Source: a virus
Taxonomy: Duplodnaviria > Caudoviricetes
Length of the DNA stretch: 24,819 nucleotides
IMG/VR virus record: IMGVR_UViG_3300032272_000070
Location: 1-24,819 of that record
Strand: one strand, 5' to 3'
The notes under the pieces are model-generated. The model was not told where the DNA came from and made no database searches. It saw only the letters and a program-made list of their open reading frames with translations. Below are positions 1-24,819 of this stretch, one piece after another. The translations under genes and the position numbers were made by a program. How positions within the stretch are numbered: position 1 is the stretch's first letter; the number at the start of each line of letters is the position of its first letter.

Positions 1-873
1 CACCCCAGATACAGACCAAGTGTAAGTATCGCCAGGAGATGTCGTGGTGATAGACAAAGATGCCGTGCCATTTCTGATAATTGTCTCGTCTGAAGCTGCG
101 TTCCATCCTAACGAACATTCAACATCGCATGGGTAGATAATTACTTTTTTAGTGCAATCCCATCCTCCATCAGGGCAGTCTGTCCCAGAGAATGGATTCT
201 CTTGTGCGAAAACAAACTCAAAATGCTCATTCGATTTGAGCATTGAACAATCAACAGCCGCATAGAGCCCAGTCCTATAAGCTGAGAAAGACCACCCTGG
301 AGCAGCGGAAAGCTCCGCATTATATGCGTCAACACTGTCTGAGATATCTGTTTTTTCTCCTGACGAAGAAACTTTATACGCCGAAGCAACACTAATCCTC
401 TCCCCTGCAAACCTCCTATTCCATGTAAACCAAAGTGTTTCTCCAGCTTCAGGGTTCCTGGCTATTCCGGTTGGGACGTAAGGAGGTGGAAATTCCATAG
501 GGAACAGTAAGTAGCCGCTTGCATTTATATCACACACTGCGAAGCAATCTCCTGAAACACCTCCGCTACCTATCTCCCACCCTGGAGAATTATCATATTG
601 CATTGCATCTGCAAAATTCTCCATTTCAGGGAACTCGTCACCCATGTAAGGCTTCTTGAACTGGGAGTGCTGGATAAAAGCAATTCGTTTTCTCTCCATG
701 ACAGAATAAACCTGTCTTCCAATCATGGAACGGTAGGTTCCTCCACCGTCACCGCCATGAAGGTATTCATTAAAACTTAGATCACCATCTGACTTACCAA
801 CCATGTAAGGCTTGCGCCCATAGTCAGCAATAGGGTTATCTTCGCTGTCTGGAATGTTTGTTCTTTTTGCCAT
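1..873 (-). CDS. Probable virion/tail protein, runs off the left edge (>=291 aa; absent from the ORF track)
   Basis: Manual translation from ATG at 873: MAKRTNIPDSEDNPIADYGRKPYMVG...QFKKPYMGDEFPEM...ETIIRNGTASLSITTTSPGDTYTWSVSG, no stop found before base 1. It follows the nozzle gene and the last part is beta/Ig-like in character. Confidence 0.75.
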   Translation of the reverse strand, partial: MAKRTNIPDSEDNPIADYGRKPYMVGKSDGDLSFNEYLHGGDGGGTYRSMIGRQVYSVMERKRIAFIQHSQFKKPYMGDEFPEMENFADAMQYDNSPGWEIGSGGVSGDCFAVCDINASGYLLFPMEFPPPYVPTGIARNPEAGETLWFTWNRRFAGERISVASAYKVSSSGEKTDISDSVDAYNAELSAAPGWSFSAYRTGLYAAVDCSMLKSNEHFEFVFAQENPFSGTDCPDGGWDCTKKVIIYPCDVECSLGWNAASDETIIRNGTASLSITTTSPGDTYTWSVSGV

Positions 874-970
874 TCTTGACCCAGAATCCTTCTTTATTAA
901 GTTCTGGTTCTTCACCTATAGGCTTGCAATCAAAGAACCTTTCATCATTTTTCTTCGGTTCATCTGGCAT
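836..970 (-). CDS. Small 44-aa hypothetical protein (MPDEPKKNDERFFDCKP...HSRQRR)
   Basis: ATG overlaps the nozzle stop (TGATG coupling); overlaps the next gene by 38 nt. Confidence 0.4.
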   Translation of the reverse strand: MPDEPKKNDERFFDCKPIGEEPELNKEGFWVKNGKKNKHSRQRR

Positions 971-3429
971 CATGCACCTTCCCATATCTTTGTTCCAATC
1001 CCAACATCATAGATAGCAAGAGGCTCGTCTATGGTGTCGTTCTGGATTCTTATGGTTATATGATGAGCGGTTATGTTGAGATAGAATCTATGCCGCCTAC
1101 TCGTTTCATTTGTGGCTCCGGCAATCATTGATATGCTTTTGGTCCCGACCTGAACCCCGTTCTTGTAAAATGTCAGGTCAAGATCCCCGGCTGTTTGAGC
1201 TTTAACCCTCATCGCCATCTCGTCAGTAACAAAATATTCACCGTCAACATTAACTTCAATATCGATATAAGTATCAATCGCTGTCTCTACTGACCCGTTA
1301 TAGTCGTTAACACCATTGTTTAAACGATAGATAAAACCATCGTCATCACCGCCACCAAGCTGCACGGTCCCGACATTTGATTCTGTAGCCCCTGAATCAG
1401 CTGATACTTCGGCCATACAAAGCATATCCTGGGCTGGAGTATCGAAAGACCATGTGCCGTCCACAACGTCAAAGACAGGGAAAGTATTGCAGGTAGTGCT
1501 TGAGCCGGTAACAAGGCCGATCCGCACAACCTCTTCGGCTGAATCGTAGCCGATCCACATCTTGTCTTTATAGGCAATATTAATGCACTCATCTTGCTGA
1601 GGATCAAAATAGTTGCGTATGTCATTTGATACTATATGGATAGTTCTACCATCAGTAGAGCAGACCCCCACCCTGGACAGGAAGAAAGCTATTGTCTTTA
1701 TTCTTGATTCTGTTCTGGTTCTGGTCATCACTCCGTCAACGACAACAACGCTCTTCGCGTTCATCGTGCCTATCTCAGAAGAAAGAACAAGTTTACCGAA
1801 AGTTGTAGGACTATACCCCTCGAATATCGTTACACAGCCACCCTCACTCCCGATCTCTTCCTGCCAGACCATCAGCTCATTTACAAAGTTGCGCTGGGCC
1901 TTGATAGGGTTGTACCGGCCATCACCGGCCCTTAATATCCCATAATCAGAACCATTCAAAACTAATGGAGCCCCTGTCTTCGAGACATAGACATAAGGCC
2001 CGTACTGATCAAAAGAATAACAGGCCCGGTCTTTCCATACTGCATTAGTCTTACCGGACGAACCGAAGTCAGACACATCGTAATAAGGCATATAGCTCAT
2101 GGCGAGGGTGACATCTGCATCCACAGCAGCATCAAGCACTATCTTATACCAATATGCCTGATACTTTGAAGTGTTTAACTCTCTGGTCTGAGCATCTTGC
2201 CTGGGGAATGTGAGCCATCCTGCGTTCTGCAAACCATTTGTTCCATCAACTACAGTCCCAACTGAAACCCAAGCCGTCCCATTCCAGTACGAAATAGTGA
2301 AAGCTGGAGCAGTAGCTACGTTTGGCAAAGAACCTGGACTAACATAAATACCTTCAATCTTGCTTGCAGCGGCAAAATAGATGATATCGCTAGTTGTAAG
2401 ATCACCAACGTCAACCGCAGCTGCACCGTATATTTCATAGGCTGTGTCGGCATTTACATAAACCTGGGCCTCAACACCATACACATCAACTCCGTCCCAT
2501 ATATTTCTTAATGGATGTGGTGCGGTGTCATTGAATTTGACAGAAGCAATCTCAACCTCAGCATCAAGCTGGACAGTAACCCTTAGCTGATACCAAAAAC
2601 CATTGGTGCCGTACATATATTTTTCTTGTTCAGCAGATCCGGGAGATGTCCATGTAATGGCACCATCTATGGCAAGCGTAGCCCCGCCAGAAGTAGTCCC
2701 GTCAGAAAAACCGGCTGAGGCCTCAGTCCATGCGGTTCCATTCCAATACCATACTGAAATAACTGAAGCAGTCCCGTTTGCCGCAGAGACATCGAATGTA
2801 AGAGAATTTGCAGGAACCTTAGTCTTTATAAAAATACATTCAAAGGCAGCATAGGTGTTCAAACTGTCAAGGATAGCAACTTTTGTTGCGTCAACAGTGT
2901 CTCGAACTTCCAGCGAGTAGTCCCTGCCATTATCCGGGATAGCTGCGGGAGCGGCACCGCCATCGAATACAATAAATTTATCTACAAGTGAACTGTCACC
3001 ACAATAAACCTGATGCTGATCAATTCCATTACTGTAAAGCATGTGGTCTTTAACATTTGAGAATGAAGCTGGGATTGATCCAGATGAACCGGTATGAGTA
3101 AGAGATCCGAAAGCTCCGGTCCTCTTATCTGGAATCTTTAGGTTAGTGGTATCCTGAGCCCAAAGGTCATCATTATCTAATTGAGCGAATAACTTTTGTT
3201 CTGCACCACGGACAGACCGGTACTGATACATATTAACAATGCCAGGCGTTCCTGTTATGGCAGTGGTATGAAGCTGGTTACACCCTTTCCTTTGCCTGAG
3301 CCCCGGATGATCACCCCTCATATTCTGCAACCAGGAAAATTCACCAAACTTAAGCTGGGTCTTATCTCTTTCAGTTACACAACCGCCAGAGACAGGATAT
3401 GTTTTAACTCCGGTCCTCTTTCTAAGCAT
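970..3429 (-). CDS. Tail nozzle / head-closure protein (P22 gp10 / T7 gp12-like position), 819 aa
   Basis: Size, beta-rich sequence, position right after the adaptor gene, GGAG RBS; N-terminal 'LQNMR...LRQRKG' resembles podoviral stabilisation proteins. Confidence 0.65.
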   Translation of the reverse strand: MLRKRTGVKTYPVSGGCVTERDKTQLKFGEFSWLQNMRGDHPGLRQRKGCNQLHTTAITGTPGIVNMYQYRSVRGAEQKLFAQLDNDDLWAQDTTNLKIPDKRTGAFGSLTHTGSSGSIPASFSNVKDHMLYSNGIDQHQVYCGDSSLVDKFIVFDGGAAPAAIPDNGRDYSLEVRDTVDATKVAILDSLNTYAAFECIFIKTKVPANSLTFDVSAANGTASVISVWYWNGTAWTEASAGFSDGTTSGGATLAIDGAITWTSPGSAEQEKYMYGTNGFWYQLRVTVQLDAEVEIASVKFNDTAPHPLRNIWDGVDVYGVEAQVYVNADTAYEIYGAAAVDVGDLTTSDIIYFAAASKIEGIYVSPGSLPNVATAPAFTISYWNGTAWVSVGTVVDGTNGLQNAGWLTFPRQDAQTRELNTSKYQAYWYKIVLDAAVDADVTLAMSYMPYYDVSDFGSSGKTNAVWKDRACYSFDQYGPYVYVSKTGAPLVLNGSDYGILRAGDGRYNPIKAQRNFVNELMVWQEEIGSEGGCVTIFEGYSPTTFGKLVLSSEIGTMNAKSVVVVDGVMTRTRTESRIKTIAFFLSRVGVCSTDGRTIHIVSNDIRNYFDPQQDECINIAYKDKMWIGYDSAEEVVRIGLVTGSSTTCNTFPVFDVVDGTWSFDTPAQDMLCMAEVSADSGATESNVGTVQLGGGDDDGFIYRLNNGVNDYNGSVETAIDTYIDIEVNVDGEYFVTDEMAMRVKAQTAGDLDLTFYKNGVQVGTKSISMIAGATNETSRRHRFYLNITAHHITIRIQNDTIDEPLAIYDVGIGTKIWEGA

Positions 3430-3437
3430 TGGTACTC

Positions 3438-4265
3438 CTATTGATACCCTGAGATTGCATCTCCAAGATTAACATCAGTATCTTCTACGCCATATACCTT
3501 TATTGCTTCGGCAAGCATGTCATTCCAGAGCATTATCTCTGACTGGGTTGGTTTTTCTTGAGCTATAGGGAATCCTGCTTTTACGAGTTGAACAGCCTTT
3601 GGGGCTATCAGGTGTTGAAACGCTTCTGGGATTTCAGGAACTAACCCGAAATAATCTGAAGCGGCAGCTGTTTCAAGTATGGTTGCAACCCTGGCTACTG
3701 AATAATCAGTGATAGTATCAGTCCAGTCTTTCGTTATGTTGTTTAGTTCCATACCATTATAATAATCAGCTACTTTGCTGAATGATGTCGGGAAGGTAAT
3801 CGATGTTGCGGCTCCAGCAGCGGCAGCTCCGAACTGGAGATCCCGCGCTTTCTTTCTGTAGTAAAAAACATAGGGCCCGGTAACTCCGTCTTTGTTAACT
3901 GTTATGGAGTTACCGGTCCTTAAGTATTCATTCTTGCTTCCAGTCCCATCGTTTATAGGGATATTGCCAACAGTTACAGGAACTACCTTGTACCCTTGAT
4001 CGTCCCTTATCTCGGCTATTACACCCATATCGCCTGGAAGAGTAAAGACAGAAGAAGTCCCGGTTATAGTTGCCTTTGCGTAAAAATAACCGGGAATCCT
4101 CTGCACCAACATTGCGAAGAGAGTTCTATACGACTGGTTCAACTTGATCAACAGATACGCATTACTGTACTTCCCCGTGGTATCTGTGCCCTGGACATAA
4201 GCATCCCCTGATTCGTTAAGTTCCTCTCTCATTGAGGAAATCAAGCTATAGCAGTCATATAACAT
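3438..4265 (-). CDS. Head-to-tail adaptor (tail tubular protein A-like), 275 aa
   Basis: Pattern of N-terminal helix, 'YLLIKLNQSY', 'VFTLPGD', 'PEIPEAFQHLI' typical of phage adaptors; synteny. Confidence 0.65.
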   Translation of the reverse strand: MLYDCYSLISSMREELNESGDAYVQGTDTTGKYSNAYLLIKLNQSYRTLFAMLVQRIPGYFYAKATITGTSSVFTLPGDMGVIAEIRDDQGYKVVPVTVGNIPINDGTGSKNEYLRTGNSITVNKDGVTGPYVFYYRKKARDLQFGAAAAGAATSITFPTSFSKVADYYNGMELNNITKDWTDTITDYSVARVATILETAAASDYFGLVPEIPEAFQHLIAPKAVQLVKAGFPIAQEKPTQSEIMLWNDMLAEAIKVYGVEDTDVNLGDAISGYQ

Positions 4266-4277
4266 TAAGAAACCTCT

Positions 4278-5006
4278 CTAAATTTTAAGCTGCTCTCCGC
4301 CAACCAGATCGGTATGCTTCTTCCGAACCTCTGATTTGGCATCTTCTGGCCACAGTTTAACCGCTTCGAGGTTTTGGTCCAACCATGTTTTAAAGTGGTC
4401 TTTTCTGGTGTAGGAATTACACTTATCCACCATCGCCTCAATTTCTTTGGCTTTGGCTTCAGCATCTAACTCAGTGGAGCTCTTCATTTCTGGAGCCTGC
4501 ATACCTCCAGCCTTAACTATTTCCAGAAGATCTTTTATCTGGTTGCCCTGCTCCCTGAGCATACTATTAAGCTCTCTGTTCTCTGCCCTCTGAGCGTTTA
4601 ACTCTTTCTGAGTCTCATCGCTTACCTCATAAGGGCTAATCAACTGGATACCCTCAGCCTTGGCGTAAACGATAAGCTTTTCAGTTGGATGGACATAAGG
4701 AAGGCGCTGAATCTTGTTAGCCTCGTTCATCTGGTTATGCTCGATGATCATCTTGCGCCTGAAGGCCTTATTTGCCTTGATACCGGCATTTGCCTTCTGC
4801 TCCTTGACAGTTCCGCCACCTAAAGCTTTCTTTGTATCATCCCCATAATCAAGAGCAACTATACCCCTTGTGCCCCACTCGTTGACAATATGGTTAGCAG
4901 TTGCCTTATCCTCGATAGGCCTAATTTGGCCTGGCTTAAAGATAAACGGCCTGCTGGCATACATAGTTTCAATAATTTCATCTGTCGGGTTGTATAAATT
5001 CTGCAT
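4278..5006 (-). CDS. Hypothetical phage protein with coiled coil
   Basis: ORF track 4278..5024; ATG at 5006 preceded by AGGAG/GAGG is the more likely start. Confidence 0.7.
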   Translation of the reverse strand: MQNLYNPTDEIIETMYASRPFIFKPGQIRPIEDKATANHIVNEWGTRGIVALDYGDDTKKALGGGTVKEQKANAGIKANKAFRRKMIIEHNQMNEANKIQRLPYVHPTEKLIVYAKAEGIQLISPYEVSDETQKELNAQRAENRELNSMLREQGNQIKDLLEIVKAGGMQAPEMKSSTELDAEAKAKEIEAMVDKCNSYTRKDHFKTWLDQNLEAVKLWPEDAKSEVRKKHTDLVGGEQLKI

Positions 5007-5044
5007 CCTCAATCTCCTTCTCACAAAACCACATTAAAATATGA

Positions 5045-5482
5045 TTATGCAAAAACTTTGCCTTTCGGCTTTGGTTTTGGTAACTGACGAAAGGGCCTAT
5101 TCCCTTTGCCGCCAGGGTTGTTAATCTTTGCGAAAGCTCTAATAAGTTGATGCTTGTTGTCTCTGGTATTATCATCAAAGGCAGCACGGGCCTTCTTGCG
5201 TTGCTTTTCCCTGTATTCGTTCATATATCTGGCTGTCTTGCCAAGCCTATCTTTAACGCTAGATTTGTTTAGATCTCCCTGTAAAATCTTATCTATGTCG
5301 CGTTGATCAGGGACCCTGAACTTGCCATCTGCATTTTTTACAGTATAGATCGGAACCGGTTCCCCAGTTGCTCTCGTGTATGTAACAATTACCAGAGCCG
5401 CATCTTGATTAAAGAAACATCCAAGCTTGGTATCAATCTCTTTCAGCTTTCTTACAAATCCGTGGTCAGGGGTATAACTCAT
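5045..5482 (-). CDS. Hypothetical basic phage protein, 145 aa
   Basis: AAAGGAGAG RBS, operon context. Confidence 0.75.
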   Translation of the reverse strand: MSYTPDHGFVRKLKEIDTKLGCFFNQDAALVIVTYTRATGEPVPIYTVKNADGKFRVPDQRDIDKILQGDLNKSSVKDRLGKTARYMNEYREKQRKKARAAFDDNTRDNKHQLIRAFAKINNPGGKGNRPFRQLPKPKPKGKVFA

Positions 5483-5507
5483 TGTTCTCTCCTTTGGTTA
5501 AAATAAT

Positions 5508-7040
5508 TTATTCATACCACCCTTCAAATGTTGCGCTTACATCGCCTCCGACAGCAACAGCCTTAGCCCTTACCTCTATATCTGACATCGACTGTATTGG
5601 TAGTGGGAACTCAAACTTGAACTGGTAATCCCCAGAGAATATATGTGTCCTATATTTAATCTGGAACAGCTCTCCAGGAGGTCTAATAAAAATATTTATC
5701 TCAGCGCCCTTATTGCTAGATGTGGCAGCTGATCCACTTGTTAGGTATAAAGTCTTCCCTGTGGGTACTGTCCACAGAGCCATTAGAGTTTGATTGGCAG
5801 TGGCATCAACCAAAGCCCATACTACTGCTGGTTTTCCTGCCCCAACCGCACCGGTGCCAACATAAATAATCCCATCATTCCACAAGAGAGTCCCAGCAGT
5901 ATTAACTATTATCCTGTTAACTCTGGAATATGATAAATTACTACTAACAGCGTTCTGACCATTCAATGATAGGGTTTCGTTCTGTTCTGCTCCTGTTGCA
6001 GAATTAAGGCCATATATTGTGGCAGTCCACGCTCCGGTCCCAGTAGTAGCCACATCGTTTGTGCTTGAACTAGATATGGTCACAATACCAGCGGCAGCAT
6101 CTACAGCAACCCAGGGATACAACCCTCCCTCGCTCCAGATAGTTTCGTATGAAGTTCCTACTGATGGGTTATCTCCAAACTTAAATAAGGCACTATGCCC
6201 AGCCACATTACCTTCGGCTATATCTACATAATAAGGAGTAGATGATACCCTTGGCTTATTATCAACGTGCTTAACTCCGTATGCGACATCACTATCATCA
6301 TATAATTTAAAGGCAACCGAGGGGTCTGTCTCTTCTATAGAGACTTTCTGGTTGTTACCGTTTGTGAGTCTTACAAATCCAAGAGTTCCGTCATCTCTTA
6401 TCCCCATAGTGACAGCATGAGTATGAAGAGCCTTATCGACAGAAATGTAACCCACAGATACTTCGTTGGCGGTATGGAACTGTATAACCATGTTGCAGAA
6501 TGGTACAGGATCACCATCAACAACATACTCATAGTCAGCATAAGTGGTAGAGTCGGCGCTTTTATCTATTGTCCCAACTGTCGATCCAGATGCCGTCTTG
6601 AGAATAATTTTAACATTACTGAACGTACCTGTTGCCGTGCAGAATCTAAAAATACCAGTATCAACAGGGCGATTTAACTTAATGCTTATTTCCTTGGGGT
6701 TGGTTGCGGTACTGTTGACCATTACAGAGGATATATTGTCGAACAGGTCGGTTACGGTGCCAGAGAAGCCAGTAGAGGTGGAGGTTGATGTGTTAATGTC
6801 TTTTGCGTATATTGAATCTCCGTCAGTAGAAAATGGGTATTGAACGCTGACAACATTCCCCGATGAATCTACTACTTGTGTTTTCTGGCTTCCGTCTGTC
6901 TGGGCATCATAGGTAGCTGGATTTATTGCAGTCCCACCAGTGTCGATAGGGACGATAGCAAGAGCATTGCCAATCTGCTTGACAGCAAAGACATCTCCGT
7001 TCTCGTCAATAAATCTGGTTAAAACCCTATCTTCCGACAT
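5508..7040 (-). CDS. Probable virion structural protein, 510 aa, modular beta-rich
   Basis: Thr/Ser/Gly/Val-rich; C-terminal 'IAEGNVAGHSALFKFGDNPSVGTSYETIW...SSSSTND...GTGA' domain recalled from environmental phage structural regions; GGAG RBS. Confidence 0.6.
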   Translation of the reverse strand: MSEDRVLTRFIDENGDVFAVKQIGNALAIVPIDTGGTAINPATYDAQTDGSQKTQVVDSSGNVVSVQYPFSTDGDSIYAKDINTSTSTSTGFSGTVTDLFDNISSVMVNSTATNPKEISIKLNRPVDTGIFRFCTATGTFSNVKIILKTASGSTVGTIDKSADSTTYADYEYVVDGDPVPFCNMVIQFHTANEVSVGYISVDKALHTHAVTMGIRDDGTLGFVRLTNGNNQKVSIEETDPSVAFKLYDDSDVAYGVKHVDNKPRVSSTPYYVDIAEGNVAGHSALFKFGDNPSVGTSYETIWSEGGLYPWVAVDAAAGIVTISSSSTNDVATTGTGAWTATIYGLNSATGAEQNETLSLNGQNAVSSNLSYSRVNRIIVNTAGTLLWNDGIIYVGTGAVGAGKPAVVWALVDATANQTLMALWTVPTGKTLYLTSGSAATSSNKGAEINIFIRPPGELFQIKYRTHIFSGDYQFKFEFPLPIQSMSDIEVRAKAVAVGGDVSATFEGWYE

Positions 7041-7049
7041 CTGATCTCC

Positions 7050-7086
7050 AAAAAAAAGGGCTGAAGCCGGTTAAAGCTCCAGCCCT
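7050..7086 (-). terminator. Rho-independent terminator after the capsid/beta-helix genes
   Basis: Minus strand AGGGCTGGAGCT-TTAACC-GGCTTCAGCCCT running into a run of 8 T. Confidence 0.9.
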
Positions 7087-7115
7087 GTCTGGTCATTGTT
7101 ACTGAACACTACTAA

Positions 7116-8078
7116 TTAAGCTGTATGGTCGTAACTGGTGGCCAACAGATTATCAACAGCAGCAGCACCGGCATAATTGAAGCCCCATATAACACTGGCC
7201 TCATTTGCAGCCGCTACGACATCGGTGCAACCCCAGAAGGTACATTGCAGATCAAAGATCATCTTGAAGTTACCTAAGCCTGTACCGTCAATACCGAGGG
7301 TCAGGGTGGTTCCAATATTGATAAACTTGCAGTTCTCAAAGAATGCGATACCACCTCCAGCTCCAGCGATTACCTTCATAAAAGTAACCTGAGCATTATC
7401 AGCGTTCATATAGAAGGTGCAGTTCTTAAAGAATGACCTTGGCGGATCGACACTGGCCTGAAACTCGATCATATTGCCATTGGTCCATGCGATAGCATCC
7501 GTACCGAAAGTACACTCTTCAAAGTAAATCTCGTTGCTACCGAGCCTCACAAGGTCATACGCAGCCTGATCAAGAGCTACTGCATCAGCAGGAAGCAGAT
7601 GGCAATTCCGGTAGGTGTTCCTTCCGCCAGTATCGGTGAGGCAGTTCAAGTTAACCGCCCCTCCAGTACCGTGCATGAAGTACAGGTTCTCGAACAGGTT
7701 CCCGTAACCAGAAACAGTTAAGAGGTTAGCCATTGCCGCACTCTGTCCGATTCTTGACCTCATATTCTGCCGGGCTTTAGGATAATTACCTAGAAGATGG
7801 GTCATGTTTTTATCCCATGTAATACCAACAGCCTGACTATGGTTCTCAGGGGTCAAATTGACAATATCGTTGCGGCCAGTGGTAGCGGCGGCAAGAGCGG
7901 TAGTAATAGACGGATGTAGATGAGATTCATCTACGCCTCCCTCTCCCGGACCACGGCCATTTAGCCAGCTATACGGAGCCCCAGTGCCAGAGCTATAAAC
8001 ATACCTCTCTTCAGCTCCATACATCCCAGCCCCAATTTTACGCCGAAGCGATGGGGATAAGTTTTTTTCTTCAATCAT
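7116..8078 (-). CDS. Beta-helix (pectin-lyase-like) protein, probable head decoration/spike
   Basis: Repeated FENLYF / YRNCHL / FEECTF / FKNCTF / FENCKF rungs and cap helix 'SITTALAAATTGRNDIV'; directly follows the capsid gene. Start placed at ATG 8078 behind GGGAGGG (8086-8092). Confidence 0.65.
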   Translation of the reverse strand: MIEEKNLSPSLRRKIGAGMYGAEERYVYSSGTGAPYSWLNGRGPGEGGVDESHLHPSITTALAAATTGRNDIVNLTPENHSQAVGITWDKNMTHLLGNYPKARQNMRSRIGQSAAMANLLTVSGYGNLFENLYFMHGTGGAVNLNCLTDTGGRNTYRNCHLLPADAVALDQAAYDLVRLGSNEIYFEECTFGTDAIAWTNGNMIEFQASVDPPRSFFKNCTFYMNADNAQVTFMKVIAGAGGGIAFFENCKFINIGTTLTLGIDGTGLGNFKMIFDLQCTFWGCTDVVAAANEASVIWGFNYAGAAAVDNLLATSYDHTA

Positions 8079-8103
8079 GATTTTGCCCTCCCAAGGCACA
8101 GTT

Positions 8104-8161
8104 TACCCCTCTTTCGAGGATACTAAGGAAATTTAAGGCAGGGGCCCCGAAGAGCCCCGCC
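8104..8161 (-). promoter_or_regulatory. Two RNA hairpins after the capsid stop (cUUCGg and GAAA tetraloops)
   Basis: GGCGGGGCTC-TTCG-GGGCCCCTGCC (8137-8161, weak U tail) and TATCCTC-GAAA-GAGGGGTA (8104-8122). Confidence 0.7.
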
Positions 8162-8171
8162 AAGTTAAAGC

Positions 8172-9497
8172 TTAGTACAAGGACGGCTCGGTAAGATCTT
8201 TCAGCAATGTGAGGCAGTTACGCTTCTCACAGCCAAGCTGGGTGTAGATTTTCAAGAACTGATCCCCTTGATCGTAGTCAGGCCGTTGCTGCATGGTCCC
8301 ACCCCAGTCACCCCAACCAAGAGGCTCAAGCTCATACTTCTGAATGGCATCTTTTGGCTCGAAGTAGATCCGGTTAGGTGCGTTGACAGGATCAACGATC
8401 ATCTCAACTGTTCCATCACCGCCAGAGAAGGTCAGCATCTCATAACCGCCTCGAAGTTCGGTAGGTGCAAACCGGACATCAGGAGAAAGAAGATTTGCAT
8501 ACTTTCTCTTCTGGCCAAGACCAAGACGCATGGTGCTTACCTTCATGCCAGAAGCAATCCGGGTACGGTCAAGGGCCTGGAGCATCAGGTTGATAGTCAA
8601 TTCACGGTTTACACCGGAGTTGCTGACGATATTTGCTTTCCACTTCTGGTTAGCCGAAACCAGGATATTCTCAAAAGTAGCAAGCAAAGTACCGTCATCG
8701 TAGATTCCCTGGAGACCTGTCATCTCGATAGGAGTATCGGTAGTTGCAAAAGCAGCTTCACGGGCACCCTGGCGAACGATAACAGAACCAGAGGCAATGG
8801 TATCGGTAGCAATGGTGTAAGACCGAGCGGCTACGATTGGATGGTCAGCCTTATAAGTCCCATCGTTTGCTTCAAAGGTAACAACCTTGGTGGCAGGGTT
8901 CAGGGACAGGATACGGCTGGAAGTTGCACTCTGGTCAATAGCGCCAGCAGTATTATAGAAATCAACAACCATACCTTCCTGAAGGTTCATAAGACCAACA
9001 TCGTTGTCACAGGTACAAGTCCATGTGCCGGTAGTAGACAAAGAATCGGAAGCAGCTGACAAAGTTGCCAGGGCACCGAAGCCGTCAGAATGGCTCATCC
9101 TGTTCATGTCAACAACCAGGGCATTATAAAGGTTATCAACCTCTCCGCCCAGATCGGTCATAAAGGAAGCATAATTACCCTTGGCAGCGGCAATAGCCGG
9201 ACCGGACATTCTCAAACGACCATATACATAGATCGGATTGATACGCCCTTTGTCATACTTACCAGGCAGAGGGGAAGGCAGGAGTTGTCCATCGCCACGG
9301 GCACCAACACCTTGAGGGTTGGCATAAGTAGCATTAAAGTTGTAACCAAGACCAGCAGGCTGTCTTTCTGACTTGCTGAACTGATTATAGGTGGTAGTCT
9401 CATCATTGAACTGCCGGTTTACGGTATCACCGTAAGTTTCTTTCAGCAATTCAGCCATATTTGACAGGGTTGATCCTGCCACTAATCCTGTAGTCAT
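8172..9497 (-). CDS. Major capsid protein, 441 aa
   Basis: Follows the acidic scaffold gene; 'LLKETYGD.V..QFN' start, long backbone helix and 'CEKRNC' C-terminus fit HK97-fold capsids; followed by hairpins. Confidence 0.85.
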   Translation of the reverse strand: MTTGLVAGSTLSNMAELLKETYGDTVNRQFNDETTTYNQFSKSERQPAGLGYNFNATYANPQGVGARGDGQLLPSPLPGKYDKGRINPIYVYGRLRMSGPAIAAAKGNYASFMTDLGGEVDNLYNALVVDMNRMSHSDGFGALATLSAASDSLSTTGTWTCTCDNDVGLMNLQEGMVVDFYNTAGAIDQSATSSRILSLNPATKVVTFEANDGTYKADHPIVAARSYTIATDTIASGSVIVRQGAREAAFATTDTPIEMTGLQGIYDDGTLLATFENILVSANQKWKANIVSNSGVNRELTINLMLQALDRTRIASGMKVSTMRLGLGQKRKYANLLSPDVRFAPTELRGGYEMLTFSGGDGTVEMIVDPVNAPNRIYFEPKDAIQKYELEPLGWGDWGGTMQQRPDYDQGDQFLKIYTQLGCEKRNCLTLLKDLTEPSLY

Positions 9498-9527
9498 AAT
9501 AGTTTCCTTACCACCTTAATGCCTGTG

Positions 9528-10403
9528 CTACTTTTCTCCAGCCCTTCGGAGTTTTGCAACAGCGGCCTTGGTGGCCTCTAAAATAGTTTTTGGTTTACCC
9601 GCATCCAAATCAGGGGTTACGGGTGTTGATGGTGTCACTGGTGGGATTGCCGTTTTCCCATCGGTATAATCCTTGATAACACCGTCAGAAAACGCTTTTA
9701 ACTTCCCTTGCATCTCTTTAACCATCTTCCCGACATCACCTTTATTGCTAAAGTCGATAGACATCGTTGGGTGAGATGAACTAAGAATGCTCGTCAGTAA
9801 CTCCTTGTGCGACTCCGGTAAATCCGTGGCCGCTACCGATGTGGCGATATGAGAATCATAGTTTTCCAGAGCCTTCCTGTTCTCTTCAGCATTTTGGCTT
9901 GAAACTACTTGTTCCTCAAGTCTGGCTTTTTCATCGGCACGTTCTTTGTCAAGCCGGGCGATAGTCTCTTCCGGCTCTTCGCTTTCCCTGAGTTCGGCTT
10001 CCTTATCAATAGCCCACTGCTTCTCAAGGTCTTCGAGTTTACTAGCCTTTTCAAGAAGATCCTTGACATCTCTTCCGTCAAGAGCCGCCTTGAGATCTTT
10101 GTCGTTTTCGACAACCTTCGCAAAATCATCGACACTTAAGCCGGATTCTTTGAGTAGTGTCTTTAAACCTTCAAGATCCTCTCCTTCTTCTTTGGCGCTG
10201 GATTCTGGTTCACCTTCACTGCCTGCTTCAGGAGCTTTTGGCGTTCCGTCTTCATTGGTCCCTGTTTCGGAACCATCAGTACCAGGCTCAGGAGGTGAGC
10301 CCTCACCGGTATCCCCGGTGGTAGTTGTTTCTTCTGGAGCGGGATTGTTTACCGCATTATCCATTTCGGTAGCTGCTGTTAAATCTGCTTTAATTGTTCC
10401 CAT
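9528..10403 (-). CDS. Capsid scaffolding protein, 291 aa
   Basis: Acidic disordered N-terminus, coiled coil, Pro-rich linker and basic C-terminal helix; lies between portal and capsid. Confidence 0.8.
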   Translation of the reverse strand: MGTIKADLTAATEMDNAVNNPAPEETTTTGDTGEGSPPEPGTDGSETGTNEDGTPKAPEAGSEGEPESSAKEEGEDLEGLKTLLKESGLSVDDFAKVVENDKDLKAALDGRDVKDLLEKASKLEDLEKQWAIDKEAELRESEEPEETIARLDKERADEKARLEEQVVSSQNAEENRKALENYDSHIATSVAATDLPESHKELLTSILSSSHPTMSIDFSNKGDVGKMVKEMQGKLKAFSDGVIKDYTDGKTAIPPVTPSTPVTPDLDAGKPKTILEATKAAVAKLRRAGEK

Positions 10404-10476
10404 CTTGTCCCTCTTTTGGTTGGTAACACTTAAACGGCTACACCGTCAAAATATTACATTGTCACAACTACTTAGC

Positions 10477-10506
10477 ATGATAAGTTAAAGTCATACATCA
10501 TGTCAA
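10477..10506 (-). promoter_or_regulatory. Sigma70-type promoter for scaffold/capsid genes
   Basis: TTGACA (10501-10506), 18 nt, TATCAT (10477-10482) in an AT-rich gap. Confidence 0.6.
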
Positions 10507-10664
10507 TCTTTTTTAACCAACGAACAATCACAGTCACCATTACCACCGTTGGCCTTGGCCGTTGAGCATGTCCGGCAAACATCGAACTCATATTTGATGC
10601 CGAACACCTTGTCGTAATTTGGATGGCTTAATTTGTGGGTGCCTACATGAAGGTTCTCTCTCAT
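10503..10664 (-). CDS. 53-aa Cys-containing protein (not in ORF track)
   Basis: MRENLHVGTHKLSHPNYDKVFGIKYEFDVCRTCSTAKANGGNGDCDCSLVKKD; AAAGGA RBS; fills the gap exactly; CxxC...CxC. Confidence 0.65.
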   Translation of the reverse strand: MRENLHVGTHKLSHPNYDKVFGIKYEFDVCRTCSTAKANGGNGDCDCSLVKKD

Positions 10665-10677
10665 GAAACTGATCCTT

Positions 10678-11025
10678 TTATTTAACTGATTGAAGCAACT
10701 CTTTTAGTGTCCCTTTCTTCTCTGGTGCGGAGGGTTCGATAGCAAGCTTCTTTATCTGTAAAGAACATTCACGGGAAACAACCTTACCTTCTGCCTCATT
10801 CTCGTATTCGTTTTCACTAATGGAAGTAACTGTGGCCTGAGCAACTATGGCAACAGTATCTCCAGCAGACATCCCTGAAGTATCTATACCAAGTTTACCC
10901 AGTTCATCGTTGCCAAGGTTGATCCTTAAACCCCACGGATATTCATCACGCGAAGGTTCACAGCAAGCAATCTCCGGTGAATCATTGTGACTCTCAACCT
11001 TCCTTTTCATATCTCTTAGCTTCAT
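10678..11025 (-). CDS. Small head-associated protein (Gp10-like/'capsid staple' type), 115 aa
   Basis: Motif YPWGLRINL...L.KLGI...GD.V.I.A.A.V.S.S...LQI recalled from podoviral head modules; TAATG-coupled to portal. Confidence 0.5.
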   Translation of the reverse strand: MKLRDMKRKVESHNDSPEIACCEPSRDEYPWGLRINLGNDELGKLGIDTSGMSAGDTVAIVAQATVTSISENEYENEAEGKVVSRECSLQIKKLAIEPSAPEKKGTLKELLQSVK

Positions 11026-13091
11026 TATTCTGTACCTGGTTGTGGTTGTCCTTCTGTTAAGCCTTCAGCTGCGAGCATGACTTCCTGTTCCTGAGCTGCA
11101 AGCTGGGCAAGTTCTATCCTCTTCTGATGCACTGATGTATGGGCCAGAGCGATAACTTGGTCCTTCTCTTCAAGATCTTTGAACTGTGGAGAGATCAAGA
11201 ACTTTCGGTGAGCTTCAAAGTGTACTTCATGGTTATCAAACTCGAACAGCGGATCATTAATAGCTGGGACAATAACCGGCTCGCCTGTGTCTGGGTCAAG
11301 TAATGGCTCATCAGTATCAGGATCTACAGCGGCAATCTCAACATAGACCTTATCGGCTTCGCTATTTGACAGTAGAGTGTTCTCAGATTCAGCTCTTGCC
11401 ATGTCTGGAGATATCTTGTTGGAGAATCCAGTCAGGCCCATTAATCTTGTTATCTCTTCCCTGTTTTCTACAGTAACAACCTGTTCGTTGAATAACCCGG
11501 CAGTAATAAGCCCTGATATTGTGGAAACTTTACCCGCATTTGTGGATGAGAATCCGGTTGCGGGTTCGAGCCTTACATCTGTGTTGTCTCTAAGGTCTGC
11601 TCCTTTAAAGGTTTTAACGCCAATCTTACCGTCAGATCCAGATATCTTTAGAATCCTTTCCTCTGAGAATAGCTCACCAGCTATAACAAGGCGCTTTCTT
11701 GCAGATCTCTGGAAGGCTCTGAAAACCCTTGTGACATCTGGCTGATGACCGGCCTCAGCAGTTTCTCTGAGGATGTCGACCATAACACCAGAAGAACCGC
11801 TCGGAGCCTTGCCAGCAAGGACACCTTTAGGATCTCCACTTGAATCCTGGAATACTTCTCTCTGGATCTGTCTTTCATTAAGAACTTGAGCTGGCAACGC
11901 TGTGCCCCTTGTTATTGTCGGGGCCACACCGCCTGACGCTATCGGATCGTATTTAACGACCTTTATACTGTTTCCGTTCCTTGATACTGTTTTGAAGCTC
12001 ATACCAGTAGGACCGGTTACAGTAGGTTTTGCCACATCATCTCTGTTCTTAATAAGATCTTGATCGATTTTATTGATTGTGTTCTGTGGAGAGATTAAAG
12101 AACTTGTCCCAGCTTCTCCCCAGAATCCACCGGGGATAAGGTTATGTCTGATATCTTCAATGGTGTAAAACCATGACCCGTCTTTATCTACAGGGATTGG
12201 CATCCTAGGGACATCAAGAAGGGTTTTGCCGCCAGCCCTGATAATATAGCGACCTTCTGGATATTTAATCGTTGGAGCTATTTCAATTTCCCTGAACAGG
12301 GTCATATCTACATCGCTTTTAGCACCACTGGCTGTAAGGCCTGCTCCACGGAACATACTGTTAACATCGGAACCTTTCCATTCGGAGACATTACCAACTA
12401 TTTCCATTAAGCTTCGCTGGTAGTCGTGGCCATGCTGGGTGTCAGTTTTCTTCCCGCCGATCTTCATCTTAAAGGTATCTTCGATCCATTCAGTATCTTT
12501 AAGCCCCTGGATACCAACACTGGGCTTCTTTCTTAGAGTGTTACCTGGCGTGTCACCAACAAACACATTGAACGGCATAATTGCTTCGGTTGCTATATCG
12601 CCAGTTTTTAGCCCTGTCTGCCCGATCCATTTGCCCAGGCCCATGTTTGGATAGTCCCTGATAAACCCTGTACCTGTTAAGCTCATCCACAAGATAGCTG
12701 CTTCCTGCTCATCGATAATCACAGAGCCGTCCCTAGTGTCCATATCTTTAAGGACAAGGCCACCAAGCTCTGCTGCTTGCATATCGTCATGGTCGTTTGA
12801 GTTCGGCCACACGTTGTAAACCAGGTCCTTGTTCAGAATTAGGGCTTTAACTGACCGGTTGTAGTCTAGGATATAATTTGATACTGGTCGTGGATCTTGT
12901 TCCCCGCCATACTGCCACTTGGCTTCAAACCTTCTCTGCTCTTTTGACCATTCAATCCACTGCTCACCCATATAGTAGAGGATGTTTCTGTACCATATTC
13001 GTTCCCGTATCTCTCTGGAACCGGCTCCTGAATTAAATACATTGGCCTCTATCTGGATTATCGGCTTATCGTCTCTGTCTTTACCAAACAT
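11025..13091 (-). CDS. Portal protein, 688 aa
   Basis: 'WYRNILYYMGEQW', 'PVSNYI', 'D.QAAELG', 'LISPQNTINK' pattern of podoviral portals; lies between terL and scaffold. Confidence 0.88.
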   Translation of the reverse strand: MFGKDRDDKPIIQIEANVFNSGAGSREIRERIWYRNILYYMGEQWIEWSKEQRRFEAKWQYGGEQDPRPVSNYILDYNRSVKALILNKDLVYNVWPNSNDHDDMQAAELGGLVLKDMDTRDGSVIIDEQEAAILWMSLTGTGFIRDYPNMGLGKWIGQTGLKTGDIATEAIMPFNVFVGDTPGNTLRKKPSVGIQGLKDTEWIEDTFKMKIGGKKTDTQHGHDYQRSLMEIVGNVSEWKGSDVNSMFRGAGLTASGAKSDVDMTLFREIEIAPTIKYPEGRYIIRAGGKTLLDVPRMPIPVDKDGSWFYTIEDIRHNLIPGGFWGEAGTSSLISPQNTINKIDQDLIKNRDDVAKPTVTGPTGMSFKTVSRNGNSIKVVKYDPIASGGVAPTITRGTALPAQVLNERQIQREVFQDSSGDPKGVLAGKAPSGSSGVMVDILRETAEAGHQPDVTRVFRAFQRSARKRLVIAGELFSEERILKISGSDGKIGVKTFKGADLRDNTDVRLEPATGFSSTNAGKVSTISGLITAGLFNEQVVTVENREEITRLMGLTGFSNKISPDMARAESENTLLSNSEADKVYVEIAAVDPDTDEPLLDPDTGEPVIVPAINDPLFEFDNHEVHFEAHRKFLISPQFKDLEEKDQVIALAHTSVHQKRIELAQLAAQEQEVMLAAEGLTEGQPQPGTE

Positions 13092-13094
13092 ATT

Positions 13095-13346
13095 TTAAAC
13101 CTGGACCCTATCTTCCTTCATCGCTTTATCAAGAATATCCCTCTCTTCTTCTTCAGAGAGTTCTTTCCTGTTTAAGTCTAATGACGAAGCTGTGTATTCC
13201 GTTAAAGACCGGGCCATAAGCTTGTTGCTCATGTCTGATCTCTCTTTTATGTGCTGGTGTTCTGATATTAAATTCTTGATGACCATAACGAGTATCACGG
13301 CCAGTAAAACATAGTGTCCGATGTCGAGCTGGATAGCTGACGGCAT
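13095..13346 (-). CDS. Small protein with N-terminal transmembrane helix
   Basis: 'YVLLAVILVMVI' hydrophobic run; AAGGTG RBS before ATG 13346 (track start 13352). Confidence 0.7.
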   Translation of the reverse strand: MPSAIQLDIGHYVLLAVILVMVIKNLISEHQHIKERSDMSNKLMARSLTEYTASSLDLNRKELSEEEERDILDKAMKEDRVQV

Positions 13347-13390
13347 AAGCAATCACCTTAACTTTGTTGTGTAAAAGATTGTATTAACGA

Positions 13391-13419
13391 ACTTTACCAC
13401 ACCCATTATATTAAGGCAA
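13391..13419 (-). promoter_or_regulatory. Promoter restarting transcription of the portal operon
   Basis: TTGCCT, 17 nt, TAAAGT with TGn extension, just downstream of a terminator. Confidence 0.55.
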
Positions 13420-13423
13420 ACAT

Positions 13424-13464
13424 AAAAAAACCCCTGCCAGTTGTGGGGGGAGGCAGGGGTTTTA
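13424..13464 (-). terminator. Rho-independent, probably bidirectional terminator
   Basis: AAAAACCCCTGCC / GGCAGGGGTTTTT inverted repeat; T7 on the minus strand, T5 on the plus strand. Confidence 0.9.
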
Positions 13465-13490
13465 CTGTTGTGCTGTATTGCTTAAACAGG

Positions 13491-13811
13491 CTACGCGATG
13501 TCCGGTAAGTATTTAACACCAGGCGGATGGAAGACCGCGAGTGCCCATGATGGCTTGAAGCCTTTGTCGCAACCAAGGCAAGCCATAGAGACACCAGCAG
13601 GGACTAAAGAAGATCCTTTTTCATAGATAAACGGTTCAGTGCCAAGGACACCAGCCACCAGTCCTTTACCCGGCCATTCATCCATCACCATTATACCGAC
13701 CAGCATACTCGTTCCTCTCTCTGTGCCGCTATAAGCAGCAGCCGTACTGGCCATGCCGCCCAATAGCAAGAGAACCAGAGCCAGCACAAGTCCGACCATT
13801 TTTTTGATCAT
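13491..13811 (-). CDS. Small exported protein with Sec signal peptide (moron)
   Basis: MIKKMVGLVLALVLLLLGGMASTAAA|YSG...; GGAGG RBS at 13817-13821 favours ATG 13811; contains CLGC. Confidence 0.75.
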   Translation of the reverse strand: MIKKMVGLVLALVLLLLGGMASTAAAYSGTERGTSMLVGIMVMDEWPGKGLVAGVLGTEPFIYEKGSSLVPAGVSMACLGCDKGFKPSWALAVFHPPGVKYLPDIA

Positions 13812-13854
13812 CTTAACCTCCATTAGGTTTAATTAATAAAATACTGCTTTTACG

Positions 13855-13892
13855 GTTAAATTTAACTTTAACATACCTTCCAAAGTAGTCAA
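13855..13892 (-). promoter_or_regulatory. Promoter plus palindromic operator-like site for the exported-protein gene
   Basis: TTGACT (13887-13892), 16 nt, TAAAGT (13865-13870) with TGn extension; perfect palindrome GTTAAATTTAAC at 13855-13866. Confidence 0.55.
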
Positions 13893-15406
13893 GTTTTGAA
13901 TAACTCTTTATAATTACCAGCTCGTCCAATGCTCTTACTGTGGATAGGCTGTCTGACCTGAGCCCACGATGCTGTCTTAACAACCCGGTCAGAATCATGA
14001 GGGGAATAACACTGCTCTTCAACATCGAGGCCAATATGATCAAACAGCCGGTCAACGGTGCCAACGGTATCATTGACAATCTCTTCATACTTAACATCAA
14101 GGATCTCGATACCGATTGACTTCCAATGATCAACATAACCCTGGTATGCTTTCATCTTGGCTTTAATGTCTTTCAGGTTATAAGCGTAAGGGTGTGGGCT
14201 GGCAAAGTCTGTAGTCCATATACCAACGGCCAGATCATCCTCATCACGCTGCACATTGATAAACTTAGCGCCAGGAAACATAAGGGCTAGAGAGCCAACC
14301 ATTGCAAAGTTGGCTGGCATCTTGTCAGTGAAATAACCGTCCTTAACCCCAGCACAGTCGAGATACCCAAGAGAACAGTCGGTAAGAATGTTACTATTCA
14401 GCTCCGTAAGGCTGTCACAAATAAAGGTATTCTTACCGGCACACTCAAGCTCTCCCTTCCCTTCTATCTTGGAATGGCTGGAAAGTATCTGCTCGGTCAA
14501 GCTCGTCCCTGACCGTGGCATCCCAATAATAAATATGGGAGTAGTCTCTTTTATTGCAACAGACTTATCAAGGGCTTTACTGAAGTCTTCTTTGTTAAAG
14601 ATCTCCTTCATTCCGGCCAGTGTCTTTATTTCCCGATCACTATTGTATGTGTTCTTGTAAAGCTTATTTCCACCCTCAAACACCTTGTAAGCCTCTTCAT
14701 ACCGCTTAGATTCGTCAAGAATAGCCCCAAGCGAGAACAGAATAGTCTTTCTCAGGTTGTCGCTCATCTTAGACTTAAGGGCAATCCTCATCTTCTTTAT
14801 AGCCTCATTATGTCGCCCCGCCATCTTCATAATGGTGCCCCACTGGTGGGTAGATGAAAGCGGCGGAGTATTTACATTTGAGATTAGATCCATTGCCAGG
14901 TCTTTATTCCCCTGCCTTATTTCAATGAAGGCCAGATCACAAAAGGCCTTGTCACTCATCTCTTCGTCATCGAGAAGATCATAATAGATCATCCTCGCAC
15001 CCCTGATATTGCCGAGGTTTGCCAGTGCCCCCGCCTTTACTGCTCTCACGTTTGAGTTGTCTTGGTTAAACAGGTAAGCATTACAGGCGTTGACTGCCTT
15101 TGCCATTTGGCCCATGTCGGCATAGACATTAGCCAGTTCCTTGTTGAGTTTCCAGCATCCGGCCACACTAATACAGAATACCAAGGCGCTTTCCATCGAG
15201 TCCCAGTCCTTCATCATCACAAGGTCTTCAAGTATCTCTCGCTCGGTCATAAGTCCATCATGTAGGGCCTGTGATAGAATCCTGGCACCTAACCTGAATC
15301 GGTTATCCTTCGATACCATCTTTGCCAGGCGGCGCACATCTCGCTTGGTTGGGTTCTTCTGTATCTTCTTGACCAGTTTTAGCTCAGCTTTCTTTACGCT
15401 ATTCAT
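13889..15406 (-). CDS. TPR-repeat sulfotransferase family protein, 505 aa
   Basis: 5'-PSB loop PIFIIGMPRSGTSLTEQILSSH, FTDKMPANF, YEEIV, VKTASWAQVRQPIHSKSIGR; helical TPR-like N-terminal half. Confidence 0.9.
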   Translation of the reverse strand: MNSVKKAELKLVKKIQKNPTKRDVRRLAKMVSKDNRFRLGARILSQALHDGLMTEREILEDLVMMKDWDSMESALVFCISVAGCWKLNKELANVYADMGQMAKAVNACNAYLFNQDNSNVRAVKAGALANLGNIRGARMIYYDLLDDEEMSDKAFCDLAFIEIRQGNKDLAMDLISNVNTPPLSSTHQWGTIMKMAGRHNEAIKKMRIALKSKMSDNLRKTILFSLGAILDESKRYEEAYKVFEGGNKLYKNTYNSDREIKTLAGMKEIFNKEDFSKALDKSVAIKETTPIFIIGMPRSGTSLTEQILSSHSKIEGKGELECAGKNTFICDSLTELNSNILTDCSLGYLDCAGVKDGYFTDKMPANFAMVGSLALMFPGAKFINVQRDEDDLAVGIWTTDFASPHPYAYNLKDIKAKMKAYQGYVDHWKSIGIEILDVKYEEIVNDTVGTVDRLFDHIGLDVEEQCYSPHDSDRVVKTASWAQVRQPIHSKSIGRAGNYKELFKT

Positions 15407-15418
15407 TGTTGATCTCCT

Positions 15419-17173
15419 TTACAAATATTCCTCTCCATCATCTTCCCAGTCTTCTGAGTCTTCATTGCTGTACTTCTCCCTGACCATATCAAGGTGCCTG
15501 GCCGCTGATTCATCAACACCACCGCCGAGCTTCTTTATCTCTTCCTCTCGCAGTTTCCTGATATGCTCCTTAACCTTAGTCTGTTTGGCCGAGCCCTGGA
15601 ACATTAAACAGGCCTGAAGGGCAAGACCGGCACCAATAACATGATCGTCTTTCTTCCCTTCTTCGTGGCCGAGCTTGCCGTTTTCGTGCTTGATATAGGT
15701 TGAACACTCATCAATCAAGGTAGCGCACCTCACAACTCCCTCAGTATTCTTCAGGTAAGTCTTCAAATCACCTGACAGTTCAGCCTTAGAGTTGTTGGTT
15801 TCGTTCCAGCCATAAGACTTGGTTGCCTTGTTGGTGGTTGAGTCGGCCTTGATCACAACATACTGGCGCTGCCTGTCGATCTTCAGTTTCTTAACAGTTG
15901 TCTGCCCGGCCCCGGTCTTCTCAGCACATATAACAGCATTTTGACCGGCGTTATTATAATAGTTTGCAATCGCCTTGAGGACTACAGCCCATTCGTAAGC
16001 GTCTACCCTGTTGGATGAAACCTTAGCAACAAACTCATCTGTGAGCCTATCGAACACATAACCGGTTGAATAGGTGGCACCAAGCCCTTCAGATACATCA
16101 GAGCCAATGGCATAGCGTTCTTTCCACTGAATACCGTCCCAGTCTTCATGATCCTGGTAAGGTTTAACCCAGATCTCTACAATTCCACGTTCATCTTCTT
16201 CAAAGTAATACTTGTCGGTATCTTCATCCTTGAGGACAAACCCTTTGAGCCCGTCTTCTGTCTGGTCGTGACGGACAAGGCTCTTGCCAAAATAGCTACC
16301 CAACATGGCGCTGATTGCTTCGGCTTCGGTTGTTGGGTACATGAGGCTGATATCATCTTCATCCATACCCTCAAGCTTTTTCCTTTCGATAAATGTCCGT
16401 CCCTCGCTGTCAACCTCACGGCCTGGTACACATTCCCAGTTAAGAAATAGCCGTGCAAACTTATTAAGTCCTTTCATCGAGTCGGTGTATATCTTTCTCA
16501 CCCAAGCCCACCCTGGTTTATCTTTGTTTGGATTGCTGATAACGATTAACTGACCAGCTGCATGTTCAAGTGTTGGCTTCGATGCAGCATAGATTGATTT
16601 ACAGTAACGGTTTAAGGCCGCTTCATCCAACACCAACAAGGAAACTGTCTTTGATTGACCAGCTGAAGAGGTCGGCGCTAATCCCTTGATCGTGGAGTTG
16701 AGCCCCTTTATCTTAACCTCGCCTGTCTTGGGGTCGGTGGCTTCTTCACCAAAGCAAAGGTTCAATTCATTCCGCTTATAGACTTTCGGCTTCATCCAGA
16801 TAGGAAGGTTATCAAAAACAAACTTGACCCTCTCAACAAACTCCTTGGAGAAATCCTCGTTATCGCCGGAGATGATCAGGATCAACTCATTAAAGCTGAA
16901 CATTGCTTTCCATAACACATAGCAGACAACCAGCCATGTAATGCCAAGCTGCCGGGCCTTAAGACATATCAGTAACTTATGGATTAGCAGAAGAGGAAGA
17001 ACCTCACGCTGGCTCTCCCAGAGCTTGAATGGTATCGGCTCTTCGCTCTTCCGGTCCTGGATCGTGCAGAAGTTATCAACGAAATACTCAAAGCTGTTCG
17101 CGCACTTCTCGTATTCGTCTGCGTTCCGCTGGTGTTCTGCCTTCTGTTCTTCGGTGTAGGATGGGCTAGTCAT
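15419..17173 (-). CDS. terL: Terminase large subunit, 584 aa
   Basis: Walker A LKARQLGIT, Walker B LLVLDEAA, motif III ISNP, RNase H-like nuclease IGSDVSEG...DDHVIG. Confidence 0.95.
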   Translation of the reverse strand: MTSPSYTEEQKAEHQRNADEYEKCANSFEYFVDNFCTIQDRKSEEPIPFKLWESQREVLPLLLIHKLLICLKARQLGITWLVVCYVLWKAMFSFNELILIISGDNEDFSKEFVERVKFVFDNLPIWMKPKVYKRNELNLCFGEEATDPKTGEVKIKGLNSTIKGLAPTSSAGQSKTVSLLVLDEAALNRYCKSIYAASKPTLEHAAGQLIVISNPNKDKPGWAWVRKIYTDSMKGLNKFARLFLNWECVPGREVDSEGRTFIERKKLEGMDEDDISLMYPTTEAEAISAMLGSYFGKSLVRHDQTEDGLKGFVLKDEDTDKYYFEEDERGIVEIWVKPYQDHEDWDGIQWKERYAIGSDVSEGLGATYSTGYVFDRLTDEFVAKVSSNRVDAYEWAVVLKAIANYYNNAGQNAVICAEKTGAGQTTVKKLKIDRQRQYVVIKADSTTNKATKSYGWNETNNSKAELSGDLKTYLKNTEGVVRCATLIDECSTYIKHENGKLGHEEGKKDDHVIGAGLALQACLMFQGSAKQTKVKEHIRKLREEEIKKLGGGVDESAARHLDMVREKYSNEDSEDWEDDGEEYL

Positions 17174-17685
17174 TAACTTGATGCTTGATGGTTAGCGATC
17201 TTCTCGAAAATTTCATACATAAATGGGACATAGCTATCATCCAACATAATCCTATCCTTGTTTTTCTCGTAGTATGACTGAGCTGTATCTTTAAATTTAT
17301 AACCCATTGCAGTCCAATCAACCACCATGTGAACTACATCGAGATAATTATCCACAGACTCATGGTGATGATGGTTAGCTTTCTTGTGGTTCTCCCATGC
17401 TTTATCCATTCCGCTTTCCTCCCGATCTTTTTCAGATACAGGAAAGAATGAATTTCTATATTGCACAAACTCTTCCGGCGAAAACTTAGACAGGTCATGG
17501 CACTCAACCTCTGCCTTCAAGGTAAACCATGAGAAGTCATCGCCAACCCACGGCATACCTTCACATGCATGTGTCACCTCAATAAAAGCAACCCTTACAT
17601 TTTCAAGATGCTCTTCAAGATAATCAAGGTACTCTCTAGTCTTGTCAATATAGTCCTGCCCTTTCATTCTATTTATAAACGCCAT
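17173..17685 (-). CDS. DUF5662-like HD-type metal-binding protein
   Basis: H...V, HDLSKFSPEEF..Y, AW..H...N.HH, MVVDW.AM motifs; AAAGGAG RBS favours ATG 17685 (track start 17709). Confidence 0.75.
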   Translation of the reverse strand: MAFINRMKGQDYIDKTREYLDYLEEHLENVRVAFIEVTHACEGMPWVGDDFSWFTLKAEVECHDLSKFSPEEFVQYRNSFFPVSEKDREESGMDKAWENHKKANHHHHESVDNYLDVVHMVVDWTAMGYKFKDTAQSYYEKNKDRIMLDDSYVPFMYEIFEKIANHQASS

Positions 17686-17698
17686 TACCATTCTCCTT

Positions 17699-18013
17699 TC
17701 AACTCCCATTAAGATACGGATCTAAAGATATCGGTTTCTTGTTGTTCCGGTAATCGGTGCAGTGATGGCTCCCTTTCGTTTTATTGTGGTGCTGGCAAAG
17801 GGTCTGAAGGTTCCCTATTGAATCCTTCCCGCCTAATGATCGCGGAATAATGTGGTCAACGGTAAGGTTCTGCTTGGTATGACACATTAAACACTTGTAT
17901 CCGTCACGATGGATAACAGCCTGTTTAGTTCTGACTGTGATTCTTAGCGGCTCAACGCTTGGCATCTCGGCCAGGAGCCTTGATTGTTTCGGTCTTCGGT
18001 GTTTATTGCTCAT
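17699..18013 (-). CDS. HNH endonuclease, 104 aa
   Basis: RDGYKCLMC...LTVDHIIPRSLGGKD...NLQTLC..HN..KG. Confidence 0.92.
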   Translation of the reverse strand: MSNKHRRPKQSRLLAEMPSVEPLRITVRTKQAVIHRDGYKCLMCHTKQNLTVDHIIPRSLGGKDSIGNLQTLCQHHNKTKGSHHCTDYRNNKKPISLDPYLNGS

Positions 18014-18066
18014 CTTTATCTATGTCGCCATAATATAAAATATTATTGGAGTGGCTAAAGTCTTTG

Positions 18067-18732
18067 TTATATAGCAATGCTGTCCGATACTTCGTTGCCA
18101 TAAACCGCCCACCCTTCATCCGCCTCCCTGCAAAACATTTCCAGCCTGTTAGCGCCCGGGAACCAGTCTTTAATTAAGTTTCGTATTTCGTCAGGCTTCT
18201 TGCTGTGTTTACCTCTGGTGTAGTTGTAAACGCTGGCGGTTCTTTTGCCCTGTTCTGGTGGGCTTACTTTGCCACGCACACCCACAAGTAATATCTCATG
18301 CTGCCCACGGAACCAATACCCCATTCCTATCTTGCCCTTATCCCATACGGCTTGTGTTTTATAGGTAAATCCCCAAGCCTTCATTACCGCTAGTGCCTCC
18401 AGCAATTTCGGAGCCGTTGCCCACAGGTATAAAACACAATCCTTTGCGGCAGGTATCTCCATTGCACATATTTCGGCGCATGTCATTGTGGGGTACTGGT
18501 TTTCAATTTTGCGACTATTGCTCTTGCTAAAAGAGTATTTCCAAGGTGGGTCTGCATATATCACGTTATAAGGCATCGAGACAGCAGCTATATAACCAGT
18601 AAATTCATTTGAAACCAAGGGGCGGCGTTCGGTGGCTTCAGTTCTACATCTACCGCACCGTGTTTCTTCATCCGCTTCAGTGGTCATAAAAACAATTTGG
18701 CACTTTGAACAAATTCTGCTTACATCTTTCAC
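18067..18732 (-). CDS. MT-A70-family N6-adenine methyltransferase with N-terminal CxxC-CxxC extension
   Basis: VIYADPPW, YPTM, LYLWAT, HSKKP, LEMFCRE..GW..YGNE; GTG start with GGAGGG RBS. Confidence 0.9.
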   Translation of the reverse strand: MKDVSRICSKCQIVFMTTEADEETRCGRCRTEATERRPLVSNEFTGYIAAVSMPYNVIYADPPWKYSFSKSNSRKIENQYPTMTCAEICAMEIPAAKDCVLYLWATAPKLLEALAVMKAWGFTYKTQAVWDKGKIGMGYWFRGQHEILLVGVRGKVSPPEQGKRTASVYNYTRGKHSKKPDEIRNLIKDWFPGANRLEMFCREADEGWAVYGNEVSDSIAI

Positions 18733-18779
18733 GTTATTCCCTCCTGTTCCCTTGGTTCAACTGATTAAGGGCGTTATAA
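18590..18779 (+). repeat. attC site A (190 bp, 127-nt loop)
   Basis: R'' ATATAAC (18590-96), 5 nt, AAT[T]CAtTTG[A]AACCAAGGG (18602-21) ... CCCTTGGTTCAAcTGATT (18749-66), 6 nt, R' GTTATAA (18773-79); two extrahelical bases, one mismatch. Confidence 0.82.
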
Positions 18780-19397
18780 ACCCGTAAGGCTAGGTTGGGT
18801 TTTGTTCGCAGTAAATGCGTGTTCAAAGATATGCTTTCCAAGGTTGCTATCCACACAGTTCCGCAATACTTGCCGTTTATTCTTTATCTTGCTATTGGCT
18901 ACAACTTCATACCCGTCAAAATCGCTTATTTTGTTCTTGCTCCGTATTTCTGCTTTGGCAAAGGTGCGCTGCGGGGCTGTAAAGTTGGCCCAAAAGAAAT
19001 GCCGATGAAGTTCAAAGGCAGGCTTAACCAGTGGCTCGTAATATGGTTTCACGTTTTCAACTACCCATTTCCCTTTAAAATAAGTTTGGAGAAAAACTAT
19101 TTCGCCATAAAGTTTCATGTCCGGCATTATTGGAGAAAACCCTTTTCCAATCACACCCACGTTGTGCCGGTATTGTCCGTGGCTAGGGCATGGCGGCGAA
19201 CTCCATATAAAATCAAATTCTGCAAAGTGTTCCGCAAGGTATTTGTGGGCATCACCAGCCACTACTTTGTCGCCAGGGTAAATGCTCTGGTAAACTCCCG
19301 CAATAGCTTCGTCCATTTCTACGGCGGTAACTTCGTGGTTTTCACCCCACAGCTTCCTATTGCCGCCAATTCCTGCGTACAAATTAAGTATTTTCAT
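18774..19397 (-). CDS. Short C5-cytosine DNA methyltransferase, 207 aa
   Basis: Motif I LNLYAGIGG, motif IV SPPC, motif VI VENV, RH.FW.NF, C-terminal LRNCV; AAGGAG RBS. Confidence 0.9.
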   Translation of the reverse strand: MKILNLYAGIGGNRKLWGENHEVTAVEMDEAIAGVYQSIYPGDKVVAGDAHKYLAEHFAEFDFIWSSPPCPSHGQYRHNVGVIGKGFSPIMPDMKLYGEIVFLQTYFKGKWVVENVKPYYEPLVKPAFELHRHFFWANFTAPQRTFAKAEIRSKNKISDFDGYEVVANSKIKNKRQVLRNCVDSNLGKHIFEHAFTANKTQPSLTGL

Positions 19398-19416
19398 GTG
19401 TATCGCTCCTTACGGT

Positions 19417-19474
19417 TTATAACAAAAAATTCAAGCGGACGTAAAGGCACGCCGCTTAATATCGGTCGTTATGT
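19417..19474 (+). repeat. attC site B (58 bp, classic '59-base element' size)
   Basis: TTATAAC-AAAAA-ATT[C]AAGCGG[A]CGT-AAAGGC-ACGCCGCTTAAT-ATCGGTC-GTTATGT; extrahelical C and A (G and T on the bottom strand) as in canonical attC; right spacer 7 nt rather than 6. Confidence 0.9.
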
Positions 19475-19693
19475 GCATAGCCTTTTAATAATTAATTGCC
19501 ATGCGGTTTTAATCTCAGTTTTTACATCGTCATCAATCATATCCCATTCGTGGCTCAACCCTCTCCGGTCACTTAAATCATTTATTATTTCTTCTACGGC
19601 TTGCACATAACCCGGCACTGCACCGGAATTTGCCTCGCTTGCGGCTTTTCGCAGTCCGTCCCAAAACCCACCTTCTGTGCATGTCTTTCCCAT
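19469..19693 (-). CDS. Small hypothetical phage protein, 74 aa (cassette 3 cargo)
   Basis: AGGAGG RBS at 19699-19704; helical core DLSDRRGL..EWD.ID.D...EI...W..II. Confidence 0.75.
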   Translation of the reverse strand: MGKTCTEGGFWDGLRKAASEANSGAVPGYVQAVEEIINDLSDRRGLSHEWDMIDDDVKTEIKTAWQLIIKRLCT

Positions 19694-19737
19694 TACTTCC
19701 TCCTACACGGCAAATCCCGTGAGTTAATTCGTTAATT
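19605..19737 (+). repeat. attC site C (133 bp, 74-nt loop)
   Basis: R'' ACATAAC (19605-11), 5 nt, ACT[G]CACcGGA[A]TTTGCC (19617-34) ... GGCAAATCCcGTGAGT (19709-24), 6 nt, R' GTTAATT (19731-37). Confidence 0.88.
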
Positions 19738-19768
19738 GTCCTGCTTGGCCAGATACTTTTTCCAACAT
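19724..19768 (-). other. 14-codon ORF (MLEKVSGQAGQLTN) crossing the last crossover point
   Basis: AAGGAG RBS at 19777-19782; stop lies within attC C. Confidence 0.45.
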
Positions 19769-19854
19769 TGCCAAATCTCCTTATTTAAGTTTTATCTTAA
19801 TTCAGCACAGGCCTAGGCTGAGTAAACGCCAGAGCCTACGTTTATACAACTTAC

Positions 19855-20442
19855 TTACTCTATCTCCTTCCTATTCTTGATGACAGCACTCAACAGCTCT
19901 TCAGCCGTGGTATCTCCAAGTCCTAAGTCTGTCTTCTGTAGGTTATCAATAGCATACATGCCAAGCTGCTTCGACAACTGGTCAAGGATTGGCCCCTTCT
20001 TGGCGCTCTTTATCTTGGCTACCAGTGTGACGATATCCTTGTCCCCTGGTTTACCTTTCTTAATATCAACCTCAAATCCCTCAATCGCAGCCGCCGTATC
20101 ATCGTCAAGCTCATGGATCTTCTTTAGTTCTCCGGTAGGATGATACAGCTTCCGCACATCGAAGAACGCCAGCCTTGCCTTTTCTTGCGTTATCCTTTCT
20201 CTCGTAACATCAAAGGTTTGGTAAGCTTTTGTGTCAAATTGTTGCAAAATTGTTGCAATATTAACATTCCGCAACAATCTAGCCGCAGCAGACAGGGCAG
20301 CTTTATCGCTCTTACACTTAGGATATGCGCCCTTATAGGCTTTCCAAGCAATCCGGTCTGGGTCAGCTGTCAACAAACTGATGAAACGCTGGTGTTCAGG
20401 CTTGAGTTGTTCTATCTGTTTCATTACATCTGGGTCAGTCAT
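19855..20442 (-). CDS. terS: Terminase small subunit, 195 aa
   Basis: HTH-like QRFI...AYK.AY...AAARLLRNVNI, then ARLAFFDVRKLY...LK.IHELDDDTAAAI.G.EV. Confidence 0.9.
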   Translation of the reverse strand: MTDPDVMKQIEQLKPEHQRFISLLTADPDRIAWKAYKGAYPKCKSDKAALSAAARLLRNVNIATILQQFDTKAYQTFDVTRERITQEKARLAFFDVRKLYHPTGELKKIHELDDDTAAAIEGFEVDIKKGKPGDKDIVTLVAKIKSAKKGPILDQLSKQLGMYAIDNLQKTDLGLGDTTAEELLSAVIKNRKEIE

Positions 20443-20448
20443 TATCTC

Positions 20449-20634
20449 TTACCAAACATCCTCTCCGCCTAAACTTAAGTAAGCGGCTTTGATTTTATCT
20501 TTAAGGTCGGGAAGAGAACCTTTGATCCCTTGTATATGTAAAGATGGGTCTAGCGGCATTGTTAATGCTGCCATAAGGTTGCTAACCGTATCTACACATT
20601 GTCCAAGTTCTTCTAGTGCCTGCTCCTTTTTCAT
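20449..20634 (-). CDS. Hypothetical protein, 61 aa
   Basis: TAATG coupling, AGGAG RBS. Confidence 0.7.
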   Translation of the reverse strand: MKKEQALEELGQCVDTVSNLMAALTMPLDPSLHIQGIKGSLPDLKDKIKAAYLSLGGEDVW

Positions 20635-21032
20635 TACTTTCTCCTTAGCCTTTCAGCTTGAATAGCGATGAATTGAGATTCTTCCTTAAGCCTGTCAGAT
20701 ATTCGGTCAGCAATATGCTGAAGTTTCCTTGTGCTTATGGTCTGTTGGTTCTCGCAAACCTCTCCCAACTCCGTTAAACACTTGGTTAAAGACAGTCTTG
20801 TAGCTATAGCAAGTAGCCCCCCGATAACACCGTCATGTGGATTTGGTTCTCTATATCTGTTCTGGTCTACACATCTACGACAAATATCACTGGTCCAATA
20901 GATACAATCAGGGCAGTTAGTTGTCTGCATCTTAAAGCATCTACAGCTCTCAACATAATTATCCCCGGAGTTCTCACAGTTCTGGGTGCTGGTGTCTTTA
21001 TAGTGAATACAATTAGTGTTTCCGCAATCCAT
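20634..21032 (-). CDS. Cys-rich hypothetical protein, 132 aa
   Basis: Several Cys clusters (C.N..C.H, CxxC..W...CxxC) then a helical region; coupled start. Confidence 0.7.
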   Translation of the reverse strand: MDCGNTNCIHYKDTSTQNCENSGDNYVESCRCFKMQTTNCPDCIYWTSDICRRCVDQNRYREPNPHDGVIGGLLAIATRLSLTKCLTELGEVCENQQTISTRKLQHIADRISDRLKEESQFIAIQAERLRRK

Positions 21033-21121
21033 TATCTTCCCCTCACCCGTATAAGTATAGCCTCAAGGCCCATTCCAATAACGATCCCTGCCAATAGGTA
21101 AATACATTCTATTTCAGTCAT
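21032..21121 (-). CDS. 29-aa membrane peptide (MTEIECIYLLAGIVIGMGLEAILIRVRGR), not in ORF track
   Basis: GGAGG-like RBS (GAGGTG), overlaps the YopX stop, TAATG-coupled to the next gene. Confidence 0.55.
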   Translation of the reverse strand: MTEIECIYLLAGIVIGMGLEAILIRVRGR

Positions 21122-21527
21122 GCTTCACCTCAAGAAGTTCTGGGTTTTCGTGGATGTTGCCGATTACTTCCGTGTATTCTTGCCACCGGTCATTAAGGCT
21201 ATCCCAAGACGGCCCTTCCATGCGTGGATGATTTGGATTATTCGTTACCAATCCATGCCCGCAAATGTTCCATTTCCCTCCCCACTCCACAACAGCTATA
21301 TCCCATTCATGCCCGTTAAAGTTGGCCTTAACAATATCCCCCTCATAGATATCCTTACCGTTCTTATCCTTGAGGCCCGTGAATTGTTCAAGGATGTAAT
21401 CTGGATTAGTTTGCACCATTAGGCGGTACATAAGTTGGATGCCACCACGATTGAAGGCTGTTTGGCACATGGTTCCCCAATCAACCAATGTGCCATCGTC
21501 CCATGCTCTGAACTTAATCTCTCTCAT
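21114..21527 (-). CDS. YopX family protein
   Basis: MREIKFRAWD...QFTGLKDKNGKDIYEGDIV...EVIGNIHENPELLE. Confidence 0.93.
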   Translation of the reverse strand: MREIKFRAWDDGTLVDWGTMCQTAFNRGGIQLMYRLMVQTNPDYILEQFTGLKDKNGKDIYEGDIVKANFNGHEWDIAVVEWGGKWNICGHGLVTNNPNHPRMEGPSWDSLNDRWQEYTEVIGNIHENPELLEVKHD

Positions 21528-21538
21528 TGCTAATTCTC

Positions 21539-22075
21539 CTATAGCTCAATGTAGCTCTTGGCTCTGCATTTAACTGTATCACAATCGTATCTAACCGAAA
21601 CGCCATGATTGAGTGGCCGATTGTCGTACCCGAAGAACAGACACTCAACCTCGTCATTTACAGGTTTAACGAACCAAGGCCTCATACATCCTTTTATCTT
21701 GGCCGGACGGCAATGCCTATAATGGTTCCCGTTGTCTGCATAATAACTGTCATCTTCTGGACCTTCCCGATAAATACTCCGAATTGTTCCAAGGTTAGTT
21801 GGCTTGGCAATGTCTGAGAAAACACAAAGGAACTGGCCTGAAGCTATTAAATCCCACTGCTCGTCAGTGTAGCCTTTAGTTGTCGTCTCTGTGGTTATCT
21901 CTCGCTTGGCTGCACGGCAAGCTTCACAATCTAAGGTGAGGGTTTTTATCTCGTCTGCCTCGATAGATTCCTTTACCGCCCCGATAAGGAGGTTAGCCAG
22001 TCCATAAGCTGTTGACTGGCGAATATTCATCAGGTTTGCCAAAGAATCTGTAAGACTGTTTTTAATATTAGTCAT
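21539..22075 (-). CDS. Hypothetical protein, 178 aa
   Basis: GAGG RBS, tight packing. Confidence 0.7.
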   Translation of the reverse strand: MTNIKNSLTDSLANLMNIRQSTAYGLANLLIGAVKESIEADEIKTLTLDCEACRAAKREITTETTTKGYTDEQWDLIASGQFLCVFSDIAKPTNLGTIRSIYREGPEDDSYYADNGNHYRHCRPAKIKGCMRPWFVKPVNDEVECLFFGYDNRPLNHGVSVRYDCDTVKCRAKSYIEL

Positions 22076-22304
22076 TCCAATGTCCTCGTTGTCGTTCTTT
22101 TTTACGTTTAGAGGTTATCCCCGGAGTCCGGCCAACGTGATATCCATTGCACTTTTTACAGTGAAAGGCAGATGATGGCCGTCCTACGAGTAACCCTCTC
22201 TTTATTAACTTCCTCTTCTGTTTGTTTGCCGCTCCCTGGCTTTTATGGATTATCTTTCCAGTGGAGGTACATATCTTTCCCCATTGGCTGTTAAGGTTGG
22301 GCAT
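22068..22304 (-). CDS. Small basic Zn-finger-like protein
   Basis: C..TGK......A ... FHCKKCNGYHVG; AGGAG RBS. Confidence 0.7.
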   Translation of the reverse strand: MPNLNSQWGKICTSTGKIIHKSQGAANKQKRKLIKRGLLVGRPSSAFHCKKCNGYHVGRTPGITSKRKKERQRGHWND

Positions 22305-22315
22305 TTAGCTCTCCT

Positions 22316-22504
22316 TTAGTGTGGTGTAAGAAACGGATTGTCTTTCATCGGAATAGCCTTGAACCTCCCTGTGGACAGAAGAACAGCCTTAAACTCTACC
22401 GAAGTCAGCTCTTTAAGCTGGTCTAGCTCGTCCTGGGTTAGATCATCATTGTGGTGAACAATAAGCTCCTTGCCGTCCTTAAATGTAACTGGAGTATTTT
22501 TCAT
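22316..22504 (-). CDS. Hypothetical protein, 62 aa
   Basis: GGAGG RBS, TAATG coupling. Confidence 0.65.
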   Translation of the reverse strand: MKNTPVTFKDGKELIVHHNDDLTQDELDQLKELTSVEFKAVLLSTGRFKAIPMKDNPFLTPH

Positions 22505-22899
22505 TATTCCTCCCCGATCAATTTCTTAACACCATTCAGCACATGCCGCATATTGCTGGCGCTGATAGAGTCAAGGGTCATGCCGTTAGCCTTCAGCACC
22601 GCCGCTGCCTTTTTTAAATCAGGCTCCGGGAATACGCTAAGGGGATAAGCTTCTATCCATGTCTCGATCTTCTCAAGCTTCGCCTCGGCCTCTTCCATCC
22701 TTTCGGTGACTATCTCAAGGTGAAGAGCTGGGTTACATACGGGGCACCCATCGCCAACTAACTTGATTCTCAGGCTGCATTGACACTTGGTCGGCTTTTT
22801 GATGTACTCAATATTATCAGGGTAGAATTTTCTGTGCCCTTCGGGGATAACCCTTAAAATCTTGGGGGATTCGAGCCATATCTTGTCGGGAGTATTCAT
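22504..22899 (-). CDS. Hypothetical mosaic phage protein
   Basis: ATG 22899 behind AGGA (track start 22941 overlaps the upstream gene); CxC...GDGCxxCNP and WIEAYPLSVFPEPD segments. Confidence 0.7.
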   Translation of the reverse strand: MNTPDKIWLESPKILRVIPEGHRKFYPDNIEYIKKPTKCQCSLRIKLVGDGCPVCNPALHLEIVTERMEEAEAKLEKIETWIEAYPLSVFPEPDLKKAAAVLKANGMTLDSISASNMRHVLNGVKKLIGEE

Positions 22900-22909
22900 A
22901 GCAGAGTCC

Positions 22910-23251
22910 TTATTTAAGAGCGATTGAGAGCTTGCTTGCAACTATCACCCTCATATCTTCAAGGTGTCTATTGGTCGCGGCCATTGACCCAGCTGTACCA
23001 GCTCCTTCCGTTGGCCTTATGCCACACTGCCAAAGATCGTCCATGAGTCCTTGGGCGCAATCTTTAGTTATATAGGTGAGAGGCTGGACTGCGGTCCCTT
23101 CTTCGTGCTTTTTTAGGGAGATGGTTTGCCCGTAGCTGGTCCCTTCGTACTGTCCAGACCCGCTGAAGTGTTCCTGAAAAAGATAAAGGCTTATCTCATT
23201 CCTGCCAAAATCTAAGGCAGCGTTGATCCTTTGACCTGATCTGTTTTTCAC
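22910..23251 (-). CDS. Hypothetical phage protein, 113 aa
   Basis: AQGLMDDLWQCGIRPTEGAGTAG...HLEDMR; GTGA overlap, GGAGG RBS. Confidence 0.75.
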   Translation of the reverse strand: MKNRSGQRINAALDFGRNEISLYLFQEHFSGSGQYEGTSYGQTISLKKHEEGTAVQPLTYITKDCAQGLMDDLWQCGIRPTEGAGTAGSMAATNRHLEDMRVIVASKLSIALK

Positions 23252-23928
23252 GACAAAACCTCCCTCTCAAAATCTATTACCCAGACATAAGGATTCTCAT
23301 CCCATGATCCTTTGCCGTTTATTGATACCCAGAGAGACATGAAGCTTTCCTTGGCTGAATAGGCAGGAGATTCGCGGTCTGCATCAAGAGGATAATTTAA
23401 CCACTCGATGAAATGTCCGTCTTCAGTGCAGCAAGTATCGCAACCACCCCTTGTCTGATGAGCACAACCGTTATTCTCAGGAACAACCCACTTGCCATTC
23501 TCAAAGATAGCGTTCAAGCAATTAGGCAACACTCCCTCGGCAATAGCATCATCTTCAGATATGTCTTTAAGCCGCTCAATCCTGATGTTGGTAATCTTTA
23601 AGTTTATCCTGGAATACTTTCTGAACATAAAGATTGAAGGCTTCCACGGGGCATGATCTTCGTGGTCGGTGGCTCGGTAAAAAACTACTCCATCATCAAC
23701 CTTGAATGTCTCACGAACCCAGAGGAGATCACCAACTTTACCTAATCTACAACCGTGCCAACTACCTTGCTCTTCACTCCAGACGGTTTCATCACTTGAT
23801 GTTAATACCTTTGGTCCTCTTTTTGGTTGTGGCTTGATAATCCTTCTGGTCTGAGTCTTACTTCCATCCAAAATAGCCCTTACCATCGGAGTTGAAAATA
23901 GAATTGGTCTTTCCTTGACGGTGTTCAT
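23248..23928 (-). CDS. ASCH/PUA-like phage protein, 226 aa
   Basis: ERPILFSTPMVRAILDGSKTQTRR...GDLLWVRETF...WKPSIFM...ERL.DISE.DA.AEG...W..NP.VWVI.F. Confidence 0.85.
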   Translation of the reverse strand: MNTVKERPILFSTPMVRAILDGSKTQTRRIIKPQPKRGPKVLTSSDETVWSEEQGSWHGCRLGKVGDLLWVRETFKVDDGVVFYRATDHEDHAPWKPSIFMFRKYSRINLKITNIRIERLKDISEDDAIAEGVLPNCLNAIFENGKWVVPENNGCAHQTRGGCDTCCTEDGHFIEWLNYPLDADRESPAYSAKESFMSLWVSINGKGSWDENPYVWVIDFEREVLS

Positions 23929-23938
23929 TGCTGATCTC

Positions 23939-24154
23939 CTAGTAATAAATAAAAGCTTTGATTATCTTGCCCCTAGAAAGCATCCGGCACGGCCTGGCGC
24001 TGGTCCTGATGTTCTCATAGTCAGGTTTTCCAAGGCTATCTGTTGGGATAAAAACCTTCTTCCGGCGCTCTATATGTTTTACCCCCCATGATGCAGGGGC
24101 CGGTTCCATGTTGCAGAAGTAGGCTATGATGGTTTTGAAGAGCTTCATAATCAA
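23939..24154 (-). CDS. Hypothetical protein, about 70 aa
   Basis: Fills the gap between the DHH and ASCH genes; start uncertain. Confidence 0.5.
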   Translation of the reverse strand: MIMKLFKTIIAYFCNMEPAPASWGVKHIERRKKVFIPTDSLGKPDYENIRTSARPCRMLSRGKIIKAFIYY

Positions 24155-24819
24155 ACCCTGAAGGGGATTTCTTTACATTGAAAACCAGCTGCTCCCTTGT
24201 GACCCCCGCCTCCATGATCTTTAGCCAAGGCACCGCAATCAATACTTTCCTTGGTGGAGTAAAGAGAAACTATCCAACTGCCAGCCTTATGTTTTCTGAT
24301 AAAGGTGATCATCAGGTCATGCTTGCTCTCATCGTAAACAGAGTCAAACAGCTGTGAATTGGTGAAGCCACGATTAGCGCAAATGGCTTTATGTCCACCG
24401 AACTCTGTCTCAAATGAGTAGGCCTGGCAGAATTTTTTGTTTTGGTTTGATTCGTAGGAAAGGATAGTTCTACCGACACTGACGATATCGGCAATAAGAA
24501 GGATACTGTTAAATAGAGTATCCCATAGTTCCCTGTTGGATGGGAGTGTAACTGGGTATTGTCTCATCCCGTACTGGAAAGGGAGGACACTTTCATCGGC
24601 TACATGATCCCAGACATCATATCTACCGAGAAGGTAAACAGATCTAGGTAAAATGCTTTCAGGATAAATATATTCCCAAGTTAACTCACATCCAGCCTTG
24701 CCGATTTCTAAAAACTGTCCACCATTGGCGATAAAACCTTGTTTATGGGCTTCATCTATAGCTGTTTTATGGTGGTCTATCCAGTGTAGATTGCAAAGTT
24801 CATTCAACTTCACCATATC
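24151..24819 (-). CDS. DHH/DHHA1 phosphoesterase (5'-truncated by window edge)
   Basis: WIDHHKTA and GGGGHKGAAGF motifs; frame open to the edge. Confidence 0.88.
   Translation of the reverse strand, partial: DMVKLNELCNLHWIDHHKTAIDEAHKQGFIANGGQFLEIGKAGCELTWEYIYPESILPRSVYLLGRYDVWDHVADESVLPFQYGMRQYPVTLPSNRELWDTLFNSILLIADIVSVGRTILSYESNQNKKFCQAYSFETEFGGHKAICANRGFTNSQLFDSVYDESKHDLMITFIRKHKAGSWIVSLYSTKESIDCGALAKDHGGGGHKGAAGFQCKEIPFRV

Follow-up and report, generated by a model that had tools for sequence, protein, structure and literature searches.

The window analysed here is the whole of a linear virus record (G000; 24,819 nt, 43% complete). Its family-matched genes all lie on the minus strand: major head protein, portal, terminase large subunit (TerL), DUF5662, HNH endonuclease, three cassette genes and terminase small subunit (TerS). 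Because these genes run in the order TerL, DUF5662, HNH, cassette genes, TerS, an array of three integron-type attC sites and their cassettes sits between TerS and TerL. The earlier note had placed it in a phage packaging operon; the packaging region stands, with TerS and TerL flanking the array, and TerS, the cassette genes and TerL would presumably form one operon. The features are as follows.

15419..17173, minus strand: TerL (phrog_2, E 2e-26; PF18907)
17173-17709, minus strand: DUF5662 gene, between the TerL and HNH genes
17699..18013, minus strand: HNH endonuclease gene (PF01844, E 3e-11), downstream neighbour of the array, outside the cassettes
18018..18066, plus strand: left flank, candidate attI-like docking site; degenerate L-like box GGCTAAA, 6-nt spacer, crossover G at 18066
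18067..18773, plus strand: cassette 1, 707 bp; opening box GTTATAT, R'' ATATAAC
18067..18732, minus strand: MT-A70-family methyltransferase gene, 221 aa (PF05063, E 8e-23; phrog_359)
18590..18779, plus strand: attC1, 190 nt; extrahelical T and A on the top strand, long coding loop
18774..19468, plus strand: cassette 2, 695 bp; opening box GTTATAA, R'' TTATAAC
18774..19397, minus strand: short C5-cytosine-methyltransferase-like gene, 207 aa (PF00145, E 4e-8; phrog_363)
19417..19474, plus strand: attC2, 58 nt; fully canonical, extrahelical G and T on the bottom strand
19469..19731, plus strand: cassette 3, 263 bp; opening box GTTATGT, R'' ACATAAC
19469..19693, minus strand: cassette-3 gene, common small viral protein family, 74 aa
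19605..19737, plus strand: attC3, 133 nt; extrahelical G and A on the top strand
19732..19854, no strand: right flank, presumed rest of the original site; AAGGAG and a 14-codon frame (ATG 19768)
19855..20442, minus strand: TerS (PF03592, phrog_51), upstream neighbour of the array

Elsewhere in the window, a TPR and sulfotransferase gene (13889-15406, minus strand; PF13469, E 2e-30) lies between TerL and the portal gene, an unusual cargo for a head module, and five large frames of the structural region (145-819 aa; positions 1-5482) have no Pfam or PHROG match. An Rfam search of the window returned no relevant family, and promoter and terminator scans gave no excess over shuffles. On the plus strand, we treated the 271-aa frame at 18795-19610 as a shadow frame of the methyltransferase gene.

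Anatomy of the attC sites

The sites were sought with a structural detector (AAC, 5-nt spacer, three pairs, extra base, 5-7 pairs, extra base, stem, spacer, GTT), which, although designed after the sites were known, finds exactly these three on the plus strand of the window and none on the minus strand. The coordinates and boxes in the earlier note were right, and the array has no further members in the window. Comparable folds are rare in shuffled sequence, another point that the note had put up for checking: dinucleotide shuffles (n=150) give 0.067 hits per window. The background in real phage DNA is higher, at 7 hits in 665,949 nt. Three same-strand sites within 1.15 kb lie far above either rate.

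All three sites have an R'' (AAC) and an R' (GTT) box; their central spacers are unpaired and their L boxes paired. Each R''-L'' arm carries two extrahelical bases, of which the second is a T of the bottom strand, 6-8 nt away from the other (definition as in the portion of PMC2727003 available). attC1 consists of ATATAAC, a 5-nt spacer, AAT[T]CATTTG[A], nine more paired bases, a 6-nt spacer and GTTATAA, with one L-stem mismatch. attC2 consists of TTATAAC, ATT[C]AAGCGG[A]CGT, a 7-nt spacer and GTTATGT, with none. attC3 consists of ACATAAC, ACT[G]CACCGG[A], seven further pairs, a 6-nt spacer and GTTAATT, again with one L-stem mismatch. The first extrahelical base is the conserved bottom-strand G in attC2 only; on the bottom strand, attC3 has C there, which 7 of the 179 reference sites share, and attC1 has A, which none of them does. 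Exchange of G for C at this base has a minor effect (PMC2727003, in part). Published attC lengths range from 57 to 141 bp (PMC5371416, in part), so that attC2 (58) and attC3 (133) fall within the range and attC1 (190) above it.

Each R'' fits the box that opens its own cassette rather than the adjacent one, as the earlier note had observed: 7/7 in all three cassettes, against 6/7, 5/7 and 5/7. The joint chance of three perfect own-box matches is about 3e-5, given the GTTA boxes. Bacterial-type arrays lean likewise: among 89 pairs, 42 match 4/4 at the own box and 13 at the adjacent box.

Whole-site folding z-scores of the native bottom strands are modest (-0.5 to -2.1). The predicted probability of the recombinogenic fold in the array is 0.05 for attC1, 0.14 for attC2 and 0.002 for attC3; with each site's own R box, as in the circle form, it is 0.06, 0.18 and 0.16. 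These three circle-form values fall inside the 5-95% range of the 179 bacterial reference sites (0.009-0.42; median 0.17). A tandem GTTAATT (two copies, window 19723-19737) ends attC3, which folds poorly in place and well with its own box.

Searches with PF00589 (tyrosine recombinase) and TIGR02249 (IntI) found no match in the 24.8-kb record, that is, 18 kb to the left and 5 kb to the right of the array, which bears out the earlier note on the absence of a tyrosine recombinase from the window. The locus thus has three clustered attC sites, all on the plus strand within 1.15 kb (two in one orientation being the minimum for a CALIN), and no integrase in the record, in agreement with the definition of CALINs as attC clusters lacking integrase (PMC4889954, in part). 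The record has no intI adjoining an attI site, as a complete integron would, and no gene lies on the attC strand running towards its attC, as in typical cassettes: 3/3 are inverted. The array is a real CALIN; it is not a complete integron and its cassettes are not typical ones.

Inverted genes and start codons inside attC

The attC sites, the offset and the packaging region recognized by the earlier note all stood; the inversion of the genes, the starts inside the loops and a left flank shared with another contig had been overlooked. In every cassette the gene runs opposite to attC and in the same direction as the phage genes. The inversion puts their stop codons in the opening box instead of R'': each TAA is the reverse of TTA in the opening box of its cassette (the boxes at 18066 and 18773 for cassettes 1 and 2).

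At the other end of the genes, the reading frames of cassettes 1 and 3 open in the attC loop and cross the left arm and R''. The MT-A70 gene has AGGAGG (18745-18740) and a GTG start within the attC1 loop, and its codons 1-47, which bear a CxxC..CxxC motif, are attC DNA. In alignments of homologues, its conserved core begins at Met53 (18576), where many homologues (168-169 aa) start. The cassette-3 gene has AGGAGG (19704-19699) and ATG within the attC3 loop, codons 1-29 being attC DNA; the family domain begins at residue 30-32, and most of its 530 relatives align from about residue 30. Since the conserved domains start at or just past R'', the attC DNA would supply the ribosome site, the start and the first 47 and 29 codons. 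AGGAGG stands 4-8 nt upstream of 2 of 1,367 minus-strand start-like codons, both of them the in-loop starts, and the inner starts of cassettes 1 and 3 have no AGGAGG at that distance. The in-loop codons are presumably the starts used. In cassette 2, AAGGAG and ATG lie just outside attC2; its protein also matches M.HaeIII weakly (E 0.008).

The cargo is of ordinary phage type. The GC and third-position GC of the cassette genes resemble those of the other phage genes, and the nearest Atlas clusters of the cassette-3 protein are mostly viral, which we take as a lead only. All three proteins are listed also on one 57,671-nt contig.

Integrase-less attC clusters in phages are already in print. Qi et al. 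(2023) described 17 phage CALINs and reported methyltransferase cargo, and IntI1 recombined 5/6 phage attC sites (PMC9892861, in part). The phage CALINs there, such as those of Tetrasphaera phage TJE1 and Polaribacter phage P12002L, share with ours several attC sites, no intI nearby and DNA-methyltransferase cargo. TJE1 and PH101 have the typical arrangement and P12002L has divergent sites, according to the same partial text. Our detector places an attC of TJE1 at 1016-1075 on the gene strand, the classical direction. An all-inverted array, an in-loop start codon and a location between TerS and TerL do not occur in the available part of that text. Nor did a search of the mostly open-access literature bring up a phage array in which every cassette is inverted and genes start in attC loops, and the accessible portions of 10.1101/2022.02.06.479319 and PMC13323075 hold nothing on inverted cassettes in phages. 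Against that literature, it is the inverted, start-in-loop build that appears to be new.

Bacterial cassettes and attC sites (Bouvier 2009, PMC2727003; Loot 2017, PMC5371416; both in part) share with the present sites the R''-5 nt-L''...L'-spacer-R' fold, extrahelical bases on the R''-L'' arm, a variable terminal loop and the G^TT offset, and attC2 is related in sequence to IntI-adjacent sites. Unlike bacterial cassettes, those described here have inverted genes, a stop in the opening box and a coding loop with a ribosome site; unlike bacterial integrons, the array has an attC1 above the published length, no intI and a putative Pc only.

Relatives in bacteria, phages and sequencing run X1

The attC2 stem, used as a pattern over metagenome stretches, gave 130 matches in 23 of the 64 parts scanned; after removal of duplicates and of L156, which is the window itself and is left out of all counts, 125 sites remain. 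AAC stands at the right distance in 122 of them and GTT in all 125, though the pattern demanded neither. The stem family lies beside IntI genes scoring 498 bits in L124 and 486 bits in L184 (TIGR02249 cut-off 265). By sequence, attC2 belongs to a bacterial attC family that occurs beside true intI genes. A covariance model built without window sequence (R1) scores attC2 at 39.4 bits and leaves attC1 and attC3 unscored. Across 81 loci R1 scored only its three training sites and missed the L259 array described below, and it is therefore too narrow for counting sites. The left arm of attC3 is identical at 19 of 20 positions to an attC in L191. The strict attC2 pattern has no match in viral contigs and none in genome contigs.

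These bacterial-type relatives of attC2 and the attC3 arm could mean that the phage took up a segment of a bacterial array, already assembled, in a single event and then retained it. Phages do capture host integron segments (PMC9892861, in part), and inverted cassettes occur in bacterial-type arrays, where a crude orientation rule applied to 78 cassettes gave 42 in the same direction as attC, 8 inverted and 28 unclear. Against those proportions stand 3/3 inverted cassettes here, and the cargo consists of common phage genes, mostly found without attC, with phage-like base composition. We consider the one-step origin quite improbable.

In phages, the cassette-2 gene adjoins attC in 2 of 37 viral loci (L019, inverted; L009, classical orientation), and the MT-A70 gene in 1 of 80 (L039, an inverted cassette whose left flank resembles the attI site of L124 by eye). 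Most homologues have no attC, so the cassette genes are ordinary phage genes that are sometimes cassettes. The phages of L019 (G001) and L039 (G002) are complete; both have single inverted cassettes of the same methyltransferase families and no intI, and G002 has no tyrosine recombinase of any kind in its complete genome. G002 also has a second attC (G002:C1:28940-29022) on the same strand as the adjoining frames, so that both orientations occur in one phage. At L009:4860-5700, a cassette-2 family gene is followed by a classical-direction attC, with decayed attC-like sites on both sides by eye.

Inverted cassettes also occur in L259, a locus in a Planctomycetaceae bin among 80 genome loci. Ten attC sites there run opposite to phage-type genes and none lies on the gene strand; one further site was recognized by eye. 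Orientation was taken from PHROG matches (4/10 plus-strand frames against 0/5 minus-strand frames), the longest-ORF rule having given mixed results in this GC-rich locus. Own box matches 4/4 in 6/9 and adjacent box 4/4 in 1/9. The chain of at least 10 inverted cassettes (L259:330-4268) carries phage-type genes (MT-A70, a second methyltransferase and a Lar-like gene); two of its attC sites are near-identical and several frames start inside attC.

The earlier note had called for a search for intI in the rest of the genome and the host. None is present in the record or in the complete phages G001 and G002; the L259 bin has an intI match (L329; G004:C354:347-1288) with one internal TAA, possibly broken, in a bin that may mix genomes. 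These results bear on whether the phage could encode the recombinase itself, as an intI or Xer-like gene located in the other 57% of its genome. A record that is 43% complete leaves room for such a gene, and temperate phages with complete integrons are known (PMC9892861, in part). Yet complete phages of the same build lack IntI, the attC2 type occurs beside bacterial IntI and no integrase gene adjoins the left flank, and a phage-owned enzyme seems unlikely to us.

Relatives with different cassettes at the same G^TT, for which the earlier note had hoped, did not turn up: the searches gave no close phage relative whose site is empty or holds other cassettes, the best identities being 54% for TerL (1 locus) and 37-38% for TerS (4 loci). 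L001 and the 80 loci retrieved with the P0004 query have no attC, and in a DNA search of annotated phages only the methyltransferase gene matched (8 records).

Sequencing run X1 is the only run found with this stretch and may be the source of the window. Its contig graph forks at a 41-nt attC2 piece of double depth, one contig diverging at 19418 and another at 19473. X1 thus holds a second genome in which a near-identical attC2 stands between different flanks. In these contigs, homology to the window stops at the ends of attC2. At the loose ends of the attC2-sharing contigs, inspected by eye, a ribosome site and ATG precede R'' on the minus strand and an open frame ends with TAA in the next GTTA box; from this layout, those cassettes also look inverted. 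Joints of circles or deletions, which the earlier note had proposed to look for, were not seen among X1 contigs.

The fork also raises the question of a chimeric assembly joined at the attC2 repeat, and the design of the detector after the event that of chance folds. The two window-matching contigs have agreeing depths (9.58 and 9.64), the gene order from TerS to TerL is intact, all three cassette proteins recur on the 57,671-nt contig, and the shuffle and offset statistics speak against chance. We give either artefact hardly any credence.

A candidate docking site and the origin of the array

Another X1 contig, of 2,210 nt, matches 18018-18075 at 55 of 58 positions, and the match ends 9 nt past the crossover. 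From its sequence, the left flank may act as the docking site, a reading that rests mainly on this one contig. The flank contains an AT-rich imperfect palindrome (18028-18051), and its spacer is 6 nt long, whereas the attI sites of L124 and L184 have one of 5 nt. A weak TTG-17-CATAAT promoter-like layout at the array head resembles L124, although the promoter scan is not above shuffles. Scanning for the left-flank motif gave no match with a strict pattern and seven chance-like matches with a looser one, no attC lying near any; the best, L340, sits within an unrelated phage gene and was rejected as chance.

On the right, a frame with a ribosome site (19768-19724, minus strand) runs into attC3, and in an empty site, joined to 18066-18020, it would give 27 codons. 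The cassettes may therefore have interrupted a mini-gene.

IntI recombines the folded bottom strand of attC at G^TT. Our preferred reading, which we think probable, is that this integrase-less attC cluster between TerS and TerL, with phage-type genes facing against attC, arose within the phage through the action of an integron integrase that probably came from the host. Circular cassettes would have been inserted one by one at the G^TT at 18066, IntI recombining the folded bottom strand with the left flank as an attI/attG-type site. If insertion always took place at the left-flank G^TT, cassette 3 would have come first and cassette 1 last. Since they point away from the docking site, the genes would be expressed from the phage's own minus-strand transcript, hence a ribosome site of its own at the attC end of each cassette; selection would retain cassettes that are inverted and carry such a site. 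If replication and transcription proceed in the same direction, the bottom strand would serve as template for the lagging strand, a placement that favours excision (PMC5371416 and PMC13108822, both in part). Against this reading stand a record only 43% complete, X1 contigs free of joints, a first extrahelical base other than the canonical G in attC1 and attC3, and homologues that mostly lie outside cassettes.

Outside integrons, too, IntI1 inserts cassettes, namely at GWT sites (Loot et al., 10.1101/2022.09.11.507474, in part). The SALIN/attG insertions in the available part of that work share with our locus cassettes at GWT without a local integrase, the enzyme acting in trans. They differ from it in that here the target is a phage, three cassettes are stacked at one point and the CRGM hotspot motif (+6 to +9) is absent after 19731, although the GWT core is present. 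The stacking suggests a re-used docking site.

An IntI-built array could by now be frozen, its hairpins kept only as ribosome sites, starts and stops, which is compatible with the preferred reading. The L-stem mismatches and non-canonical first extrahelical bases of attC1 and attC3, the fold probability of 0.002 for attC3 in place, the coding loops and the lack of joints in X1 contigs all point this way. Decay is harder to reconcile with AAC/GTT triplets and 7/7 box matches that are all intact, and with a perfect attC2 that has a near-identical copy beside other neighbours in X1. We regard a frozen state as possible, though we lean against it.

If a host IntI builds such arrays, phages use the machinery by which bacteria stock defence genes, likely swapping anti-restriction methyltransferases; going by their family names and the discussion in PMC9892861 (in part), the two methyltransferases here likely modify phage DNA against host restriction. 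If the array was built in the phage, phages are builders, not mere carriers, of gene cassettes. The locus presents phage genes, whose relatives are mostly without attC, as cassettes with junctions exactly at the gene ends, and its recombination site also provides a translation start and part of the coding sequence.

Integron biology has yet to explain how gene cassettes first arise. We advance only tentatively, and with some doubt, the idea of phages as a cassette factory, in which ordinary phage genes are cut twice, at a GTT near the 5' end and at the stop codon, and become joined to an attC with the captured gene start as its loop, attC bodies then being swapped at R''. If so, site-specific recombination would provide methyltransferase cores with changing ribosome sites and N-terminal peptides, and the junctions would be a place to study how cassettes arise. 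As a sequence-based lead, one MT-A70 gene may have acquired different attC bodies at R'': P0002, with 93% identity in the matched part, follows the MT-A70 protein of the window from the R''-coded Gly-Tyr onward and differs upstream, and P0003 (98%) and P0004 have yet other N-termini than these two. By eye, the start of the L259 MT-A70 gene reads like a translated attC arm at the DNA level. A peptide test for attC-coded N-termini was not significant in any family, with 7 of 35 MT-A70 extensions (about 4 expected), 0 of 10 in the C5 family and 1 of 119 in the cassette-3 family (shuffled mean 2.1).

Two further observations concern the N-termini themselves. Judged by eye and from protein only, short MT-A70 N-termini of P0016, P0017, P0054, P0069, P0073, P0078, P0082, P0085 and P0092 resemble translated attC arms. 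The N-terminal peptides encoded by attC loops in the window (18732-18640) and in L259 (3739-3810), and those likely so encoded in P0003 and P0004, are cysteine-rich, of CxxC..CxxC type.

Follow-up and report, generated by a model that had tools for sequence, protein, structure and literature searches.

Three cassettes with genes antisense to their attC sites in a tailed phage: one example of a widespread mirror-polarity class in phages

Integron cassettes have been taken to have a single polarity, in which the choice of attC strand makes the genes face Pc. The locus described here raises the question of what three adjacent cassettes are doing in a phage when all of their genes face the other way. 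It lies in a 24,819-nt record from a tailed phage (Caudoviricetes; IMGVR_UViG_3300032272_000070), estimated to be 43% complete, and the whole of this stretch is referred to below as the window. Our analysis indicates that the array is real and that it is one example of a widespread phage class, for which there is a plausible cause.

Terminase subunits, a portal protein and a major capsid protein were identified in the window, and all recognized genes lie on the minus strand. The array sits between the gene for the small terminase subunit (TerS, 19855-20442, minus strand), which is upstream and transcribed in the same direction, and a group of genes encoding an HNH protein (17699-18013), a DUF5662 protein (17173-17709) and the large terminase subunit (TerL, 15419-17173, minus strand). 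Accessory genes amounting to about 2.7 kb (the array, HNH and DUF5662) part TerS from TerL within 15419-20442, and a TPR-sulfotransferase gene (13889-15406, minus strand) stands between TerL and portal. The 24.8-kb fragment, at 43% of a genome, gave no IntI match, so that the adjoining intI of a complete integron is absent and HNH occupies the place where it would stand; with three co-oriented attC sites within 1.15 kb, the locus falls under the definition of a CALIN. A search with TerS for close phage relatives gave a best match of only 38%, blastn of the array and of its second attC site against GenBank phages returned methyltransferase fragments or chance matches, Rfam gave no relevant match, and promoter and terminator scans remained at chance level.

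Cassette 1 encodes an MT-A70 family adenine methyltransferase (18067-18732, minus strand, 221 aa) with a DPPW motif, which matches PF05063 (E=8e-23) and phrog_359 and stops in the GTTA at 18066; its first 54 aa are weakly zinc-ribbon-like, below Pfam cut-offs. Cassette 2 encodes a C5 cytosine methyltransferase (Dcm; 18774-19397, minus strand, 207 aa) with PPC and ENV motifs and a match to PF00145 (E=4e-8). Its match to TIGR00675 is below the cut-off, its homologues number at least 8000 (8000 of the 8000 candidates scored), and its stop lies in the R' box of the first attC site. Cassette 3 holds a 74-aa ORF (19469-19693, minus strand) that stops in the R' box of the second site; it has no Pfam or PHROG match, and a homologue search returned itself alone. 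Residues 26-74 of this ORF resemble 55-aa viral hypothetical proteins in predicted structure, which can serve as a lead only.

It could be argued that these are bacterial sense cassettes inserted backwards, so that plus-strand ORFs, such as one of 271 aa at 18795-19610, would be the true or ancestral cargo and the phage strand would merely have been kept open. The Dcm gene is indeed scarce in TTA, CTA and TCA codons (one in 207, against 3.1% across 21 window genes); the corresponding P of about 0.002 for 200 codons applies to a single gene chosen post hoc, and the capsid gene also has a 294-codon run. We consider this explanation scarcely credible, since the frame antisense to Dcm is broken in 27 of the 27 Dcm homologues examined, the minus-strand methyltransferase products are full-length members of large families, and the plus-strand ORFs are without a Pfam or PHROG match (five were tested against Pfam, with no match at E 0.1). 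Furthermore, the three cargo genes have minus-strand coding scores of +2.7, +3.0 and +3.6, whereas all 17 plus-strand ORFs of at least 40 aa at 17-20.7 kb score negative. The custom-built coding classifier had a cross-validated AUC of 0.98 and ranked the true frame first among the six for 90-92% of 60-codon segments. The 271-aa frame runs in register opposite Dcm, crosses the second attC site and ends in the TAA of the third site's R'' box.

The attC sites all have their top strand on the plus strand. B1 (18590-18779, 190 nt) has a long loop overlapped by coding sequence, top bulges T then A, and a G|TT crossover at 18773/18774. B2 (19417-19474, 58 nt) has the canonical bulges, C and A on the top strand and G and T on the bottom, with its crossover at 19468/19469. 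B3 (19605-19737, 133 nt), the final site of the array, has top bulges G then A and its crossover at 19731/19732. In each, R'' and R' enclose paired L boxes, with 12/13, 12/12 and 12/13 stem positions paired in B1, B2 and B3. The accessible text of PMC5027507 gives a length range of 57-141 bp, which takes in B2 and B3 and leaves out B1; more than 141 nt is found in 6 of 613 strict sites.

A first, loose attC scan was too permissive, at about nine hits per shuffled window, and a strict detector took its place. This detector, designed after the sites had been seen, finds exactly three sites in the window and none in 200 shuffled windows; it recovers the published TJE1_attC2 and misses the PH101 and P12002L sites. 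Some of its matches at other loci are false and lie inside coding genes. Those few false matches, together with the permissiveness of the loose scan, are what could be said for regarding the hairpins as chance or regulatory intergenic stems with no tie to integron recombination. Three adjacent co-oriented sites with matched cassette ends, and a like architecture beside intI in other phages, make the probability of this negligible in our view. Unconstrained folding gave no significant z-scores and often failed to yield the attC fold.

The crossovers divide the plus strand into units running from TT to G: cassette 1 (18067-18773, 707 bp), cassette 2 (18774-19468, 695 bp) and cassette 3 (19469-19731, 263 bp). 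The ends of each pair with one another, with complementarity scores of 10, 10.5 and 8.5, so that the R box would be re-formed in a circle, whereas mismatched combinations score at most 5, and 10 of all 11,210 TAAC x GTTA pairings in the window score 8 or more. A fourth cassette to the right of 19731 was considered and rejected, as no complementary partner end is present further right. Long end complementarity as a speciality of phage cassettes was likewise rejected, because bacterial cassettes share it (median 7 in sense ones).

The strand expected to recombine was assigned from the extrahelical bases. According to the accessible text of Nivina 2016 (PMC5027507), these bases define the recombinogenic bottom strand; the last of them is a conserved T, and a 6-bp stem separates the bulges. 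The loose scan, unprompted, placed both extrahelical bases on the plus-strand R'' arm in all three sites (path MML). In B1, B2 and B3 alike, the last base is a T on the bottom strand and lies about 6 bp away from the first; on that strand, the first base is G in B2, A in B1 and C in B3, where the source says that it is usually G. By this definition, the minus, mRNA-like strand is the bottom strand. The position of the attC bodies, to the right of each segment and with none left of 18066, agrees with this polarity. All three genes are therefore on the bottom strand, and none lies on the attC top strand, reading toward its attC and expressible from Pc, as a gene of classical polarity would.

If the polarity had been misassigned and the plus strand recombined, these would be cassettes of the ordinary kind, in which a gene and a stop in the inverse core are followed by attC, and their attC bodies would be flipped. 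The minus-strand layout does resemble a textbook array, folding energy alone picks no strand, and B2 also receives a minus-strand score in the loose scan, though a lower one (9.0 vs 10.75). We hold this to be very improbable, given the bulges in three of three sites and the matched-end segments with their bodies on the right, and the surveys described below add three further arguments. Folding probabilities in the array favour the bottom strand over the top (0.012 vs 0.006 for B1, 0.044 vs 0.020 for B2 and 2e-4 vs 2e-5 for B3, which thus folds poorly), whereas modelled circles of cassettes 1 and 2 do not (0.021 vs 0.029 and 0.17 vs 0.31). Our folding constraints were stricter than those given in the accessible text of PMC5371416, hence the values are not comparable with values from that paper.

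The sequence-only reading had placed the three stop codons in R' boxes, and the TAA codons at 18067-69, 18774-76 and 19469-71 can indeed be read off as the TTA of a plus-strand GTTA. Two of the three lie in the R' of a full attC; the GTTA at 18066, in turn, is a left border without an attC body. The span of 18066-19474 that was proposed covers B1 and B2 but leaves cassette 3's own attC (19605-19737) outside. The mirrored layout itself stands for all three cassettes, with the genes on the minus strand by Pfam matches and coding scores and the attC top strand on the plus strand.

The left border (18018-18075, plus strand), with a crossover-like G|TTA at 18066, is a candidate attI- or attG-type insertion site. 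No strict or loose attC was found to end at this GTTA, and the border does not match a profile built from 25 attI-like sites that adjoin phage intI genes; its likeness to those sites is loose only, and 12 of 468 GTTR in the window fit that loose motif. The 58 nt, an AT-rich hairpin followed by GTTA, are found again, with three differences and next to other flanking sequence, in a 2.2-kb contig from the same run, and a search with the border motif returned a single chance match inside a gene. The border may be an insertion site, or may be a promoter for HNH and TerL.

On this evidence, we think it probable that the locus is a three-cassette array with bottom-strand genes in a one-directional phage gene run, likely cut by IntI at G|TT and likely transcribed by the phage. 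As the unit consists of TT, a reversed gene, an attC body and G, it supplies both a stop, in the TTA that follows the crossover, and a ribosome-binding site (RBS), which in each unit is found either beside R'' or inside the attC loop.

To see how general this layout is, we scanned a single attC pattern with built-in polarity in viral contigs (at least 126 loci in 43 of 64 parts) and in bacterial and archaeal genomes (167 stretches in 3 of 64 parts, rich in Lysobacteraceae). Duplicates and contig-edge sites were removed (12 of 118 viral and 38 of 309 genome sites were at edges) and, because a longest-ORF tally was noisy, genes were called with the coding classifier. The gene to the right of R' was antisense at 82 of 106 viral sites, sense at 10 and uncalled at 14; in genomes, the corresponding gene was sense at 158 of 271 sites, antisense at 43 and uncalled at 70. 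Stops mirror one another in the same way: 30 of the 82 antisense viral genes end in the R' TTA and 54 of 150 sense bacterial genes in the R'' TAA, as had been stated for ordinary cassettes. Per merged locus of at least 2 kb, 53 of 62 viral loci were antisense (7 sense, 2 mixed), against 6 of 62 genome loci (41 sense, 15 mixed; Fisher p 6e-16, the loci not being fully independent). In two of the viral antisense loci the pattern matched by chance within a portal gene, and three of the six antisense genome loci, inspected by eye, look prophage-like. Between consecutive strict sites, viral cassettes were antisense in 70 cases, sense in 9 and unclear in 11; genome cassettes were sense in 113, antisense in 38 and unclear in 72, and the antisense count is soft because the classifier errs on short genes. 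An independent PHROG check of the right-hand ORFs (129 paired ORFs) gave 12 antisense and 4 sense matches, with 2 chance matches inside portal genes. One of the sense ORFs matched is class 1 qacE.

The tally of gene against attC orientation that the sequence-only reading had called for thus bears out a distinct reverse class, with one attC pattern that is sense in bacteria and antisense in viruses, which also argues against misassigned polarity. The class is widespread in phages, but it is not universal. A 72%-identical Dcm occurs in phage-like DNA as a sense cassette reading into its attC (L008:2977-3634). In our own orientation check of the phages of Qi 2023, TJE1 is sense, PH101 is mixed and P12002L_attC1 is reversed relative to its methyltransferase genes. 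In PH101 (L421, 75.9-78.0 kb), there are cassettes in which a short sense ORF, without annotation in the record, converges with an antisense ORF, and a leader is duplicated after R'. A second attC pattern was found at only five viral loci, four of them locally reversed.

To look for signs of movement, we compared the 150 non-genome loci that have strict sites with one another by all-against-all blastn. All 12 listed breakpoints at attC fall at R', although overlapping loci repeat rows, so that the rows are not independent, and similar attC bodies bias blastn against detecting a break at R'' on the left-segment side. One reversed cassette encoding 97 aa is common to three contigs (L127, L154 and L158) with unrelated flanks; its homology extends from G|TTA, at the stop, to the GTTA of the right-hand attC, and in two of the three its left border is not an attC. 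These breakpoints at G|TT indicate that the canonical unit moves, as bottom-strand recombination would have it, and they stand against misassigned polarity. Recombination via the mRNA-like bottom strand is therefore supported, as far as shared sequence can tell. Relatives of cassette 1 in L038 and L509 are reversed cassettes with the stop in GTTA and with other attC sites and neighbours, and a further relative, in L510, also stops in GTTA. Other contigs of the window's run carry sites that resemble B2 and have an RBS and ATG in antisense next to R'' (matches of 30-letter loose ends). Most homologues lack a strict attC, which is adjacent in 2 of 37 Dcm loci and 1 of 80 MT-A70 viral loci.

These relatives bear on a rival explanation, namely that the array is an orphan relic: the reversed cassettes would be real, but a passing integrase would have placed them at an attG-like site on a single occasion, and they would since have become fixed, their long attC loops, overlapped by coding sequence, no longer recombining well. 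It is compatible with a general reversed class and differs on present mobility. The fragment holds no IntI match, the left border is unlike phage attI-like sites, B1 and B3 have low folding probabilities in the array, and no excision joint of the window's own DNA was found among the contigs of one sequencing run, possibly that of the source sample, in which contigs show presence only. Insertion at an attG site, GWT, is moreover described in the accessible text of bioRxiv 10.1101/2022.09.11.507474. We nevertheless regard a relic as the less likely explanation, because the cassette ends are still complementary and the stems nearly perfect, cassette 1 and B2 have close relatives in different surroundings, and 57% of the phage is unseen.

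The cause of the mirror was sought beside phage integron integrases. Two viral loci of the pattern scan have a run of reversed cassettes that ends in a TIGR02249 integron integrase, and the three viral IntIs tested all pass TIGR02249. An alignment search confirmed 560 viral relatives, a sample that leans to relatives of one viral IntI because that IntI led the query alignment. From the best 80 of the 560, 71 non-duplicate loci were obtained, of which 18 had too little upstream DNA and 53 could be scored. In these 53, the upstream genes are co-directional with intI in 49, mixed in three and opposite in one, L450, which is a classical ten-site array. Strict attC sites upstream in the co-directional loci have their top strand opposite intI in 21 of 21 cases, as in classical integrons (33 of the 49 loci are without a strict attC), and 9 of the 21 hold a stop in R'. 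This canonical polarity is a further argument against misassignment in the window. The gene adjoining intI ends in TAAC in 22 of 50 cases, against 52 of 633 control-locus genes. Among 29 co-directional loci checked, the two longest neighbours include a phage integrase or transposase in 16 and a terminase or portal gene in 4 (20 of 29).

Several features of these loci were noted in passing. Phage intI often adjoins the phage's own integrase gene (L422, L424, L425, L427, L429, L433, L448, L493, L497 and others), and it is near terminase genes in L447, L472 and L487. A recurrent attI-like site is present beside phage intI in L422-L501, in which a repeat resembling GTTA precedes the crossover GTTR by about 31 nt and AAT stands at -7. 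In a quick IntI tree, the class 1 IntI (L151) falls inside the viral co-directional clade (SH-aLRT 100 for 29 rows), a placement that is a hint given five bacterial rows only and a long branch.

Upstream genes that read toward intI, combined with canonical attC polarity, would most likely explain the mirror. Phage-borne integrons would keep the normal intI/attI/attC geometry while a phage promoter transcribes the array toward intI; under such transcription only bottom-strand genes would be expressed, and selection for expression would then be expected to fix bottom-strand cargo. The phage of the window could draw on this reversed pool with an IntI from its unsequenced part, a co-infecting phage or the host. 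The sequence-only reading had proposed that the reverse layout suits expression from the phage operon, and we infer from the gene order that the cargo is so expressed. A phage operon alone, however, does not require gene reversal, and the co-directional intI layout seems to be the reason. The methyltransferases would probably shield phage DNA from restriction, judging from what is known of the families and from the accessible text of Qi 2023 (PMC9892861).

Among the translation signals, Dcm has an AAGGAG RBS and ATG directly after R''. The likely start of the MT-A70 gene is a GTG at 18732 with a GGAGGG RBS inside the B1 loop (an internal ATG at 18570 is without an RBS), and the 74-aa ORF has its ATG and a GGAGG RBS within the B3 loop. 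The ORFs of cassettes 1 and 3 consequently begin in their own attC loop and read through the L''/R'' arm, and we infer that these loop starts are used. Most MT-A70 relatives start at a Met after R'', and the three closest carry differing N-terminal peptides, of which two resemble the window's arm peptide. The third, that of P0003, does not, although its MT-A70 core is 98% identical to the window's; the attC body therefore need not always accompany the gene. Side by side with window positions 18571-18732, P0002, P0003 and P0004 show near-identical cores and different N-terminal extensions, some of them Cys-rich. This comparison of sequences suggests that N-termini may be exchanged by attC loops. 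A 14-codon ORF with a strong AAGGAG RBS runs from an ATG at 19768 to a stop at 19724-26 (minus strand), inside the B3 spacer; its stop precedes the start of the 74-aa ORF by about 30 nt, and it could be a translational leader.

A large opposite-polarity population of cassettes tied to phage IntI would mean the same chemistry serving a second gene pool with a different expression logic. Reversed cassettes likely let phages swap genes within their own operons by means of an integron integrase, which could account for some of the mosaicism seen in phages (in small accessory genes and orphan methyltransferases), and in a reversed array the newest cassette would be last in the transcript rather than first. 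A bolder proposal, to which we give slightly less than an even chance, is that phages run a mirror-polarity integron system in which intI stands at the operon end, the pool is minted from ordinary phage genes, and attC loops donate RBSs, starts and N-termini to yield fusion proteins. If so, the two pools would be mutually silent, phage cassettes from a host Pc and host defence cassettes in a phage array, and IntI diversity may have long been harboured by phage lineages, a possibility raised by the placement of class 1 IntI among viral IntIs in the quick, thinly sampled tree. Since the same families occur without attC (most homologues), reversed (L018, L038 and L509) and sense (L008), models of attC gain must explain both polarities, and such sets of homologues offer a test for cassette genesis.

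Clusters of attC sites in phages have already been published. The accessible text of Qi 2023 (PMC9892861) describes phage CALINs with DNA methyltransferase cargo and without a nearby intI, and the window shares all of these features; in that study, five of six tested phage attC sites recombined with attI1, the bottom strand better than the top, and P12002L_attC1 failed to recombine. That text describes no class of genes antisense to attC and no R' stop. Nor did we find phage cargo antisense to attC described in the open-access literature, the scope of our search (including the accessible text of PMC8876359, PMC11023631, PMC13366799 and PMC8352920). Insertions at attG (SALINs; bioRxiv 10.1101/2022.09.11.507474) place cassettes at a non-att GWT site, which fits the borders at 18066 and in L127 and L154; they are ordinary cassettes in bacterial chromosomes, and the accessible text does not describe reversed cargo.

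With classical cassettes, whether class 1 or sedentary chromosomal, the window shares the R''/L''/L'/R' hairpin, the G|TT crossover, complementary ends and a pair of extrahelical bases, 6 bp from each other, of which the last is a T on the bottom strand, as set out in the accessible text of PMC5027507. The window differs in having its genes on the bottom strand, with the stop in R' rather than R'' and the start beside R'' or in the loop, and unlike classical cassettes its cassettes would be silent from Pc. Nor is the layout that of top-strand insertion, which inverts gene and attC together. Finally, the inverted-integrase integrons of Treponema (PMC3607928, PMC4889954 and PMC13323075, in their accessible text) resemble the phage loci in that intI and cargo are co-directional. 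In Treponema, intI lies on the attC strand and points to attI, an arrangement absent from the window, which has no intI match. In the phage loci, by comparison, the array is followed downstream by an intI on the strand opposite to the attC top strand (21 of 21), and it is the genes that are flipped instead.

Follow-up and report, generated by a model that had tools for sequence, protein, structure and literature searches.

Three integron-type cassettes with complementary ends were identified in a 24.8-kb linear phage record (Caudoviricetes; IMGVR_UViG_3300032272_000070, positions 1 to 24,819, 43% complete, referred to here as the window). With a probability of roughly 55%, the first 10-12 nt of these ends are read as likely forming, once the circle is excised, the outer attC arm that the integrase binds, and the tails beyond them as probable relics of copying. 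Having three attC sites in 1.15 kb and being without an integrase in 24.8 kb, the array is a CALIN, a term from Cury et al. 2016 (PMC4889954). The IntI and tyrosine recombinase profiles TIGR02249 and PF00589 gave 0 matches across the record (24.8 kb, 43% complete), and the adjacent intI by which a complete integron is recognised was thus not found there.

The minus strand of the window codes for the portal, the major head protein, and both terminase subunits, and the array is located inside this packaging operon, between an HNH gene (17699-18013) and the small terminase gene (19855-20442). Its cargo, comprising genes for an MT-A70 methyltransferase, a C5-methylase-like protein, and a 74-aa orphan, is co-oriented with the operon. 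A TPR and sulfotransferase gene (13889-15406) lies immediately downstream of the large terminase gene. An Rfam search of the window returned 0 matches, and its promoter and terminator counts were no higher than chance. The array was sought in GenBank phages and none carried it, the DNA of cassette 1 was absent from 401 bacterial genomes, and no RNA run holding it was seen among the sequencing runs listed.

The attC sites were called by a detector specifying R boxes, a 5-nt spacer, and an L stem with one extra base, which gives 0-2 false positives per 261 kb of shuffled DNA; in the whole window it found exactly three sites on the + strand and 0 on the - strand. attC1 (18590..18779, 190 nt, + being the top strand) carries two extra bases on its L'' arm, attC2 spans 58 nt (19417..19474, +), and attC3 spans 133 nt (19605..19737, +), its R' (G19731) ending the array. 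The unpaired spacers of attC1, attC2, and attC3 measure 5/6, 5/7, and 5/6, and the extrahelical bases of their bottom strands read T-N6-A, T-N6-G, and T-N6-C, all 6 bp apart; T-N6-G and T-N6-C are good IntI1 substrates (PMC3053210). On folding, the bottom strand is predicted to be slightly more stable than the top at all three sites. By their boxes, spacers, extrahelical bases, and private R'', the three units are integron-type cassettes.

Each cassette has a left arm on the + strand bearing the G|TT crossover and a right arm, also +, that has R'' at its end. The left arm of cassette 1 (18066..18088) encodes, on the - strand, the C-terminus and stop of the MT-A70 family methyltransferase gene (18067..18732, -; PF05063, E 8e-23), and its right arm occupies 18575..18596. 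In cassette 2, the left arm (18773..18789) holds the stop codon of the C5 cytosine methyltransferase-like gene (18774..19397, -; PF00145, E 4e-8 over residues 1-80) and the right arm lies at 19408..19423. Cassette 3 has a left arm with a stop codon (19468..19482) and a right arm at 19598..19611, its gene being the orphan ORF (19469..19693, -), to which no family was assigned and whose relatives amounted to one weak match in one search and solely itself in another.

All three genes are encoded on the attC bottom strand and use as their stop the complement of G|TTA. The attC loops of cassettes 1 and 3 contain both the RBS and the start codon, from which the frame continues through R''. For the MT-A70 gene, the RBS (18738-18745), a GTG start, and a Cys-rich leader with two CxxC motifs all lie within attC1 (loop 18597-18772), the leader frame crossing R'' to reach the domain start at 18576; for the orphan ORF, the RBS (19697-19704) and ATG lie within attC3 (loop 19612-19730). 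The leader frame of the window was rejected as the usual frame, being shared by 1/16 in other phage cassettes. The RBS of the C5-methylase-like gene is AAGGAG at 19411-19406. In the predicted cassette 2 mRNA this RBS is paired at 0.99-1.0 with the 3' end present and at 0.2-0.68 without it; occlusion of the RBS was discarded as improbable while ribosomes trail the polymerase.

An earlier note on this DNA had claimed that the cassette ends are complementary beyond the 7-bp core and that the extensions overlap coding sequence and, in cassette 2, the RBS. Both statements hold: all six end stretches were located at the positions given above and are complementary past the core, with stop codons or a C-terminus in the left arms and the AAGGAG in the right arm of cassette 2. 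In cassette 1, the ends match at 21 bases and are interrupted twice, by 2 nt at positions 11-12 and by 1 nt near 20. The ends of cassette 2 share 16 matches with one 1-nt gap within a C run. In cassette 3, 14 bases match around a 1-nt gap at 11, and the best scripted alignment goes on, weakly, to reach 23 matches over 29 columns. With the gap set at 11, unbroken pairing extends over 10, 10, and 10 nt, and each pair has the same layout, an unbroken 10-nt run separated from the tail by 1-2 bases that are extra in the GTT arm. When all 844 GTTA..TAAC pairs within the window, 60-2000 nt apart and anchored at GTT, were ranked, the cognate pairs of cassettes 1, 2, and 3 took ranks 1-3 with scores of 16.5, 14, and 13.5, the next pair scoring 10.5. 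Cross pairs among the three cassettes scored 5-7, with runs of about 4-6 nt versus 10 for own pairs; each R'' is complementary to the R' of its own cassette and not to that of its neighbour, and each pair is therefore private.

For comparison, a first attC pattern gave 126 viral-contig loci and 136 bacterial-genome loci, with full flanks for 80 of each, to which were added homolog loci, 14 viral loci that a second pattern yielded, and 60 regions beside IntI genes, chosen from 138 IntI-positive genomes for the length of their contigs (bacterial loci L244-L379 and L400-L459; viral loci L118-L243 and L381-L394). Two narrower patterns gave 1 and 2 loci. Cassettes were defined as 90-1500 nt between consecutive attC calls, and those without a single covering ORF (91/302 bacterial, 36/159 viral) were dropped, leaving 211 bacterial and 123 phage cassettes, many of them related and one locus (L041) counted twice.

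Pairing of at least 8, 10, 12, and 13 nt was observed in 113, 63, 31, and 2 of the 211 bacterial cassettes, and in 94, 51, 25, and 9 of the 123 phage cassettes, two of which reached at least 14 nt; with the dropped rows restored, the corresponding counts were 129, 69, 33, and 3 of 302 for bacteria and 108, 55, 26, and 9 of 159 for phages. The R' of the next cassette was paired over at least 8 nt in only 9/211 bacterial and 16/123 phage cases. The novelty that the earlier note attached to pairing past 7 bp thus does not survive, more than half of the bacterial cassettes reaching at least 8 nt and Bouvier et al. 2009 (PMC2727003) having already described pairing over 9-11 consecutive nt in most cassettes, with credit to Rowe-Magnus 2003 and Sundstrom 1991. 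When cognate pairs were set against permuted pairs within the same core class, each of positions 6-12 was enriched in bacteria (p 0.002) and position 13 was not (36 vs 47 expected). Extending stepwise from G, 31/50 bacterial cassettes go on to 12 and 2/31 of these to 13; taking one cassette per locus, 12/77 reach 12 and 0/77 reach 13. Position 13 is still weakly enriched in phages (42 vs 31, p 0.014), which counts against our preferred explanation.

Against this background, the 10/10/10 runs of the window are ordinary and its gapped tails are rare. The lowest score in the window, 13.5, was equalled or exceeded by 3/211 bacterial and 3/123 phage cassettes, the highest, 16.5, by 0, and only 1/151 cassettes with 8-11 nt runs gained at least 3.5 from a tail. 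When the first 10 nt were kept and tails were sampled from unrelated cassettes in 15,257 draws, the tail gains of 6.5, 4, and 2-3.5 in cassettes 1, 2, and 3 had P values of 0.0006, 0.006, and 0.047-0.010, and the tails of this window therefore exceed chance. It might nevertheless be argued that ordinary 10-nt ends with lucky tails were simply selected from very many arrays, given that runs of at least 10 nt are common in both comparison sets, that scores of at least 13.5 do occur (6/334), and that the tails of cassettes 2 and 3 reach merely 4 and 2 nt beyond position 12. Given the first 10 nt, however, the three tail probabilities multiply to about 1e-7, and the tail of cassette 1 is conserved in sister cassettes, ungapped to 19 nt in one of them; we regard this explanation as quite improbable. 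That three long tails occur within one array is more than the comparison set predicts, and this also counts against the reading preferred here. Two further candidate signs were rejected: a bias of G.T wobbles to the bottom strand as a mark of selection (53 vs 25 in phage cassettes, 79 vs 49 in non-cognate controls) is compositional, and longer tails do not offset long attC loops (rho 0.05 overall, -0.19 in phages, +0.25 in bacteria).

The earlier note had further proposed that the extensions lengthen the attC stem only in the excised circle. With DNA parameters, the predicted probability that the R and L boxes are both paired was 0.068 in the circle vs 0.0017 when integrated for cassette 1, 0.19 vs 0.060 for cassette 2, and 0.33 vs 0.0008 for cassette 3, corresponding to gains of 41-, 3-, and ~430-fold, and the circle folded better than the integrated form in 162/207 bacterial and 103/122 phage cassettes (265/329). 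Keeping 10 nt of the own end yields the whole circle gain in the window, sequence beyond 10-12 nt adding nothing. The better folding of the circle stands, but the word "only" does not hold in the model: own ends are also predicted to pair in the single strand of the integrated form, with probabilities of 0.91-0.98, against 0-0.011 for R'' with the next R'. Likewise, the suggested selection for integration over excision can account for the first 10-12 nt and leaves the tails unexplained, as there is no folding gain past that length; the alternative suggestion, a trace of how cassettes are created, may apply to the tails and gains some support from sister cassettes.

The integrated folds point to another possibility, that the tails are a selected clamp against excision in which R'' would pair with the start of its own cassette rather than with the next R', so that the phage keeps its methyltransferases. 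Folding was modelled at equilibrium for naked DNA of 330-750 nt at 37 C, with neither SSB nor kinetics taken into account. Native own-end pairing of 0.97-0.98 fell to 0.14-0.62 in cassette 1 and 0.08-0.93 in cassette 2 when the flank past 10 nt was shuffled (n=4 each), and pairing above 0.5 was predicted for 42/47 cassettes with at least 11 nt compared with 11/92 with at most 7 nt (213/215 eligible cassettes folded). In this model the tails raise own-end pairing in integrated single strands of cassettes 1 and 2 and may hence be under selection, a point against the preferred reading. A clamp nonetheless appears unlikely: shuffles were few, cassette 3 has no need of a tail (0.87-0.98 with 10 nt alone), and the sisters of cassette 1 occupy several contexts, from which it follows that this cassette has moved.

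Comparably unlikely is that the arms are substrates of a long-arm, non-IntI recombinase of Xer type that would recognise an outer stem of 15-20 bp marked at position 11. The break at 11 in all three pairs, seen also in L053, L042, L041, and L466 (14/15), speaks for such an enzyme. The geometry of every hairpin, however, is of the IntI type (spacer of 5 nt, two extra bases separated by 6 bp), the mark varies between a 1 or 2 nt bulge in the window and a mismatch elsewhere, arm lengths vary, pairing resumes for 3 nt in only 2/27 comparison cassettes whose first mismatch falls at 11, and no tyrosine recombinase is encoded within the fragment. The position-11 bulge was also rejected as an invariant signal, being absent from a sister of cassette 1.

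Cassette ends were found in 4/80 MT-A70 phage relatives, each end being different and self-complementary (21 matches in L053, 14/15 in L042, 13/14 in L041, and 11/13 in L038). Among C5-methylase relatives, 0/36 examined had an end score of at least 10 (37 were fetched, one partial being omitted), and one, L018, has an attC upstream. In Flavobacterium phage hemulen6-1 (L466; MN812208.1, 1400-4400), methyltransferase genes are split by GTTA..AAC junctions; the ends of gp008 match at 14/15, and its neighbours seem short of one AAC base.

The closest sisters of cassette 1, P0003, P0006, and P0007, were compared as proteins and, at the DNA level, over at most 30 letters. Near-identical sisters retain the tail, with different attC bodies and leader peptides. 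P0006 is 98% identical over the body, and its unrelated leader ends in ten residues encoded by a loose end in contigs of run X2 (translated by eye), where G-to-ATG measures 22 nt (20 in the window), the gap at 11-12 is lacking, and another attC body follows AAC; there the tail is ungapped to 19 nt, 17/19 matching the left end of the window (by eye). A third leader, in the same frame as that of the window, belongs to P0003 (93%). In P0007 (83%), both the C-terminal residue and the R''-crossing residues have changed, which is what pairing over ~10 nt would need; judging from the protein, its ends would have no tail. The leaders of all three differ from that of the window, and two are Cys-rich. 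Since many domain-start relatives share similar C-termini, the C-terminal VSDSI being family-like (P0014, L073) and the 5' AVSM confined to the closest sisters, the 5' tail seems to be the derived end and the 3' end the native one.

The left boundary of the array is a putative attI/attG-like landing site (18018..18065, +), whose CTA is 2 nt off the commonest register before first cassettes in 24 IntI-adjacent arrays. This segment also forms an AT-rich hairpin and may double as a promoter for the HNH and terminase genes, its single sigma-70-like match (9/12) being no better than chance. Loci L461-L464 were rejected as relatives of the boundary, being chance matches within unrelated genes, and L460 is the window's own record. 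A contig from run X1, possibly the source sample, shares 18018-18075 with 3 differences, having another insert and another downstream gene on its flanks, and in the two X2 contigs, from another study, homology ends exactly at G18066. This boundary and break provide indirect indications that the unit may be mobile at G|TT. Circle, empty-site, and strand-change joints were sought in contigs, which lose rare forms, and none was seen. A 4156-nt contig of run X1 carries two attC2-like sites (cf. 19416-19474) 1711 letters apart, and related arrays are therefore present in the same metagenome.

Bottom-strand genes look common in phage arrays. By a heuristic ORF orientation call that errs in GC-rich DNA, the phage set comprised 76 inverted, 28 forward, and 19 ambiguous cassettes and 36 without a single ORF, compared with 1 inverted vs 51 forward among the 52 assigned beside IntI, and at least one cassette with a bottom-strand gene was present in 40 phage loci of the sample. 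G|TTA is the stop in 41/76 inverted phage cassettes, a mirror image of the TAAC at which forward bacterial cassettes stop, and a gene flip between own inverted ends would interconvert the two forms. A 213-nt phage cassette body, 98-99% identical in 2-3 copies, occurs with different R'' ends and attC bodies (L391, L188). The arms might be regarded as terminal inverted repeats of invertible segments or of small transposon-like elements: repeats of 14-21 nt flank each gene, and a flip would spare the ends and could account for the bottom-strand genes. Yet each pair is private, attC hairpins stand between the units, homology to other contigs stops at G|TT, and no target duplication was seen by eye in the gap before cassette 1, rendering this the least credible of the explanations considered, with very little probability.

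In the reading that we prefer, cassettes with complementary ends would be excised and inserted at G|TT by a host IntI acting in trans, the first 10-12 nt likely pairing, within the excised circle, to give attC the outer arm to which the integrase binds. Whenever a cassette passed through the circle, selection would favour a paired arm made up of G and 11 further nt, matching the arms of Xer recombinases, and this selection would account for the bacterial cut-off after 12; the 11-bp arm of IntI is here assumed by analogy with Xer. The tails would be relics of one end copied from the other, probably from the gene's own end, persisting mainly as coding DNA (cassettes 1 and 3) or RBS-bearing DNA (cassette 2), and the 1-2 nt gap at 11 in cassette 1 would represent a frame adjustment for the attC-borne leader. 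A bolder extension is doubtful and is offered tentatively: the stable unit might be the gene body plus a private inverted repeat copied from its own 3' end, with an attC (carrying RBS and leader) swappable at R'', such that bodies 93-98% identical with three leaders in two frames would be snapshots of cassette genesis, the 12-bp footprint being kept by selection.

The origin of cassettes is described as unknown in Cury et al. (PMC4889954), and the lack of a relation between gene and attC was noted by Leon and Roy, as cited in PMC3053210. The sister cassettes bear on how cassettes are made because the tail is kept while the attC body and leader change; sisters with the same gene-derived tail and a changed attC body would point to where and how attC joins genes. 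A sharp stop in pairing after 12 would measure the outer arm of the integrase and could sharpen the calling of cassette boundaries.

Within the literature searched, most subscription journals and the classic integron papers lying outside it, no account was found of the cut-off at 12, of long tails, or of bottom-strand phage cassettes. The XerCD-dif system (PMC9226527), whose XerC/D arms measure 11 bp, shares an arm outside the cut that resembles the G+11 limit of cassettes, IntI being closely akin to Xer (PMC4889954); this is an analogy and not membership, dif being a fixed double-stranded site whereas the arm in the window is a fold-back differing in each cassette. The phage CALINs of Qi et al. 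2023 (PMC9892861) share the attC cluster without an integrase and the DNA methyltransferase cargo, and IntI1 recombined 5/6 of the phage attC sites tested there; the main text of that paper does not describe end complementarity, a bottom-strand rule, or attC-borne leaders, all of which are seen in the window. With integron cassettes and their attC sites (PMC2727003; PMC5027507), the array has in common the R''/L''/L'/R' boxes, the unpaired spacer, two extrahelical bases 6 bp apart, the G|TT crossover, one gene per cassette, and end pairing of 9-11 nt. Unlike the usual cassettes, those in the window have bottom-strand genes whose stop falls at G|TTA, house the RBS and start within the attC loop (cassettes 1 and 3), include an attC of 190 nt (attC1) compared with the usual 57-141, and extend by gapped tails to 14-21 matches. 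Pairing beyond 7 bp is therefore known, and the unusual part of this array lies in its long tails, its attC-borne leaders, and the swap of attC between sister cassettes.

Follow-up and report, generated by a model that had tools for sequence, protein, structure and literature searches.

Introduction

In the standing view, an integron cassette consists of a gene first and its attC recombination site after it, and the attC is regarded as non-coding and able to hinder translation. Phage CALINs with several attC sites, small genes, DNA methyltransferase cargo and no integrase nearby were described in 2023, and IntI1 recombined five of the six phage attC sites tested (PMC9892861). We analysed a 24,819-nt stretch of viral DNA, hereafter the window, which resembles these CALINs in having several attC sites, methyltransferase cargo and no nearby integrase. 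It differs in that its genes are inverted relative to their own attC sites, in its putative translation starts inside attC loops and in the exchange of leaders; the part of the 2023 study on which we draw notes only divergent attC sites, in phage P12002L (PMC9892861).

The longest site, attC1, shares with the canonical attC aadA7 (PMC5027507) the R''-L''-loop-L'-R' order, extrahelical bases on its top-strand R'' arm, a purine-rich bottom strand and R'' and R' boxes that are complementary across the cassette. Unlike in a canonical cassette, the window gene lies on the bottom strand with its attC 5' of it, and the bottom strand is the mRNA strand. Its loop of 127 nt compares with 3-100 nt for class 1 sites (Nivina 2020, PMC7439510). 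Synthetic attC sites that serve as protein linkers are likewise recombination hairpins that are also coding, but there the whole site and its crossover lie within the frame, which permits domain shuffling, whereas in the window the frame starts in the loop and the R' crossover is upstream (PMC7439510).

Two other systems are related. SALINs and attG insertion (Loot et al., bioRxiv 10.1101/2022.09.11.507474) also involve cassettes away from an integrase gene, resident promoters and an array ending in a bare GTT core; they concern bacterial chromosomes and canonical cassettes, whereas the end site of the window recurs in another contig and is probably more attI-type. Class 1 fused cassettes (PMC8876359) similarly show N-terminal additions and translation effects at cassette junctions, but they arise by loss of the attC, whereas in the window an intact attC is read through. 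The cargo itself is a typical MT-A70 methylase (PF05063, phrog_359) with a DPPW motif and a complete domain, and varied N-terminal extensions are common among phage members of this family. Unlike in other MT-A70 proteins, the leader of the window protein is supplied by a recombination site, and near-identical alleles have different ones.

We propose, with a probability of about 0.6, that attC1 is the 5' hairpin of an inverted cassette in an integrase-less array of three cassettes, that its loop likely provides the start of the methylase, and that the leader encoded there is likely a replaceable by-product. The anatomy and polarity of the site, the in-frame Shine-Dalgarno (SD) sequence and start codon, and the unrelated leaders on near-identical methylases are observed directly.

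The attC array and its setting

The virus record (24.8 kb, 43% complete) carries genes for the small and large terminase subunits, a P22-like portal, YopX and HNH proteins, all on the − strand. A 74-aa ORF, a C5 cytosine methyltransferase gene and an MT-A70 gene lie between terS and the HNH, DUF5662 and terL genes. With three attC-type sites within 1.2 kb, the locus falls under the CALIN definition of at least two sites within a few kb. Its features are as follows.

17699-18013, − strand: HNH endonuclease, downstream flank, followed by DUF5662 and the terminase large subunit (15419-17173)
18018-18075, + strand: array end site, GTT core at 18066-18072 without partner arm; putatively attI- or attG-like
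18067-18576, − strand: MT-A70 adenine methyltransferase body, 169 aa, DPPW motif, own Met without SD (Pfam PF05063, E 7.8e-23)
18577-18732, − strand: 52-codon leader from GTG 18732, 37 codons in the loop (CxxC-x14-CxxC), the remainder through the L''/R'' arm and a spacer
18590-18779, top strand +: attC1, 190 nt (arm-pairing scan and arm profile)
18590-18596, ~18602-18609, ~18760-18766 and 18773-18779, top strand +: boxes R'', L'', L' and R' of attC1
18610-18621 with 18749-18759: inner stem of attC1
18622-18748, − strand: variable terminal loop of attC1, 127 nt, 63% purine on the coding (bottom) strand
18739-18744, − strand: Shine-Dalgarno sequence GGAGGG inside the attC1 loop (anti-SD duplex −10.8 kcal/mol)
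18773/18774: predicted crossover of attC1, between G and TT
18774-19397, − strand: C5 cytosine methyltransferase cassette; stop codon inside R' of attC1, SD and ATG after attC0
19417-19474, + strand: attC0, 58 nt, textbook short attC (covariance model)
19469-19693, − strand: 74-aa ORF, function unassigned; AGGAGG and ATG start within the attC-1 loop, reading through the L''/R'' arm (anti-SD duplex −10.2 kcal/mol)
19605-19737, + strand: attC-1, 133 nt, the other long site, likewise with a start in its loop (scanner score 13, 14/15 pairs)
19855-20442, − strand: terminase small subunit (terS), upstream flank

A custom arm-pairing scanner paired 14 of 15 arm positions of attC1, giving a score of 14, the best in the window, whereas six codon-shuffled copies of the window never scored above 9. 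On the strength of its arms, attC1 is beyond chance. Its R''/R' boxes read ATATAAC/GTTATAA; the AAC/GTT is conserved and the outer letters deviate from the strict consensus RYYYAAC/GTTRRRY. The L''/L' boxes are paired past unpaired central spacers of 5 and 6 nt. Two extrahelical bases are present on the right arm of attC1, where the bottom strand reads A first (usually G) and T second; those of attC0 are G and T.

In each of the three sites the extrahelical bases lie on the + strand arm carrying AAC, and since such an arm is assigned to the top strand (Nivina 2016, PMC5027507), + is the top strand. The sequence-only reading had labelled this arm of attC1 L''/R'', correctly, as both extrahelical bases are on the + arm with AAC at 18594-18596. 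All three sites also score higher in the arm profile with + as the top strand, and a covariance model built from 22 short non-window sites in other viral contigs gives attC0 47 bits on + and 8.1 bits on −.

A perfect 10-nt R''/R' complement bounds each of the three window genes. The same signal is modest across 38 neighbouring pairs of our wider site sample, with a mean of 5.0 of 7 letters complementary across a gene compared with 4.3 within a site. The window genes are on the bottom strand with the attC 5' of the gene, and the canonical layout of a top-strand gene with a 3' attC is absent. The tally of three sites and three genes plus a single bare core assigns every attC to the gene starting there; since the genes are inverted, this places the attC 5' of its gene. 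The R' crossover coincides with the stop codon of the preceding gene. A candidate fourth attC at 18066 was rejected, as it has no partner arm.

It is extremely unlikely, in our view, that the inverted repeat is not an attC but a chance or decayed terminator-like stem, with the ORF an ordinary fused phage gene. The folding energy of the whole site is not significant (z −1.05 for the top-strand DNA, +0.69 for the mRNA), which would suit such a stem, although an unremarkable value is expected because two thirds of the site is loop. The likeness of attC1 to short sites is modest, its arms coming no higher than 16th and 7th of 213 in the profile of short sites, and the covariance model of 22 short sites reports neither attC1 nor attC-1. 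The contig also lacks an integrase: there is no match to the tyrosine recombinase family PF00589 in its 24.8 kb, although the phage may have a recombinase of its own, the contig being 43% complete. Against a spurious stem stand the 14 of 15 pairs with R and L box spacing, two further sites within 1 kb, one of them a textbook attC, and the 10-nt terminal complements on all three genes. In addition, a relative breaks off at a predicted crossover: by our reading of the alignment table, two short contigs of run X2 match the methylase end and part from the window at 18066.

A blastn search of 50,697 phage records returned no match covering the attC1 site, and the exact 20-nt arm is absent from the viral contigs. 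The long loop may make attC1 a poor substrate, since recombination from double-stranded DNA is lower with long loops (PMC5027507).

Several observations concern the surroundings of the array. Another contig of run X1 has the 58-nt end site (18018-18075) with three differences, and a third has a looser version of it. Phages may use the site as a dedicated place of insertion; its spacing ahead of GTT resembles that of an attI L box. All eight viral matches to the end-site motif, including one inside a gene (L157), look like chance and were rejected. Near-identical copies of attC0 occur in other run X1 contigs, one of which has a pair separated by 1.7 kb; the summed depth there is about 45 versus 9.6. 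Run X1 is a possible source of the window and thus not independent of it. An ORF of 14 codons (19726-19768, − strand) begins with a strong SD (−9.3 kcal/mol) and ATG 19768 and extends into R' of attC-1. Joined to each other, the two flanks of the array would give a 27-codon frame, so that a small gene may have been the target of its insertion. A gene for a 505-aa TPR-sulfotransferase (13889-15406, − strand) lies between the terL and portal genes. Predicted promoters and terminators showed no excess (3 vs 3.6 and 1 vs 2.8, respectively), and no Rfam family was matched.

Start and frame of the methylase

It had been claimed from the letters alone that an SD, a GTG start and a cysteine-rich peptide lie within the 127-nt loop, that their frame continues through the L''/R'' arm into the MT-A70 domain, and that the domain has its own Met without a clear SD. 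Coordinates and frame were borne out. GGAGGG (18744-18739) precedes GTG 18732 on the − strand at a spacing of 6 nt, and no stop interrupts the frame before TAA 18067, giving 221 aa. The internal Met at 18576 is residue 53; its anti-SD duplex is +1.3 kcal/mol compared with −10.8 at the GTG. These energies were calculated with a 9-nt motif that we took as the anti-SD. The match to PF05063 (81.7 bits, cut-off 23.9) runs from residue 55 and PDB matches begin at residue 54, so that the whole MT-A70 domain follows the internal Met. In 20,000 dinucleotide shuffles of the loop, GGAGG with a start and an open frame arose 140 times (0.7%), and a weaker 4-nt SD with an open frame 2,215 times (11%). The strength of the SD suggests that translation of the methylase likely begins in the attC1 loop.

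Among the 120 methylase homologues listed, of 2,572 matches, 85 have at most 13 residues ahead of the catalytic motif and hence no long leader; a leader followed by an internal Met is seen in 10, and in 25 the N-terminus is longer and lacks such a Met. The internal Met is conserved, and most of the listed homologues are called from it.

These proteins bear on an alternative that we consider unlikely, in which Met 18576 is the main start and the loop ORF is an in-frame relic of a small gene or only delivers ribosomes. The closest homologues conserve the Met, and among the top 20, 15 (P0004-P0014 and P0017-P0020) are called from it; the catalytic domain is complete after it, and weak-SD open frames arise in 11% of shuffled loops. 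However, there is no SD at 18576, the strong in-frame SD at optimal spacing is rare in shuffles, and the loop-start design recurs at attC-1 and elsewhere. Moreover, the 25 listed homologues with a longer N-terminus have no Met just ahead of the domain, and some of them have arm-like ends.

A further suggestion, that the mRNA hairpin formed by the attC1 arms controls translation of the methylase, found no support, and we regard such control as very unlikely. The arms are predicted to pair in the mRNA (mean unpaired 0.09 and 0.20) and the SD begins 5 nt inside the stem. Yet the RNA folds no better than shuffles, and the SD and GTG are only about half paired (mean unpaired 0.45 for the SD). Transcription reaches the right arm 110 nt beyond the start, and since this arm is part of the reading frame, ribosomes would open the stem.

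The leader peptide

Cysteines 8, 11, 26 and 29 of the 221-aa protein form CxxC-x14-CxxC, that is, two CxxC knuckles, a pattern found in none of the 20,000 dinucleotide shuffles of the loop. The proposed Zn-ribbon holds at the level of the two knuckles, but no described family supports it: every Pfam match of the leader fell below the curated cut-off (best E 0.002), with no zinc-ribbon family passing, so that the label stands for the motif only. The best PHROG match had an E of 0.021, and the best Atlas value was 0.81. The Atlas neighbours, hypothetical proteins of 49-55 aa at 0.79-0.81, scored too low to count.

Homologues of the leader were absent among proteins of 94-2000 aa, a search of little weight in which none of four candidates was scored. 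Two genome matches were rejected as chance, out of frame or unrelated, and apparent N-terminal matches (L019, L024, L043, L063 and others) proved to be long unrelated extensions. A CxxC upstream at L089 is the end of the upstream gene and not a loop. In these protein and genome searches the loop peptide was not seen on other cargo either.

Leader turnover on near-identical methylases

The window leader is common to none of the 120 listed homologues; the other copies are an identical protein and a shorter call of the same protein. The three closest methylase bodies, P0002, P0001 and P0003, are 98.2%, 95.8% and 85.0% identical, with leaders of 54, 40 and 38 residues, respectively. The P0003 leader has its own CxxC-x5-CxxC and the P0002 leader has four Cys, whereas that of P0001 has none. 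Arm-like peptide ends suggest that the leaders of P0001-P0003 lie in attC loops.

The window and P0001 leaders align better than shuffles (0/300 shuffles), which we attribute to their shared arm-proximal end, and their junction is at Gly-Tyr, which spells R'' in the window. The remaining leader pairs do not exceed shuffles, except for P0015/P0016 and a borderline case with P0003 (p ~0.04). A run X2 contig is 95% identical to the window over 18095-18585 and then continues with ~650 unlike letters, as read from the alignment table. It leaves the window at 18585, where the P0002 protein also diverges, and the two may be one allele. In a more distant relative (L001, 73% identical), a short inverted attC is followed by its own SD and ATG.

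Leaders turn over fast on this methylase. Near-identical methylases with different leaders imply that the leader is likely a replaceable expression part and not a conserved new domain. The Cys content (CxxC..CxxC in two of the four long leaders, four Cys in a third) nevertheless exceeds what a by-product predicts, and three Cys-rich leaders out of four would leave room for selection on a metal-binding leader. Separately, two loci (L003 and L004) have tandem inverted cassettes with two different MT-A70 genes in one array.

In-loop starts at other attC sites

From pattern scans of viral contigs, together with the homologue loci, we collected 71 distinct sites. With the three window sites added, and five doubtful sites and six at locus edges removed, 63 sites were scored; many of the 28 matches from one pattern scan had no partner arm, and these were left out. 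The sample is biased to one attC family, and several sites per contig make it non-independent.

Under a strict SD rule, the best start lay in the loop at 1 of 21 sites of up to 70 nt, 3 of 34 sites of 71-110 nt and 4 of the 8 that exceed 110 nt. Seven of these eight have at least one start in the loop whose frame stays open through the arm, or five of six without the two from the window. An SD-led ORF is found on the bottom strand in 52 of the 63 scored sites, only the bottom strand being counted. Within the window, attC-1 (133 nt) has AGGAGG and ATG 19693 reading through the arm, whereas attC0 (58 nt) is followed by an ordinary SD and ATG after the site. The view that an attC doubles as likely coding sequence and translation start is upheld; the second long window site and sites of other phages have the same build. 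The other in-loop leaders listed in the sample are short and none has a CxxC pair. Among five candidates in the fetched loci, there was no other acceptable site of at least 140 nt.

Other arrangements were encountered in the same contigs. At L119 (reverse, 1816-2792), the first 11 and last 13 letters of a two-ORF cassette are nearly the same as those of the window C5-methylase cassette while the cargo is different, which suggests the reuse of cassette ends with new cargo. Half-sites in which an L''/R'' arm without a partner lies ahead of a gene occur at L120 (1440-1524), L089 (2440-2500) and L112 (2440-2500), and the arm at L120 is read through from an upstream ATG. These half-sites are possibly decayed (domesticated) cassettes. 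At L089 (3075-3134), a C5-methylase homologue has half an inverted arm upstream and an attC in canonical orientation downstream. Long inverted arrays with 5-12 scored sites within 5 kb are present in four viral contigs (L175, L203, L168 and L167), some with near-identical repeated attC sites.

Discussion

In the reading that we prefer, an integron integrase acting in trans, probably of host origin, would cut at R', and leader, attC and methylase would travel as one unit, the inverted genes being read off the phage operon transcript. The loop probably derives from the 5' part of a small, cysteine-rich phage gene that was captured, and its retention may be due to the strong SD that it provides for a body without one. 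Now and then the cassette would be re-housed behind a different attC body, and its leader would change. Candidate routes for this are rare top-strand recombination at R'', recombination near the arm and fresh cassette formation. Since attC1 is in the same cassette as the methylase, the ordinary bottom-strand crossover at R' cannot make the fusion. Top-strand recombination at R'' would fit the P0001 junction and not the P0002/X2 junction at 18585.

The sequence-only reading had gone further and proposed that the site contributes an N-terminal domain and is a route to new fusions. Of this, the exchange of leaders on the methylase stands (P0002, P0001 and P0003), while the leader is not conserved and the ordinary crossover makes no fusion. 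In its strongest form, which we consider quite unlikely, the loop would be a selected zinc-binding N-terminal domain, and the integrase would exchange attC bodies at R'', amounting to natural domain shuffling. The absence of CxxC..CxxC from all loop shuffles, the unrelated leaders with this motif in the window and in P0003 and the four Cys in P0002 are in line with it, as is the window/P0001 junction at the Gly-Tyr that spells R''. Top-strand recombination exists (PMC5027507), and a synthetic attC works as a protein linker (PMC7439510). However, top-strand events are 1,000-10,000 times rarer (PMC5027507), and the P0002/X2 junction is off the R'' crossover. P0001, 96% identical, has a leader without Cys, and 85 of the 120 listed homologues have no long leader. 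The window leader itself has no homologue found and was not seen on other cargo, and the other in-loop leaders of the sample are short and lack the motif.

A wider version, in which the long loops of mirror-image phage cassettes would be exchangeable N-terminal modules by way of occasional cuts at R'', with zinc-binding leaders selected for targeting or stability, is similarly doubtful. If true, such a mirror-image module system would do in nature what attC domain shuffling does by design. A domain-fusion claim would thus matter more, but the evidence favours a tolerated, replaceable leader.

Full-text literature, which leaves most subscription papers outside its coverage, yielded no natural inverted cassette that starts inside an attC loop, and the inverted, loop-start design is probably unpublished. 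What the window locus adds is the swap of leaders on a near-identical enzyme. Leaders that differ between methylases up to 98% identical make it testable how a gene gets and changes its attC. For annotators they are a warning that translated attC arms may make up the N-termini of many phage accessory proteins. With the polarity reversed, and with a recombination site that carries the likely start signals and first codons, a cassette of this kind would bring its own translation start into the phage operon.
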